Part shown: positions 1-64,000 of the stretch, in pieces | How positions within the stretch are numbered: position 1 is the first letter of the stretch | Layout: each line of letters opens with the position of its first letter | Source: Candidatus Zhuqueibacterota bacterium | GTDB taxonomy: Bacteria; Zhuqueibacterota; Zhuqueibacteria; Thermofontimicrobiales; Thermofontimicrobiaceae | NCBI GenBank assembly: GCA_049322915.1 | Contig: JBMOPW010000016.1 | Coordinates: 259,610 to 323,609, forward strand | Length of the DNA: 64,000 nt | Direction of reading: 5' to 3' | Made by a program: the position numbers and the translations under genes | Notes under the pieces: model-generated | Seen by the model: only the letters and a program-made list of their open reading frames with translations | Told to the model about the DNA's origin: nothing | The model's database searches: none

Positions 1-224
1 GAATAGCGACTTCATCAGCAAATGGCTTGACACCAGCGATTGAAAGGCGACTGCGAAGTCTGCGAGTTCAGCCCTGCAATTATCCAACCCGGGTAGCCAA
101 CCAAAATCAGGAGCAAGCCTGGGTTGTCCGAAGTCTTCAGGCAAATTTCAGGCGCTTCTGACCGCGATGAATTTCGAAGTTCAGTCGGGCAGCAATGTCG
201 TGAATATTGAGATCGCGAAAGCCA

Positions 225-253
225 AATATAGGTAAACGACTGAAAAATGTCAA
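225..253 (-). promoter_or_regulatory. sigma70-type promoter directed toward the left window edge
   Basis: Minus strand reads TTGACA-N17-TATATT. Confidence 0.55.
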
Positions 254-342
254 GGCATTTATAGGTGAATTTTGCCGATGAGCGCATGTTTGCCACCTGT
301 CAATTGGGAGATTTCATATTAACCGCAAGCGCTGCCTGGTTG

Positions 343-387
343 AAATAGCAAAGCCCGAAATTCTGGCTGAACGGAATTCGGGCTTTG
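343..387 (-). terminator. Probable intrinsic terminator of the GH172 gene
   Basis: Inverted repeat caaagcccgaa/ttcgggctttg 20 bp past the stop codon, followed by a T-rich run on the minus strand. Confidence 0.55.
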
Positions 388-406
388 GAGTCTGCATGTC
401 CGATGG

Positions 407-1555
407 TTATTTGATCTCCAGATAATCCCGATCCGGTAGCTTGGGGAATTTGGCGTGCGGCTCTTTCTGATACCAGTACGCGACAGAGGAGATATCATCC
501 TGCAATGGCAGATAGCGACCGCCGGAGCGCCAGCCCAGGGCCTGCATGGTCACTTTCAAATCTTTCTCGAAACGAACCGGATCCATGATGTGCCAGCGGT
601 ACAAACCAAATCGCTGCTGCGAATTCCAGAGTCCGTCCGGGCTGATCACCTGGGGCATCCCGGCAAAGGGCGTGGAATATTCTTTATATTTATCATCAGC
701 GACAAAGCCGTAGGAACCGCAGAAATAATCTTCGGTACCGGTCCCGCAGATGGTTGGAAATTGTTTATCGCCATCGATGAAAAATTTGATCTCGCCTTCG
801 CCCCACCAACCTGTGTTGTTGGAGCCCCAGCACATGTACGTCCCCACAAAGTGCCCCTGGCCTTTCACTCCATCGAGAATGGTGAAGACGTCTTTGTAGG
901 GCACCGGATTCACGCGCCGGAATTGGGCGTGGAAATAGGCGGCATCCTCCGGCACTTCAGTGAGGGTGTAGTTGATCTGATAGTACAAGGTCATCTGATT
1001 ATCATCCAGGTTCTCCATGGTGATCTTGCAGGACTTGCGGAACGGCATCACCCAGTAGCAGTTGAAGGCGCTGCCCGGATTGACGCACACTGGCAGGGAG
1101 TTGACATGGGCATATTTGCCCCAGCCGCAGGCAAAAAAATCACCGACCGGAACTTCGACCGATGGCTCGGTTTCGCCGTCCCAATAAAACCGGATGATGG
1201 AAAAGCGCCAGTTGCCGGAGGGCGTCATCCATATTTGCTGAATGGCGCCAGAACCCGTGATTTCTGCGAGCACATAGGTCTCGTGCGATTTGATGTGGAT
1301 GTACGGTGAAACTTTCCAGCCCTGGCCTAAGTCGCGCGCCGCTTTGGCAGCCAGTCCATCGGTGGACATGCCGCCTTTGCCTTTTTCACCGGTGAAATTT
1401 TCCGGGCTGATGGAACGTGTTTGGGCGTTGGATAGTCGGGGCAGATTGCCCATATCCATGTACAACCCGTTGAATGCTGAACTCTGAGCCAGGACAATGG
1501 ATGCCGAGAAGACAAGGAGCAAGAATGGACTCAGAATACCCTGTAATTTTTTCAT
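407..1555 (-). CDS. DUF2961 / glycoside hydrolase family 172 protein with signal peptide
   Basis: Family motifs SISPENFTGEKG, VPVGDFF, GWWGEGE, GTGTEDYF and YRWHIMDP; Sec-type N-terminus; RBS caggagg. Confidence 0.85.
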   Translation of the reverse strand: MKKLQGILSPFLLLVFSASIVLAQSSAFNGLYMDMGNLPRLSNAQTRSISPENFTGEKGKGGMSTDGLAAKAARDLGQGWKVSPYIHIKSHETYVLAEITGSGAIQQIWMTPSGNWRFSIIRFYWDGETEPSVEVPVGDFFACGWGKYAHVNSLPVCVNPGSAFNCYWVMPFRKSCKITMENLDDNQMTLYYQINYTLTEVPEDAAYFHAQFRRVNPVPYKDVFTILDGVKGQGHFVGTYMCWGSNNTGWWGEGEIKFFIDGDKQFPTICGTGTEDYFCGSYGFVADDKYKEYSTPFAGMPQVISPDGLWNSQQRFGLYRWHIMDPVRFEKDLKVTMQALGWRSGGRYLPLQDDISSVAYWYQKEPHAKFPKLPDRDYLEIK

Positions 1556-1643
1556 GGAACCCTCCTGAAATAAATGCAGTTACAGTGATTAATTCATAAC
1601 TACTCAGCAACAAAGATACGAAGGCACAACGTAAAAGAAATAT

Positions 1644-1685
1644 CCGAACCCAGAACGCTAAACCTTAAACCTTAAACCTTAAACC
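1644..1685. repeat. Degenerate 7-bp tandem repeat, 6 units (TTAAACC-like)
   Basis: ccgaacc cagaacg ctaaacc ttaaacc ttaaacc ttaaacc. Confidence 0.7.
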
Positions 1686-1700
1686 CGTATGACTACCACT

Positions 1701-1728
1701 AATATATATGAAATATGCTGAATGTCAA
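1701..1728 (-). promoter_or_regulatory. sigma70-type promoter for the GH172 gene
   Basis: Minus strand TTGACA-N16-TATATT. Confidence 0.45.
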
Positions 1729-1960
1729 GTGTTTCGTTCAGAAAAGTGAATCCGTCACCAGGGCGCAAAGCGAATCGGCCGGGGTGAAAATCGTCTGTGA
1801 AAAAACTCGGCCTGAACCGAATTAAAATTGAATAAATTCTGCTTTCCAAGAAAAACTACTTGCTTCTTAAATTCAATTTTACTATCTTTGGTAATTTTAA
1901 AAAAATATTTTTTCATAAATTCATAGTAATAAAAAAGAAACATAGTTAGGAGAAACAGAC

Positions 1961-2395
1961 GTGAAAACTTTTTCACCACGACCGAAAGACATCGATCGGC
2001 ACTGGTTCGTTGTCGATGCGAGAAATCAGGTGTTAGGTCGATTGGCATCGCAGGTCGCGCATGTCCTGCGCGGCAAACATAAACCGACTTTCGCACCGCA
2101 TTTCGATGTTGGCGATCATGTTGTTGTAATTAACGCCGAGAAGGTTCGCCTAACCGGAAGGAAAGCCCAGCACAAAGTGTACAGTCGTCATACCGGCTAT
2201 CCCGGCGGTCTGCGGCAGACAGTCTATGAAGACATGATGAAAACCTATCCGGAACGAATCATCGAACATGCAATAAAAGGCATGCTGCCCGATAATCGTC
2301 TCGGCCGGCAGATGTTCAGAAAATTGAAAGTGTATGTCGGTGAATCGCATCCTCATCATGCCCAAAATCCCAAGCCTCTGGAGCTTCATAAATAA
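1961..2395 (+). CDS. rplM: 50S ribosomal protein L13
   Basis: WFVVDA..VLGRLAS, LRGKHKPTFAPH.DVGD, HTGYPGG, GMLP; GTG start after aggag. Confidence 0.98.
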   Translation: MKTFSPRPKDIDRHWFVVDARNQVLGRLASQVAHVLRGKHKPTFAPHFDVGDHVVVINAEKVRLTGRKAQHKVYSRHTGYPGGLRQTVYEDMMKTYPERIIEHAIKGMLPDNRLGRQMFRKLKVYVGESHPHHAQNPKPLELHK

Positions 2396-2486
2396 AAGGC
2401 AGTCAGGCGGGCCATCATCGTTCGCTCGGTTTGAAAACAGTCGTAATTAAAGTAAGGCATAAATCAAAAAAACAAAGAGGTTATGT

Positions 2487-2879
2487 ATGAAAGTAACGGA
2501 GTATCGCGCGACAGGCCGGAGAAAAGGCTCCATCGCAAGAGTCAGGGTGATGCCTGGCAATGGAAAAATCGAAGTGAATAAAAAGTCGCTGATTGATCAT
2601 TTCAAACGTGAAACACTGAAGATGTTGATCGAGCAGCCGTTTATCAAAACTGAAACACAGGAAAAGTTCGATGTTGTGGCTGATGTCAACGGCGGCGGAT
2701 TGTCCGGTCAGGCCGGCGCTGTGCGTCTGGGAATTTCCAGGGCGCTGCTGCAATACGATGAAGAGCTGCGATCCATTTTACGGGCTAACGGCTTTTTGAC
2801 CAGGGATCCTCGCGAGAAAGAGCGCAAGAAATATGGTATGGCTGGCGCGCGCAAACGGTATCAATTTTCCAAACGTTAA
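2487..2879 (+). CDS. rpsI: 30S ribosomal protein S9
   Basis: TGRRK, GGGLSGQAGA, LTRDPREKERKKYG..GARKRYQFSKR. Confidence 0.98.
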   Translation: MKVTEYRATGRRKGSIARVRVMPGNGKIEVNKKSLIDHFKRETLKMLIEQPFIKTETQEKFDVVADVNGGGLSGQAGAVRLGISRALLQYDEELRSILRANGFLTRDPREKERKKYGMAGARKRYQFSKR

Positions 2880-2900
2880 TATCTGTTTATCTGATGAAGA

Positions 2901-2992
2901 ACACACATCTCTTGATCACGTATGGGGTGCCGGAATGAGTGAAATAAAATTCGGTACAGACGTTTTGCCAAAGAGATGGAGGAAAAACCCCA
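2901..2992 (+). ncRNA. rpsB leader RNA (t44-like, S2 autoregulation)
   Basis: ACACAC...GGGGTGCC...GGAGG-AAAACCCC pattern with closing stem catctctt/aagagatg, directly upstream of rpsB as in the E. coli t44 element. Confidence 0.75.
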
Positions 2993-3010
2993 AATTAGAG
3001 GAGAATTATC

Positions 3011-3787
3011 ATGAGTGTCAATTTGCAAGATCTGTTGATGGCGGGAACTCACTTCGGGCATTTGACCCGTCGCTGGAATCCGAAAATGAAGAAATACATC
3101 TTCATGGAAAAAAATGGGATTTACATTATCGATATAAAAAAGACTCTGACCTATCTGGAACGAGCCTGCGAAGAAGTGAAGAACGTGGTGAAAAATGGCG
3201 GCAAGGTGCTGTTCGTCGGAACCAAAAAACAGGCCAAGGATATTATTCGAATCGAAGCCGAACGATGCAATCAATTTTATGTCAATGAGCGATGGTTGGG
3301 TGGTACGCTCACCAACTTTGTGACTGTCAAAAAGAGCATCAAGCGGCTCAAAAATTTTGATAAGATGATGACGGACGGTTCGTATGAAAAACTCACCAAA
3401 AAAGAAATCCTGAATATCGAGCGCGACAAGGAAAAACTGGAACGCGTACTGGGCGGGATTAAAGAGATGACGAAACTGCCGGGAATTATTTTTGTCGTGG
3501 ATACGAAAAAAGAAGCGATCGCAGTTGCCGAAGCTGACCGATTGAATATTCCCATCATTGGATTGATTGATACAAATTCCGATCCGGATATGATTGACTA
3601 CCCGATCCCGGGAAACGATGATGCATTCAAATCGATCAACCTGATCACCCATACTATCGCTGACGCTGTGATTGAAGGCATGCAGTACCAGTCAGCCCAT
3701 GCCATGGAAGAAGAGGGGATCGAAGAGAAGAAATCGATGGAATATGAAGTCGAAACAGAAAAAAGTTTTGAAGAAGAAAACTATTAA
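3011..3787 (+). CDS. rpsB: 30S ribosomal protein S2
   Basis: [45 protein letters not shown]. Confidence 0.98.
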
Positions 3788-3812
3788 AATTTTATATAGA
3801 GAGGAGTTAGAA

Positions 3813-4685
3813 ATGACTGTCAGTGCAGATGATGTAAAAAAACTACGGGAGAGCACCGGCGCCGGAATTATGGACTGTAAAAATGCCCTCAAGGAAACGA
3901 ATGGCGATTACGATCAGGCCGTTGATTATTTGAGAAAAAAAGGCATTGCCAAGGCGGAGAAGAAAGCATCTCGCGAAGCAAAGGATGGAAGCATTGAAAG
4001 TTACATTCACCCCGGGAGCAAACTTGGCGTGATTCTTGAGATAAATTGTGAGACTGACTTTGTAGCGAAGACCGATGATTTTAAAAAATTTGTCTCATCC
4101 GTGGCGGTTCACATTGCCGAGAAGCAGCCGAAAGATGTGGCCGATTTGAACGGGCAGCCTTTTATGAATGGAAAATCCGTCGAAGAAATCCGGAAAGAGA
4201 TTGTCGGGAAGTTGGGCGAAAACATCACCATCAAACGATTCGAAATCTACCCTTATAAAAATGGATTGATCGAGAAATACATCCACCCGGGGAGCAAGCT
4301 GGGAGTGCTCGTCGAAGTGAATACCGAAAGTGATGCAGCAAGCCAGTCGGCCGAGTTCAAAAACTTCATTCATGACATCGCCATGCAGATCGCGGCCAGC
4401 AATCCGTTAGTTGTCAAGCGGGACGAGCTTTCGCCGCAAGTCATTGAGCGGGAGATGAACATTTACAAAACCCAGGCTCAGGAACAGAAGAAACCCGAAG
4501 CCATCGCTGAGAAAATCGCGCTGGGTAAAATGAGCAAATTCTACGAAGAAGTGTGTCTGATGGAACAGAGCTATATTAAAGATCCTAACGTCACAATTCA
4601 GGATTTGCTGAAGCAGTTGGTAGCCAAAGTGGGACAGCCTGTGGTGATCCGACGTTTTGTCCGCTATCAACTGGGTCAAAATTAA
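3813..4685 (+). CDS. tsf: Translation elongation factor Ts
   Basis: VKKLRESTGAGIMDCKNAL and NCETDFVA; start reassigned to ATG 3813 after gaggag. Confidence 0.97.
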   Translation: MTVSADDVKKLRESTGAGIMDCKNALKETNGDYDQAVDYLRKKGIAKAEKKASREAKDGSIESYIHPGSKLGVILEINCETDFVAKTDDFKKFVSSVAVHIAEKQPKDVADLNGQPFMNGKSVEEIRKEIVGKLGENITIKRFEIYPYKNGLIEKYIHPGSKLGVLVEVNTESDAASQSAEFKNFIHDIAMQIAASNPLVVKRDELSPQVIEREMNIYKTQAQEQKKPEAIAEKIALGKMSKFYEEVCLMEQSYIKDPNVTIQDLLKQLVAKVGQPVVIRRFVRYQLGQN

Positions 4686-4700
4686 TCCGGGAAGAGAAAT

Positions 4701-5429
4701 ATGCCGCAACCAGTTTACAAAAGAGTGCTCCTGAAATTGAGCGGTGAGGCTCTGATGGGGAACCAGGGTCTCGGGATTGACCCCGAGATCGTTTCCCGTA
4801 TCGCTTTAGAGTTGAAAGAAATCAGAGAGTTGGGTGTGGAGATCGGGATCGTGATTGGTGGCGGTAATATTTTTCGCGGTTTATCGGCCAGCGCCCGTGG
4901 AATGGATCGCGTTTCAGCCGATTACATGGGCATGCTGGCGACGGTCATCAATGCCATGGCGCTGCAGGACTATCTTGAACGGCATGGCGTGTACACGCGC
5001 GTGCTGACTGCGATCAAGATGGAAGAGATCGCTGAGCCGTTCATTCGTCGCCGCGCCATTCGACATCTGGAAAAAGGGCGAATCGTCATCTTCGGCGCCG
5101 GCACGGGCAATCCCTATTTCACAACAGACACAGCGGCCGCGTTACGCGCGATAGAAATAGAGGCCGATGCCATTATCAAAGGGACCAAAGTTGACGGCGT
5201 CTACGATTCGGACCCCAAAATCAATAAAGAGGCAAAGAAGTTCGATCGTCTCAGTTACCTCGAGGTCATCCAGAAACAACTGAAAGTCATGGACTCCACC
5301 GCGGTAACCCTGTGCATGGAAAACCATCTGCCGATTAGGGTATGCAACCTAACGGTCAAACATAATCTTAAAAATTTAATCTTAGGACAGAAAATTGGAA
5401 CAATAGTATGTGAGGATCAAAATGATTGA
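4701..5429 (+). CDS. pyrH: UMP kinase
   Basis: [39 protein letters not shown]. Confidence 0.98.
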
Positions 5430-5979
5430 TGATATTCGAGGTCACGCCAAAGAAAAAATGGATAAGGCGATTGAAAACTTTCATTACGAACTGAACAAAA
5501 TCCGTACTGGAAAAGCCTCCGCTGCCATTCTCGATGGAATCAAGGTCAATTATTACGGATCGCTTGTACCGCTGAAACAAGCCGCAAACATTTCGGTTCC
5601 TGAAATCAGATTGATTACAGTTCAGCCCTGGGATAAGTCCATGATTAATGAAATCGAAAAGGCGATACAGAAATCGGATATCGGCCTGACGCCGGTGAGC
5701 GATGGCCATATTATTCGGCTTCCTATCCCGACTCTGACGGAAGAGCGCCGCAAAGACCTGGTGAAGCAGACGAAGCGAATCGGTGAAGAAGTGAGAGTGT
5801 CGGTCCGCAATACTCGCCGGGAAGCAAACGATGCGCTGAAGTCAGCGGAGAAAGATGGCAAAATTTCTGAAGATGACTCTTTTAGCGCCCAGACGAAAAT
5901 TCAGGATCTCACCAATGACTACATTAAAAAAGTCGATGAGATTCTGGCCAAAAAAGAAAAAGAGATTATGGAAATTTAA
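5422..5979 (+). CDS. frr: Ribosome recycling factor
   Basis: [30 protein letters not shown]; start set at ATG 5422 after gagga. Confidence 0.97.
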
Positions 5980-6019
5980 GGTCATTCGATTTTTTACCAA
6001 TCAAGTTCATTTAAAAATT

Positions 6020-6066
6020 AAGGAGATTTTGGCGGTAGCATTGCGCCGAGGTCTCCTTCTTTTTTA
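6020..6066 (+). terminator. Intrinsic terminator of the translation operon
   Basis: aaggagattttggcg / cgccgaggtctcctt stem (with G-U pairs) followed by a T run. Confidence 0.65.
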
Positions 6067-6231
6067 TCATCCAATGAGAGCGCGTAACCACTGAGCGCCC
6101 TGGACAGGCGTCCCGCGCCATTGGCAGTGTGCCGGGACTGGCAACGTCCGGCCGTGTGAAATGGGGCAGTATTCAACCTGTCAATTCGGATGGTAACATT
6201 ACGGCAGCAATACCAAGGGAAAGAAAAAATT

Positions 6232-6801
6232 ATGAATTCGACACTGATGTCCATCATGCAGGCGCGCCGGAGCGTTCGCAAATACCAGGATAAGCCTGTC
6301 GAGCGCGAGAAGATTGTTATGTGCCTCGAAGCCGCTCGCATCGCGCCCTCGGCTGAAAACGTACAACCCTGGCGCTTCATTGTGATCGACGACCCTGAAT
6401 TGAAGCAGGAATTTTCGAAACAGGTATTTTCCGGTATCTACCGGGCGACGCATTTTGCGGCCAATGCACCAGTCATTGTCGTTATGCTGGCCCGACTGGA
6501 TATTCTGGCCAACAAGATTGGGAAGCAGATCCAGGGCATCAGTTACTATCTCATCGATACCGGCATTGCCGGGCAGCATTTTGTGCTGCGCGCACAGGAA
6601 TTGGGATTAGGCACCTGCTGGATCGGCTGGTTCAATCCCCGCGCCGTTCGGAAAGTGCTGGACATCCCCCGAAGTTACAAAGTCGTTTCGCTCATGAGTC
6701 TCGGTTATCCGCTGGAAAGCTCTATCAAAGAGAAAAAAAGATTGAGCCTGAATGAAATTGCCTGGTTCAATGGATTCAAACAGAGCTTGAAATTAGAATG
6801 A
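6232..6801 (+). CDS. Nitroreductase family protein
   Basis: RRSVRKY, APSAENVQPWRF, ELGLGTCWIG; start at 6232 is likely but 6190 is possible. Confidence 0.9.
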   Translation: MNSTLMSIMQARRSVRKYQDKPVEREKIVMCLEAARIAPSAENVQPWRFIVIDDPELKQEFSKQVFSGIYRATHFAANAPVIVVMLARLDILANKIGKQIQGISYYLIDTGIAGQHFVLRAQELGLGTCWIGWFNPRAVRKVLDIPRSYKVVSLMSLGYPLESSIKEKKRLSLNEIAWFNGFKQSLKLE

Positions 6802-7493
6802 AGTTTGGGGAAGAATTCATACCCGGCCGGCTCATTCGACGCTATAAGCGATTCCTGGCAGATGTCGAATTGGAGTCCGGAGAGATTATCACCGCGCATT
6901 GCCCCAATTCGGGCAGTATGCTCACCTGCGATACACCTGGCAGCCCTGTCTTGCTTTCGGTTCATGACAATCCGAACCGGAAGTATGCCTTCACCTGGGA
7001 ATTGGTTCTGGTGAATTCGGTCTGGGTGGGAATTAACACGCAGGTCCCCAATCGGCTTGTCTACGAAGCTATTCGAGCTGGGGAAATTCCGGAATTGTCC
7101 GACTACCCGTATGTGCAGCGTGAGAGGAGCGTGAGTTCGCACAGCCGTCTCGATCTCATGCTTTCGAACGATAGCGACGTTTGTTTTGTGGAGGTGAAAA
7201 ATGTGACATGGGTAGAAGATGGTGTGGCGCTTTTCCCCGATGCGAAAACCGAACGCGGGACCAGGCATGTGCTGGAATTGATGAAGTTGAAGCGCCAGGG
7301 AAATCGGTCGGTGATGTTCTTCGTGATTCAAAGAAGCGATGCGCGGCTGTTCGCTCCGGCTGATCTGGTCGATGCGATATACGGGAAATCGTTGAGACAG
7401 GCCCATGCGCAGGGCGTTGAGATTTTGCCCTACCTTGCCCAGGTGACGCCGCAGGAAATATGTTTGAGAAACAAGTTGGAGTTTGTTTTTTAG
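6798..7493 (+). CDS. sfsA: DNA/RNA nuclease SfsA
   Basis: RYKRFLADV, AHCPNSGSM, VEVKNV, FPDAKTERG.RH. Confidence 0.92.
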   Translation: MKFGEEFIPGRLIRRYKRFLADVELESGEIITAHCPNSGSMLTCDTPGSPVLLSVHDNPNRKYAFTWELVLVNSVWVGINTQVPNRLVYEAIRAGEIPELSDYPYVQRERSVSSHSRLDLMLSNDSDVCFVEVKNVTWVEDGVALFPDAKTERGTRHVLELMKLKRQGNRSVMFFVIQRSDARLFAPADLVDAIYGKSLRQAHAQGVEILPYLAQVTPQEICLRNKLEFVF

Positions 7494-7592
7494 ATTTGTC
7501 GGGAGTGGGCTGAAGTCGAAAGGCTCTGTATTTATAGCTTCCTTAAAAATCCATTCCACCGGCGCAATGGCAGCACAATGGTTCCGGCCGAT

Positions 7593-8765
7593 TTAATTCC
7601 CGAACACATAAGTTTGGCGATAACTCATTTCGCCAATCGATGGATCGCACTCGCCGAAATCGCTCCATCGGCTGATTCGGCTCACAATGCACCGGAGCAT
7701 GGCTTTATCGTCGATGGTGCTGCTCAGGATATTCGCAGACGATACCTGGCCGGATGGCGTGACTGTAAACCGAACCACCACCTTGCCTTTAGCGTCCGGC
7801 GCGTTTTTCAATACCTGCTTGAAGCAATCCTGAATAGCGCGATTGTGAGAATTCACAACCATGGTCACATGATCTGCATTTCGAACAAGCCCCTTTTTCT
7901 CGGCCCTGGCGATCGCTGAAGTTGGCGATTCCTCGATCTCGGTATTTTTGGCAACGGATTCAAATTCGGCTTTTTCGAGTCGTTCGTGCGAATTAACCAT
8001 GTCTTCAATCGGCGCTTCGCTGATCCCGCCTTTCACGGCCATGTCGGAATTTACTGACTGCGTCGACGCGTTCCTGCCATTGCGGTAGTAGTAGGCCAGT
8101 TTGATGTTGGCAGTTGATTGCTCCAAATAATCCGAGGAGGCCTGTCCCTGGGATAAAATCTCCGTCACGACCGCATCGAAATTTCCGTTGTCCTCATCGA
8201 GATAAGCCAGAATGCCCCGGGAGCTGACCTGTCCGGTCAGGATATTCTTGCGCGTCAGCCGTCCTTTCTGTCTTTCGTTCAAGCCCGAAGGAATGGCTAC
8301 CTCAGATCCGCTGCCTGCTGCACTCTCTGATAGCGCGCTGCCAGAAGCTTCCGCAGCCTGATGTCCGGACCCAATCGATCCATCGTCAGTGAGTGTTGGT
8401 TCAGGTTCAATTTCTTCCGGGACGCCAAAAAGGTATGTCTCGATTTTTTCCAGATTCTGGAAGGAGAGCTCCGCATCGCCACTTTTATTCAACAATAAAT
8501 TAGCATAACGTTTCTGGATGTCATTGATATCAATTTCCCCGGCGGATTTATTTATTGATGAAAGCCCCCATAAAAGCAGGCCGATCTGGAGAACTGATGT
8601 CGTAAGAAGAATAATCATGTAGCGCATGTCGAGCTGCTGGAACCAATTGCGCCGGAATTCCTTTGGGAATTCAAAGACCGCCGCTGTCTCATGTGACTGC
8701 ATCGGCTCATCGTGAAAATGTGAGACAGGTGCGCTTCGTTCTATTTGTTTTTCAGAAATGCTCAT
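7593..8765 (-). CDS. Single-TM protein with AgmX/PglI-like (TonB C-terminal-like) domain
   Basis: TM segment near aa 50-68; low-complexity linker; C-terminal IQDCFKQVLK..P..KGKVVVRFTV.PSGQV...CI...ISRW pattern. Confidence 0.7.
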   Translation of the reverse strand: MSISEKQIERSAPVSHFHDEPMQSHETAAVFEFPKEFRRNWFQQLDMRYMIILLTTSVLQIGLLLWGLSSINKSAGEIDINDIQKRYANLLLNKSGDAELSFQNLEKIETYLFGVPEEIEPEPTLTDDGSIGSGHQAAEASGSALSESAAGSGSEVAIPSGLNERQKGRLTRKNILTGQVSSRGILAYLDEDNGNFDAVVTEILSQGQASSDYLEQSTANIKLAYYYRNGRNASTQSVNSDMAVKGGISEAPIEDMVNSHERLEKAEFESVAKNTEIEESPTSAIARAEKKGLVRNADHVTMVVNSHNRAIQDCFKQVLKNAPDAKGKVVVRFTVTPSGQVSSANILSSTIDDKAMLRCIVSRISRWSDFGECDPSIGEMSYRQTYVFGN

Positions 8766-9005
8766 GGGAGATAACTTTTTATATCCTTGTTTTCAAAAGT
8801 AAATCGTCGGGGTGCATATAGCTGTTCACACGTTCCGCGTTCACTGTTAGGGTTTTGGAAATGATTGCGCGTAACTTTTTTTATGCTCAAATAGTCCGTC
8901 ATCAACTGTGCGTTATTATAAACTTTGAAGCCCTGAACAATAAACCTGTGAACGGTTACGGGGGCAGTCCTTGATTGGTGAATCAGGAAATAACGCTAAA
9001 AACCC

Positions 9006-9022
9006 TACAAAAAATATGCCAG
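9006..9022 (-). promoter_or_regulatory. Possible sigma54 (-24/-12) promoter
   Basis: Minus strand CTGGCAT-ATTTT-TTGTA versus consensus TGGCAC-N5-TTGCW. Confidence 0.3.
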
Positions 9023-9453
9023 TAACCGGTCGAACAAAAGCCAGGAAAAGGACGTCGGCATTCTAAAGGGTTATCGCGATAAAATGCGCTTTGCGCAGAG
9101 TGGATGGTGAACCCGAAACTGTATTTGCCAGGTACAACTTGTCCCAGCATGCGACAGGCAGGGAATGGATCCGTTTGATTTATTGTCTGTTAACGTGTCT
9201 CTTTAATACGAACCTGGTGAAACAGCAGTTATTTCTTCCACCCGCAGCTCAATTTCGGAATGACCTTCTGAGACAGAGGGGACGTTACCTGATTCATTGA
9301 CTGGCGCTCTCCCGGCTAGGACGCAGCGGGTCGGCAATAAATTCCGAAGCGATGCTGATGTTTTGAATGCGACAGATATTTTCCCTTGAATAAATTGAAA
9401 AAATTAATTATCTTTGGCCAGTAATTCAGACTGTCATTTACCCGGTAACGGTC

Positions 9454-10488
9454 ATGTTGATTCGAAAGAAAATCCAAAATATTCTCCATCCCATCGCCAT
9501 TTTCGTGGCCGTGCAATTGGTCTGGCTGACCCTGGTGGGACTGTGGGTTTATTTCTATATTTCCAATCATATTATCATGGCAAAGGTAGGCAATCAGCTC
9601 GCTCCGCAATTGAGACCGGGCAGCTACCATGTGCTCGTGCTCATCTTTGGAATCATTTTGCTGGTGCTGCTCCAGGGAGGCTTTTACTTCATCTTCATCT
9701 ATCTGAACCGCCAGATGAATTTGAACCGCATGCACGATCATTTTCTGGCCAATATCACCCACGAACTGAAGTCGCCGCTGGCATCCATTCAATTGTATCT
9801 GGAAACGCTGACTTCGCGTCAGGTACCCCGGGATAAACGGGAAGAATTCTATCGTCTCATGTTGAATGATACAAATCGATTGCGGGGGATGGTCGATAAG
9901 ATCGTCGGGACCATTTTCATTGATTCCAGGCGATTGTCCTTCAACTTCAGAGTCTACAATATGCGGACGGTTATCCCCAGGATTGTTGATGATGTGGTAG
10001 CCAAGTATTCTCCCGAGATCAAAGAGAACATCCATATCGAGAACTGCAAGGCCTGCCGCTGTGTGCTTGATAAAAACCTGTTCAAAATTGTTTTTAACAA
10101 TCTGATCGATAATTCCATGAAATACTCGAACAATGGCCTCGCGCTGACGATTCGCATGGTGTGCGGTGAAAAATATTTTATGCTTGAAGTGGCGGACAAC
10201 GGTATCGGCATTCCGTCCGGCGAACAAAAGCGGGTGTTTCGGAGATTTTATCGGGTGTATGGGCACGAAATTCCCAATGTCAAAGGCACCGGCCTCGGGC
10301 TGTACATCGTCAAGGAAATCGTCAAGTATCATGCCGGCAAAATCAGGGCAGAAAGCGCTGGCAGAAATACAGGGACCACCATTCGGATTGAATTGCCTAT
10401 TTACAAAAAAACAAAACGGCGCTTCACCAATCAGATGTTGAAAGATACTATAAAGAGGAAAAGACGAAGTGAGCCAGACAGAAAGTGA
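9454..10488 (+). CDS. Sensor histidine kinase (2 TM helices, short loop)
   Basis: H-box THELKSPL, N-box NLIDNSMKY, DNGIGI, GTGLGL. Confidence 0.92.
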   Translation: MLIRKKIQNILHPIAIFVAVQLVWLTLVGLWVYFYISNHIIMAKVGNQLAPQLRPGSYHVLVLIFGIILLVLLQGGFYFIFIYLNRQMNLNRMHDHFLANITHELKSPLASIQLYLETLTSRQVPRDKREEFYRLMLNDTNRLRGMVDKIVGTIFIDSRRLSFNFRVYNMRTVIPRIVDDVVAKYSPEIKENIHIENCKACRCVLDKNLFKIVFNNLIDNSMKYSNNGLALTIRMVCGEKYFMLEVADNGIGIPSGEQKRVFRRFYRVYGHEIPNVKGTGLGLYIVKEIVKYHAGKIRAESAGRNTGTTIRIELPIYKKTKRRFTNQMLKDTIKRKRRSEPDRK

Positions 10489-11206
10489 AATAAAGGATAA
10501 TTCTCTTCTGGGCAGCAAAATTCTTGTGGTGGAGGACGAAGAGTCGCTGGCGGTGGGACTGGAATTCAATTTAACTTCGGAAGGGTATCAGGTCCATGTG
10601 GCGCGCGACGGGAAACAAGCGCTCAAGCTGTTTTACGCCAACGAATACGACCTGATTATCCTGGACATCATGCTTCCATTTTTTGACGGATTCGAGGTCG
10701 CCAGAAAAATCCGTGAGAAGTCATTGCAGGCGCCAATACTCATTTTAACGGCCCGCACATCCGATGACGACAGAATTACCGGGTTGGAAATTGGCGTGGA
10801 CGATTATATGGTCAAACCGTTCCACCTGAGAGAGCTTCTGCTGCGAGTGAAGCGGATGCTCCGTCGCAAGAATTGGTATCGCACGGTGATATCCGAACAG
10901 CCGGTCTATCACTTCGGGGGCAACCAGATCAATTTTGAGGATCTGTCGTGCTCGGCGAATCATCAAACCTTTCATCTGACGCAGCGCGAAGCGATGGTGC
11001 TGAAGTATCTGATCAATCACAGGGGGAAAATTGTATCGCGCCAGGAATTGCTGGAAAACGTGTGGGGGATGAGCTCGGAAATCGAAACCAGGACAGTGGA
11101 TAACTTCATTGCCCGATTGCGAAAATATTTTGAGGAAGATCCCTCGAAGCCTGTATTCATCAAAAGCGTCCGCAGCGCCGGGTATATGTTTGTGGATGCT
11201 GATTGA
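10469..11206 (+). CDS. OmpR/PhoB-family response regulator
   Basis: VVEDE, LDIMLP, DDYMVKPF, RTVDNFIARLR, VRSAGY. Confidence 0.93.
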   Translation: MSQTESEIKDNSLLGSKILVVEDEESLAVGLEFNLTSEGYQVHVARDGKQALKLFYANEYDLIILDIMLPFFDGFEVARKIREKSLQAPILILTARTSDDDRITGLEIGVDDYMVKPFHLRELLLRVKRMLRRKNWYRTVISEQPVYHFGGNQINFEDLSCSANHQTFHLTQREAMVLKYLINHRGKIVSRQELLENVWGMSSEIETRTVDNFIARLRKYFEEDPSKPVFIKSVRSAGYMFVDAD

Positions 11207-11222
11207 AACGAATGGCATGCTG

Positions 11223-11768
11223 TTACTGCTTGTCGGAAATTTGGATATAAATGAATCGCTTCAAATAACTGAACCCGGAGAGGAAGACCATGAATACAGT
11301 GAGCGGCAGGAAAATTTTTTCCAGCATCAGCAGATCAAAAATGTAGGAGACGATCATAAAAGCGATGGAAGTGGCTGTCAGCTTCCCGATGAGGTTCGAC
11401 GTGGTGACGATCCTGTATTTTTTAACGAGGAAGACGCCGGCAATGCTGATAATGACGTCTCTCCCAATAATCAGAACGACCACCCAGAGCGGTACTTTGT
11501 CCTTGAGCAAGAGAACGATGAGCAGCGTGGCGCAGCTCAACTTATCGGCAATGGGGTCCAATATTTTGCCGAGATCGGAGGTCTGATGGAAGTGGCGGGC
11601 AATTTTTCCATCAAAAAAATCCGTTGCCATGGCAATGACAGTCAGGATGAGGGCGAGTTTTAAATCATCATACCACACTAGAATCGCTATGGGTGCGATG
11701 AGGAAAATGCGAATCAGTGAGAGCAGATTTGGAACTGTGAAAATCCGATGTTGGTTTTGATTGTCCAC
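11223..11768 (-). CDS. CDP-alcohol phosphatidyltransferase (PgsA-like)
   Basis: TVPNLLSLIR and D..DG.IAR......GK.LDP.ADK motif. Confidence 0.88.
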   Translation of the reverse strand: MDNQNQHRIFTVPNLLSLIRIFLIAPIAILVWYDDLKLALILTVIAMATDFFDGKIARHFHQTSDLGKILDPIADKLSCATLLIVLLLKDKVPLWVVVLIIGRDVIISIAGVFLVKKYRIVTTSNLIGKLTATSIAFMIVSYIFDLLMLEKIFLPLTVFMVFLSGFSYLKRFIYIQISDKQ

Positions 11769-11911
11769 ACCCAGTCCGAAGTTATGATGTCGTGATTTTA
11801 TTACACGATTATATTATTGAAGATTAAAGTAAAAAAAAACTTATGAAAAGTCAAGAAGAAAGTTCAGATGATTTTGTTTCGAAGAACCTATTCCGGCTGA
11901 GGAAAAAAGGC

Positions 11912-11952
11912 TTGACTTTTATTAATAATTATCTTAAAATAAAACGCGTTTT
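11912..11952 (+). promoter_or_regulatory. smc promoter with an adjacent 12-bp palindrome
   Basis: TTGACT-N17-TAAAAT immediately followed by AAAACGCGTTTT. Confidence 0.55.
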
Positions 11953-12101
11953 CAGAAATTAAATAACTTAAACATTATTAATAGGTATCCTGAGTTTTCC
12001 CTGAAGACGGGGACGCTATCGTCTCAGTATTTTTCAATGCGAAATCCGGTTGGATACGTCAGGGTAACTGAGAATACTCTTGAATGTAGAACGGTGGTCA
12101 T

Positions 12102-15100
12102 TTGTATTTAGAGAAATTGAAAATATTTGGATTTAAGTCGTTTGCGAACAAGACAGTCCTGGATCTCATGCCCGGCATCACCAGCGTGGTGGGTCCCAAT
12201 GGTTGTGGCAAGAGCAATATCGTGGATGCCATTCGCTGGGTTTTGGGCGAACAAAAAGCCGGAACGCTTCGCAGCGATCGCATGGAGAATGTGATTTTCA
12301 ACGGCTCGAAGAATTATAAACCGTTGGGTATGGCTGAGGTATCGCTTGTCATTCAAAATAATAACGGCGTGCTCCCGGTGGAATACACCGAAGTCGTCAT
12401 CACGCGCCGGCTGTTCCGATCCGGCGAAAGCCAATATCTGCTGAATAACGCGCCCTGCCGGTTGAAAGATATCAATGATCTGTTGATGGATACCGGTCTG
12501 ACGCCGGACGCCTACTCCGTCATCGAACTGAGTATGGTGGAGACCATTTTGAATGGCAAACCGGAAGATCGGCGCCGGATTTTCGAAGAAGCAGTCGGTA
12601 TCACCAAATACAAACAGCGCCGCAAGTTGACGCTGAAAAAACTGGACGCCACGGAGCAGGACCTGCTCCGGCTGGATGACATTATTGGCGAAGTCCGCAG
12701 CAAAGTGAATTCGCTGCATCGGCAGGTGCGACGCGCCCAGCGTTACCAGGAATTGGCCAGCGAGTTGAAGGAATCGGAAATACGCGTGGCGACATTTCAA
12801 TTCAGCAGCATCTACGAGGAGCTGGGGCCATTGAATGCCCGTTTCGAAGAACTGCGCCGCAACCGCGAGAGCTTCACATCTCAAATTTCATTCCGCGAGG
12901 CTGAAGTGGAAGCGCTTCAGGCGGATTTGATCAAGCTGGAAGGACAATTGCGTGAGCAGCAGCAGCGATTGAATGAATACAATGAGAAGATACACAAGCG
13001 CGAAGAAGAAGTGCTGCTCAGCCGCGAGCGGCTCAAATCCCTGGCTGAAAATAAAGTGCGGCTTCAGGTTGAAATTGAAAACCTGAAGCAGCGCATCCAG
13101 ACGCATAACGCCCAGGTCGCCACGCTCGATCAGAAGAAAACGGAGATCACGGCTGAAATTGAAAAAGTCAAATCTTCGTTTCAGGGGGAGAAACAGGAAC
13201 TGGATTCGCTCGAGCAGGTGATTGCAAAGAAAAAGTCGGACAGTCGTTCTGTGGAGCAGAAGGTGTATGACGAAATGCAATCGATCTCGGATAAGCGTCG
13301 GACACTGGAGCGATTCAATGCTCAATTGGATAATTTGAAGGAACGCACGATTCGCCTGGCGGACGAGAAGCGCGCAGCGACCGACAAAATTAAAACGGAC
13401 AGCACAGAAAAACAACGATTGCTCGAAGCCATGGAGCAACAGCAGGGCGACCTTGAAGGTCTGTTCGAGACACAATCGGCGCTGGAGCAGGAGTCGGAAG
13501 AACACAGCGCGCAGATAGAAAAACTGAAAAACGACATTCTTAAAAAAGTCAGCCAGATCGAATCGCTTCATCAGCGCGCTGCATTTTTGATAGAATTGAT
13601 GGAGAGCTACGCCGATTATCCCGAGGGCGTGAAATACCTCATGAAGAACTTCGGCGCCGAAAAGGGATTTCAGGGTACCATCGCCGATGTCATCAAAGTC
13701 GAAGATGCGCATCGGAAGGCGGTCGAGTCTGCTCTTGGCGAGATGGCGACCTTCCTGGTGGTGGCTGACCGCGACGCAGCGTATCTCGGCATTCAGAAGC
13801 TGAACGAGAACCGGCAGGGCATCGTGACGTTTTTGCCGGTGAAGAATCTGACCCAAAAGACGAGCCGGCCAAACGTTCCGAATCAATCCGGCGTGATTGG
13901 CTGGGCCGATGCATTGGTGACGGCGGATGCTCAATTTTTGCCGGCAATGAACATACTTTTGGGCTCGACCCTCATCGTTGATAATTGGGATGCGGCGCTC
14001 AGTCTGGCCGATCAATTCAGCGAAGAGAAAATTCAGATTGTCACACTGGCCGGTGAAACGGTGTTCAGTTGGGGCGGCGTTCGAAGCGGGAAAAAGCAGA
14101 CCGATACGGAAGGATTGATTGGTCGCCAGGATCAACTCCAGCAGCACAATCGCCAGATTGAATCGCTGCAAGATGAACTGAAGGTCGCGGAGAAAAAGCT
14201 GCGGGAGTTGGAGTCGGATCGCGCCGAAAATGTTCGGAAGCGAAATACGATTGTACAGACGATCAAAACGATGCAGGATCAAACAGCGAAATCGCAGATG
14301 GCGCTTTCGCAAATTGAATACCGCCTCGTCCAGGCTCAGGAGCGCAGCGCTAAAAATGAAGAAGAGCAGCAGCTCATCAAAGATCAGCAGCAGAAGCTGT
14401 TTTCGCAGTACGAAGCCCTGGACGCAGAACTGTCGGTTCATACCAAAATTCAGACAGAAAAGAGCGAGCAGATCAAGGCGCAACAGTTGGAAATTGATGA
14501 GTACGACCGGACGCGACGCGAATTGGCCGAGCGGGTGAACCAGCTCAATCTGCGGATTGTCGAATTGACGAGCATCGACAGGAACCTGGACCGCGAGCAG
14601 CAGCAGACTCATCATTTCATCAGGGAGGATGAATCTGCAATCAAAACGCGCGAGCAGACGCTGGTCAATAACGACGGCCAGCGCGAGGATTTGGAGTCGC
14701 GAATTGATGAATTGGGAGAACTGCTAGCCGGCGACTACACGGAAAAAGAACAGGTCGATAAAAAGGCAAACGAGTTGCGGGATCAGACGAAATCACTTCG
14801 GGAGACCATCGAAACAAAGAATAAAACCGTTCAGCAACTGCGAAGCGAACGGGAGAGCAATTCCGATGCCGTGCATCAGGTGGAATTGCGCATCTCCGAG
14901 CTGCGCATCAAGGCTGATAATCTGTATCGCCGCCTCATCGAGGAATACGATTGGGAATTAAAGCGCGGTGAAATTGATCCGGACTATTCAGTGCAGGTGG
15001 ATGAAACTCGAATCGAAGAAGTGCGTGAGAAAATCAAAACGTTGGGGCCGGTCAATCTGTTGGCGCTCAAAGAATATGAGCAGGAAAAAGAACGGCTCGA

Positions 15101-15635
15101 TTTTCTGGAGAAACAGCAGGAAGACCTGATCACGGCGGAACAGAATTTGAAAGAGACGATTCAGCAATTGAACGAGTCAGCCCAGGACAGGTTTGATTCG
15201 GTGTTCAACGACATCCGCCAGAATTTCATCAACGTGTTTAAAAATTTCTTCCCCAATGGCGAGGCCGATCTGATCATCGTCGAAGGGGACGATCCGCTGG
15301 AGGCAGCCATCGAAATTAAAGCCAATCCCAAAGGCAAGAAAATGGAATCATTGACATTGCTCTCGGGAGGCGAGAAAGCGTTGACCGCCATTTCGCTGCT
15401 CTTCGGCATCTACCTGGTGAAACCCAGCCCTGTGTGCATTCTGGATGAAGTGGACGCTCCGCTCGACGATACCAATATCAAGCGATTCATCCATGCGCTG
15501 AGAGATTTTTCAGGATCGACGCAATTCATCATCATCACCCACAACAAACTCACCATGAAATCATCGGACTGCCTTTATGGCGTGACCATGGAAGAAAGCG
15601 GGGTTTCGAAAACAGTATCGGTTAAATTAGAATGA
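12102..15635 (+). CDS. smc: Chromosome segregation protein SMC
   Basis: GFKSFA, Walker A GPNGCGKSN, coiled coils around a hinge, LSGGE, LDEVDAPLD; TTG start. Confidence 0.97.
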   Translation: MYLEKLKIFGFKSFANKTVLDLMPGITSVVGPNGCGKSNIVDAIRWVLGEQKAGTLRSDRMENVIFNGSKNYKPLGMAEVSLVIQNNNGVLPVEYTEVVITRRLFRSGESQYLLNNAPCRLKDINDLLMDTGLTPDAYSVIELSMVETILNGKPEDRRRIFEEAVGITKYKQRRKLTLKKLDATEQDLLRLDDIIGEVRSKVNSLHRQVRRAQRYQELASELKESEIRVATFQFSSIYEELGPLNARFEELRRNRESFTSQISFREAEVEALQADLIKLEGQLREQQQRLNEYNEKIHKREEEVLLSRERLKSLAENKVRLQVEIENLKQRIQTHNAQVATLDQKKTEITAEIEKVKSSFQGEKQELDSLEQVIAKKKSDSRSVEQKVYDEMQSISDKRRTLERFNAQLDNLKERTIRLADEKRAATDKIKTDSTEKQRLLEAMEQQQGDLEGLFETQSALEQESEEHSAQIEKLKNDILKKVSQIESLHQRAAFLIELMESYADYPEGVKYLMKNFGAEKGFQGTIADVIKVEDAHRKAVESALGEMATFLVVADRDAAYLGIQKLNENRQGIVTFLPVKNLTQKTSRPNVPNQSGVIGWADALVTADAQFLPAMNILLGSTLIVDNWDAALSLADQFSEEKIQIVTLAGETVFSWGGVRSGKKQTDTEGLIGRQDQLQQHNRQIESLQDELKVAEKKLRELESDRAENVRKRNTIVQTIKTMQDQTAKSQMALSQIEYRLVQAQERSAKNEEEQQLIKDQQQKLFSQYEALDAELSVHTKIQTEKSEQIKAQQLEIDEYDRTRRELAERVNQLNLRIVELTSIDRNLDREQQQTHHFIREDESAIKTREQTLVNNDGQREDLESRIDELGELLAGDYTEKEQVDKKANELRDQTKSLRETIETKNKTVQQLRSERESNSDAVHQVELRISELRIKADNLYRRLIEEYDWELKRGEIDPDYSVQVDETRIEEVREKIKTLGPVNLLALKEYEQEKERLDFLEKQQEDLITAEQNLKETIQQLNESAQDRFDSVFNDIRQNFINVFKNFFPNGEADLIIVEGDDPLEAAIEIKANPKGKKMESLTLLSGGEKALTAISLLFGIYLVKPSPVCILDEVDAPLDDTNIKRFIHALRDFSGSTQFIIITHNKLTMKSSDCLYGVTMEESGVSKTVSVKLE

Positions 15636-15662
15636 TGCATATTCATATTCGGAGAGAAGGAA

Positions 15663-17093
15663 ATGATGAAAAGAAAATTGTGTCTGTATGGAGCGCTGAT
15701 ACTCCTGACGGGCCTGTTTTTCCCTCTGACAGTTCATACTCAGGTCAATCAAGCGGAGAAGATCACCCAGGAGAGATTCGATTTCAGCTTTGACTGCGCT
15801 CGATTCAGAAGCCAGCAGGGATTTGTGCTGCTGGAACTTTATTACTCGGTTTTCAGAAATTATCTGCAATTTGAGCAGGTGGATAGCGTCTGGGAAGCAT
15901 CGTTCAATTTCAAAACAGAGGTGTGGCAAAATGATTCGTTGCTGGCTTCGGATTCCTGGCCGAATTTTCACGCGGTGGACAGTTTGCATCACATCCTGCC
16001 GGGACAAAAATTGTATGGCATTGGTTACTTTGGATTGCGCGCCGGCAGCTATACCCTCAAATTGAATCTCACGGATACGCGCTCAAATTTCGCGCGGGAA
16101 AAAATTCAGGAAGTGACCATCGAGCCGTTCTCCGAAGACGGGCTGGATTTGAGCGACATCGAATTAGCCAGCCGCATTGAGCCGGCCAAAGAGAAATCGC
16201 GTTTTTACAAAAATAGCTATCTCGTCATTCCCAATACCGACCAGTTCTATGGCACCGGTCTGCCCATGCTGATGTTCTATTGCGAAATATATAACCTGAA
16301 AAAGGCGGACGAACCGGATACCTCGAAGTACGCTGTCAGTTATAAAATTTTCGATGGCGATGGGCAATCCGTCCGGCAATTCCCGGCAAAAATCAGGACG
16401 AAACCGGGCGCATCCGCGGTGGAAGTCAGCGGCATGAATATCATCTCGTTTCGGTCAGGCACCTATTTCTTTGAATTGACCGTCAAAGACCTGTTCTCCG
16501 GAAATGAGGTATCCCGGCGGAAGAAGTTTTACATCTATCGTGAGGGCGATCTGGCCGTGCCGGACAGCGTGTCGCAAAAGCAGGTGGCAGATCGGCTGAA
16601 AGCATCCATGGATCGGGTCTATAGCACAATGAGCACCGATAACATGGATGAGGAATTTGATGCGGCCTCGTATCTTGCCACGGGCGATGAGAAGAAGATT
16701 TATAAAACGCTGGATGCAGTTGGCAAGCAGAAATTCCTGATGGAATTCTGGGCGTCGCGCGACCAGACTATTGGCACGCCTCAGAACGAATTCCGCGATA
16801 ATTACCTGGCGCTGATGCGCACTGCGAACGAGAATTTCACCGGCTTCAAAAAAGGGTATAAAACGGATCGCGGCCGGATATTGCTGGTCTATGGCGTACC
16901 GGACGAAATTGAAAGAGTCCCCTACAGCTCAGAGAATAAAGCCTATATGATCTGGAAATATTTCTCAATTCAGGGCGGCGTGGACTTTGTGTTCGTGGAC
17001 AAGCGCGGCATCGGCGATCTGGAATTGGTGAATTCAACGGCGCGGGGCGAACTGAATGACCCCAACTGGGAACGCTGGATCAATCCCAATTGA
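15663..17093 (+). CDS. GWxTD domain-containing secreted protein
   Basis: Signal peptide; C-terminal FW..RD....TPQNEFR..Y...AN..F....GYKTDRG.I...YG.PD pattern. Confidence 0.8.
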   Translation: MMKRKLCLYGALILLTGLFFPLTVHTQVNQAEKITQERFDFSFDCARFRSQQGFVLLELYYSVFRNYLQFEQVDSVWEASFNFKTEVWQNDSLLASDSWPNFHAVDSLHHILPGQKLYGIGYFGLRAGSYTLKLNLTDTRSNFAREKIQEVTIEPFSEDGLDLSDIELASRIEPAKEKSRFYKNSYLVIPNTDQFYGTGLPMLMFYCEIYNLKKADEPDTSKYAVSYKIFDGDGQSVRQFPAKIRTKPGASAVEVSGMNIISFRSGTYFFELTVKDLFSGNEVSRRKKFYIYREGDLAVPDSVSQKQVADRLKASMDRVYSTMSTDNMDEEFDAASYLATGDEKKIYKTLDAVGKQKFLMEFWASRDQTIGTPQNEFRDNYLALMRTANENFTGFKKGYKTDRGRILLVYGVPDEIERVPYSSENKAYMIWKYFSIQGGVDFVFVDKRGIGDLELVNSTARGELNDPNWERWINPN

Positions 17094-17208
17094 GGGGCGA
17101 ACGATCTGAACTGGCTGTCATCACCCGATGTGGAAGCTCCGGAAAGCAAAAAAAAATTACAAATAAAAACAGAGCACCAAAAAATTAATTTCCAATTGTC
17201 AGGGCTCG

Positions 17209-17239
17209 CCGCGCTGGATAAATATCCAGCGCGATCATG
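17209..17239. repeat. REP-like hairpin repeat, copy 1
   Basis: ccgcgctggataaatatccagcgcgatcatg; 29/31 identical to 26239-26269. Confidence 0.75.
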
Positions 17240-17301
17240 TGGTTGATCAGTTCCGCCGGGCTGCCGGGCGCAATCGGGCGGAAGCCAATCACGTGACTGG
17301 C

Positions 17302-19194
17302 TTATACCTGCGAGCGAATCCAGACCAACATTTCACCCGGCGTCCGATTGTCCCAGGCGAAATAGGGGATCGCTTTTATTTCAATGGGATTGTAGCGGCC
17401 CTGCATCGGACGGTAGAGATCGGTCGACCATTGCGGGCCCTGCCGGCGCAACGCTTTGCCGCGGATTGTGACTACACCGCCCAGCAGATCGGGATCAAAG
17501 GATGTTCGAAATCCGGGCTGCTCAGAAAGGACAATGTCGTTCAGCACAGGGCCGTTATCCGCTTGTTCGAGGCAGTAAATGACCGGCCCGCGCAGCAGCG
17601 CGACGCGTCCGCCATTCACTCCGACCTCCGGCCGCGCTTCGATCCTCTCCACCGGCATGGGCAGGCGCAGCGTTACCATGTCGCCGGCGCGCCAGGTCCG
17701 GTGAATGAAGGTGTAGCCTTTTTGAACATGATTGGCGTGGTCAAACGCAATTCCATTGACGGCAATGTGCGGATTGCGGCACCAGCCGGGCAGCCGAATC
17801 GCCAGTTGAAATTCTGCCCGTTTTTCTGGCTGAACCGAAATTTGCACTGTCTCCTCCCACGGATAGTACGTTGTCAGCGACAGCCGAATGGGATGAGAGC
17901 CTACCTCCATCGCTGCCGTGCTCTGAAAAAATTGATGGATGAACACAGTGTGCTCTGCTGTGGAAAAAGCATATCCCCCGACCGAAGCCAGTAGCCGCGC
18001 GATATTGGGCGGACAACAGGCGCAATCGAACCATACCTGCCGATGCCGGTTTCCCCGGCTTGCCAGCGGATTATCATAAAAAAATTTCCTGCCGTCCAGC
18101 GAAACACCAGCCATCACGTTGTTGTACAGGCATTTTTCGACGATGTCGGCATACTGGCGCTCTCCGTTCATTTGAAGCATTCGGGACGACCAGAACACAA
18201 GCCCGATGGCCGCGCAGGTCTCCGCGTACGCGGATTCATTGGGCAAATCATAATCCAGTGTAAATCCTTCATTGTGCCGGGACGAGCCGATGCCGCCGGT
18301 GATGTACATCCGCTTCTGAATCAGATTGTCCCAGAGCGCGCGACAGACCGAAACGAGTTCAGCGTCGTCGGTTTCGTGAGCGACATCGAGCGCGCCGCTG
18401 AACAGATACGTCGCGCGCACCGCATGGCCAACCACCTCCGTTTGCTGTCGCACCGGGACATGAGCTTGCAGCATTTGATAGGGTCCGTATTTCCATGCTT
18501 CCGGATCCTCGCCGCGCAGGCGCGCTTCTGAATCGTAATAATGGGGTTGCTGTCCCCGCTCGTCGATGAAAAACTTTGCCAGATTCAGATATTTCCTGTC
18601 GCCTGTGAGGCGATAAAGTTTCACGAGCGCTAACTCGATCTCCTCATGGCCGGGATAGCCGCGTTTTTTCCCGTCTTCCGGCCCGAAGACCGTGTCGATG
18701 TAATCGATGTAGCGGATCATCGTCTTCAGCAATCGGTCTTTCTTCGTCGCTTCGAAATAGGCGATGGCGGCTTCCAGCATGTGCCCGGCGCAGTACAGTT
18801 CGTGACAATCGCGAAGGTTGGTCCAGCGCTTGTCCGGCTCCACGCTCGTGAAATAGATGTTGAGATAGCCATCCGGCTGCTGGGCCTGCGCGATCCGTTC
18901 GATGACCGCATCGACCTTCCTTTCCAGGTTTTCATCCGAATGGGTGGCCAGCGAATAGGCCGACGCTTCGATCCACTTGGCCGCATCGGAATCCCAGAAA
19001 ATATGCGGCCGGGGTTTATCGCTCTCCTGCGTCCAGTCCAGTTTCCAGGCTTCGAATCGCCCGGTCTTCTCATTCATGGCATAGATGTGCGGGATCGTCT
19101 GAGCGGTGTTGATCGCCTGTTTCATCCCAAAAAATCCCTGGTTCAATTGAACCTGTCGAAAGGACACCGGTTGTAATTTGTACACATCGGGCAT
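17302..19194 (-). CDS. Glycoside hydrolase family 127 (beta-L-arabinofuranosidase HypBA1-like)
   Basis: FWDSDAAKWIE, HELYCAGH, GHAVRA, NEGF, YAETCAA, CACCPPN. Confidence 0.9.
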   Translation of the reverse strand: MPDVYKLQPVSFRQVQLNQGFFGMKQAINTAQTIPHIYAMNEKTGRFEAWKLDWTQESDKPRPHIFWDSDAAKWIEASAYSLATHSDENLERKVDAVIERIAQAQQPDGYLNIYFTSVEPDKRWTNLRDCHELYCAGHMLEAAIAYFEATKKDRLLKTMIRYIDYIDTVFGPEDGKKRGYPGHEEIELALVKLYRLTGDRKYLNLAKFFIDERGQQPHYYDSEARLRGEDPEAWKYGPYQMLQAHVPVRQQTEVVGHAVRATYLFSGALDVAHETDDAELVSVCRALWDNLIQKRMYITGGIGSSRHNEGFTLDYDLPNESAYAETCAAIGLVFWSSRMLQMNGERQYADIVEKCLYNNVMAGVSLDGRKFFYDNPLASRGNRHRQVWFDCACCPPNIARLLASVGGYAFSTAEHTVFIHQFFQSTAAMEVGSHPIRLSLTTYYPWEETVQISVQPEKRAEFQLAIRLPGWCRNPHIAVNGIAFDHANHVQKGYTFIHRTWRAGDMVTLRLPMPVERIEARPEVGVNGGRVALLRGPVIYCLEQADNGPVLNDIVLSEQPGFRTSFDPDLLGGVVTIRGKALRRQGPQWSTDLYRPMQGRYNPIEIKAIPYFAWDNRTPGEMLVWIRSQV

Positions 19195-19430
19195 ACATTC
19201 TCCTCCAGCTTTCTGACTTAAATTTCATTGGTTGACGATTTCAGCGCAAAAACGGGCTGCTTTCTCAGCGGCAGCGTCAGTCCTCTGAGCTATAAAATCC
19301 GCAATACTCCGGGAAGGCATCGGCGGCAAAATTTTACCTCGCCGGGTTGACGCCTGCGGTTCGTTTCATGGATTGGAAAAACCAAATTCAGGCATCGTGA
19401 TTTCTCAAGGCAAGCAACCACCCGGTTGAC

Positions 19431-21074
19431 TCAAAACGAAAAAAGGATTTGTCTTTTATACGCGCGCCACTTGCTTTCTGAAATATGCCGCACATCGTTC
19501 ATCGGGGATAACACGATATCCGTCCCTTTCATCTGGTAGACGCCGGGCTGAAGAGGGCTCAAATCGAAAGACCGCTCAAAATGAATTTCCTCATCTGTTT
19601 CGCAGCCCAGGATCAACGGCCCGTGTCGGAACGTGTGATAATTCCGGATGCTGTTCCGGTTGAGCACGCTCTGGGTCTGGCACGTCACATCCGCATGCAA
19701 TTCCAGCCGATCCCCCTTTTTGAGTTCGCAGACACATTCGACAAAGTTATTTTGCAACGAATAGGGCATTGCCTTGCCATTGAAAGCCAGCGAGGCGGCT
19801 GTCAGCCAGGTCGGCAGAAATAGCCGCAGGCGAATGGGCGAGCAGGCAGTGGATTCCAGAATCTCGAGTCGAACGCTGCCTTCGTATGGATAGCCGGTCG
19901 TCTGCTGTATCCGCACGATGTCGTCGCGCAACTGCAGTGTGGCCTGGTTATCGAAATAGAAGGGGAGGTAAATCACATCGTCATCGACGAAGTACAACGA
20001 CTCAACCGCTCGGGCAAAAAATTCACCGCCGCGCATGGTACAGCACCAGTGGGCTTCGTAATTATTGAAAGCGATGAAGGGATTGGTCGAGCCGGCGCAG
20101 GTATCGCAGCCAAATCCGCCGTTTGCGCGCTGCCCGTGAGAGATGGCGTTGAAGTAGATCAGGTGCGCATCTTCAAGGTAGCCGGGCTCTCCGGTGAATC
20201 GCCACAGAGACACGGCGACGATGAACGCGTCGATCATGCCGCACGGCTCTGTCCATTCCGGCCGGCCGAACCAGGCGTAATTGGCATAATTTTCTGTCAT
20301 GGCTTCGGTGCGATAGAGGTGATAAATTTCCCTGGTTCTTTCCAGTAAAAGGCTATCCCTGGTCTGCTCGTAATGTCTCAGCAGACCGCGCAGCGCGGTG
20401 AGCACCGCGTGAGTTTGCGCTTGTATTTGAGCTATATCCATTTCCAAAAATCGCTGAATCATGGTTTCTGTTAACTGACGCAGATCATTGGATAAAAATA
20501 TTTTGTAGGCGTGAGTCAGCCCATCCAGGGCCAAAAAGGCGCAGCCGACGTCCGAGGAAAGCTGCCAGTTGTCCACTGTGCCCGGGATGAGGTTGCCGGC
20601 TTCCATGCCCTCGGTTTTTCTGACCGATGGACCCAGAGGATATTCCGCGATGAATCGCCGGGTTGGGAGATACAGATTCTTGACAAGATTCTGAAGCGTG
20701 GCATACGCCTGCGCATCCCGCTTCCAGAGATAATATTCGATGAGTCCGCGCACAACCCAATGCTGACCAGCAAATTGCTGTTCGTCCACGAAATTGCTGG
20801 CGCGCACCTTGCCGAAGTAACCCTGCTTGTTCATCTGTTTAGGAAATAATGAAATGATTTTGTCCAGATAGTGGCTCTCGCGGTGCGTGGCCTGCGAGAG
20901 CAATGTCAGAGCCAGCACGGTGCGGCCCTCAAAATCGCCGGGCCAGGAGTAGCTTGATTCGCGAAACACCTGTGGGATCTGATAGCGGGACTCTTCCAAT
21001 CGGTCGAAGTTTTTCAGAGCGCGGTTCAACAGGTCGCCCTGGATGGAGATGGATTTTAACGGAACGGATTTCAT
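19431..21074 (-). CDS. Divergent GH127-like protein
   Basis: WTEPC and HWCCT Zn/Cys motifs, QTTGYPYEG beta domain, HGPLIL; no signal peptide. Confidence 0.7.
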   Translation of the reverse strand: MKSVPLKSISIQGDLLNRALKNFDRLEESRYQIPQVFRESSYSWPGDFEGRTVLALTLLSQATHRESHYLDKIISLFPKQMNKQGYFGKVRASNFVDEQQFAGQHWVVRGLIEYYLWKRDAQAYATLQNLVKNLYLPTRRFIAEYPLGPSVRKTEGMEAGNLIPGTVDNWQLSSDVGCAFLALDGLTHAYKIFLSNDLRQLTETMIQRFLEMDIAQIQAQTHAVLTALRGLLRHYEQTRDSLLLERTREIYHLYRTEAMTENYANYAWFGRPEWTEPCGMIDAFIVAVSLWRFTGEPGYLEDAHLIYFNAISHGQRANGGFGCDTCAGSTNPFIAFNNYEAHWCCTMRGGEFFARAVESLYFVDDDVIYLPFYFDNQATLQLRDDIVRIQQTTGYPYEGSVRLEILESTACSPIRLRLFLPTWLTAASLAFNGKAMPYSLQNNFVECVCELKKGDRLELHADVTCQTQSVLNRNSIRNYHTFRHGPLILGCETDEEIHFERSFDLSPLQPGVYQMKGTDIVLSPMNDVRHISESKWRAYKRQILFSF

Positions 21075-21150
21075 ACAAAAGCTCCTTAGTACACCATTTC
21101 ATAAATTTTTATAGGGTTTGAAAATTTTAATAACTGCATTAATAGAATGC

Positions 21151-21228
21151 TGTCTTTCCCGCATGTTTTAAGCGGGAATCCATTTTGTGGATGCCCGATA
21201 GTCCGTCAGCTGACGGACGGGCAGGACA
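21151..21228. repeat. Composite REP-like palindromic element
   Basis: tgtctttcccgc..gcgggaatcca..tggatgcccg..cgggcaggaca, enclosing a perfect 18-bp palindrome gtccgtcagctgacggac (21201-21218). Confidence 0.65.
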
Positions 21229-21265
21229 ACCTACTCTACAAGAAATTGTGAAACGCTGTACTTGT

Positions 21266-22423
21266 TCAAAGGTGAGAATAGCCGGTCAATTCCACGTACC
21301 CGTGTCCCTGCAGCGGCGCGCCGGCCTGCGAGCCCTGCACGCGCACTGCGCCTTCCCAGTAACGAATGGTCGCGTTTAATTCCTGATTTTTAATCAGGGG
21401 AGTCACCGTCACGTCAAGCTGCGCATCCGGCACGCGCAATCGCCAGCCGGATGGGTAGCGTGCTGAGCCGGGACTGTCCCAATAATCGAGCACATCCAGC
21501 GCAACCTGCCGGAGCGATAACGGACGATAGCGGCCCTTCGGGTCGATGAGCGTCCCGTGACTGAACCGGTCGATGCTGCCGTCCCGCCGGCGAATGCGAT
21601 AAAACATCACGTCCCAGCCGTTATCCAGTTGGAGCGAAAACCAGTCCCAGCCGACCTGGTCCTGGCCGAGCGCCGATGTGCTCCACTCGCGGTCCAGCCA
21701 GGCGCTCCCGACGACCGGATGCTGTTTTTCATCTATGGCAATTTCGCCCCGGACTGCCAGCCGCGTCAATGAGTAGTAATAAGAAGCGTTGCCGGCATCC
21801 TCGCCTTTTTGACTGAGGCCGCGATTTCCGTGAAGCGCCACAGGTTTTTTATTGGTGAGTGTCAGCGAAGCCCGAACCGGATCTGCCTCACAGTCGATCT
21901 GAAGAGTCGTTGTTGAATCGATGAAATCCGCGCTGCCGGAGTGCGCTGACCAGTTTTCCAGCCAGATGCGGAACGGCTGCGCCTGGGCGCCGGCCAGCCC
22001 TGGTGCGCCGCGACTGAATCGCTCGAAGAAATAGAAGCGGTTGGCAGCCGCATCGGTCACAGTGAAATGCGCCATGTAAATCTGATTGGTCGCCCATGCT
22101 GACGTCCGGCGCAGGGAATCCGGAGTGAGCGCGCTGCGAAAGAGGGTGAATTGAAATCCGAAACGCTCGCCAGCCGGATTGGCGGCGTTGCCTGTGAAAT
22201 ACCACCACTCGGATTGAAAGTCCGGATGAGGTCCGTGATCCCGGGGAAAAGAGAACTCGCGCACAATATCCGCTTTTTCAAAGCCGGCAGTCACGGACTC
22301 GCCCAAAATATCTGTCACGTCAAAATGCGTTTTCAATTCGGTGCGGTCCTGTTTCATCAGCAACAGCGAGGCGATGAGAAACAGAATCAAAATCAGCGCT
22401 AAAAATAAAAGAATACGTTTCAT
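21266..22423 (-). CDS. AttH/CrtC-like lipocalin-domain (secreted hydrolase-like) protein
   Basis: FPRDHGPHPDF..EWWY, WLDREWS, GWDWFSLQL, YWEGAV, GYVELTGY. Confidence 0.85.
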   Translation of the reverse strand: MKRILLFLALILILFLIASLLLMKQDRTELKTHFDVTDILGESVTAGFEKADIVREFSFPRDHGPHPDFQSEWWYFTGNAANPAGERFGFQFTLFRSALTPDSLRRTSAWATNQIYMAHFTVTDAAANRFYFFERFSRGAPGLAGAQAQPFRIWLENWSAHSGSADFIDSTTTLQIDCEADPVRASLTLTNKKPVALHGNRGLSQKGEDAGNASYYYSLTRLAVRGEIAIDEKQHPVVGSAWLDREWSTSALGQDQVGWDWFSLQLDNGWDVMFYRIRRRDGSIDRFSHGTLIDPKGRYRPLSLRQVALDVLDYWDSPGSARYPSGWRLRVPDAQLDVTVTPLIKNQELNATIRYWEGAVRVQGSQAGAPLQGHGYVELTGYSHL

Positions 22424-22828
22424 GCAACCAAGTCATTGAAGTGAATTTTTCGGACGAAATAGCCTCGTACAAAATTCCCGGTCGGGCGACGATGGTCTTG
22501 GCGAAGCAGTGTAATCCGGCGAAAGCACCCGAGTGAAATTTTATTTTGAAAGGTTTGATCCGCGAACTTTCGACAGACGAAATCGACTCCGGCCAACAAT
22601 CCGCGTCGTGATTCGCTCCGCCGGTTTTTTTTCGAAGAAAAGGTAATATTTATTTTTGTCATTTGAAAGAAAAATTTCAATTTCGCACAGGTTGAGATGA
22701 ATTTTCAAAGGGTGTTTTTATGAATTGGGTGTATTGCAGAATCAAACTGGGAACGGTGAGATAGCGACCGGATGTCGCTGCTCTGCCCCGCTGAAAAGAA
22801 AAGGTGGTCTGTAGCGGGCAGGTTCAGT

Positions 22829-25396
22829 TCATTCTTCGCGCAGAGCAATGGCTGGTGAGGTTCGGGACATTTTATAGGCGGGGTAAAGCCCGGCCAGAAT
22901 GGCTGCCACCAGCGCCAAAAAAATTGCGCGAATCATCAGATTGGGCATCCAGTCGAATTGAATGCTCCACCCAAACGACCGCTCATTAATCACGCGGATG
23001 AGGACGAGCGCCAGGATATTTCCAATGGGCAGAGAGAACAGCCCGGACATAAATCCCATCAATCCGGTTTGCAGGAAAACCAATTTCCAGAGTTGCCCCG
23101 GCGTGAGGCCATTGGCGCGCAAAATTCCAAATTCTCGGCTGCGCTCCAGTTGCAGGGCCATCAACGCGCTGAGTACGCCGACGAACGCGACCACAATGGC
23201 CAGCGTTTGCAGCACGTAGGTGATTAAAAAGGTACGGTCGAAAATCTGGACAGAGGCATTGAGCAATGCAGTGTTCGATTGAATATAAATCTCTTCGCCG
23301 GGAGGGGTGAGCGCGCGAACCTTCGCCTTCAATTCCCCGATGTCCGTCTGTTCATTGGCATAAATCAAAATCCCGGTCAGGCGAGGATCGTCCCAATATT
23401 TCAGGTATGTATGGTGCGCCATGGACACCAGTCCCTGATCCGTGCCGTAATCGTAATACACGCCCACGACTTTGAACTGCTTTTCGCCGCGGTCGGTGGG
23501 CAGCGACAGCTTTTCACCAACGCTCACATTGTGGCGATAGGCAAATGGTTCGGAGACAATGATCGCCTCTTCGTTTTGATAGGCTGCCCAGGCCTGGTTG
23601 GGGTCGCCGGATTTGAACATGAAATTCTTGTACCGATGCGCCCCGATCTTTGCGGTGAGAATGATGACCGGCCCTTCAGGCGTGTTGATCTGGACCTCGC
23701 GATAGTAATTGAGGTATTTCACTTCCGGCAGGTCGGCCAATCGTTCCGCCAGAGATGGGTGAATGGTGGCGTCGCTCTGCCGCGAGATGAATCCCGGCGC
23801 GGCGATGTAAATATCCGCGGAGAGGATATTTTCCAGCCAGTGAATGACGGTGCCGCGGAACGAATTGATCATGGTGCCCACGCCGATGGTCGTTGCTACG
23901 GCAATGCTGAGCGCGGCAATGGCCACAGACGTCCGGCTGATCTGAGCCAGGACGCTCCGCGCAGCCATTCGCCCAAGAATTCCGAACATCCGGCCCATGA
24001 GCGGATTGACCAGTCGGATAAATACGATGATCCAGAGTGGCGTGAGCATGGAAATGCCAATGACCAGCGGGATCAGTCCGCTGTAGCTCATCAAAATATT
24101 CTTGTTGGGAATCCATAAAATGGCGGCGCCGATGAGGCTGAGGCCTATTCCGGCCAGCGAGATGGGCCTGATTTTTTCTTTCAGCGACGTCTCAACCACG
24201 GATCGGCTGAGCACAACCCGCGGCGGCGCAGCGGTAGCCTCCCGCGCCGGTTTCAGCGCGGCCAGAATCGTGGCGCCTGTGCCCAGGATGAATCCTTTGA
24301 ACAGGCTCCAGTGGGAGATTTCGAACGAACGGACAGTCAGCACAAAATAAAGATCATTGATCGATTGGGTGACCAGGTGGATCAATCCCCGGCCTAACAC
24401 GATGCCAATCAGGATGCCAACGGCTGTGCCGATGAGCCCTAAAACGAGCGCTTCGTTCAGAATCAGCATGAAAATCTCGCGCCGGGTGACGCCGATGGAG
24501 CGGAAAAGTCCAATGATGGAGCGACGCTGCACCACCGAAAACGTCATGGTGTTGTAAATGAGGAACATGCCAACGATGAGGGCTAACAAACTCATGGCCG
24601 TCAAATTGAGATGAAACGCGCTCACCATTTTCTCCGCAGTCTCGATGCGGGAATCGGACGCCAGCATCTGCGCGCCGGGCGGCAGCAGTGATTTGAGCGC
24701 GTCGAGGCTGGGCTCCGGATGAGTCGCCGGGGCAATGATGTCAATCCGTGTGATTCGGTCTTCCATGTTCAGCAATTCCTGGGCTGTGGCGATGTCGCAC
24801 ACCAACACATTCTCGAGGATATTTTTTGTGCGGCTATCCAGCGGGGTGATGGCGCCGGCCAGAAAGGCCTGTTTATGAATGCCGTTGAATGCGAGCGTCA
24901 CCGTGTCGCGGACGGCTATTCCCATGGCCTGCGCGGCAAAGGAGGACATCCACAGCGCGCCGGGCCGGGTGAGCATTTCCGAAAGGATGGCGGGATTGGT
25001 TCGCAACTCCGATTGATTCAGGAAATTGCGGAACGGCGTTTCGGCGAACGGGTCGATTCCCAGTAACGTGAACGTCGCCGGCGAATTGCCTTCCAAAATC
25101 ACGGGCTGTTCCAGCACCGGGGCCATCTGCGGCAGGCCGGGTGTTGTCTTCAACGTCGTGTAAAGCGATTGGGCCAGTCCGGCAGGTCCGCCAATGATCT
25201 GGTGGGTGGCTTTTCCGGTGATGCTCTGCATGGAATTTTTAAAAGCGTTTTCAGCGCCCTGATTGGCCAGATCGATGGCAACCACCATGGCAACGCCCAG
25301 GGCGATTCCCAGGATGGAAAGCACTGTCTGCCAGGGGTGATGCATGAGATAGCGAAAGCTGGATTGTGTGAGTGTATGTCGATTCATCTGTACCAT
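22829..25396 (-). CDS. ABC transporter permease, double FtsX/MacB type (AttF/AttG-like)
   Basis: Two MacB/FtsX modules (SVVQRRSIIGLFRSIG; ERSREFGILRANG). Confidence 0.88.
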   Translation of the reverse strand: MVQMNRHTLTQSSFRYLMHHPWQTVLSILGIALGVAMVVAIDLANQGAENAFKNSMQSITGKATHQIIGGPAGLAQSLYTTLKTTPGLPQMAPVLEQPVILEGNSPATFTLLGIDPFAETPFRNFLNQSELRTNPAILSEMLTRPGALWMSSFAAQAMGIAVRDTVTLAFNGIHKQAFLAGAITPLDSRTKNILENVLVCDIATAQELLNMEDRITRIDIIAPATHPEPSLDALKSLLPPGAQMLASDSRIETAEKMVSAFHLNLTAMSLLALIVGMFLIYNTMTFSVVQRRSIIGLFRSIGVTRREIFMLILNEALVLGLIGTAVGILIGIVLGRGLIHLVTQSINDLYFVLTVRSFEISHWSLFKGFILGTGATILAALKPAREATAAPPRVVLSRSVVETSLKEKIRPISLAGIGLSLIGAAILWIPNKNILMSYSGLIPLVIGISMLTPLWIIVFIRLVNPLMGRMFGILGRMAARSVLAQISRTSVAIAALSIAVATTIGVGTMINSFRGTVIHWLENILSADIYIAAPGFISRQSDATIHPSLAERLADLPEVKYLNYYREVQINTPEGPVIILTAKIGAHRYKNFMFKSGDPNQAWAAYQNEEAIIVSEPFAYRHNVSVGEKLSLPTDRGEKQFKVVGVYYDYGTDQGLVSMAHHTYLKYWDDPRLTGILIYANEQTDIGELKAKVRALTPPGEEIYIQSNTALLNASVQIFDRTFLITYVLQTLAIVVAFVGVLSALMALQLERSREFGILRANGLTPGQLWKLVFLQTGLMGFMSGLFSLPIGNILALVLIRVINERSFGWSIQFDWMPNLMIRAIFLALVAAILAGLYPAYKMSRTSPAIALREE

Positions 25397-25430
25397 GTGT
25401 TGTAACGATTGTCGGGATCCTGACTGCTGA

Positions 25431-26150
25431 TCAGATTGAATTCCCTGAGATATCCAACAGGCGCCCGTCGCGAATGGACAAAATTCGGTCGGCCAATCCG
25501 ATGACCTCTTTGCTATGCGTCGCCATGATCAATGTCTTGCGCTGCTCTCTCACGAGTTGATCCAGCAAACCAATGACCTGCTGGCCGGTATCGGCGTCGA
25601 GATTGCCGGTGGGTTCGTCGGCAAGGAGAATGGTTGGGTCGTGAACGAGCGCGCGCGCGATGGCGATGCGCTGCTGCTCGCCCCCGGACAGCCGGTCCGG
25701 ATAACTCGATTCGCGACCGCGAAGCCCGACTTTCTCCAGCATGTCCGCCACGCGATGATCGGCCTTTTTACCGGTTTTGCCATTCAGTTCCAGCGGCAGT
25801 TTGAGATTTTCTTCAACAGTCAGCGTCGGGATCAGATTGAAAAATTGAAAAATGAATCCAATATGACGTCGTCGGAACACGGTTCGTTCGTATTCAGTGA
25901 AGCGAGTCATGTTCCTGTTTTCGATGAAGACTTCCCCGTAATTCGCCACATCGATACCGCTGATCAGGTTCAACAAGGTCGATTTCCCTGAGCCGCTCTT
26001 CCCCAACAGAATGGTGAGTTCGCCGGGATAGATGGAGAAATTCACGTTCTCCAGCACCCGCCGTTCATTGACGCCTTCGTGGTATGTCTTGCAAATATCA
26101 CGAAGCTCGATGATGGGCGCGCTGACTGATATGTGATGTTCGTTTGTCAT
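25431..26150 (-). CDS. ABC transporter ATP-binding protein (LolD/YbbA-like)
   Basis: GKSGSGKS, LSGGEQQR, LADEPTGNLD. Confidence 0.93.
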   Translation of the reverse strand: MTNEHHISVSAPIIELRDICKTYHEGVNERRVLENVNFSIYPGELTILLGKSGSGKSTLLNLISGIDVANYGEVFIENRNMTRFTEYERTVFRRRHIGFIFQFFNLIPTLTVEENLKLPLELNGKTGKKADHRVADMLEKVGLRGRESSYPDRLSGGEQQRIAIARALVHDPTILLADEPTGNLDADTGQQVIGLLDQLVREQRKTLIMATHSKEVIGLADRILSIRDGRLLDISGNSI

Positions 26151-26238
26151 TCGCTCGTTATTTTAGTCATACAATTCCAAATCAAATAAATCAGGACTGT
26201 TTAATCATTTGTAGTACGATAGACATGCAATCCATTCC

Positions 26239-26269
26239 CCGCGCTGGACAAATATCCGGCGCGATCATG
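26239..26269. repeat. REP-like hairpin repeat, copy 2
   Basis: ccgcgctggacaaatatccggcgcgatcatg, same orientation as copy 1. Confidence 0.75.
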
Positions 26270-26478
26270 AAGTGAAACAGCCAGAATAAAACTAACTAAC
26301 TCGAATTTCAGGTTAAAGTTCCTGCTGCCTGTGGTTCGAAAAGTAGTCGCCGGAGGATTGAAGGAGCGGTACGCCATGAAAAAAGCTGGAAAATGATTAG
26401 GATTTTCAATATTTTTTACTTATATTTCAGGCCATTTTTGGAGTAAAAATTTCATTCGATTAACTTAAGGAGAACATA

Positions 26479-27495
26479 ATGAAAAAAGCGTTGCTTGTTC
26501 TGGCACTGGTGATAGTCATGCTTGCTGGTTGCGGGAAAAATTCCGAAGTCGTCAAATTGACGCCGGGTACGCCGTTGTACGAACTTGCCAAAGAGCTTTC
26601 TGGCAAAATTCCTGTTTTGGATCCGGACAAAAATGATATCATTGTGAAGACAAAGGGATTCAATGTCACCTCCGGCGAATTGATCGCATCATTGAAACGA
26701 AATTTTGGAAATCGTATTGATGGTTTGAAAAATCAGCCGGCAGAGCAGTTGAGCCAAATTCTGAAACAGCAGGCTGAGGGCTATGCGACGACGCAGATGC
26801 TGTTTCTCGCGGCAAAGAAAGCTCGCCTCTCCCCAAAAGAAACGGCTGTGGACAGCGTGCTGAATGTTCGATACCAGCGCTCCGGCGGTCAGGAGAAGTT
26901 CATCGCAGATCTGAAAACGAATGGGTTAACGGTTGAAGAGGTGAGAGAGGATATCAACAAGTTTTTGACGGTCAATACTTATCTGGATCGTGAACTGGCG
27001 GATGAAATTAAGGTGACGGATGAGGATATTCAAAAAGAATACGATCAGGAAAAAACTGCAACAGTCCGTCATATCCTGATGTTGACGCAGGGAAAGAACG
27101 AGACAGAAAAAATGGCTATTCGAAAGAAGATGGAAGAGGTATTGGCCCTGGCGCGAAACGGGGAGGATTTTGCTGAACTGGCTAAACAATATAGCGAAGA
27201 CCCCGGCTCGAAAGACAAGGGTGGCATCTATGAAAATTTCACCCGCGGCCGAATGGTCAAAGAGTTCGAAGACGCCTCATTCAATTTACCAATTGGATCG
27301 ATCAGCGACATCGTGGAAACGCGGTATGGCTTTCATATCATCAAAGTGATGGATCGGCAAAAAGAGACCCGGCCGATCGAAGATGTTCGGGAACAGATAA
27401 AGTCGAAACTGGATAACACCAAGAGACGGGATGCCTATCAATTTTTTGTCCAAAAACTGAAGCAGGACAATGGCTACGAACTGATTGGGCTGTAG
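26479..27495 (+). CDS. Parvulin-type peptidyl-prolyl isomerase lipoprotein (PrsA/SurA-like)
   Basis: Lipobox LAGC; VRHIL, FAELAKQYSEDPGS, GFHIIKV. Confidence 0.9.
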   Translation: MKKALLVLALVIVMLAGCGKNSEVVKLTPGTPLYELAKELSGKIPVLDPDKNDIIVKTKGFNVTSGELIASLKRNFGNRIDGLKNQPAEQLSQILKQQAEGYATTQMLFLAAKKARLSPKETAVDSVLNVRYQRSGGQEKFIADLKTNGLTVEEVREDINKFLTVNTYLDRELADEIKVTDEDIQKEYDQEKTATVRHILMLTQGKNETEKMAIRKKMEEVLALARNGEDFAELAKQYSEDPGSKDKGGIYENFTRGRMVKEFEDASFNLPIGSISDIVETRYGFHIIKVMDRQKETRPIEDVREQIKSKLDNTKRRDAYQFFVQKLKQDNGYELIGL

Positions 27496-27644
27496 GAGGG
27501 AGACTTCCCTGCGTTATCGGAGTCAGAGTTGATTCGGACGAACCTGCATTGCGGATTGGCCAATTGGAATTGATTTCCGGACGGACGCGGATCGTGGAAG
27601 TTGTTGAAGACAAGCACATCAGGAAATTCATTTTTCACATTGAG

Positions 27645-27672
27645 GAGCGCTGAAAAAACAGCGCTCTTTTTT
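27645..27672 (+). terminator. Intrinsic terminator
   Basis: gagcgctg-aaaaaa-cagcgctc followed by tttttt. Confidence 0.7.
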
Positions 27673-27723
27673 ATGTATAAAACAAACATGGCCGGGGTGA
27701 CAAAACTCGCGCCTGAACTGATT

Positions 27724-29037
27724 TCAGATGACAGTGCCAGCTTCGATCACGGTGCCTTTGGGAATAATGGTGATGCCATCGCGGATGCAGTACTGGTCGC
27801 AGGTGTAATCCGCCTGGCCTTTTTTTGATTGAATCACGACACCGTCGCCAATGCGGACATTTTTATCGATGATGGCACGCTCAATGGTGCAATGCCGACC
27901 AATTCCCAGAAGCGGATGGATGTTGCCGGGCGGCTCCAGGCGCGGGAGGAAATCCTCGCAGTCGAAATGGTCTGCGCCCAGCATGACCACCTCGGTCAGG
28001 CAGGAACCTTCGCGGACATTGCTGCGGATACCGATCACTGAATTCACGATGCGGGCGCCGGTGATGTCCGATCCTTCGACCAGCAGGCTATCGCGGATTT
28101 CGGATTGCACCACCCGACTCGGCGGCAAAGAACGGGCGCGCGTGTAAATTGGCCAGCCTGACGCATAGAGCGGGAACGGCGAGTTGCGTCGGGTCAATTC
28201 GATATTCGCATCGAAGAAGGAGGAGATTGTCCCGATGTCTTTCCAGTAACCGGAGAATGGATACACCGCGATGCGATGGTTGCGAAAAACGGACGGCAGG
28301 ACGTCTCTGCCAAAATCGGCGTGGGTCGTTGTTTCAAGGCAGTCGCGCAACCGCGCCGGATTGAAGATATAAATTCCCATGGAAACGAGCCGCTGGTTTG
28401 AATCGACGTGCATCCCCATGGTTCGGGTTAAATTTTTGGGTATTTTGAACCGGTCGATGATTTTGGAGTCATTCGTCTTTTCGACATAGTCGACAACCAT
28501 ACCGCGTTCATTGGCCTTGATCAGTCCAAATCGACGCACTTCAGTTTTAGGCACGGCGTACACGCAAATCGTGATGTCCGCATGCTTTTGGTGATGGTAG
28601 TTGATGAGCTTTTGATAGTCCATGCGGTAGAGATGATCCCCGGCGAGGATCAGAATGTGTTCGCTGTCGTAATGGGTGGTGTGATGGAGCGTCGCGCGGA
28701 CAGCATCGGCCGTGCCCTGGAACCAATCGCTGCCCGTGGCAGTTTGTTCGGCGGCCAGAATATCGAGAAAGCCATCGGTGAATTTGTCGAAGTGATACGT
28801 CTGCATGATGTGCCGATGCAGGCTTGCCGAGAGGAATTGGGTGAGGACGAAAATACGTTTGATGCCGGAATTGATGCAGTTGGAAATTGGAATGTCGATC
28901 AGGCGATATTTGCCGAGAAATCCCACGGCCGGTTTGGCGCGCTCATGGGTCAGCGGATAGAGCCTGGATCCGCGACCGCCTCCGAGAATGATTGCAGTCG
29001 TTTTATTCATAGTTTTCCTGTCAATTGAATGATTCAA
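27724..29037 (-). CDS. glgC: Glucose-1-phosphate adenylyltransferase
   Basis: ILGGGRGSRLYPLT..RAKPAV, WFQGTADAVR, GDHLYRMDY, YWKDIGT; the start may be 29010. Confidence 0.92.
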   Translation of the reverse strand: MNHSIDRKTMNKTTAIILGGGRGSRLYPLTHERAKPAVGFLGKYRLIDIPISNCINSGIKRIFVLTQFLSASLHRHIMQTYHFDKFTDGFLDILAAEQTATGSDWFQGTADAVRATLHHTTHYDSEHILILAGDHLYRMDYQKLINYHHQKHADITICVYAVPKTEVRRFGLIKANERGMVVDYVEKTNDSKIIDRFKIPKNLTRTMGMHVDSNQRLVSMGIYIFNPARLRDCLETTTHADFGRDVLPSVFRNHRIAVYPFSGYWKDIGTISSFFDANIELTRRNSPFPLYASGWPIYTRARSLPPSRVVQSEIRDSLLVEGSDITGARIVNSVIGIRSNVREGSCLTEVVMLGADHFDCEDFLPRLEPPGNIHPLLGIGRHCTIERAIIDKNVRIGDGVVIQSKKGQADYTCDQYCIRDGITIIPKGTVIEAGTVI

Positions 29038-29223
29038 TGCATCGGTGAACTGAGCACTCTCTACCTGCGGAATTCATCCGGCTGCTTCCGCCGGGGGATG
29101 ATTTCCGGCAATTCCATTCTGCGAAGCGGTGGCGCCCGATGAGAACGCACGAAAATCATGGTCTGCATTTGGGTTGAAGCGGCGCCGTGTTCAATTCGTT
29201 CGAACGACCAGGCGACGGATGCC

Positions 29224-30237
29224 CTATTCCATCAGCCCGCGCTGTTGCAGCGCCTTTTGCAGCAGCGGTTCAATTTGCCGGCGAATCGCTGCATTGGCAT
29301 AGCCGACCCAGGTGACTGGATGATCAACGACGAGCCGGGGATTCAAACGCTGCCCGTGTTCATCGGTGATGATGACGCCCAGTTCCCGCGCGATGAGCTC
29401 GGTGCAAATGTCGTAGGGATTGCAGCAAATTCCCGGCGACAGGGAGGTCTTGCTCAGAATTTTTTCCATCAGCGGACGAATGTCGGCGATGAACCGATCG
29501 TGACCGGCCATCAATTCGTAGAGTTGGCCGCCGGTGCTGATGTATTGATCTTCAAAACAGAGCGCCTTGCCGGGACGAACCGGCCCAAGGGCGCCAAGTA
29601 TTATCTCTTCATCGATCACAGCAAGCGTGTCGCGCACACCGGGAAAAAATCGTGAAACCGAAGCGAAGCCGTGGGCAATCGTCGGCGCGGTCGAGGGCGA
29701 GAGGACGATCTGCTGCGTTTCCCCGTTGAGCCGATTGAAGCGCTCCATCCGCACCGGTTGGTCCCGAATCACGGAAAGGCAATCGGATAAATATTGCTTC
29801 ACGAGCGGTATCTCCGTTTGAATCGCCAACTCGATGTCCTGCAGACCGGTGTTCGCGCCGCGATTGGGCGCCACCCCCGTCAGAATCCAGGCGCTCCGTT
29901 TCTGATACATCAGGCCGCGCGTCCCATCGATGGGGTCGATGATGACGCGCCAGGGGATTTTACTTTCATCTGTCCTCTCTGGCAGAACGAGGCAGCCGTC
30001 TTCGAGACCTTCGGCAATCAGGACAATCGGCGTCACCGGCGCGATTTCAGTCCGGAAAAAATCGATGATCACCTCTTCGCTCACCCGATCCACAGCGTAA
30101 ATGGTGTCCCCGATGGCGTCCCGCGCAACAGTCGCAAGATGATCCATTGAGCTTTGTTCGCATGCGCGGATCACTTCCTGGCGTATGCGGCGATGCAACT
30201 CCAAAATTTTATCCCTGAGAAACAGCAGCGTATTCAT
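29224..30237 (-). CDS. Inositol monophosphatase / FIG-superfamily phosphatase (atypical)
   Basis: [19 protein letters not shown]; start reassigned to ATG 30237 after ggag. Confidence 0.75.
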
Positions 30238-30296
30238 CTTGTCTCCCACAAAGGTGACGAGCCAGTCGGTCGCTGGTTCAATGTTCGTGGATTGCG

Positions 30297-31442
30297 CTAA
30301 ATTCCGAATAGGTCCCAATACGACTCCAGATCAACAACCTTCCCCTCCTGCATGGCTTTGTCGATGACCAGCGCGGTGATGGAACTGATGAATCCTTCCA
30401 TGATGGAAACCGTGGGACACGAGCAGGTCGCCATGTTGTGCACCAAATCGTCGATGAGCAGCGAGTCGCCGCCGCCGTGCATGCTGTGTTCATCGATGTG
30501 GAAAATCTGCTCTTTCTCGTTCCGTCCAATGCGCTGCACACGGATTTTGCCGCTGTACAGCTCCGCTTCCAACGTGCCTTCCAGTCCGCACAGCAACAGC
30601 CGGCGCTGCTGAAAAGCATTGCAGCAATTGGTGTGAAACGAAACGCGCGCGCCGTTTCGGTATTCGAGAATAATGACCTGGTTGTCCTCCACGTCCTTTT
30701 CGCTCAAAAACGGATCGATGTCTTCCCAATTGTTCCAGGCGCGGTACATGGGCGGATCATCGTCCGGGCGGGACAGCTTGTCCGTGACCGGTTTGTTGGC
30801 TTGGGTGAAAATATCCAGCCCGGCAAACGAAGCCACGCGCGTGGGAATGCTGTTGATGAGCCAGTTCAAAATGTCCAGATCGTGACAGCATTTTTCCAGC
30901 AAATATGGGCCATTCTGGGATCGATGCCGGCGCCAGTTCCTTAAAATATAACCGCCGTGATCAAAATGCAAGTGTTCATTTGCTTCGGCTGAAATTATTT
31001 TACCCAGCATGCCCTCACAGATGAGATCGTAAATTTTCCGATAGAGCGGAGCGAAACGCAGCACAAAACCAGTCATGAAAAATGTGCCGGCTTTTTGATA
31101 GGCAAGAAGAATATCAATGCATTGCTCAATGGTGACAGCCATGGGTTTTTCGCAAAACACGTGTTTGTCGCGGGCAAACGCCGCCACGCAATGGTCGCGG
31201 TGGAGATGATTTTTCGAGCCGATGAAAATCCAGTCAGCTTCCACTTCATCGAGAATGGCGCTGTAATCGGTGTTCGTCGGAATATCCCGTCCGAACAGCG
31301 CGCTGGCAATTCCCAGCGCTGTTTCCGATTCATCGCTCATACCGCGCAGTTCGCAGATGTCGCCGTGGCGCGCCAGCATATCGCTGAGCAGTCGGTTCAA
31401 CCGCTCCCCGGTTCCAATGGCAATGATTCCGATCTTCGACAT
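30297..31442 (-). CDS. Gfo/Idh/MocA family oxidoreductase
   Basis: [31 protein letters not shown]. Confidence 0.9.
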
Positions 31443-31493
31443 GAGTTCCTTTCACGATATTTTGTTATTATTTTAACCTAAAAAAACTGAATG

Positions 31494-31557
31494 CCGCGAA
31501 GCCTCGAAGTCTCGAAGTTTTTAAAAATATTTTCTTCGAGTCCTGGCGTCTTCGAGG
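31494..31557. repeat. 8-bp tandem repeats facing an inverted counterpart
   Basis: ccgcgaag cctcgaag tctcgaag ... cttcgagt cctggcgt cttcgagg. Confidence 0.55.
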
Positions 31558-31576
31558 CGAAAAAGAACTGAACATT

Positions 31577-33679
31577 TTATTTGACTTGTCCCTCCCGAAT
31601 GAGGAGAAACGGCTCCAGGAATGAGGCTGTCTCGCGCTCCAGCGCGTCACACGGCAGATCAGCGCCTGCACATAGACTGAAGCGAAACGTGTGCTCCCCC
31701 TGATCGGTGTCATGCTGGGGATCGTCCGGCGACAACATGGTGGGGTCGTGGAACGCGTACAGGCTGGATCGAACCAGCGTCACCCGAAGCCGCTCCGACG
31801 TGCAGTCACAGGCGAATGCGCCGTTTTGCACGAGCCCCAGTTCACCGCCGGCCAGCGTTAATTTGAGCCAGTGATGCAGCGGCAGTTCCATACCGTCCGT
31901 TCGGCGCTGAACAACGCCCCCGGGCGCCTGCATGGTGAGACCTCTGATGGCGTCGTGACCGGGCGCGATTTCCATTTTCAGAATTTTGCGTCGCTCGGCC
32001 CAGTTCACTTTCACATCAATGTAAATCTGCGGCAGCTCGTTGTACAGCGAAACGATGACATCGATCCACGAACTGGAAAATGCCCATCGCTGGTAGAGCC
32101 TGGTCAAAACAGGGCCGGTGAGCTTTGACGATGAAATCAGGGAGAAAACGCCTTCAACGTCGTGATACGATGTAACGCCATGTCCCCAGGTGTCGGAGGC
32201 GTCGCTCAGCGCGAGGAATCGATACTGGTATTGCGCGCGAACCGGAGTCGTGACGGCGATGATCCCGGTTTGAACGGATGCTCTGTCCGTGGCAATCGAA
32301 TCCCCGGGGATAAAGTGCGCTGTTACATCCGGAGCTTGTGACTGCGGTGTAGGCTGGTCAAAATAATATGATTTGAATCCGCCGGCCGGGAGCGCATCCA
32401 CAAACTCCCAGCGCCGATTGGCGCAGCGGACGCTCGGCAGCACATCCTGGATCAGGATTTCTGCGCCGGTCTCGTCCCGAAACGCCGCACCGTTCCTGAA
32501 AAAGGACGACGATTCGATGGATAGCGGCGCGCGCACATCAACATTGAGCGAATTGAAAATGCGGAATTCGCCTTCGCGGATTTTCACCGGCTTCGTTTGG
32601 GAGAGCGATTTGAATGCGGAATAGGCCATGTTCCGCCAGGCATCCGCCACGCTGCCGATTTCATCCAATGCCTGAGCCGCAGCGCTTGCGGCGCACGAGC
32701 CGGGCATGATGTCGTGAAACTGGTTGAATAAAATTTTCCGCCAATGATCTGAAAGATCGGGCGGATGTCCGCTGACGAGCGCCACAGCGCGCCGGGCGAA
32801 ATCCAGGCCGTGTTCCGCGCTGCGGATGGCATGCTTCACCGGGCGCATGACAGAATAGCAACCGACAGCATGGATGAACAGGTCCCCCTGATAGTCGGGA
32901 ATGTCGGAGCGCTGCTCCGCTTCTTTGAAAAATTGCAGGCAGGAGGAATAGCCAATTTCCCCCTCAGGTTGGGTGCTGATGAAGTGATTGTAAAATTCGA
33001 TCTCGGCAATGGACGGCCCTCCGCCGTGATCGCCCAGCCCGAAGAAATAGCAATTGACCGACCGGGTGCGATATTCCTCATCCTCCAGCAGTTTGAGCAG
33101 ATGGCTCGGATCGATGGCCTGCTGCGTGTACGAACCGTATTGCGCGTACATGTGTTTCAGCCGATACGCTAAAACGCGCCTGCCCTGGAATTCCCAGTGA
33201 AACAGATTGGCCGGCAAATCCGGTTTTTCCCGGATGTCCGGCCGGCAAAAAATGAAGTATTTGAATCCGCTTTCGGAGAGTATTTTTGGCAGGGTTGCCG
33301 GATGCCCGAAACTGTCCGGCAGAAAGGCAACTTCGATCTCTCTGTTGAAATGGGTTCGGCAAAATTTTTGACCAATCTCGGCCTGCTTGAGCAAGCTCGC
33401 TTCGCTCGGCAAATTGGTGTCGCTTTCCACCCACCAGCCGCCGACAATTTCCCATCGGCCCTGTTCGACGAAAGCCTGAATTCGGGCAAATAATTTTTTA
33501 TCGTACTGATTTACCCGGTGATAAAATTGCATGGAACTGGCGCTGAAAGTGAGCCCTGGATATTCGTCCAGCCGGTCGCAGGCCGAGCGGAATGTGTTGA
33601 TCACTTCATCGATGCCATCAAATTTATCCCACAACCAGACCGGGTCAATATGGGAATTCGCAATCAGGTGTAAACGCAT
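31577..33679 (-). CDS. Glycoside hydrolase family 38 (alpha-mannosidase-like)
   Basis: SHIDPVWLW, GGWWVESD, LPDSFGH, GDHGGGP, NQFHDIMPGS; no signal peptide. Confidence 0.88.
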   Translation of the reverse strand: MRLHLIANSHIDPVWLWDKFDGIDEVINTFRSACDRLDEYPGLTFSASSMQFYHRVNQYDKKLFARIQAFVEQGRWEIVGGWWVESDTNLPSEASLLKQAEIGQKFCRTHFNREIEVAFLPDSFGHPATLPKILSESGFKYFIFCRPDIREKPDLPANLFHWEFQGRRVLAYRLKHMYAQYGSYTQQAIDPSHLLKLLEDEEYRTRSVNCYFFGLGDHGGGPSIAEIEFYNHFISTQPEGEIGYSSCLQFFKEAEQRSDIPDYQGDLFIHAVGCYSVMRPVKHAIRSAEHGLDFARRAVALVSGHPPDLSDHWRKILFNQFHDIMPGSCAASAAAQALDEIGSVADAWRNMAYSAFKSLSQTKPVKIREGEFRIFNSLNVDVRAPLSIESSSFFRNGAAFRDETGAEILIQDVLPSVRCANRRWEFVDALPAGGFKSYYFDQPTPQSQAPDVTAHFIPGDSIATDRASVQTGIIAVTTPVRAQYQYRFLALSDASDTWGHGVTSYHDVEGVFSLISSSKLTGPVLTRLYQRWAFSSSWIDVIVSLYNELPQIYIDVKVNWAERRKILKMEIAPGHDAIRGLTMQAPGGVVQRRTDGMELPLHHWLKLTLAGGELGLVQNGAFACDCTSERLRVTLVRSSLYAFHDPTMLSPDDPQHDTDQGEHTFRFSLCAGADLPCDALERETASFLEPFLLIREGQVK

Positions 33680-33808
33680 GAGGTGTGCCCTCCTGTTCGC
33701 AGTCCGTACCTCTCGCCAAAACGCAGCGACTGGCCAGATGCTAAACAGTGAAGAAGATTCGTCAAATATCGACGAACCTAATTTAATATGAGAAACTTAA
33801 AATCAAGG

Positions 33809-33819
33809 TTAAACGTTTT
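33809..33819 (-). promoter_or_regulatory. Candidate LacI-family operator AAAACGTTTAA
   Basis: Core palindrome AAACGTTT; identical 11-mer at the BMC promoter (53342-53352). Confidence 0.45.
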
Positions 33820-33825
33820 GTCTTC

Positions 33826-33860
33826 AAAGCCAATCGCCATTAGCTAAAAGCCAATCGCGA
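33826..33860. repeat. Degenerate 7-bp tandem repeat
   Basis: aaagcca atcgcca ttagcta aaagcca atcgcga. Confidence 0.5.
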
Positions 33861-33906
33861 ATTCGGGTTTCTTGAAAGCCAAATGACGAAATGGAACGCC
33901 AGTCTG

Positions 33907-34977
33907 TCAATTCCGGATCAGATAGAGATCGGCCAGCGCATCGGCGGTCTGGTTCAGCGCCGGCTCGGCCCGATTGGTCAGAATGATGATGGAAAAATGA
34001 TCATCCGGGTAGCGCTGAATAATGGTGGCAAATCCGCACGTTCCGCCGGTGTGATGCACGCGGCGGTGGCCTTTGTATTCATCGATGCGCCAGCCAAAGC
34101 CGTACTCCAGTTTCTCTCCGTTTTGCAGCGAACCAGGGGTGAAAGCCCGTTGCAGCGATTCGGATGTGACCAGTTTTTCAGTGTACAAAACCTGATCCCA
34201 TTTGAAAAGGTCGACCACAGACGAGTAGATGCCTCCGTCGCCCAACACGGCGCTGGTGAGACTTTGATCCCTGGGTACCAGGACTCCGTCCTCCGCGGCG
34301 TAGCCAAACGCGCGGTGCGGCGCTGTCGAAATTCCCGCTTCAAGGGCCACCGATTGGGTCATGCCGGCTGGATCGAAAATGTGCTGCTTCAAATACTCGG
34401 CGAATCGCTGGCCGGAGATTTTTTCAACGATCATGGCCAGAACCGCGTAGCCGGAATTGCTGTAACGGTATTGGGCGCCCGGCGAAAAATAGGTGCTGTC
34501 CTGGGCTTTCATCATGGCGAGCACATCTCTGTCCAGCACCTGAATGGTGGCGGTGTCCGGGATCAGGGATTCGTAATCGATGAGTCCTGAAGTATGATTC
34601 AGTATCTGCCGGATGGTGATTTGCTTGCCGTAGTCGGGAAAGTCGGGGAAAATATCGGTCAGATGCTGGTCATAGCTCAACGCGCCCTGCTCGGCCAATT
34701 GCATGATGCACATGGCGGTGAATTGTTTTGTGAAAGAGGCTAAACGGAAATTTGTCGCCGGCTCGACCGGGACATTGTCCTCAACATGGGCGAGACCAAA
34801 GCTTTTCGTCAGAATTGGCTGACCCTGCTGAATCACCATCACCGAAGCGCCGGGCGTTTTGCCGGTGTAGGGCTGAAAGAGCGTTTCAACAACAGCGAGT
34901 TTGCGCGACGAACACCCTCCGAGAAGTAACGCGAAGGCAAGCAGACACGCAAAGATTTTTTGTGGCTTCATGGACAT
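33907..34977 (-). CDS. Serine hydrolase, beta-lactamase class C family, lipoprotein
   Basis: SFTK (SxxK), YSN, HTG; lipobox LGGC. Confidence 0.88.
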   Translation of the reverse strand: MSMKPQKIFACLLAFALLLGGCSSRKLAVVETLFQPYTGKTPGASVMVIQQGQPILTKSFGLAHVEDNVPVEPATNFRLASFTKQFTAMCIMQLAEQGALSYDQHLTDIFPDFPDYGKQITIRQILNHTSGLIDYESLIPDTATIQVLDRDVLAMMKAQDSTYFSPGAQYRYSNSGYAVLAMIVEKISGQRFAEYLKQHIFDPAGMTQSVALEAGISTAPHRAFGYAAEDGVLVPRDQSLTSAVLGDGGIYSSVVDLFKWDQVLYTEKLVTSESLQRAFTPGSLQNGEKLEYGFGWRIDEYKGHRRVHHTGGTCGFATIIQRYPDDHFSIIILTNRAEPALNQTADALADLYLIRN

Positions 34978-35095
34978 ACGTTTCTCCCTGTGACGTTCAC
35001 GAAAACATAATAATTATGAAAAGGCCTCATCCTGCGGTTTCGTTTTCCATACGATGCATTTTTAAAATGCATCGGCGCTGCGGCCCATGCGTTAG

Positions 35096-35884
35096 TTAAT
35101 AAGCGCGAACCAGTCCGCCGTCCACAATCATGGTCTGGCCGGTGATGTAGCTGTTGGCCTCGGAGCACAGGAACACAGCCAGCCGGGCGATTTCCTGCGG
35201 CGTGCCATAGCGGCCTAACGGGATTTGGCTGGTGACCTGGCGAACGACATCCTCCCTGGAAATACCTCGCGATCTGGCGTTGGCCTCATCGATCTGGTCG
35301 ACGCGACTGGTGGCAATTCGGCCCGGGCCGATGACGTTCAACAAAATGCCTGATGGGCCCAGCTCCTGAGCCAATGATTTGGTGAGGCCGACAATGCCCA
35401 ATCGAAACGTATTGGAAAGAATGAGGTTGTCCAGCGCGTGTTTTGTCGATGATGACGCAATATTGAGAATTCGGCCGGATCCATTTTTTTGCATCTCAGG
35501 GATGACATCGCGAATCGTGCGGATGTGGCTGAGCACTGTCAGTTCGAACGCGCTCAGCCAATCGGCGTCATTGAATTTGGAAAAAGTACCGGCCGGCGGC
35601 CCGCCGCTGTTATTGACCAGCGCGTAAATTGAACCGAAGTCAGCGATGGTGCGAGCGATGGTCTTTCTGATGTCGTCGGCAAGGGTCAAGTCGCACGACG
35701 TGAACGATGGCGTATTGCCCGTGGTTTCACCAATTTCGAATGCGGCGCGCGACAGCTTTTCTTCGGAGCGGGACGCTAACATGACGCGGGCGCCTTCCCG
35801 ACAGAATTCCGTGGCGATTGCTTTGCCGATGCCTTCGCTGGAGGCAAAAACAAGAACGGGTCTATTTTTCAGATACAAATCCAT
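35096..35884 (-). CDS. SDR family oxidoreductase
   Basis: [30 protein letters not shown]. Confidence 0.9.
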
Positions 35885-35987
35885 GGCACCTCGATTGTGT
35901 TACAGATGATGGAACCGCGCCCGGCCCGATGTTGCATTGTATCCGTCGAAAAAAACCTGCCTGTAAAACAGGAGTCTGCCTGCGGCG

Positions 35988-36866
35988 TCACTGCACTTTC
36001 AGATCCACGACCGGATTCATCAAAGGCGCGAATCCGTCGATGCGGCACTCCACGATATCGCCGTCTTGAATGTACACGGCGCCGGGCGTGCCGGTGGAAA
36101 TGATGTCCCCGGGCAGCAGCGTCATCACTTTGGAGTGAAACGACACCAGAAAGTCCGGCCGGAAATTCATGTTGGACACGACATTTCGCGCATGGACATG
36201 GCCGTTGATGACGGTCGCGACATTCAGTTTCATCACATCGTCGATTTCATCCGGCGTCACCAGTACCGGCCCGAAACTGAAGAATGTGTCGAAGCTTTTC
36301 GACAGGGTCAAATAGCGCGTGTTGCGGCGGAGAATATCCTCGGCCGTCATGTCGATGATCGTGGTGAATCCGGCCACCACGGACAGCCAGTCTTCCCGGG
36401 GCACATCTTTGCACATTTTCCCGATGATGATCCCCAGTTCGCCCTCGGCAGTGGTCTTTTCCGATTGCAGTGGAATTTGAATGGCCTCGTCCGGGCCGAT
36501 GATGGTGGTGTCCGGTTTCATGAAACTGCCCGGTTCGCCTTTGGGCGTTGTCTCATTCAGCTCGTCGGCATGCTCCTGATAATTCAATCCGATCCCCCAG
36601 ATTTTTCGGGGGTGCCGATACAGCGGCGCGAAATGCGCTTTTTCCTCGGCAATGGCCAGCGCTTTCAAATCGTCCCTGATCGCATCGATGTTCGACGTGT
36701 ACCAGGAACGCAGCGAAGCGATTCTCCCTGACCTGAGTAACTCCATAAAATCAACCGGCCATTTCTGACCAAACGTGTGGTTCACGGAGTCCAGCGGGAT
36801 GCAGCCTTCCGGCGTGTACAGGCATGCCTGTTCTGCTTTGTTGTGTTTGATGGTTGTCAGCCTCAT
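35988..36866 (-). CDS. Fumarylacetoacetate hydrolase family protein
   Basis: IGLNYQEH, EGELG, KSFDTF, GDIISTGTPG; start reassigned to ATG 36866. Confidence 0.9.
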   Translation of the reverse strand: MRLTTIKHNKAEQACLYTPEGCIPLDSVNHTFGQKWPVDFMELLRSGRIASLRSWYTSNIDAIRDDLKALAIAEEKAHFAPLYRHPRKIWGIGLNYQEHADELNETTPKGEPGSFMKPDTTIIGPDEAIQIPLQSEKTTAEGELGIIIGKMCKDVPREDWLSVVAGFTTIIDMTAEDILRRNTRYLTLSKSFDTFFSFGPVLVTPDEIDDVMKLNVATVINGHVHARNVVSNMNFRPDFLVSFHSKVMTLLPGDIISTGTPGAVYIQDGDIVECRIDGFAPLMNPVVDLKVQ

Positions 36867-37010
36867 TCCAGCCTCTCTGGTTTCGAGTTCTCCCTGTTCG
36901 CAGGGACGGTTACCGCCACACATCAATGACGACTTCTGCGCGGACTGAACATAGCTTCACCGGCCTCAGCGACTGGCGGTAGTTTTCAGTCCCGAACGCG
37001 GAACCATCCG

Positions 37011-38810
37011 TCAGATGACATGATCGGTCTGATAAATTTTATCGATCAGATGTTTGTAATGCTCTTCCACCACATTCCGTTTGATTTTCAGGCTGGGCGT
37101 GAGCTCGCCCTTATCGATGGAAAATGGCTCTGAGAGAATGGCGATCTTTTTAATTTTCTCGAATCGGGCGAAATCCCGCTGGTAATAATCAACCTCATGC
37201 CACAACAGGTTTTTCACATCCTGATGTTCGACCAACTCTTTGTTGTCGAAGTAATCGATGCGGTGCTGCTTCGCCCATTTTTGCACGGCTTCGAAATTGG
37301 GCACGACGAGCGCGCAGATGAATTTGCGATTATTGCCAATCAGGCAGATTTCTTCGATGTACTTGCTCGCTTTGATTCGATTCTCAATTGGCGCTGAGGC
37401 GATATTTTTCCCGCTGGAAGTGATGATGATGTTTTTCTTGCGATCGGTCAAATAGAGATAATTTTCCTCATCGAGATGGCCAACGTCGCCGGTGTGCAGC
37501 CAGCCGTCCTTGTCGATGACTTCGGCGGTCCAGTCCGGCCGTTTGAAATATCCGGCCATGACCGTGATCCCTCGCACCAGCACTTCCCCGTCGTCGGCGA
37601 TTTTCACTTCGACGCCTTCGATGGGCTTGCCGCAGGAACCGTAGCGCGACTTCCCAAATGGCGTCAGGGTGATGATGAGATGCGTCTCGGTCATGCCATA
37701 TCCCTCGATGATTTGCATGTCCAGACTTTCGAAGAATTTCAGAGTATCCACCGCCAGAGGCGCACCGCCGGCAATGGGATAGCGCAGTCGCCCGCCCAGT
37801 TTTTGCTTGATTTTCTGAAAGACGAGTTTATCGGCTAATTTGTAGCGGCGTTTCATGATGAACCCCAGTTTGCCATCAATTTTTTGGTCATGATAGGTGC
37901 GCCCGGTGCGCAGCGCCCAGTAGAAGATTTTCCGCTTGACCGGCGAGCTGTGTTCGACCTGCTCGACCACGCGGGCGGCGACTTTTTCGAACAGTCGCGG
38001 AACGCTGACAATGACCGTGGGCCGGGCTTCGGCCAGATCATCGATCACAGTTTCGATGCTTTGCGAGTAGTGAATGGTCGCGCCTTTGTACATGGGAGTC
38101 CAGTGCCCGGCCAGTCGCTCGTAAAGATGGCTGAGCGGAAGAAACGACAGGAAGATATCCGATTCCTGGATGTTGAGGCGCGCATCGGCGTTGACAATGT
38201 CGGTGATGAATCCCTTGTGATGCAGCATAACGCCTTTGGGATTGCCGGTCGTGCCGGACGTGTATACCATGCTGCAAATCTCGTTGCTCTCAATGGCATC
38301 CAGCGATTGGTCGAAGAACCCGGGGTTTTCCTGGCGATGGGCCTGGCCCAATTCAATGAGCTCCTGAAATGTCTTCAGGCCCTGCTCGTTGTCATCGATG
38401 GGCTGGAACGTGAAGATGAATTCCAGTCCGGGCAGCTTGCTCTTTATCTCAGCAATTTTGTTGTATTGCTCTTCGTTCTCGACGAAGATGGCGCGGGTTT
38501 CCGAATCATTCAGAATGTAGGCAATTTGATTGGCCGGCAGCGTCTGGTAAATGGGAACAACCACGGCCCGCAGAGACAGGCTGGCGAAATCGGCGATTGC
38601 CCATTCCGGCCGGTTGTTGGACAGGATGGCTATTTTGTCGCCGGGTTGCAGGCCAACAACTGCCAGACCGTGAGTGAGGTGTTGAATCTTCTCCCCAAAT
38701 TCCACATAGGTGTAATGCTTTAACGATCCGCCCCGTTTGAATTGTAAGGCAATTTTCGCCGGGTATTTTTCAATCGTGTTAAAAAGCATGTGGGGCACGC
38801 TTTGGAACAT
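37011..38810 (-). CDS. Long-chain fatty acid--CoA ligase (AMP-dependent synthetase)
   Basis: YTSGTTGNPKG, EGYGMTE, GWLHTGD, DRKK, ELTPSLKIKR. Confidence 0.9.
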   Translation of the reverse strand: MFQSVPHMLFNTIEKYPAKIALQFKRGGSLKHYTYVEFGEKIQHLTHGLAVVGLQPGDKIAILSNNRPEWAIADFASLSLRAVVVPIYQTLPANQIAYILNDSETRAIFVENEEQYNKIAEIKSKLPGLEFIFTFQPIDDNEQGLKTFQELIELGQAHRQENPGFFDQSLDAIESNEICSMVYTSGTTGNPKGVMLHHKGFITDIVNADARLNIQESDIFLSFLPLSHLYERLAGHWTPMYKGATIHYSQSIETVIDDLAEARPTVIVSVPRLFEKVAARVVEQVEHSSPVKRKIFYWALRTGRTYHDQKIDGKLGFIMKRRYKLADKLVFQKIKQKLGGRLRYPIAGGAPLAVDTLKFFESLDMQIIEGYGMTETHLIITLTPFGKSRYGSCGKPIEGVEVKIADDGEVLVRGITVMAGYFKRPDWTAEVIDKDGWLHTGDVGHLDEENYLYLTDRKKNIIITSSGKNIASAPIENRIKASKYIEEICLIGNNRKFICALVVPNFEAVQKWAKQHRIDYFDNKELVEHQDVKNLLWHEVDYYQRDFARFEKIKKIAILSEPFSIDKGELTPSLKIKRNVVEEHYKHLIDKIYQTDHVI

Positions 38811-38908
38811 TTTTTTCCTCCGTGTCTTTTTTAAAAAATTATTCGGTAAAATAACGATGGTGCAATTCAGTTACTTGCAGCCGGATCGCCCGGCTGATTC
38901 AACAGAAA

Positions 38909-40777
38909 TCAGCGAACGTCGATTCCCAACTTTTTCATTTTTGCCGGTGATGGAATCCCATTGGCGTCGTACCCGCGCAGCCGGTAATACTGGTTGAGCA
39001 TTTTGTCCAGCGGCACAGTCCATTTTTTCTCGTCGTGGCTGCGTGGTTCCTGAAGCAATCGGGCTGGCAGGGTATCATCTTTTCGGGAAATGGACTCGCG
39101 CGTGTTCATGTAGCGCTCCAGAATATGGATTCTCTCCCCGGCTTTTTTCAGGCGAGTTGGCGACATCCGAATGCCGGTGATCGCCTCGTAATACCGGCTG
39201 AACACGCCGACATCGATGAACAAAATGGCGATGGCCGGCAGTGTTCGCATCACCAGTTTCAGCAGAAATTTCGGAGTGAATTTGATGACGAACGCTTCCA
39301 TCACATAGGCATAGGAAGTGAACAGGCACGTGTACATGGAATTGATGGCGTTATACAGGTCTTCGAAAAATTTAACGTAGTGCGCCTTGGCATAGGTTGA
39401 ATCAGGCGACAGAAATCCCAAAAAAACTTCCAGTGCAAATGTGGTGGAAGAAAGATGACAAGCGCCGCGATTGGCCACGGCGTAGGAAAGTCCCTGTCCC
39501 CACGAACCGCGCGGATCGTAGGCGGCCAGTTCCATTCCCTTCACGTGCATGGCGAAATCCTTTCCGCCGTATTTCTCCGAAAGCCAGCGCGTGCCATTGG
39601 CCAGATCGTTGCCCAGACCGCGCCTGTGGGCAATGTCATCGAGCATGGCGTCGATGCCTTCGGCTGAACCGAATTTCAAGTTCGATTGCATCAATCCTTT
39701 TTCAGTGGCCTCCATGACGAATCCGAGGGTGACAGCCGACGAGATGGTATCCAGCCCCAGGTCGCCGCACAGGTCGTTCCAGCGGATGACGATATCGGTA
39801 TCGAAAATTTCCAGATTGGGGCCCAGCAGCGCGGCGGTCTCGTATTCCGGAATTTTGTGGGTGGAGCCGTCTTTCACAGTGCCCTTGTGCCCGCATAAAA
39901 TGGAACAGGGGATGCAGGTGCTCGGTTTGGAATTGTACTTTTCCGCCATGGTTTCGCCGCTGACCTGTGCGACGCGGGGATCGCTCCCTCGCTGGAAATT
40001 ACGCACCGGAAGAATGCCGCCGTCATTGCACAGGGTGAAATTCGCTGCCGTCCCGTAGCGACGATACAATTGCGAGGTGAAGATGTTGGCGTTGATCTGT
40101 CTGCCGGCCGTTTTTTTCACCCGGGAAAATAGTCGTTCATTCTTCGGCAGGATCTTGAATTCATTCCCGCGCGCGACCACGGCTTTAAGATTCTTCGCGC
40201 CCATCACAGCGCCGAATCCGCCGCGACCGAAAAACCGATCCCCGGAGCGAACCACAGCGTAGCGCACGAAATTTTCGCCGGCCGGTCCAATGACCAGCGC
40301 CCCGTCCGTTTTCTTCAAATTGAAATAGGACTGAGCGGCGACAGTGTCCTGTCCCCAGATTGGAGAGGCGTCTTCGAACCCAACGTTCCGGGCGTCAATG
40401 GTGACAGTCACCGGCGCGTCGGACTTGCCTGAAATCAGCAGCCCATCGAAGCCTGCGGTTTTCAGGGCCATGCCAAAAGGCCCGCCGCAGGACGATGAGG
40501 CGAAAATTCCGGTCAGCGGCGACTTGGTGGCCGCGGCAAAACGACCGCTGCATTGAGCGCCGGTTCCCATGAAAGCGCCGACCATGATGGCAATGATGTT
40601 TTCAGCCGAAAGCGGATCGATGCCGGCTTGCATGCGATCGTACAAAAACTTCAATGCCAAGCCCTTCCCGCCTAAGTACAACGCGCGATCTTTTTCCGTA
40701 ATCTGAAACTCGGTGATCTTCTTCGTTGTCAAATCGATTTCCAGGACGCGATTGCTCGTTCCGTAAATTTCCTTCAT
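38909..40777 (-). CDS. Aldehyde:ferredoxin oxidoreductase family protein (W/Mo-pterin)
   Basis: KSPLTG, IGPAGEN, GRGGFGAVMGAKNLKA, CxxCxxxC, PEYET, GLDTIS, YDPRG. Confidence 0.92.
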   Translation of the reverse strand: MKEIYGTSNRVLEIDLTTKKITEFQITEKDRALYLGGKGLALKFLYDRMQAGIDPLSAENIIAIMVGAFMGTGAQCSGRFAAATKSPLTGIFASSSCGGPFGMALKTAGFDGLLISGKSDAPVTVTIDARNVGFEDASPIWGQDTVAAQSYFNLKKTDGALVIGPAGENFVRYAVVRSGDRFFGRGGFGAVMGAKNLKAVVARGNEFKILPKNERLFSRVKKTAGRQINANIFTSQLYRRYGTAANFTLCNDGGILPVRNFQRGSDPRVAQVSGETMAEKYNSKPSTCIPCSILCGHKGTVKDGSTHKIPEYETAALLGPNLEIFDTDIVIRWNDLCGDLGLDTISSAVTLGFVMEATEKGLMQSNLKFGSAEGIDAMLDDIAHRRGLGNDLANGTRWLSEKYGGKDFAMHVKGMELAAYDPRGSWGQGLSYAVANRGACHLSSTTFALEVFLGFLSPDSTYAKAHYVKFFEDLYNAINSMYTCLFTSYAYVMEAFVIKFTPKFLLKLVMRTLPAIAILFIDVGVFSRYYEAITGIRMSPTRLKKAGERIHILERYMNTRESISRKDDTLPARLLQEPRSHDEKKWTVPLDKMLNQYYRLRGYDANGIPSPAKMKKLGIDVR

Positions 40778-40916
40778 TCATTCACTCGATTGAATTGTCG
40801 TTCTGTTGTGTCGCCGTCGAAACGTTATGGGGTATCCTTCAGCTATTTTTCTGTCGGTCATTTTTTTGGGTGCGTCGTGGTTGATCTGGATGATGTCGCC
40901 TCCGGTCTGAAAATTG

Positions 40917-42644
40917 TCACGAACCCTGCGCGCAATAGGCAGGGAAATATTCACCCCGCTTGATTTTATTGGTCGGGGTTTTGATGAACGGCTCCGTCTG
41001 CTCGTAGACCTTGTGGACCCGCGATGCCTGTGGCAACTGCTTATTCACCGCTTTTTTCACATCTTCCAATATGGAAGTAATGTCTGCGGCCAGCGCGGAT
41101 TCGTCCTTGCCGGCGATGCGGCTCTGAATATAACCATAATCCGGGTAGACTCTGGCGATCAATTGATTCTGATCCGGGTACACCAGCACTTCTTCCACGA
41201 ACAGCGACTCCATGAATTTGCTCTCGATGATCTCAGGATAGACATTTTCCCCGGATGGCCCGATGATGACATTTTTCGAGCGGCCGGTGATGAACAGGAA
41301 TCCGTCGTCATCCAGGTAGCCGCGATCGCCGGTGATGAACCAGCCGTCGCTCGTGAATACTCTGGCGGTTTCCGCATCATTTTTGAAGTACCCCTTCATG
41401 ACATTGGGACCCTTGACCAGAATTTCACCAATGCCGGTCGCCGGCTCTTTCTCGACGATTTTAATCGAAACGTCGGAAATCGCGTGTCCCACGGAACCGA
41501 TCTTTACTTCTGTCATGGAAGAAAATGTGACGAGGGGCGAGCACTCGCTCAGGCCATAACCCAGCGCGTAGGGGATATTGCCTTCGCGCAGAAAAATCTC
41601 CACCTCGTGACTCAGGCTGGCGCCGCCGATAATGGCGCATTCCAGCCGTCCCCCGAAGGAACGCATTACTTTTTTGCCAATAGCGCGGTACAGCCATTTC
41701 CGCAGTCGGGGCAGGGCAGAAATACTCCGCATGAGCCGGTTGCTGCTCAGGGCCGGAACGACGCGCTTGTGGTAGATTTTTTCAAAGATGAGCGGCACCC
41801 CGCCGATGATGGTGGGCCTGACTTTTTGCATGGCATCGAGAAGGAGTTTTGGCGATGGGCGTTTATCCAGAAAGTAGATGCATGCGCCGCAGTAAATGAT
41901 GGACAGGAAACCGGAGGTCGAGCCGAATGCGTGGGCCATAGGCAGAAATGACAGCACCACGCTGCGGTCATTTATGACGCCGAGTAAATCCGGGCCTTCG
42001 AATAAATTGCTGACCAGATTTTTATTCGTCAGAATCACCCCTTTGGAATGGCCGGTGGTGCCTGATGTGTAAAGGATCTCCGCCACATCGTCCTCGGCGA
42101 TGGTACTGTTGGCGGCGATGTGGCTGGCCGGGAATTCTTTCTCAAACAGCCGGGCAATTTTTTGAGGCGCGTCCTGAATCTGATGCCACACTTTCATCAG
42201 AGGCGGTGCGTCGGAAAGCAGCGTCAGGTCATCCAGATTCAGGACGATCTTGTTTTTGCCGAGCGAAGGGAGCGTCAGATCCTGGTGCAGATTGCCAGCG
42301 ATAAAAATCGCTTTCACTTCGGCGTGTCGGATGATATGATCAATATCGGATTCAGGAAAATCTTCGAGAATGGGAACAGCCACGGCGCCCATGGTCATGA
42401 TCGCCATGAATGCAGTCGCCCAGTTGGTAGAGGAACGTCCCAGGATGGCGATGCGGTTGCCTTCGCGTATGCCCAGATCGCGAAGACGCTGCTTCAGCAA
42501 ATCGACGCGCTGGCCGAACTGGTGATACGTGATGGGCTCCTGACCGATGAGCGCGAGCGCCGGCCGGTCGCTGTACTTTTCGATCACTTTTTGGAAGAAT
42601 TCATCCAGGGTGTATTTTGTCAGACCAAATTTCATACGCAGCAT
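40917..42644 (-). CDS. AMP-binding protein / long-chain acyl-CoA synthetase
   Basis: YTSGTTGHSKG, GYGLSE, GWFITGD, GENVYPE, KTPTNKIKR. Confidence 0.88.
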   Translation of the reverse strand: MLRMKFGLTKYTLDEFFQKVIEKYSDRPALALIGQEPITYHQFGQRVDLLKQRLRDLGIREGNRIAILGRSSTNWATAFMAIMTMGAVAVPILEDFPESDIDHIIRHAEVKAIFIAGNLHQDLTLPSLGKNKIVLNLDDLTLLSDAPPLMKVWHQIQDAPQKIARLFEKEFPASHIAANSTIAEDDVAEILYTSGTTGHSKGVILTNKNLVSNLFEGPDLLGVINDRSVVLSFLPMAHAFGSTSGFLSIIYCGACIYFLDKRPSPKLLLDAMQKVRPTIIGGVPLIFEKIYHKRVVPALSSNRLMRSISALPRLRKWLYRAIGKKVMRSFGGRLECAIIGGASLSHEVEIFLREGNIPYALGYGLSECSPLVTFSSMTEVKIGSVGHAISDVSIKIVEKEPATGIGEILVKGPNVMKGYFKNDAETARVFTSDGWFITGDRGYLDDDGFLFITGRSKNVIIGPSGENVYPEIIESKFMESLFVEEVLVYPDQNQLIARVYPDYGYIQSRIAGKDESALAADITSILEDVKKAVNKQLPQASRVHKVYEQTEPFIKTPTNKIKRGEYFPAYCAQGS

Positions 42645-42841
42645 TCCTCATGATATCCGATTGTCACCGATGTGAGTGTCCGTTTTATCTTCATCAAAAA
42701 TCATCAAAATGGATGTGGAAAAGATGCGCCTGCCAGATCTTTTGTGGGCGATTGCAGCGCGTCACCCAAAGCAAAAAGAGCGCTGGCGAAAACGGCCCGG
42801 CAGCCAATCAGGATGGCCGTCGCCTATCCGGCGATGCTTTG

Positions 42842-43339
42842 CTACAGCAGCGTCTGTTCCAGTTCCAATTGCGCTTTGATGGGCAATTTTCGGTAATCGC
42901 TGATTTGAAAGCGGCATCTTTCGATGTCAGTGATGGAGATAAATCCGTTATCGCGAATGATGATGTTCTCTTTTATGTCCCGAACCAGAAATGTCCTGTC
43001 GCCTTTCTCCGTGACAACATCCCACTGATCCACGCCGTACTGGGAGGTGATTTTATTGATGTCAAGAATTTCCGGGCTGAAATAGCGGAATACGATCTCC
43101 TCACGAACGAACACCTGCTGATCGTTCGGCAGCGAATTCAAATCCGCGATGAAACCCAGTTCCTTCACCTGACCGTCCTCGCGGTGCGTCACGGAAATGA
43201 AACGTTCCGGCTGCGATAGTGGAAACAGCGGTGTGCATTCGACAGAATCAAAGACCTGGCCGTCGTGCGTCTTCAATTTTAGAAATCCGTTTTCTGACCG
43301 GCTGAAGCTGAGTTCTGCCGGATTCAACAGGGTCATCAT
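42842..43339 (-). CDS. DUF1854 domain-containing protein
   Basis: LFPLSQP.RFIS, EE...RYF.P.I..I, W.V.TEKG...F, and position directly after the typical partner ABC transporter. Confidence 0.8.
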   Translation of the reverse strand: MMTLLNPAELSFSRSENGFLKLKTHDGQVFDSVECTPLFPLSQPERFISVTHREDGQVKELGFIADLNSLPNDQQVFVREEIVFRYFSPEILDINKITSQYGVDQWDVVTEKGDRTFLVRDIKENIIIRDNGFISITDIERCRFQISDYRKLPIKAQLELEQTLL

Positions 43340-45571
43340 CTATTCGCTCACAGCTATTATTTTCGAAAGTTCCTGCTGCATGGTCACCTGGTTATAGAAC
43401 ACGCCTTTCTTCTCCATCAGTTCCTCGTGGCTGCCGAACTCCACCAGCTTGCCCTCATCGATGACCAGAATCCGATTGCAATTCCTCAGCGTGGATAGCC
43501 GGTGGGCAATGGCGAGGGTGGTGCGCCCCCTGGTGAGATTCCGAAGCGCTTCCTGAATTTTATTTTCGGTTTCCGTGTCCAGCGACGAGGTCGCTTCATC
43601 GAGAATGAGAATTCGTGGATTGCGGAGTATGGCGCGGGCAATGGCAATGCGCTGTTTTTCGCCGCCGGAGAGTCGGTCGCCGCGCTCGCCCACATCGGTG
43701 TCGTACCCGTCCGGTTTTTTCATGATGAACTCATGGGCATTGGCCGCTTTGGACGCCTGAATCACCTCTTCGATGGTGGCTTCGGGTCGGGCATAGGCGA
43801 TGTTTTCATAGATGGTGCCGATGAATAAAAAAGTCTCCTGCAGCACCACACCGATCTGACTTCTCAAATCCGCATATTTGATATTTTTAATATCCACGCC
43901 ATCAATCAGGATTTTCCCTTTGTTCACGTCGTACAGCCGGCAGACCAGGTTGATGAACGTGCTTTTGCCTGCGCCGCTTTTGCCGACGAGGCCGATTACT
44001 TCGTTGGGGGCGATGTCCACGTTGAAATCGCGAATGACCGGCTTGAATTTGTCGTAGCCAAAGGTCACATCCCTGAATTCGATCCTCCCTTCGAGGTCGG
44101 GTCGGGAGACCGAATCCGGACTGTCCACGATCTGGGCTTCAGTGTCGATCACGTCAAAGACGCGCTCCGCCGCGCTGAGCGCGCTGGTGATCCGTTCCAC
44201 CATGTGGGTGAGAATGAAAATGGGTCGATAGAACATCATCAGATAGCCGGCGTAGGCCACAACGTCTCCAAGCGACATGCGGCCGCCAACGATCAGTTTC
44301 GCCCCGACAAGCCAGACAAGCACGGAGCCGGACATGATGAGCAATTGGAGCGTGGGATAATAAATGCTCCATTTTTTTTCGAGTTCAATGCCGGCGTCGC
44401 GGAATGAACCGCTTTTAGATGCGAATTTTTTGAGTTCCTCTTTTTCCTGGCCGAACGATTTGATGACGCGCATGCCGGCCAGGGAATCGTTCACCGTGGC
44501 GCTCAGCCGGGATCGTCGGTGATAATACCGGCGGAAATAGATGCGAATCTTTGGAAATACTTTATTCAGAAAAAGCACCGTGGCGACAATCGGAATGATG
44601 ACGAACAGCGTGAGCTGCCAGCTCAGAATGGAGAGAAACACCCCCACGCCGAGGAGGATGAACAGACTTTCCAGCGTCAGCGGAATGAAATCGACCAGCA
44701 GATATTGAAGTTCCCGCGTGTCCTGATTCACCCGCGCCATAATAGACCCGGTCTGATGCTTGTCAAAATAGGAGAGAGATAGTTCCTGTAGTTTCGAGTA
44801 AATCGTGGCGCGCACATCGTATACCGTGCGATGGCCCATGTAGGCGGACAGCCGCATGTGCAGACTGCTGAAAAAATTCTGCACCGCGTAGGCGATGAAC
44901 AACGCGGCTGCCGCGAAGGGTATCCACCTGGCAAATTCATAGACGCCGGTGGTTGCATTGGGTTTTAAAATGACATCGATGAACAGCTTGCTGACGTAGG
45001 GCGTGATCAGTCCAAAGCAGGTCCCGCTGATGAGGGTCAGGAAGATCAGGAACAGCAATCTGAGATGCGGCTTTGTGAACGCGAGGATCCGGCGAAACGT
45101 CCTGCTTTTATTGGTGCAGCGGGGACATTTATTCAGGTCCTCCGGGATCGGCATTTTGCAGGTGGGACAATATTTTTGCTCCCCTTCCGGTCGGGCAAAT
45201 TCGTCGGGGATGTGATTGTTGATCAGTCCCTTGATCTTATCCACGGCCCAGGCAAAATCGCTGTTTCTGGCATTGGAGAATGAAATGAGCCGGTGCAGCG
45301 ACTTTCCCTTTTCAATTTCAATGAACCCGCTGCCGGTGAGATTGGTCATCTCGATCTTTGAAATGTCAGCCAGATTGTGCCGCGAGCGAACATCCGCAGC
45401 CCCGTCATTCACTGCCAGCACGAGCAGGCTTTTATCAGTAGCCACCAGCCATTCTTCACCGAAACGCAGTCGGCTCGTGATATCCGAAACAGCGCTTATC
45501 ATGATGGTTTCTTGAGAAAGAGACTGGCGAAGTTGGGCAGCGATAGAATCCGGTAGTGTGAAATTGTCCAT
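43340..45571 (-). CDS. ABC exporter (TMD+NBD) with N-terminal extension and Zn-ribbon
   Basis: CPTC..CPRC, TM domain, GKSGAGKS, LSGGEKQR, LDEATSSLD; start reassigned to ATG 45571. Confidence 0.9.
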   Translation of the reverse strand: MDNFTLPDSIAAQLRQSLSQETIMISAVSDITSRLRFGEEWLVATDKSLLVLAVNDGAADVRSRHNLADISKIEMTNLTGSGFIEIEKGKSLHRLISFSNARNSDFAWAVDKIKGLINNHIPDEFARPEGEQKYCPTCKMPIPEDLNKCPRCTNKSRTFRRILAFTKPHLRLLFLIFLTLISGTCFGLITPYVSKLFIDVILKPNATTGVYEFARWIPFAAAALFIAYAVQNFFSSLHMRLSAYMGHRTVYDVRATIYSKLQELSLSYFDKHQTGSIMARVNQDTRELQYLLVDFIPLTLESLFILLGVGVFLSILSWQLTLFVIIPIVATVLFLNKVFPKIRIYFRRYYHRRSRLSATVNDSLAGMRVIKSFGQEKEELKKFASKSGSFRDAGIELEKKWSIYYPTLQLLIMSGSVLVWLVGAKLIVGGRMSLGDVVAYAGYLMMFYRPIFILTHMVERITSALSAAERVFDVIDTEAQIVDSPDSVSRPDLEGRIEFRDVTFGYDKFKPVIRDFNVDIAPNEVIGLVGKSGAGKSTFINLVCRLYDVNKGKILIDGVDIKNIKYADLRSQIGVVLQETFLFIGTIYENIAYARPEATIEEVIQASKAANAHEFIMKKPDGYDTDVGERGDRLSGGEKQRIAIARAILRNPRILILDEATSSLDTETENKIQEALRNLTRGRTTLAIAHRLSTLRNCNRILVIDEGKLVEFGSHEELMEKKGVFYNQVTMQQELSKIIAVSE

Positions 45572-45834
45572 GAATATTTTTTTGAGGATCGATGATTCAA
45601 AATGACGGACCAGCGCGAACAACCCGGGAAAGGATACTCGAAGCAATTAAGTATTCCTGAGAATGCTGGCGGAAAATTTTGAACTTAATGTAAAATTTTT
45701 CCATCACAATATCAATAGAAAAATGAAGAAATATTTGCAGCAGAAAAGGCAGTTACTGTCCACTGGATGGAGAAAGTCACCTGAAAGGGGAGTTGCTCAA
45801 AGTGGGTTTCCAGGCGAATCCCCGGGCGCGCCTG

Positions 45835-46290
45835 TCAAAACAGATAAATTCGGATGCCCAGCGCGGCGTCGATTTCAAATTCCGTATCCGGCATGATATT
45901 CAGTTTGGGCGCCAGTTCCACGAACAGATCGCAGGGTAAATTTCGGAAGAGATAATCCAGGCCGATGGGAAAACGCGCGCTCACCATTGCATCATCGCCG
46001 AAAGTCACGCTGCCCCCGATGCCGAAATACAGAGGCATTCTCCCTTGCCGCGGTCGGAACAGGCCGAAGCTGTGGAATAGATAATCCATGTGAATCTGCA
46101 ATTTGTCTTCTGTGGCGGACCAGGCCAGCGCAGCGTCCACGGCATGGGTGCGGCTATGCCAGGATTTGAGGGACAATCCGGTCGGATCACCGATGATAAC
46201 TCCCAGTCCGACGCCGGAGTACTGAGCTTCGGCGGTAGCCACTGTAAGCGCAATGCATGTCATGATCAAAAATATTTTCCGCATCAACAA
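45835..46290 (-). CDS. Small outer-membrane beta-barrel protein
   Basis: Signal peptide, GLGVIIGDPTGLSLK, alternating beta strands, C-terminal Phe. Confidence 0.7.
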   Translation of the reverse strand: MLMRKIFLIMTCIALTVATAEAQYSGVGLGVIIGDPTGLSLKSWHSRTHAVDAALAWSATEDKLQIHMDYLFHSFGLFRPRQGRMPLYFGIGGSVTFGDDAMVSARFPIGLDYLFRNLPCDLFVELAPKLNIMPDTEFEIDAALGIRIYLF

Positions 46291-46323
46291 CCTCCCTGAT
46301 TATTGATGTTATCGTCATTTTAT

Positions 46324-47604
46324 TCAATTTCTGTATTTGCGAATTAATGTCTCTACATAGCGGGATTTTATCTGCTGGCTGGCCAGGGCCTGTTTGATGG
46401 GCGGCAGCCTGAGGATGACTCCGAGCAGCGCAGCCATGGCGCGATGGCTCCACAGAAGGCGATTATCGAAAATTAAATGGTGCAGTTTCCCCCGTTCAAT
46501 GGCCATCATCACCACGCGATGGGTGGAGTCCAGCGGCGTGATAACCCGCTCCGGTCGCGATTCCAATCGGAGACTTTCATTGCGGCAGACTCTGACGCAG
46601 ACGCCGCAGCCTAAACAGATGGCCTCATTCACTTTGGCGATCTTTCGCTTGGGCGCGTGGGGATCATTGGCCGAGACCAGCGTCATGGCCTCCACCGGGC
46701 AGACGTTCACGCACAGACTGCATCCAATGCATTTCTCCACATCGATTTTTGGGATGAAGTTGGTGGTATGGACCGGATTCAGGATGCCAAACTTTCGGGC
46801 AGCGATCATGGCTTCGCAGCAACACCCGCAGCAATTGCAGATGAAATTGACGGACTCCCGCACATTCTCGCCGAACTGCACCAGGTTGTGTTCGTAGGCC
46901 TGCTGCAGCAAATCCAATCCCTCGGCGACGTCCACGCGCCGGGCAACCCCGTGTTTGATCAGCGACTGAGCCGAGTTATTGAACGTCATGCAGATGTCCA
47001 TGGGCGCAGCGCAGGCTTTGCCAACATGTTCCATCTTGTGCCGGCAATAGCATATCCCAACGCCCATGTGGGAGGCGGATTGAATCACATGGCTGGCGCG
47101 CTCGTAATCCAGCACGTAAAGATGCTCGTCATTCGGCAAAGCCGGCTCGTTGACAAAGGCACGGCCCAACTGCGTCTCCCCGTCGGTGAACAGGTTCTTT
47201 ATGAATTGCTCTTCCACATTGCAATATTGGTAGAACAGTTCTCCCAGAATTTTTTGGTCGACATCGCCGCGCAGCCGCATCATGGAAAATTCGAAAAAAC
47301 CAGCCATGGGCGGCGGCAACGTGTAAATCGATTGGCCATTGTCTTCCATGTCCAACAGAATGGCGCGGTCGGAGAGTTGATCCAGCAGCGTTTGCGTGCG
47401 GGTCAGATCCAATTTCCAGACCTTGCTGGCTTTCTCAGCGGTAAATGGCTTGATGGGAAGCTGCGAGACCAGTTCCGCTTCCCGCTCCGAAAACAACAGT
47501 GCCAGAATTTTGTACAACAGGTCGCTGACATACGCGCCCTGCGGAAACCGATTGAGTCGTTCAACAAGACTGCTGTAGCCTGATTTCACAGTATGATGAG
47601 CCAT
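46324..47604 (-). CDS. Multi-cluster Fe-S protein (4Fe-4S dicluster domain), paralog A
   Basis: CYCRH, ICNCCGCCCE, CIGCSLCVNVCP, CLGCGVCVRVC. Confidence 0.85.
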   Translation of the reverse strand: MAHHTVKSGYSSLVERLNRFPQGAYVSDLLYKILALLFSEREAELVSQLPIKPFTAEKASKVWKLDLTRTQTLLDQLSDRAILLDMEDNGQSIYTLPPPMAGFFEFSMMRLRGDVDQKILGELFYQYCNVEEQFIKNLFTDGETQLGRAFVNEPALPNDEHLYVLDYERASHVIQSASHMGVGICYCRHKMEHVGKACAAPMDICMTFNNSAQSLIKHGVARRVDVAEGLDLLQQAYEHNLVQFGENVRESVNFICNCCGCCCEAMIAARKFGILNPVHTTNFIPKIDVEKCIGCSLCVNVCPVEAMTLVSANDPHAPKRKIAKVNEAICLGCGVCVRVCRNESLRLESRPERVITPLDSTHRVVMMAIERGKLHHLIFDNRLLWSHRAMAALLGVILRLPPIKQALASQQIKSRYVETLIRKYRN

Positions 47605-47710
47605 TCAATCCTCCTGGTGTGCGTTGAGTTGCTGACATGGCTGCGTCCCGGCCATACGTCAGGCGGAGCGCCCGGGATCGGGCTGGGGACTCCCCTGTGG
47701 CATTCGAAAA

Positions 47711-48931
47711 TCACGCCTGTCGTTGCTCATTATTCGATTGTTTGCTCTTTTTAAAAGGACTTTTGAAAACCGAAGTGATCTGCTTTTTCGCCAGGTGAAT
47801 GATGTAAGGTCGCATCCGGCCTTTCTCCCGTAAAATAGCTTGAAACATGCGTCGCTTGGTTTTGGGCGGCGCGACGTAGTTGGTGCGCGGGACGAGGGAG
47901 ATAGCTCCCCGGGAACACGCTGAGATGCAGGCGCCACAGCCGAGGCATACCTGGTTGTTCACCGCGCTCACCCGTCGCGAATTCGGTGCGGATTTATCCC
48001 TGGCAATGGCGCTGACATTGCAGGCGGTGAAGCATTCGCCGCAGTAATCGCATTTCTCAGGATCGATGACGGCGATGTAACTGGATTTGGCCACGCCATC
48101 GTAGTAGCCCAGTTTCACCCCGGCCATGATTTCGCAGCAGCAGCCGCAGCAGTTGCAGATGAACGTGGGCCGATTTCGGATATTGTCCGTGATGTGGGTG
48201 AGATGAAGCGCGTGCGCCATGTCGATGATAGCCAGTAATTCCTCTTTCGTCTTCTCCACGGCGAAACCGCGCCGCGTCAGGAATCGGGCGCCGTTATTGA
48301 ACGAAATGCAGGTGCCTTCCACCGGCACGCCCTTTTTGCACGATTTGCCTTCATGCTCCCGCTTGTGCCGGCAATAGCACATGCCTGCAGCTCCGAATTC
48401 CGAGCGCATCACAATGTCACGAGCGCTCTCGTAGGAGACAATCTCGCTGCTGACCGGGATGTGCTCTTCATAAACCAGGGAACGAGTCAATTGGGTCTTG
48501 CTGCCGAAGAATTCCTTTGCCTGGCCATGTTCCGGATCATGATGAAAATACTCGGTCATCAGCCGTGCCAGTTTATCCAGGGGCAGGTCCGTTCGATTCT
48601 TCATAAAGGTGAATTCGATGAAGCCAATCACCCCGGGCATGAGCAGGTAATAGATCTCATCCCCGTAAGGCATATCGAAGATCAGACCCTTGTCGGCCAT
48701 GGTGTTGAGAACCGGCAGCAGTTCGGCCTCGTTCATTTTTGTCGCCCTGGTTAATTCAGAAATGGTGGCTTCCATGAGCGGGAATTTCGATGCGACAAAG
48801 GCCTCTGTTTCAGAGAAAAGCAGCGATAAAATTTCCCGCAGAATCTCATTGTCCACGAGACCGATGGGGTATTTATTCAGCCGGTCGATGAGCGGAACCA
48901 GCGATTTTTTCGAATGCTCAATGTGACCCAT
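47711..48931 (-). CDS. Multi-cluster Fe-S protein (4Fe-4S dicluster domain), paralog B
   Basis: CYCRH, ICNCCGCCCE, CDYCGECFTAC, CLGCGACISAC; start reassigned to ATG 48931. Confidence 0.85.
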   Translation of the reverse strand: MGHIEHSKKSLVPLIDRLNKYPIGLVDNEILREILSLLFSETEAFVASKFPLMEATISELTRATKMNEAELLPVLNTMADKGLIFDMPYGDEIYYLLMPGVIGFIEFTFMKNRTDLPLDKLARLMTEYFHHDPEHGQAKEFFGSKTQLTRSLVYEEHIPVSSEIVSYESARDIVMRSEFGAAGMCYCRHKREHEGKSCKKGVPVEGTCISFNNGARFLTRRGFAVEKTKEELLAIIDMAHALHLTHITDNIRNRPTFICNCCGCCCEIMAGVKLGYYDGVAKSSYIAVIDPEKCDYCGECFTACNVSAIARDKSAPNSRRVSAVNNQVCLGCGACISACSRGAISLVPRTNYVAPPKTKRRMFQAILREKGRMRPYIIHLAKKQITSVFKSPFKKSKQSNNEQRQA

Positions 48932-49098
48932 AGTTTTCCTGTCAGAATGTGAGGCGTGCTCATCCGATGAGATGTCCGCCCGGAACATTTCAGATGCTTC
49001 ACCCTCGGTTCAACGACGATCCACGAAGAGAGTGCGGATATTCATGGAGTGGTGATTAACGTCAGTGAAAAAAACCGCGAACAGGCGTTCATAGCAAA

Positions 49099-50016
49099 TC
49101 ACTCCAGACCCTGTTGGGCCGTGTCTTTCGCTCCCCATACTGAACTCGCAGTCCCGATTTCACGTTTATTCTCAAATTGAAAGGTGGTTGCTGATTTACC
49201 ATCCGGCGCGACAAGGATGCGCGATAGGTGTTTGAACAGCACGAACGCCAGGATACCGCACAGGAGGAGAATGGCCGCGTAGAGGAAATTATTCCCGATC
49301 AACTCCCGCGTCGTGATGAATTGAGTCTCATCCACGTCGAATAAAAATCGCGCAAAATAGCCGGCGACGTTGGCAATGAAATGGATGAACATGCACGGCA
49401 GCAATGATTTTGTGTGCACGTACACATAACCGATGAGCAATCCCAGGCTGAACGCGACGATGAATTGCCACGGATTCAAATGCGCCAGGGCGAAGAACAG
49501 GCTGGAGAAGACGATTGATTTTCGCGCGGAATAGTTTCGCAAAAATCCGTCGAGCATGATGCCGCGGAATAGAAATTCTTCCAACAATGGCGCGGCAATT
49601 ACCATCAGCACAAAAGTGGGATAGCTTCGATCTGCCAATAATTTGAGAAAAAGCTGCATCATAAAATCCGGCATGGGAATGAGATCGGTGATCGGGTCCA
49701 GGAGCGCAACGATGGTCAGGGTGAGCCCGATCAGCAGGGGATAGATGGCGCGTTTTCCCGCTGAGAAAGAAAAACGCGCAGTCGCGCCGGACTTCATTCT
49801 CCTAAAAAGCAGCCCCACGAAAATGGCGCCTGAGAATGAAATCGAATAGGTAATGAGCATGTTCATTGATTCGCTCAAGACGCGCGCCAGGGTGAAAGAC
49901 GCGATCAATGCGGCGACCGTGGTGATGATGAAAAAGATGGCGAGCAGAATCAACGCATGAAATAGTGTGGGGTAATGGGTATGTTTTGTCTCAGATGGCA
50001 TATCATTATCATTCAC
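49099..50016 (-). CDS. CPBP (Abi/CAAX) family intramembrane glutamic endopeptidase
   Basis: EEFLFRG, FALAH, H...N motifs; multiple TM helices. Confidence 0.9.
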   Translation of the reverse strand: MNDNDMPSETKHTHYPTLFHALILLAIFFIITTVAALIASFTLARVLSESMNMLITYSISFSGAIFVGLLFRRMKSGATARFSFSAGKRAIYPLLIGLTLTIVALLDPITDLIPMPDFMMQLFLKLLADRSYPTFVLMVIAAPLLEEFLFRGIMLDGFLRNYSARKSIVFSSLFFALAHLNPWQFIVAFSLGLLIGYVYVHTKSLLPCMFIHFIANVAGYFARFLFDVDETQFITTRELIGNNFLYAAILLLCGILAFVLFKHLSRILVAPDGKSATTFQFENKREIGTASSVWGAKDTAQQGLE

Positions 50017-50111
50017 TTTGAGGGATAGTTATGAATCAAAGAATTGCCGTGATTCCTCGCGGCCCCGGCATTTCGCCAGCCGGATGCGCCGAGTCATTTT
50101 TATGAGTGTTC

Positions 50112-50140
50112 AAAATACAAAGATTTCACAAAAATGTCAA
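50112..50140 (-). promoter_or_regulatory. sigma70-type promoter for the CPBP gene
   Basis: TTGACA-N17-TATTTT on the minus strand. Confidence 0.45.
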
Positions 50141-50493
50141 TAACTTTTTATTTAAGCTGAATAAAGTGGGGAGGATTAGAAACCTTTTTCCAGTTTTGCA
50201 TGTCTAATAGTTAGTCTTATTTCGATACCCGTGCCTGAAATTCAAAATAAGCACATTGCCTTTTTTCATGGCAAGGCAATAGGTCGCGGCGACCATGCAA
50301 TGCATCCCGGCGCGGTAATCTCCCTGCAAGATTGTGAATGAGCGACGATCGCCTGTTGTCGCTCTCCCCAGATGAAAATCCAATGCGTCGACTTCGTCAA
50401 TGCAGCTTCATGCATGGATGGGTGCCAGCATGCGAATTGAGCGGAGTCGTCAGCGCGATAATCGTTTCGTACATCGAGGAAGAGAGGATTCGC

Positions 50494-51945
50494 ATGAAAA
50501 AAATGATGTTGTTCGTTTTCTGTCTCCTGGTTCTGCCGGCGCTTGTGTGGAGTCAATCCCATTTTTGCGCCGACCATCCTGAAGTCGCAGCCCGGATCGA
50601 ACTTTTCGAATCATGGACCCAATCGAAGATGGATTACGAGAATTTACCCGGGCTCACCGTGGCCATTGTATACGATCAGGAAATAATTTACGCCAGGGGA
50701 TTTGGTTTTGCCGACGTCAAGAACAAGGCGCCGATGACGCCGGAGACGATTTTTCGGATTGCATCCATCACCAAAGTATTCACTTCAACAGCCATTATGC
50801 AGCTTCGGGATGCGGGCAAGCTGAACTTGGATGAGCCCATTTCAAAATATCTTCCCTGGTTCGATATCAAGCATCGCTTCCCGGATGCGCCGGCAATTTC
50901 CATTCGCCATTTGCTGACCCACTCCTCCGGGCTGCCGCGAGAGGCCGCATTCCCCTATTGGACTGACCATAAATTCCCAACCCTGGAGCAGATTAAGGAG
51001 CGGCTGCCGGATCAGGAGACGATTTATCCGTCTGAAACAAAGTGGAAATATTCCAATCTGGGCATGGCATTGCTGGGAGAAGTCGTGGCCGCAGCTTCCG
51101 GAGAAGATTACGAGACGTATATTCAGAATCACATTCTCACGCCATTGAGCATGACCAGCACCAGCGTGAACCTATCGAAAGACCATCTGAAGCGGCTGGC
51201 CGTTGGTTACGGCCGCCGGCTCCCTGATGGCCGGAGAAAGGTCATGGATTTCACCGATTCTCAGGGACTGACGCCGGCGGCCAATATGTCCTCCACGGTG
51301 GAAGATCTGGCGCGATTCGTGTCCCTGCAATTTCGGGGTGGTCGGCCGGACCAGGGGGAGATTTTGAAAGGCAGCACGCTCCGTGAAATGCAACGGGTTC
51401 ATTGGCTGCAGGATAGCTGGAAAAGCGGCTGGGGACTGGGTTTCAGCATTAGCCGGACAAATGATCGGACGCTTGTTGGACATGGCGGTTGGGTCGCCGG
51501 TTATCGGACGCAGATCCTGTTCAGCCCGGCGGATAAAATCGGCGTCATTGTCATGACCAATGCCGAGGATGGTTCACCTGCCATGTTTGCCAATCGAATG
51601 TTCGACCTGGTAGCGTCAGCCATTCAAAACGCGGTCGTTCCAAAACCGGAACCGGCGCAGCCCGACGCTCTCTGGGAGAAGTACGTGGGAACTTATAGCG
51701 ATCCGACCGACTGGGATTATGACGTGCTGGTGATGGATAAAAAACTGGTGCTGTACGGCCATGATTATCCGACAGAGGAAAATCCGGTGGATAATCTGAT
51801 CGAATTGACCCCGGTGGCCGAACATACCTTCCGGATGACGGGAACGAACGGCGATGGCGAATTGCTCTTTTTCGAAATGAACAAGAACGGCGCTGTTGAG
51901 AGAATTAAAATGGGAGAAAATTATATCTACCCGGTGAAACGATAG
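50494..51945 (+). CDS. Secreted serine hydrolase, beta-lactamase class C family, with C-terminal extension
   Basis: Signal peptide from ATG 50494; SITK, YSN, HGG motifs. Confidence 0.88.
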   Translation: MKKMMLFVFCLLVLPALVWSQSHFCADHPEVAARIELFESWTQSKMDYENLPGLTVAIVYDQEIIYARGFGFADVKNKAPMTPETIFRIASITKVFTSTAIMQLRDAGKLNLDEPISKYLPWFDIKHRFPDAPAISIRHLLTHSSGLPREAAFPYWTDHKFPTLEQIKERLPDQETIYPSETKWKYSNLGMALLGEVVAAASGEDYETYIQNHILTPLSMTSTSVNLSKDHLKRLAVGYGRRLPDGRRKVMDFTDSQGLTPAANMSSTVEDLARFVSLQFRGGRPDQGEILKGSTLREMQRVHWLQDSWKSGWGLGFSISRTNDRTLVGHGGWVAGYRTQILFSPADKIGVIVMTNAEDGSPAMFANRMFDLVASAIQNAVVPKPEPAQPDALWEKYVGTYSDPTDWDYDVLVMDKKLVLYGHDYPTEENPVDNLIELTPVAEHTFRMTGTNGDGELLFFEMNKNGAVERIKMGENYIYPVKR

Positions 51946-52078
51946 CGAAGGCGAAGCGGAAAATAACCCGCGGAAGGTTGGTGCGCGCTTTCGCTTCGGG
52001 TAGCCGATGGTGGGCCTGTTCGGGCGCTGCGCAGAGAGACCTGGCCTCAATGATCCGTTTCAAAAACAAAAGGAGTGA

Positions 52079-53071
52079 ATGAAAATGGTCGATGTGTTCA
52101 AACGAATTGGATTTTTTTTGGTGACGATAAGCATCACCGCCGGGATTGTCTGGCTGGTGTTCCTGGACAGGGATTCCCAGAAGGACGTGTTGGATTATTC
52201 GCTGAATTTGCTGGGGAAGAAACTCCTTGCCATGGTGCCGGACGACGAGGAAAAGAAGCAGGTGCAGAAGGTGTACGATGATTTTGTCACCCAGGCGAAA
52301 CAGCAGGAGGTGGCGCCGGAACAGATTGAAACGGTCGCTGCCAATATCCTGAACATCAGCAATACGGAAAAGACGCTGACTTCGGATCAGGCCAGGGCGC
52401 TGCTGGAGATTTCATTGGCCAAATCGGTGAAGATTGAACGAGCTGTCCCCGATTCGTTCGCGCCCCTGCCTGAGGCAGAGACAGCGCCTGTCATTGTCAT
52501 GCCTCCGACGCCCCCTGAAAATGCCGGAGTGATTGCAGAATCCTACCGGGACCTCGGAGAACGGCTGGCCATTATTTATGAGCGCAACAATGAAATGCAG
52601 GAGGCCATTCGAATCTATGCTGAAAAGGTGAAAGACCAGGATTTGTCGGTGATGTATCGCGTGGACAAAGATTTACGACTGGTGGTGGATGAGAAATACA
52701 AAGACCGATTGAAGGAACGAGAATTCACCGCGCTTGCCAGGGAATTGAATCAAGCGGAAAAAAATCGCATGATCATCTGGCACAAAGATACGACCGAACT
52801 CCTTCAAAAAGACAGGGAGAAGTTGCGCGCCGAAATTGCTTCATTGGAACAATTGAAGCAGTTGGAGAAACTGAAGCATCTGGAGAACCTGAAACAACTG
52901 GAGCAATTGGAGGAGTTTAAATCTTTCGATGCGTTGGAATCGCTGGAGTCGCTCAAGAGTCTCGAGGCATTGAAGTTTATTCCTGTATTCAGCGGCGACT
53001 CCATTCGGATTATTGTCGGCTCAGGGCGCATCGCCCCGGATACAACGGCCAGAGCGGATCGGAAACGATAG
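52079..53071 (+). CDS. Membrane-anchored hypothetical protein with (Lxx)15 tripeptide repeat
   Basis: N-terminal TM helix, Pro-rich linker, RBS aaggag; repeat at 52844-52978. Confidence 0.75.
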   Translation: MKMVDVFKRIGFFLVTISITAGIVWLVFLDRDSQKDVLDYSLNLLGKKLLAMVPDDEEKKQVQKVYDDFVTQAKQQEVAPEQIETVAANILNISNTEKTLTSDQARALLEISLAKSVKIERAVPDSFAPLPEAETAPVIVMPPTPPENAGVIAESYRDLGERLAIIYERNNEMQEAIRIYAEKVKDQDLSVMYRVDKDLRLVVDEKYKDRLKEREFTALARELNQAEKNRMIIWHKDTTELLQKDREKLRAEIASLEQLKQLEKLKHLENLKQLEQLEEFKSFDALESLESLKSLEALKFIPVFSGDSIRIIVGSGRIAPDTTARADRKR

Positions 53072-53299
53072 CGGATAATCCGTCAGGCTGCACTCCTTCG
53101 GCTGCGCCGCCTGACGACGTCCATTGCCGGGGACGCAACCGTACCGCGCACGAGCAAATCAATCCCCCTCCATCAAGGCGCACGAAGTGATTTTCATGGG
53201 TGCGCCTCACCCCGCTGTCAGGGCAATAGTGAATTTCCCGGTGCGCCGGGAAATGGCCTGGGACAGGGCGTTTCCGCGTTGAAATAGCGGAAATAATCC

Positions 53300-53352
53300 T
53301 TGACAAAACAGGCGAATTTTAGTATATTGCCACTTCTCACGAAAACGTTTAA
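53300..53352 (+). promoter_or_regulatory. BMC operon promoter with a downstream candidate LacI operator
   Basis: TTGACA-N17-TATATT (53300-53328), then AAAACGTTTAA (53342-53352). Confidence 0.65.
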
Positions 53353-53466
53353 GTAGTCGTTTGATGCATCCAGGACATTGATTCATCCCATTTTCAACCC
53401 ATGACGATTCAGGTCAACTTGTTTGTAATGCAGATGCGGATTCATATTATCACGTAAAGGGCATCT

Positions 53467-54210
53467 ATGTCAGATTTTAAAAGAGCCGCTTCGTATTGTC
53501 AGGATTGCGGCCGGTGCGAGGCGTTGTCGGACAACTTGCCGGCAGGACTGGACGATCATCTTGTGGATTTGATTGTGGATGAAGTCGTTCGGTCGATCTC
53601 TGGCAAATCAGCCCCGGCGACAGACCACCCATTTCCGCTCATTCCGCTGGGCGTATCCAACCACCATTCCCATCTGACCAAAGAAACATTCGAAAAATTA
53701 TTCGGCCCGGGCGTTGAGATTGAAAAATTTCGGCCCCTGTACCAGCCAAGTGAATTTGCTGCTGAGCAGACCATCACCATCGTGGGCTCGAAAATGCGGG
53801 CCATTCAGAATGTCCGAATTCTGGCGCCGCTGCGGTCGTATGATCAGGTGGAGTTGTCCCTCACCGACGCGGTGATGCTTGGCATTAATCCGCCCATTCG
53901 AAATTCCGGCGACTTGAAAGGCGCTGCGCCGCTCACGCTGGTTGGGCCTTACGGCTCCGTATTCCTCAAAGAATGCGCGATCATCGCCAACCGGCATGTG
54001 CACATGCCAGGCGATGTGGCTGCTCAATTTGGCGTCAGGAATGGCGACTTGTGCAAGGTGCGCATCGGTGGGCAAAAAGGGACGATTTTCGAAAATGTTC
54101 TTGTGCGCGTCAACGACGCGTGGAAGCTTCAGATGCATCTGGATACGGATGACGCCAATGCCGCTAATGTTCGCTGCGAAACAAAAGTTGAATTTATCGG
54201 AAAGATGTAG
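53467..54210 (+). CDS. pduL: Phosphate acyltransferase PduL with N-terminal Cys motif and encapsulation peptide
   Basis: GVSNHHSHL, QVELSLTDA, IIANRHVHM, MHLDTDDANA; amphipathic helix LVDLIVDEVVRSI. Confidence 0.92.
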   Translation: MSDFKRAASYCQDCGRCEALSDNLPAGLDDHLVDLIVDEVVRSISGKSAPATDHPFPLIPLGVSNHHSHLTKETFEKLFGPGVEIEKFRPLYQPSEFAAEQTITIVGSKMRAIQNVRILAPLRSYDQVELSLTDAVMLGINPPIRNSGDLKGAAPLTLVGPYGSVFLKECAIIANRHVHMPGDVAAQFGVRNGDLCKVRIGGQKGTIFENVLVRVNDAWKLQMHLDTDDANAANVRCETKVEFIGKM

Positions 54211-54218
54211 GTGATCGG

Positions 54219-54512
54219 ATGAAATTTGCCAGAGTCATCGGCCATGTGATAGCAACCCGGAAAGAGGGTAATGTTCAGGGATTGAAGTTGCTGGTAGTGC
54301 GCTACCTCGACGAGGATCTCAAAGCGACGAAGCAGTCAGCGGTGTGCGTCGATACGGTCGAGGCAAAACCGGGCGATGTGGTGCTGCTCTGTTCTTCGTC
54401 TTCGGCGCGAATGACGAAACGGACGCGCTACGTCTGCACGGATAACACCACTGTGGCCATTGTCGACTCCATTTCTTCCGGGAAAAAAACAACGTTTGAT
54501 GGCAATGCATAG
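54219..54512 (+). CDS. BMC-P vertex protein (EutN/CcmL family) 1
   Basis: M..ARVIG.V.AT.K....GLKLL, VD.V.A..GD.V, SSAR, VAIVD. Confidence 0.9.
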   Translation: MKFARVIGHVIATRKEGNVQGLKLLVVRYLDEDLKATKQSAVCVDTVEAKPGDVVLLCSSSSARMTKRTRYVCTDNTTVAIVDSISSGKKTTFDGNA

Positions 54513-54538
54513 GCTCAGTTTTTACAAAGGAATTTGAT

Positions 54539-54844
54539 TTGGATATTTCCCTGGAAAAATTAATCCAGCTTGTCACCGCGGAAGTGGTTAAGGAACTGAA
54601 AAAACAGGGCGTTCAGGTTGTGTCCGCGGATGGGCGGCCTGTCCACGGGCTCTCTGAAAATGCGCTGCGGACGAAATCTGAACAGATCAATATGGGCGCC
54701 TACAAATCGCCAGTGCTGACCGAGAACCACATTCGAAAGCTTCATGAACTGACTGGCGAAGTGATCATTCCCCGCGGGACCGTGATTACGCCCCGGGCTA
54801 AGGAGTTGATAAAACAAAAGCAATTGATAGTGACCATAAAATAG
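54539..54844 (+). CDS. Small BMC-associated protein: encapsulation peptide plus ITPxA-type domain
   Basis: LEKLIQLVTAEVVKELKKQ helix; VLTE..I...GTVITPRAKELIK; TTG start after aagga. Confidence 0.7.
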   Translation: MDISLEKLIQLVTAEVVKELKKQGVQVVSADGRPVHGLSENALRTKSEQINMGAYKSPVLTENHIRKLHELTGEVIIPRGTVITPRAKELIKQKQLIVTIK

Positions 54845-54884
54845 TAGCACGATGTGACGTTCAAATAAACAAAGGAGAAGTTGC

Positions 54885-55166
54885 ATGGCAAAGAAAGTGG
54901 CATTAGGATTTGTCGAGACGCGCGGTAATACCGGCAGCGTGCTTGCCATTGATGCAATGCTGAAAACAGCATCCGTCGATCTGGTGAAGAAAGTCGAGAT
55001 CGGCGGGGGATACGTGACAGCGATCGTCAGAGGCGAAGTCGGCGCGGTAAAATCATCCGTGGAAGCTGGCGCCGAAGCAGCGGCTCGGATAGGTGAACTG
55101 GTGTGCGCCAATGTCATCCCGTCGGCGCACGAGGATGTGTTTGATTTGATCGGTATTAAAAAATAA
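54885..55166 (+). CDS. BMC-H shell hexamer protein 1
   Basis: ALGFVETRG, DAMLKTA.V, RGEVGAVKSSV, VIPSAH. Confidence 0.95.
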   Translation: MAKKVALGFVETRGNTGSVLAIDAMLKTASVDLVKKVEIGGGYVTAIVRGEVGAVKSSVEAGAEAAARIGELVCANVIPSAHEDVFDLIGIKK

Positions 55167-55180
55167 TCAGAGGAGCGAAC

Positions 55181-55471
55181 ATGCAAGAAGCGTTAGGAGT
55201 GATAGAGACATTAGGATTCGCGACAGCCATTGAAGCTGCCGATGCAGCGGTCAAATCGGCGAACGTGCGTTTGGGCGATTGGGTGAAAGTTGGCGGCGGA
55301 AAAGTGAATATCATCCTCAGAGGCGATGTGGCCGCAGTGAAAGCCGCTGTGGAGGCCGGCGTTGCTTCGGCGTCGCAGGTTGGCGCGGTGCAGGGACAAT
55401 CGATTATTCCGCGACCCTCGCCAAAATTGACTCCGACATTTCCCATTGAAGCGAAAAAGGCGAACGAATAA
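55181..55471 (+). CDS. BMC-H shell hexamer protein 2
   Basis: ALGVIETLG, ADAAVKSANV, RGDVAAVKAAV, IIPRP. Confidence 0.95.
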   Translation: MQEALGVIETLGFATAIEAADAAVKSANVRLGDWVKVGGGKVNIILRGDVAAVKAAVEAGVASASQVGAVQGQSIIPRPSPKLTPTFPIEAKKANE

Positions 55472-55494
55472 TTCTGCAACCATAGAGGGAAATT

Positions 55495-56916
55495 GTGAAT
55501 ATATCGAACGATGAAGTTCAATCCATCGTGAACAGCGTGGTGAAAAATGTGATGAACCAGAAGACGCCAGTCGCGCGACTCCAGCCGTCCAAAGGTGACT
55601 GGGGCGTTTTTGACTCAATGCACGACGCGATTGACGCCGCGCATGCGGCGTTTACCGAGTACCGGAAATTCGACCTGCAATCCCGAAAAAAATTCACGGA
55701 TGCTGTCCGGCGAATGACCCTGGATCACAAGGAAGAGTTCTCGCGGATGACCGTGGAAGAGACAAAGATGGGCCGCGTGGACCATAAAATCAAGAAGCAC
55801 ATCAATGCGGCGGAAAACAGTCCCGGCGTGGAATTTCTTCAGCCAAAGGCCTGGTCGGGCGAGATTGGTCTGGCCATCGATGAATACTCACCCTTCGGCG
55901 TCATCGGCAATATTTCGCCGAGCACGCATCCTGTGCCGACCATGGTGAACAATATCATCATTCAGTTGGCTGCCGGAAATACCATCGCCTTCAATCCCCA
56001 TCCGGCGGCCAAAAAGGTCAATGCGCTGTGCATCCGATTGGCGAATCAGTACATGACCGGCGTTGGCGCGCCAGCCAATCTGGTGACCTGTGTGAGCGAG
56101 CCCACGCTGGAGACCGCCGAAATATTGTTCGGCCATCCCAAAGTGGAATTTCTGTCCGTGACCGGCGGCCCCATGATGGTCGAAATGGCGATGAAATATC
56201 CCAAGAAAATCATCGCGGCCGGGCCGGGCAATCCTCCGGTGCTCATCGATGAAACCGCGGATATCGAGCTGGCCGCAAAGGAAATAACCACCAGCGCCAG
56301 CTTTGACAACAATATTCTGTGCATCGCCGAAAAAGAGATTTTCGTCGTGGACAGCGTCTTCGAAAAATTTATGCGCGCGTTTCAGCAACAGGGCAATGTG
56401 CAATTGACGGCGGGTCAGATGAACCTGTTGGCGCAGAAAGCGCTGACCAAATCCGGCAGTCACTGGATCATCCACCGCGATTACGTGGGGCGCAACGCCA
56501 ATGTGCTGGCAAAAGCGCTGGGGCTGAATCTCTCGGACCAGGTTCCGCTGTTGTTCGGCGAAACCGATCGCAGTCATCCCTGGGTCGTTGCCGAGCAAAT
56601 GACGTCGTGCGTCCCGGTCGTGCGGGTGCGCGATTACGAAGACGGGGTTCAGGCTGCGTTGAAAGCGGAGCACGGCTTCAAACATACGGCCAGCATTTAT
56701 ACCAGCGATATGAAACGGGCGACCGATTACACGCGGCGTCTGGATTGCGATGTGCATACCATCAATGGCGGCACGTTGCGCGGCAATGGCAAATCGTTCG
56801 GCGAAGGCTATTTCTCGCACACCATCGCCACGCCGACCGGGGAGGGCATTTGTACGCCGCTGCATTTCACCCGGAAAAGAAGGATTATGATTGTGGGTTC
56901 GATGCGGTTTGCGTGA
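55495..56916 (+). CDS. CoA-acylating aldehyde dehydrogenase (EutE/PduP family) with N-terminal encapsulation peptide
   Basis: SPFGVIG, VTGG, AGPGNPP, catalytic SFDNNILCIAEK, TIATPTGEG; helix EVQSIVNSVVKNV; GTG start. Confidence 0.93.
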   Translation: MNISNDEVQSIVNSVVKNVMNQKTPVARLQPSKGDWGVFDSMHDAIDAAHAAFTEYRKFDLQSRKKFTDAVRRMTLDHKEEFSRMTVEETKMGRVDHKIKKHINAAENSPGVEFLQPKAWSGEIGLAIDEYSPFGVIGNISPSTHPVPTMVNNIIIQLAAGNTIAFNPHPAAKKVNALCIRLANQYMTGVGAPANLVTCVSEPTLETAEILFGHPKVEFLSVTGGPMMVEMAMKYPKKIIAAGPGNPPVLIDETADIELAAKEITTSASFDNNILCIAEKEIFVVDSVFEKFMRAFQQQGNVQLTAGQMNLLAQKALTKSGSHWIIHRDYVGRNANVLAKALGLNLSDQVPLLFGETDRSHPWVVAEQMTSCVPVVRVRDYEDGVQAALKAEHGFKHTASIYTSDMKRATDYTRRLDCDVHTINGGTLRGNGKSFGEGYFSHTIATPTGEGICTPLHFTRKRRIMIVGSMRFA

Positions 56917-56992
56917 TTCAGTTTATTTAAAAGAAAAACCACAGAGATCGCAGAGAAGGCACAGAGCGCACAAATAAAAGATAAAGAAAATA

Positions 56993-57132
56993 GTCACTAC
57001 TCAGATGACCAGGCTGAAGCATGGCGCTGGTTTAAAATCGTACCGACGCCACGATTTATCGTGGTGTTTAAAAATCAACCAGTCAGCTAACCAGTTTCAG
57101 CGGCTTCTGGAAACCGTGAGCTGAGTCGTTAC
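56993..57132. mobile_element. Possible 140-bp non-autonomous (MITE/REP-like) element
   Basis: Imperfect terminal inverted repeats gtcactactcag / ctgagtcgttac (10/12 match) and an internal hairpin acgccacgat-tt-atcgtggtgt. Confidence 0.4.
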
Positions 57133-57304
57133 AAAAAATATGAGATTTTTTTTAAGGATAAATAAACGGCAAAGGATAATTTCATTTTTATAATCTTTGC
57201 TTCAACATTGAGAACGTTGTGGTTCCTTTGAGCTTGGTGATTAATAAGAAGTAATAAGATACGAAGAAAGATAACTCAAATAAATCGATTTTAAGGAGAA
57301 GAAC

Positions 57305-57580
57305 ATGGCTGAAGTGAAAGCAATTGGCGTTTTGGAAACTCGCGGGTTTGTGCCGCTTATTGAAGGCGCCGATGCGGCTGTCAAATCGGCAGCAGTCGAC
57401 CTGGTCGAGTGGCGGCAGGTTGGCAGTGGTTACGTCTCGTTCATCGTCGAAGGCGAAGTGGCAGCGGTTCGCTCTGCAATTGAAGCAGCCGTGGCCGCTG
57501 CAACGCGCGTCGGCGAAGTGATTTCCGAACTTGTCATTCCGCGGCCGGTGGACGAGTTGAAAACGACCTTTAACTCATAA
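57305..57580 (+). CDS. BMC-H shell hexamer protein 3
   Basis: AIGVLETRG, ADAAVKSA.V, EGEVAAVRSA, VIPRP. Confidence 0.95.
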   Translation: MAEVKAIGVLETRGFVPLIEGADAAVKSAAVDLVEWRQVGSGYVSFIVEGEVAAVRSAIEAAVAAATRVGEVISELVIPRPVDELKTTFNS

Positions 57581-57594
57581 TCGCTGAGGGAAAA

Positions 57595-57876
57595 ATGATT
57601 TTTGCAAAAGTCATTGGCACCGTTGTGTCCACCCAGAAAGATGAAAATCTCAAAGGGATGAAATTGCTGCTGTGCAAAGAAGTCGACCACAACGGAAATC
57701 CACTCAACACCTACCACGTCGCTGTGGATGCAGTGCAGGCCGGGGAAGGCAGTTTTGTCCTGCTTTCGTATGGCTCGTCGGCGCGAATGACCGCGTTCAC
57801 CCGCAACGCCCCGGTCGATGCGGTGGTCATGGCCATCATCGACGATGTTCAGATCACTGAATCGATGGCAGAATGA
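57595..57876 (+). CDS. BMC-P vertex protein (EutN/CcmL family) 2
   Basis: AKVIGTVVSTQKDENLKGMKLL, VAVDAVQAG.G, GSSAR, PVDAVVMAIID. Confidence 0.95.
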   Translation: MIFAKVIGTVVSTQKDENLKGMKLLLCKEVDHNGNPLNTYHVAVDAVQAGEGSFVLLSYGSSARMTAFTRNAPVDAVVMAIIDDVQITESMAE

Positions 57877-57905
57877 ACTCAGCGAAAACGATCGAGGAAT
57901 AGCTG

Positions 57906-58169
57906 ATGAAGTTAGGAAAAATTATCGGAAAAGTCTGGGCAGACCGCAAGGTGGAGGAACTGCACGGCTGCCGGTTGCATATTATCCAGCCAATTTCAAT
58001 GGATGGCAAAAAGGTGGGGCAGCCGTTGGTTGTGGCTGATCCGCAGTCCATCGCCGGCCCGGGGGACGTCGTCGTTTTTGTCACCAACACCGACGCGACC
58101 CAGGCGTTCGATTCCGGCATGGCGCCGGTGAATGCGAGCGTTGTTGAACTTGTCGACTCAATTGATTGA
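57906..58169 (+). CDS. BMC-P vertex protein (EutN/CcmL family) 3
   Basis: GKIIGKVWADRK...L.G..L.IIQP, AGPGD.V, PVNASVVELVD. Confidence 0.88.
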   Translation: MKLGKIIGKVWADRKVEELHGCRLHIIQPISMDGKKVGQPLVVADPQSIAGPGDVVVFVTNTDATQAFDSGMAPVNASVVELVDSID

Positions 58170-58178
58170 GGCTCAACC

Positions 58179-58460
58179 ATGTTTTTAGCCAGAGTGAAAA
58201 AGATTGTAACAGCCACTGAAAAGCACACGGCGTATTCAGCGAAACGAGTTTTCATCGTGAAGCCAGTGTATCCGGATGGCAGGGACAAAGGCGAAGGCAA
58301 CGAATGGGTGGCTGTCGATTACGTCGGCGCCGGCATCGGCGATATGGTGGTATGCGGCGGAGCGCCCGGCGTTGCCGCGGATGTGTTCAAGTTGAAACGC
58401 GCTCCCATCCGAACGTTGATCATGGCGATTGTCGACCGAATTGATTATACTGATTTGTGA
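58179..58460 (+). CDS. BMC-P vertex protein (EutN/CcmL family) 4
   Basis: MFLARV..IVTATEKH, VAVDYVGAGIGD.V, PI..LIMAIVD. Confidence 0.88.
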   Translation: MFLARVKKIVTATEKHTAYSAKRVFIVKPVYPDGRDKGEGNEWVAVDYVGAGIGDMVVCGGAPGVAADVFKLKRAPIRTLIMAIVDRIDYTDL

Positions 58461-59761
58461 TCATGGATTTATTTGAAATTGCAAAAAACGGAGTTGTCGG
58501 CGCTGGCGGAGCCGGATTTCCCACGCACATCAAACTGGATTCCCGCCCGGATACATTGATCATGAACGCGGCTGAATGCGAGCCCCTGCTCCACAAAGAC
58601 ATGGAGATGCTGCGCGCCCATACAGACCGCATTCTGCGCGGATTGGAGATTGCGCTGGATCTGACCGGGGCCGCCGCCGGCATTATTGGCATTAAATCCA
58701 AGCACCGCGACGTTGTGCGCGTGCTGTCGGACAGGGCCCACAGCCGCATTCGGGTGAAAACCCTCGGCGATTTTTATCCGGCCGGCGACGAAATCACGCT
58801 GATTTACCTGACGACCGGTCGCGTTGTGCAGCCCGGGGAACTGCCGATTTCGGTGGGTTGTGTCGTTCAGAACGTGGAGACGCTGTTCAATATCGCCGGT
58901 GATACGCCGGTGGTTGAGAAATTCATTTCCGTGGCCGGAGCGGTCACTGAACCGGCGACTGTGAGAGTGCCCATTGGCATCAGCTATGCGGACGTATTGG
59001 CCAAATTTTCGATTTCAACCCCGGCGTATGTGGTTCGTTCCGGCGGACTGATGATGGGCGTTCTTGAAAAAAATCTCAATCAGGTGGTCGATAAACGGAC
59101 CGGCGCTCTCATCGTTCTGCCGGAGGATCACCACTGCGTCACGATGTACCGGCGATTTGCCACGCCCCACGATACCGACCGCATCGCCAAAGCCGGCTGC
59201 GACCAGTGCACATTCTGCACCGAATTTTGCCCGCGTTATTTGCTGGGCCATCCGGTCCGTCCGGAGACGGCCATGCGCAACCGGATGTTCACTCGCGAGG
59301 AAGAACCCCGCGTGGATCTGGGCTCTGCCTTTTGCTGCGAGTGCAATCTGTGCACCATGTACGCCTGCCCGGAAAGCCTTGATCCCAGAGGCGCCACGGT
59401 CATCGAAAAACGATATGTCATGCAGAAAAAAATGAAATGGGAAGGACGGCCGGTGTCGCCGCATCCCATGATGGATTTCCGAAAAGTGCCCACCAAAAAG
59501 CTGATGCAGCGACTGGATGTATTGAAATTTCAGGATGATGGGCCGCTGTCTGCGCTTGAGTTCGCGCCTCAGAGCGTGCGATTGCCGCTGCGCCAGCACG
59601 TTGGCGCGCCGGCAGTTCCCATTGTTGCCAGAGGAGATGTGGTACAGAAATATGATTTGATAGCGGAAGCCAACGGAAAAATTTCGGCCAATATCCACGC
59701 TTCAATTGACGGACGCGTCACGGACGTCACTCAACATGAAATTGTCATTCAGAGGAATTGA
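58457..59761 (+). CDS. PduS/RnfC-like NADH-linked flavin/Fe-S oxidoreductase
   Basis: GVVGAGGAGFPTHIK, NAAECEPLL, CDQCTFCTEFCP, CCECNLC...CP, LRQHVGAP, HASIDG. Confidence 0.9.
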   Translation: MIMDLFEIAKNGVVGAGGAGFPTHIKLDSRPDTLIMNAAECEPLLHKDMEMLRAHTDRILRGLEIALDLTGAAAGIIGIKSKHRDVVRVLSDRAHSRIRVKTLGDFYPAGDEITLIYLTTGRVVQPGELPISVGCVVQNVETLFNIAGDTPVVEKFISVAGAVTEPATVRVPIGISYADVLAKFSISTPAYVVRSGGLMMGVLEKNLNQVVDKRTGALIVLPEDHHCVTMYRRFATPHDTDRIAKAGCDQCTFCTEFCPRYLLGHPVRPETAMRNRMFTREEEPRVDLGSAFCCECNLCTMYACPESLDPRGATVIEKRYVMQKKMKWEGRPVSPHPMMDFRKVPTKKLMQRLDVLKFQDDGPLSALEFAPQSVRLPLRQHVGAPAVPIVARGDVVQKYDLIAEANGKISANIHASIDGRVTDVTQHEIVIQRN

Positions 59762-60324
59762 TGGAGCCAAAGAATTCAATCGGAATAATTGAATTGGCGA
59801 GCATTCACAAAGGTTTTGAGGTTCAGGATGCTGTGTTGAAAGTCGCCGAGGTGGAAAAGATCATCGCGCGAACCATTTGTTCCGGCAAGTATCTGATCAT
59901 CATTCGGGGCCAGGTTGCCGATGTGGAAACCTGTATCGAAACGGCGAAAGTCGTCGGCGGATTTGCCATTGTCAACGCCGTGGTCATTCCCCGCGTCGAT
60001 GAGCGCGTTTTTCCGGCCATTGCCGGCGCCAATACCCTGAATGTCGGCGAGCCTGTGGATGGCTTGCTGGTGATTGAGACGTTCTCTGTGGCATCGGCGA
60101 TCAAGGCGGCCGACTTTGCCGTGAAGGAAGCGAATATCGAACTGGTCCGGGTACACATTGCCATGGCTGTAGGCGGCAAGGGATTCGTCGTGATGACCGG
60201 CGATATGGAGGCTCTCAAATCCGCTGTGGTTCCGGCGATTGAGTACATCAAAGATGATGGTATGCTGGCGGGATACAGCCTGATCAGCCATCCCCACGAA
60301 GAGGTATTAAAAGAATTGATATAA
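59761..60324 (+). CDS. BMC-T tandem-domain shell protein (PduT-like)
   Basis: Two BMC domains (GIIE..SI.KG....DA.LK; VIETFSVA....AAD.AVK); TICSGKY at the PduT Fe-S Cys position. Confidence 0.9.
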   Translation: MEPKNSIGIIELASIHKGFEVQDAVLKVAEVEKIIARTICSGKYLIIIRGQVADVETCIETAKVVGGFAIVNAVVIPRVDERVFPAIAGANTLNVGEPVDGLLVIETFSVASAIKAADFAVKEANIELVRVHIAMAVGGKGFVVMTGDMEALKSAVVPAIEYIKDDGMLAGYSLISHPHEEVLKELI

Positions 60325-60345
60325 AATATTTTGGAGGCATTGGAG

Positions 60346-61128
60346 ATGAATATAAATACAGGTTCCGGCGAATTTGAATTGAAGCGAATGATATGCGAAA
60401 TTGGGAAAAGAATCTGGACGCGCGGCTATGTGGCTGCCAACGACGGCAATATCACGATCAAGCTGAATGAGAAAGAAATTTTGACCACGCCGACTGGTGT
60501 CAGCAAAGGATTCATGACGCCGGATATGATCATCAAAGTGAATATGGAAGGGAAAGTCCTGTCCGGCAGTTCAAAATATCGGCCGTCCAGCGAGGCGAAA
60601 ATGCACATTCAGGTGTATCAGCAACGGAAGGATGTCAATTCGGTCATCCACGCGCATCCGCCCTATTGCACGAGCTTTGCAGTCGCCGGCATTCCGCTCA
60701 ACAAATGCGTGCTGCCGGAAGCCATTCTTGTTTTAGGCGCCGTGCCAACCGCCAAATACGGTTTACCCTCCACGAAGGAAATCCCGGACGCCATTCGGCC
60801 CCACGTGGAAACGTCCGACGCGATTTTATTGGAAAATCACGGCGCCCTCACCATGGGCCCTGACATCGTTTCGGCGTACCACCGCATGGAAACGCTGGAG
60901 CACACGGCCAAGATTGTCCATCTGGCGCGACAATTGGGCAATGTGAACGTGCTTCCCAAATATGAAGTGGATCGGCTGATGGAACTCCGCGAGCAGTTCC
61001 AAATTCCGGGCCGCGTTGCCACGTGCGAATCTGCCGGCTCCTGCGCAACGTCCAATGACGGACAGCCTGCAAACGAACTCGTCCAGGACATCACCAAAAA
61101 AGTCATGGAGCGGTTGAAGAAACAATGA
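60346..61128 (+). CDS. Class II aldolase (FucA-like) with C-terminal encapsulation peptide
   Basis: DGNI, TPTGVSKG, PSSE..MH, IHAHPP, LENHG; C-terminal helix NELVQDITKKVMERL. Confidence 0.9.
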   Translation: MNINTGSGEFELKRMICEIGKRIWTRGYVAANDGNITIKLNEKEILTTPTGVSKGFMTPDMIIKVNMEGKVLSGSSKYRPSSEAKMHIQVYQQRKDVNSVIHAHPPYCTSFAVAGIPLNKCVLPEAILVLGAVPTAKYGLPSTKEIPDAIRPHVETSDAILLENHGALTMGPDIVSAYHRMETLEHTAKIVHLARQLGNVNVLPKYEVDRLMELREQFQIPGRVATCESAGSCATSNDGQPANELVQDITKKVMERLKKQ

Positions 61129-61269
61129 GCCTGACCGGGGTTGCCGCTTTCACCGATTCCTTCAATTTTCATCCATCTGATTCTATCACCGTTCCGGCTC
61201 AGATTGCAGCCCGCCCATGCAACGGCTGCATTGGCCAGAGATGCCTTTATCTTTTCAGACAGGTTTGAT

Positions 61270-62463
61270 ATGAAAATTCTCATCGCAAATCCCGGCAGCA
61301 CCTCGTATAAATGTAAGCTGTTCGATATGTCCACTATGTCGGTGCTGTTTCAGGCCGGCGTGGAGCGCATCGGCGACCGCGTCGGGATTTACAGCTATCA
61401 ATTTGCCGGTGCGGAAAAAGTGACGCAACAGCTCTCCATCCCGGATTTTACTGCGGCCGTGAATCAGACGCTGGACACGCTGCAAACCGGTTTCCCCGTC
61501 GCTGACGTGGCAGCCGTTGGATTCAAGACGGTTCATGCAAAAGGCGTGACCGGCTGCGCGCGCCTCACAGAGGACGTGCTCCGCGCTATGGAAGATTACC
61601 TGCCGCTGGCCCCGGTGCATAACCGCGTGTATTTGACCGCGATATCGGTATTCAAAAAATTGCTGCCCCAAACGCCGCTGATTGGGCTGTTCGAAACAGC
61701 GTTCCATTCCCGCATTCCCCCGGAAGCCTATCTCTATGGAATTCCGTTTGAATATTTTGAAAAATATGGCATCCGAAAATACGGTTTCCACGGGGCGTCC
61801 CATCGCTACATCGGCCAGCGCGCAAAAGAACTGTATTTCCCGTCAGCGCCATCGTGTAAGGTCATCTCGTGTCATCTGGGCGGAAGCTCCTCGGTGTGCG
61901 CCATCAAGGACGGCGTCTCCGTGGATACGTCCATGGGCATGAGTCCGCAGAGCGGTCTGCTCAATGCCACGCGCGTCGGCGATTTCGATTGCTTTGCACT
62001 GCTCTACTTGATGGAAAAAGAGAACCTCTCCATCGAGCAGGTCCGGAAAATGCTGATTTCGCGCGGCGGCGTGCTGGGTATTTCCGGCGTCAACTCCGAT
62101 TTTCGCGACGTGGAAGCAAGTATGCAGAAGGGCAGCCTGCGCGATGAACTGGCATTCGACACGTTCGCGTATTACGTGAAACGCTATATCGGCGAATACA
62201 TGGCAGTGCTGAACCGGGCGGACATTATCGTTTTCACCGGCGGAGCCGGCCAATATTCACCCGCCCTGCGCAAAGCCATTCTCCGGAATATGGAAAACAT
62301 CGGCATTGTGCTGGATGACGAGCGGAACGCGGCCAATCCCGGCGAGGGACTCATTTCTGCGGAAGATTCATCCGTGAAAATCGCCGTCATCCCCACGAAC
62401 GAAGAATGGATAGTCGCCAGGGAAGTGGAGAAAGTGATCCGGTCGCAACAGCAACCCGCTTGA
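61270..62463 (+). CDS. ackA: Acetate/propionate (acyl) kinase
   Basis: ANPGSTSYK, PLAPVHN, FETAFH, KYGFHGASH, HLGGSSS, PTNEE; start reassigned to ATG 61270. Confidence 0.9.
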   Translation: MKILIANPGSTSYKCKLFDMSTMSVLFQAGVERIGDRVGIYSYQFAGAEKVTQQLSIPDFTAAVNQTLDTLQTGFPVADVAAVGFKTVHAKGVTGCARLTEDVLRAMEDYLPLAPVHNRVYLTAISVFKKLLPQTPLIGLFETAFHSRIPPEAYLYGIPFEYFEKYGIRKYGFHGASHRYIGQRAKELYFPSAPSCKVISCHLGGSSSVCAIKDGVSVDTSMGMSPQSGLLNATRVGDFDCFALLYLMEKENLSIEQVRKMLISRGGVLGISGVNSDFRDVEASMQKGSLRDELAFDTFAYYVKRYIGEYMAVLNRADIIVFTGGAGQYSPALRKAILRNMENIGIVLDDERNAANPGEGLISAEDSSVKIAVIPTNEEWIVAREVEKVIRSQQQPA

Positions 62464-62634
62464 TTTCGGGCGGTGCCAGTCACAGCGCGACGTTCAATGA
62501 AAATTTCGACAACCCGATGTTTTTTACCCGGAATAGAAAAATCACCGTTCCAGAAATTCTGCATGTCTGAGTGAGAAACATGCGGTATGGACAGCGCCCT
62601 TCGCTGGCGGCGCTGTCTAATCCGGTAGACTGAA

Positions 62635-63663
62635 ATGAACAAGCGAAAAAAAGCCACTCTCAAAAGCATTGCTGATACAATTGGCGTTACGCCTGCGACC
62701 GTCTCCAAGGCGCTGCGGGACAGTTCAGATATTTCCGGCGAGATGCGCCGGAAGGTGAAAAACCTCGCTCAGAAAATGGGCTATCGTCCCAATCTCATGG
62801 CCCGCACATTAATCAACAAGCATAGCAATCTCTTAGGCGTCATCATTCCCGACCTGCGCATCTCGTTCATCTCCGAGACCACCCGCGGCATTTACGAACA
62901 GGCCCGGAAACGGGGGTACGTGGCGATTTTAATGGTCAACGATGAAGAGCCGGAGAACGAGCGAAGAAACCTCGAGTTCCTGTCCGACCTGCGCGTGGAC
63001 GGCATCCTGCTCAATCCTGTTTCGGGGAAGATGAATTACGCCATGTACCAGGAATTGATTGAAGAGGAAATTCCTGTGGTCTGTTACGATCGCAAATTGG
63101 ATTGCTTCGACTTTCAATCGGTGACGATCGATGACCGCGAGGCGGCGTTCAAACTGACGACGCGTCTCATTCAGGAAGGAAGAAAAAAGATCGCCTATCT
63201 GGGACCCAACGACGGTTTCTCGGTGGCTGTGGAACGATTTCAGGGATATGCGGCGGCGCTCACGGCCAATGGCCTTGCGTTCGATCCCAAGTATGTCGCC
63301 GCAACCGGGCTGGATATTCACGATAGCTATGTCGCGACGAAGAATCTGCTGAGCCGTGGATTGAAAATCGATGCCATGGTGTGCATCGGCGGGTTGGTCG
63401 CTTTCGGCGCCGGCCAGGCTGTGCTGGAATCGCGTTTGTCCATCCCGGAGGATGTCATCCTTGCCGAATTTGGCGACAACAATATTGTGGCGCGACTGGG
63501 AGTTCCGTTCTACACGATCAACCAGAATCCCTATATCATGGGACAGACCGCGGTGGATTTATTGCTGGAGAGCATTGAACGCAGGGGCGCGACCTCTGCG
63601 CCGCGGCATGTCATCATCGAGACGCAATTAATTCATCGCAACATCGGGGACTTCAGGGAATGA
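62635..63663 (+). CDS. LacI-family transcriptional regulator
   Basis: HTH TLKSIA...GV..ATVSKAL, hinge YRPN.MARTL, periplasmic-binding-like C-terminal domain. Confidence 0.93.
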   Translation: MNKRKKATLKSIADTIGVTPATVSKALRDSSDISGEMRRKVKNLAQKMGYRPNLMARTLINKHSNLLGVIIPDLRISFISETTRGIYEQARKRGYVAILMVNDEEPENERRNLEFLSDLRVDGILLNPVSGKMNYAMYQELIEEEIPVVCYDRKLDCFDFQSVTIDDREAAFKLTTRLIQEGRKKIAYLGPNDGFSVAVERFQGYAAALTANGLAFDPKYVAATGLDIHDSYVATKNLLSRGLKIDAMVCIGGLVAFGAGQAVLESRLSIPEDVILAEFGDNNIVARLGVPFYTINQNPYIMGQTAVDLLLESIERRGATSAPRHVIIETQLIHRNIGDFRE

Positions 63664-63747
63664 TGCATCCCGGAATCCGGCGGAGAAACCCGGCCGCGCG
63701 TTGCATGAGCGAATTGAGAGTAACCGATCACAGGGTGGTTAAGAATG

Positions 63748-63830
63748 ACAGGATAACAGGATGTTTGGGATAGACAGGATTAATTAACTTTAGCTCTTTA
63801 TCATGTTAATCAAAACATAATCGTGTAAAT
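63748..63830. repeat. Degenerate (G)ACAGGAT short repeats with inverted counterparts
   Basis: gacaggata acaggatg ... gacaggatt, then atcatgttaatc ... aatcgtgtaaatc, upstream of the GxxExxY gene. Confidence 0.5.
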
Positions 63831-63846
63831 CACAAGAGGCTGCGTA

Positions 63847-64000
63847 ATGGAACTTGCAAGCTTGACTGAAAATATTATTGGCTGTGCTTACAACGTATAT
63901 AACATGTTAGGATTTGGTTTTTTGGAGTCTGTTTACCCCGTGTAATAAAACAAATAGAAATTAATAGCAAGAGAAACAATAGCATATTACACGGGGTGAA
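63847..64000 (+). pseudogene. GxxExxY protein gene interrupted by a 61-bp insertion (runs off the window)
   Basis: MELASLTENIIGCAYNVYNMLGFGFLESVY, then a stop at 63943-63945 inside the insert. Confidence 0.75.
63936..63996. mobile_element. 61-bp miniature inverted-repeat element
   Basis: Perfect 12-bp terminal inverted repeats ccccgtgtaata / tattacacgggg around an AT-rich core; removing it restores GTT TAT GAA (V-Y-E). Confidence 0.7.

Follow-up and report, generated by a model that had tools for sequence, protein, structure and literature searches.

A MIC4-type microcompartment locus with a probable role in methylpentose breakdown in Candidatus Zhuqueibacterota

Gene content of the locus

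The window, meaning the whole 64,000-nucleotide stretch that was analyzed, carries 15 ORFs, all on the plus strand, within 53467..63663 (Table 1). A Pfam search at curated cut-offs returned one PTAC/PduL protein, four BMC-P proteins (PF03319), three BMC-H proteins with a single PF00936 domain and one BMC-T with two, together with Aldedh, Aldolase_II, Acetate_kinase and LacI matches. These ORFs and matches bear out the 15-gene inventory given in the initial annotation.

Table 1. Features of the locus (positions in the window)
Feature	Position	Strand	Evidence
Predicted sigma-70-type promoter, TTGACA-17-TATATT	53300..53328	+	Region's best site, 11/12 consensus matches
Candidate LacI operator, AAACGTTT core, just 3' of -10 box	53339..53356	+	18/18 bases identical in L002
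PduL-type phosphotransacylase, N-terminal extension, encapsulation-like helix	53467..54210	+	PF06130, 225.9 bits; NF011652 over cut-off
BMC-P 1, extra pentamer	54219..54512	+	PF03319; position of MROS_0104
101-aa protein, N-terminal encapsulation-like helix, small conserved C-terminal domain	54539..54844	+	No Pfam match over curated cut-offs
BMC-H 1, unusual interface motifs KTAS, IPSAH	54885..55166	+	PF00936; position of mediumGrey BMC-H B6D60_04925, MROS_0102
BMC-H 2, mostly standard motifs KSAN, PRPS	55181..55471	+	PF00936; camo position
Acylating aldehyde dehydrogenase, N-terminal encapsulation-like helix	55495..56916	+	PRK15398 over cut-off; Cys276, His397
BMC-H 3, motifs KSAA, PRPV	57305..57580	+	PF00936; camo position
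BMC-P 2, triplet member	57595..57876	+	PF03319
BMC-P 3, triplet member	57906..58169	+	PF03319; 75% identical to B6D60_04900
BMC-P 4, triplet member	58179..58460	+	PF03319
PduS-like flavo/Fe-S oxidoreductase, RnfC-related	58457..59761	+	Complex1_51K, Fer4_17, RnfC_N; two Cys clusters
PduT-type BMC-T, predicted pore Cys	59758..60324	+	Two PF00936 domains; Cys41 in TICSG
Class II aldolase, C-terminal encapsulation-like helix	60331..61128	+	PF00596; below every NCBIfam cut-off
Acetate/propionate-family kinase	61270..62463	+	TIGR00016, 350.2 vs cut-off 293.4 bits
LacI-family regulator	62635..63663	+	PF00356 and PF00532; 76% identical copy in L002
Multi-copy 650-bp repeat, first 282 bases; non-BMC, breaks locus	63719..64000	+	98.6% match to full-length copy at C7:98779-99428

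The best solved relative of the aldehyde dehydrogenase is 4C3S, the acylating enzyme of C. phytofermentans (E 2e-101), with which Cys276 and His397 align. The class II aldolase, likely the signature enzyme of the locus, retains the motif residues Glu88 and His107/109/170, and its probable start is the ATG at 60346. The longest ORF for the kinase begins at 61141, but alignment with homologues places its true start probably at the ATG at 61270.

Encapsulation-like helices had been proposed for four proteins, and the pattern hxxhhxxhhxxh occurs outside Pfam domains in exactly those four: PduL (33-44), the 101-aa protein (9-20), the aldehyde dehydrogenase (8-19) and the aldolase (251-262). The pattern is non-specific, also matching inside the aldehyde dehydrogenase and two BMC-P proteins, and hydrophobic moment was dropped as a test because it failed to set the four segments apart from other termini. 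Homologues of the 101-aa protein, possibly an assembly or cargo adaptor, were found in 12 of the compared loci. It matched TIGR02536 weakly (30.8 vs a cut-off of 152.6 bits) and in the Atlas belonged to unnamed clusters at 0.95, the nearest named family being PF15953 at 0.80, a mere lead.

Regulation and boundary of the locus

Both predicted promoter hexamers are conserved in L002, the closest related locus. The candidate operator, which we take to resemble LacI-family operators, is invariant between the window and L002 while the flanks diverge. An exact-match search of the genome with the core GAAAACGTTT found 17 sites, none of them on contigs C3, C27 or C35.

Because the window ends at its contig end (C16) inside a multi-copy repeat, the locus probably continues past 63663. 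Contig C27 opens with a homologue of lactate racemase (LarA), a rhamnulokinase-family kinase and an alpha-L-rhamnosidase, and in L002 the same three genes directly follow the LacI gene. On this synteny, C16 and C27 are probably joined. The flanks of the two contigs have equal read depth (74.7 and 74.2) in the run that may be the source, and the repeat is covered at approximately 7 to 18 times the flank. Several other contigs likewise begin or end with the far end of the repeat, and none of the public contigs bridges the gap between C16 and C27.

Comparison with catalogued microcompartments

MIC4 is a BMC type in the 2021 catalogue (Sutter et al. 2021, PMC8217296, Supplementary Data 1 and 2), represented there by 15 loci in KSB1, Calditrichaeota, Ignavibacteria and others. 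As far as its entry is available, the type has an AldDh with an N-terminal encapsulation peptide, PTAC, a pfam00596 aldolase and a pfam00871 kinase. Its BMC-H complement is either two mostly standard proteins plus one with an unusual interface or a single BMC-H, and the shell is completed by a green, grey and orange BMC-P triplet, sometimes with an extra green member, alongside PduS and a Cys-pore PduT (PMC8217296).

The locus has all four enzymes, and the helix pattern of its aldehyde dehydrogenase precedes a Pfam domain starting at residue 42, which fits the predicted N-terminal peptide of the type. Two BMC-H proteins with mostly standard motifs and one with unusual motifs also fit, in the order of B6D60_04925/04920/04910 and MROS_0102/0101/0099. 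Shell-gene order as a whole is that of KSB1 4484_87 (B6D60_04925 to 04885) and Melioribacter (MROS_0104 to 0096). Among the catalogue rows covered, the Melioribacter locus lists no BMC-T. The four PF03319 genes correspond to the triplet plus an extra member; BMC-P 3 is 75% identical over 87/87 aa to B6D60_04900, which the catalogue places among the orange-clade pentamers of MIC4, and the remaining three were placed by position alone. A cluster look-up of ten BMC-H 1 and BMC-H 3 proteins returned no catalogued accession, and that for BMC-P returned one. PduS and a PduT-type BMC-T with a pore Cys are likewise present. We saw no type-defining difference; this copy has a LacI regulator and, probably in linkage, the larA, kinase and rhamnosidase genes.

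Judged from its sequence, the locus is a MIC4-type microcompartment, a fresh copy of a catalogued kind, and MIC4 is the catalogued but uncharacterised type that the initial annotation had allowed for. A categorically new BMC type was rejected on the match to the entry and the gene orders. The gene set is not non-canonical, as had been suggested, because the shell inventory and PduS/PduT are those of the published MIC4 description. Nor does the regulator distinguish the locus: among 18 related loci LacI occurs in two, DeoR in two, a SorC-type regulator in four and RpiR in two, so LacI was rejected as a trait of the type. The inventory thus matches a catalogued type, while the catalogue assigns that type no substrate.

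The initial annotation also set the locus apart from the PVM metabolosome, and this held. In the accessible text of the sources, PVM is restricted to Planctomycetes and Verrucomicrobia, combines two BMC-H with three BMC-P, and encodes a DeoR regulator together with a lactate/malate-type dehydrogenase (PMC4207490, PMC8217296, PMC8857213, PMC6620236). Our locus shares with it the class II aldolase, acylating aldehyde dehydrogenase, acetate kinase and BMC-P triplet, and likely the same conversion of fucose and rhamnose through lactaldehyde and lactyl-CoA to lactate. It differs in having three BMC-H, four BMC-P and a BMC-T, PduS/PduT, and LacI (although some relatives do have DeoR), and in lacking a lactate/malate-type dehydrogenase. 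Our trees of the aldehyde dehydrogenase and aldolase hold no planctomycete, verrucomicrobial or GRM5 sequences, and PVM is set apart by description. Axen et al. 2014, in the portion available, placed the Melioribacter roseus aldolase locus in a PVM-like group, possibly near PVM (PMC4207490); the 2021 catalogue labels the MROS_0096-0104 shell genes MIC4 (PMC8217296). PVM-like in the 2021 sense is, by the catalogue text at hand, a Firmicute type related to GRM5, with AldDH, PTAC and BMC-P closest to GRM5 (PMC8217296).

MUF3, a type described in the same partial text as confined to Clostridia and having one BMC-P (PMC8217296), has a description that the Moorella-type loci L020-L032 fit. These loci share the four enzymes with ours, and their aldolases are 47-56% identical to the window's and fall in one clade with it. 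Our locus, in contrast, has four BMC-P and another gene order, and its aldehyde dehydrogenase is 36-40% identical to theirs and forms a separate clade. A rhamnulokinase-family kinase adjoins 5/8 Moorella-type loci.

Evidence for the substrate

The initial annotation had left the substrate open, and the MIC4 entry, in its available form, names none and omits the 101-aa protein (PMC8217296). The aldolase scores below every NCBIfam cut-off (best OtnC 132, FucA 115 and RhaD 66 bits), and therefore its sequence alone does not name the substrate. The choice is not wide open, however, because the genome context points to the methylpentoses that PVM uses. The genome encodes a RhaA over cut-off (630 vs 572 bits), which stands alone on C3, a kinase closest to rhamnulokinase yet below cut-off (476 vs 528 bits), and a GH78-type alpha-L-rhamnosidase. 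A canonical FucI was not found in this genome, which has a divergent homologue (125 vs 775 bits). Besides the aldolase of the locus, it has just one further class II enzyme, an AraD next to a ribulokinase.

The MIC4-like subtype is carried by 18/151 genomes, with a sister group of 32 also seen. FucI or RhaA is encoded by all 18 carriers vs 33/87 genomes without a BMC-type AldDH, and a rhamnulokinase-family kinase by 17/18 vs 42/87, counts in which related genomes are not independent. None of the 18 carriers has a RhaD over cut-off. In six carriers just one class II aldolase domain was seen, and within this subset four genomes encode FucI together with RhaA. Of the 18 related loci, several of them incomplete, 12 have a rhamnulokinase-family kinase or a fucose/rhamnose isomerase among their neighbors and 11 have LarA, Lut or GlcD-like genes, vs 0/7 loci of other BMC types. 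The aldolase clade (support 0.978) also includes aldolases from outside BMC loci that neighbor fucI and fucU. The LarA on C27 most resembles the lactate racemase of I. pallida, whose lactate-binding residues it retains. A search of this 96%-complete genome turned up no LarB, LarC or LarE, which raises the possibility that its racemase is without its cofactor; LarB and LarC were present in 4/4 relatives tested.

Proposed route

The locus probably finishes the breakdown of L-rhamnose, and in most relatives also of L-fucose, to lactate and ATP by way of shell-confined lactaldehyde, a toxic aldehyde. Once glycosidases had set the sugar free, its isomerisation (by RhaA here, by FucI and/or RhaA in relatives) and phosphorylation by one rhamnulokinase-family kinase would yield the ketose-1-phosphate in the cytosol. 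The encapsulated aldolase would then cleave rhamnulose- or fuculose-1-phosphate to DHAP, which would exit to glycolysis, and L-lactaldehyde. The acylating dehydrogenase would convert the latter to lactyl-CoA and NADH, and PduL would form lactyl-phosphate and recycle CoA. The acetate/propionate-family kinase, probably outside the shell because it has no encapsulation helix, would produce lactate and ATP. With neither an alcohol nor a lactate dehydrogenase in the locus, PduS and the Cys-pore PduT would reoxidise NADH by exporting electrons. The fate of lactate would differ by lineage, either LutABC oxidation or LarA racemisation followed by GlcD-type oxidation.

Gene content, gene order, motifs, the MIC4 match and co-occurrence make this route likely, with activity, shell and expression as predictions. 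An aldolase metabolosome running from aldehyde through acyl-CoA and acyl-phosphate to acid plus ATP had been proposed before, and the enzyme set and MIC4 match support it.

Pentoses could enter through the same isomerases and kinase, since FucI and RhaA have side activity on D-arabinose and L-lyxose, respectively. Their products would be glycolaldehyde, glycolyl-CoA and finally glycolate, removed by a GlcD-type oxidase. A GlcD-like gene lies inside 4/18 related loci, C14 of this genome carries a glcD-like cluster, and ribulokinase-type genes lie near eight stand-alone aldolases of the window's clade and three Moorella-type loci. However, LarA is present as well in 3/4 of the GlcD loci, a combination consistent with D-lactate oxidation, and the linked genes are alpha-L-rhamnosidase and lactate racemase here and LutABC in others. 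We consider it unlikely that pentoses are the main substrates; their breakdown is more likely a side use of the same organelle.

Lactaldehyde might instead be disproportionated in equal halves to lactate and 1,2-propanediol, as the available part of one source proposes for PVM (PMC6620236), by an alcohol dehydrogenase encoded elsewhere, with PduS/PduT incidental. One Fe-ADH gene is present on C2, and PduS/PduT are absent from three related loci (L013, L016, L040), so that the PduS/PduT redox route is not universal. In most related loci, however, PduS/PduT lie inside the operon, and no alcohol or lactate/malate dehydrogenase gene recurred in their neighborhoods among the matches listed, which leaves disproportionation improbable.

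Salvage of S-adenosylmethionine by-products, with the aldolase cleaving 5-deoxyribulose-1-P to acetaldehyde or methylthioribulose-1-P to methylthioacetaldehyde and with acetate plus ATP as the end products, appears very improbable. The genome does have an MtnA-family gene with no separate MtnB-type PF00596 gene, and the closest solved structures include the Bacillus enzyme 6BTD, an aldolase of deoxyribose salvage. Among the matches listed, however, MtnA-like neighbors were seen beside none of the MIC4 loci and only beside five distant stand-alone aldolases outside the window's clade (L055, L069, L070, L072, L073).

Discussion

Returning to methylpentose breakdown as the preferred reading, we tentatively suggest a stronger form of it, which is possible but somewhat doubtful. 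MIC4 may be a purely oxidative methylpentose organelle in which one aldolase cleaves both rhamnulose-1-P and fuculose-1-P and all lactaldehyde goes to lactate and ATP. NADH would be recycled by electron export through PduS and the pore of PduT with no propanediol formed, and the LutABC and LarA plus GlcD-type lactate modules would be interchangeable.

A 2019 paper on candidate division LCP-89, with 'microcompartment production' in its title, reportedly ties the compartment to fucose and rhamnose and may already have anticipated the sugar link. Our literature search found no characterization of MIC4; its coverage was incomplete, so absence from print is not established. What is useful here is that a type catalogued without a function gains a specific substrate and product that can be tested; the locus itself is an added member of a MIC4-like subtype that is common in the phylum. 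If the purely oxidative reading is true, PduS/PduT could be given a function open to testing in a cobalamin-free compartment, and KSB1-type bacteria would be widespread consumers of plant and algal deoxy-sugars. If the broader route is right, uncultured bacteria would have a second, independent shell design for the fucose and rhamnose chemistry of PVM, and there would be a case for testing what PduS/PduT do.

Identification of the locus as MIC4

The microcompartment (BMC) locus holds 15 genes in our ORF reading of the window, separated by gaps of at most 40 bases apart from three of 388, 141, and 171. Fourteen of the 15 proteins matched their expected Pfam families above cut-off, the exception being a 101-aa protein. 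The gene set of the initial annotation is confirmed. Catalytic and ligand residues were intact on inspection of sequences and alignments. The promoter-like site and an 18-base element downstream of it are kept in the closest relative's locus (L002), while flanking DNA diverges. The four encapsulation-like helices claimed earlier were recovered as a pattern in PduL, the 101-aa protein, the aldehyde dehydrogenase (AldDH), and the aldolase, outside their Pfam domains, but the pattern is a nonspecific test. The shell-gene queries used detected no further shell genes in the window's genome (G000). A membrane-anchored protein without family is encoded directly 5' of the promoter, and also upstream in L002; two tandem, similar-looking ferredoxin-type proteins lie upstream of the locus.

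Coordinates of the locus and associated features
Feature	Location	Strand	Remark
Ferredoxin-type protein	window 46324-47604	-	Cys-rich, ~425 aa
Ferredoxin-type protein	window 47711-48988	-	Cys-rich, ~425 aa
Membrane-anchored protein	window 52079-53071	+	330 aa
Promoter-like site	window 53300		11/12 consensus matches
BMC locus	window 53467 (PduL) to 63663 (LacI end)	+	15 genes
650-bp repeat, partial copy	window 63719-64000
650-bp repeat, full copy	G000 C7:98779-99428
Lactate racemase gene	L084:222-1502 (G000 C27)		intact-looking
L-fucose-isomerase-family protein	L103:9368-10873 (G000 C44)		501 aa
Second alpha-L-rhamnosidase homologue	L086 (G000 C35:48860-53140)		adjoins permease
Tandem class II aldolase	G001 C57:19879-21123
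Tandem class II aldolase	G019 C44:157-1389

In the excerpts consulted, the 2021 catalogue (PMC8217296) describes MIC4 from 15 loci in Actinobacteria, Bacteroidetes, Calditrichaeota, KSB1, Firmicutes, and Ignavibacteria (Supplementary Data 2), with AldDh, PTAC, a pfam00596 aldolase, and a pfam00871 kinase; one BMC-H alone, or two mostly standard and one unusual; a BMC-P triplet, with an extra one in some; and PduS with a Cys-pore PduT. The window's shell-gene order agrees with both MIC4 loci compared from excerpts of its Supplementary Data 1, KSB1 4484_87 (H(mediumGrey), H(camo), gap, H(camo), P, P, P, gap, T) and Melioribacter (P, gap, H(mediumGrey), H(camo), gap, H(camo), gap, P, P). BMC-P 3 is 75% identical over all 87 residues to the catalogued B6D60_04900, found as a member of a search match's cluster, and the closest named records are labeled KSB1, Calditrichia, Melioribacteraceae, Cytophagia, or plain "bacterium". 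In an AldDH tree (54 sequences, FastTree, midpoint root, duplicates and fragments <380 aa removed), 22 three-BMC-H loci formed a single clade with support of 1.0, whose sister comprised 11 members, mostly single-BMC-H loci; these sister clades agree with the remark, in the catalogue text seen, that MIC4 occupies two positions on its tree. By every feature testable here (catalogue description, gene order, and pentamer identity), the locus is, at the level of sequence, a MIC4 member, as the initial annotation had allowed in suggesting a catalogued but uncharacterized type. Its emphasis on LacI as a distinguishing feature was not borne out: only 2 of 18 related loci share LacI, with DeoR in two, a SorC-type regulator in four, and RpiR in two. 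LacI is a replaceable part and does not signal a new type.

Ten loci from this phylum (L104, L105, L107, L110, L112, and L123-L127) show a second arrangement, with three BMC-P, PduS, PduT, PduL, AldDH, one BMC-H alone, aldolase, and kinase, often with a 220-250-aa protein of no named family; FucI, RhaA, or kinase adjoins 5 of these 10 loci. It is probably the single-BMC-H form of MIC4.

Probable continuation beyond the contig end

The window and contig C16 end together inside a 650-bp repeat, of which they hold the first 282 bases; the final 196 bases, oriented identically, open contig C27. There they are followed by genes for a LarA-family protein, a rhamnulokinase-family kinase, an alpha-L-rhamnosidase homologue, and a trehalase-like hydrolase, whose counterparts in L002, 68-80% identical, lie directly 3' of the LacI gene. 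The locus probably continues beyond C16, and we infer a C16-C27 join. Read depth is equal on the two flanks; the same repeat end is present on several other contig ends, and no bridge across the gap was found among public contigs. Joined or not, the locus and the C27 genes are in one genome. The repeat contains an open stretch of 129 codons. About 16 contigs have it at an end, it also lies at several internal positions, and it is among the chief causes of breaks in the assembly. It presumably resembles GxxExxY-protein elements; a motif search gave no confirmation.

Predicted substrate

Gene content makes L-rhamnose the likely substrate in this organism, and rhamnose and/or fucose in its relatives. 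G000 encodes an L-rhamnose isomerase above cut-off (C3) and has five GH29 matches. Canonical FucI was not found there, only a divergent, stand-alone homologue on C44 (125 vs a cut-off of 775 bits) whose neighborhood lacks sugar genes. The sole other class II aldolase is an AraD adjoining a ribulokinase, which leaves the BMC aldolase as the one candidate identified for rhamnulose-1-P cleavage. Because it scores under every NCBIfam cut-off, and the kinase slightly under its own, sequence alone is not decisive for substrate. The permease beside the second rhamnosidase homologue is a possible sugar importer; in L003, L004, and L105, homologues of this permease border the BMC locus. Proteins of 427-449 aa with two tandem class II aldolase domains occur in two other genomes, and none was found in G000.

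In the available DNA of 18 related loci of the window's subtype, several ended early by contig ends, we found kinase at 11, FucI at 6, RhaA or RhaI-like genes at 2, LarA at 7, Lut at 3, and a GlcD-like gene at 4. A sugar-entry gene was present at 12 and a lactate-handling gene at 11, compared with none of seven loci belonging to other BMC types (SPU-like and EUT-like, labels given in this analysis). BMC-type AldDH occurs in 64 of 151 genomes sampled from the phylum, and 18, including G000, carry the subtype as grouped on AldDH score alone (gene order observed for 14). FucI was present in 14 carriers, RhaA in 14, both in 10, at least one in all 18, and kinase in 17, compared with isomerase in 33 and kinase in 42 of 87 genomes without BMC-type AldDH; these counts are raw, the loci and carriers overlap, and kin are not independent. 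No carrier had RhaD above cut-off. A single class II aldolase domain was found in six carriers, four of which encode both isomerases, a hint that one aldolase acts on both sugars. In an AraD-rooted tree of 90 aldolases, the window's falls in a clade of 54 members (support 0.978), among them nine non-BMC aldolases adjoining fucI, but also eight near ribulokinase-type genes.

Proposed product and redox balance, and relation to other types

The C27 LarA is nearest to the Isosphaera pallida enzyme (9EID, E 1e-135), and its alignment retains the D-lactate-binding residues listed in the portion of PMC11851776 consulted. Searches of G000 recovered no LarB, LarC, or LarE, which counts against a working racemase there; LarB and LarC were present in 4 of 4 relatives tested. 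Either an assembly gap or loss of the cofactor pathway would account for this. Neither an alcohol nor a lactate dehydrogenase is encoded in the locus. The PVM proposal, as excerpted from PMC6620236 and PMC8857213, has one half of the lactaldehyde reduced to 1,2-propanediol, balancing NADH; PduS/PduT would be the obvious stand-in for that step, and they are missing from three related loci. The earlier reading of a PVM-like but distinct system holds: the locus would work like PVM, but it is a member of MIC4 and not of PVM. The LoClass paper, which predates the catalogue, termed a Melioribacter locus PVM-like in the part seen (PMC4207490). The literature searched yielded no paper characterizing MIC4, and two KSB1 papers, in the parts seen, name microcompartments in reference lists only. 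For this phylum, the connection to these sugars may have been published already.

A further BMC type in the phylum (L117-L120 and L122) combines a 460-470-aa probable sugar-phosphate enzyme fusion with AldDH, PduT, and three BMC-P, frequently accompanied by a class II aldolase, and presumably resembles SPU3. In reduced loci (L106, L108, L113-L115, and L128), the BMC-P genes are accompanied only by AldDH and/or aldolase; these loci resemble the catalogue's FRAG types, a label given in this analysis. On the flanks of Moorella-type (MUF3-like) loci L020-L024 lie genes for a sugar ABC transporter, a rhamnulokinase-family kinase, and a ribulokinase, along with an unassigned xylose-isomerase-like gene; this neighborhood gives a hint of a substrate for that uncharacterized type as well.
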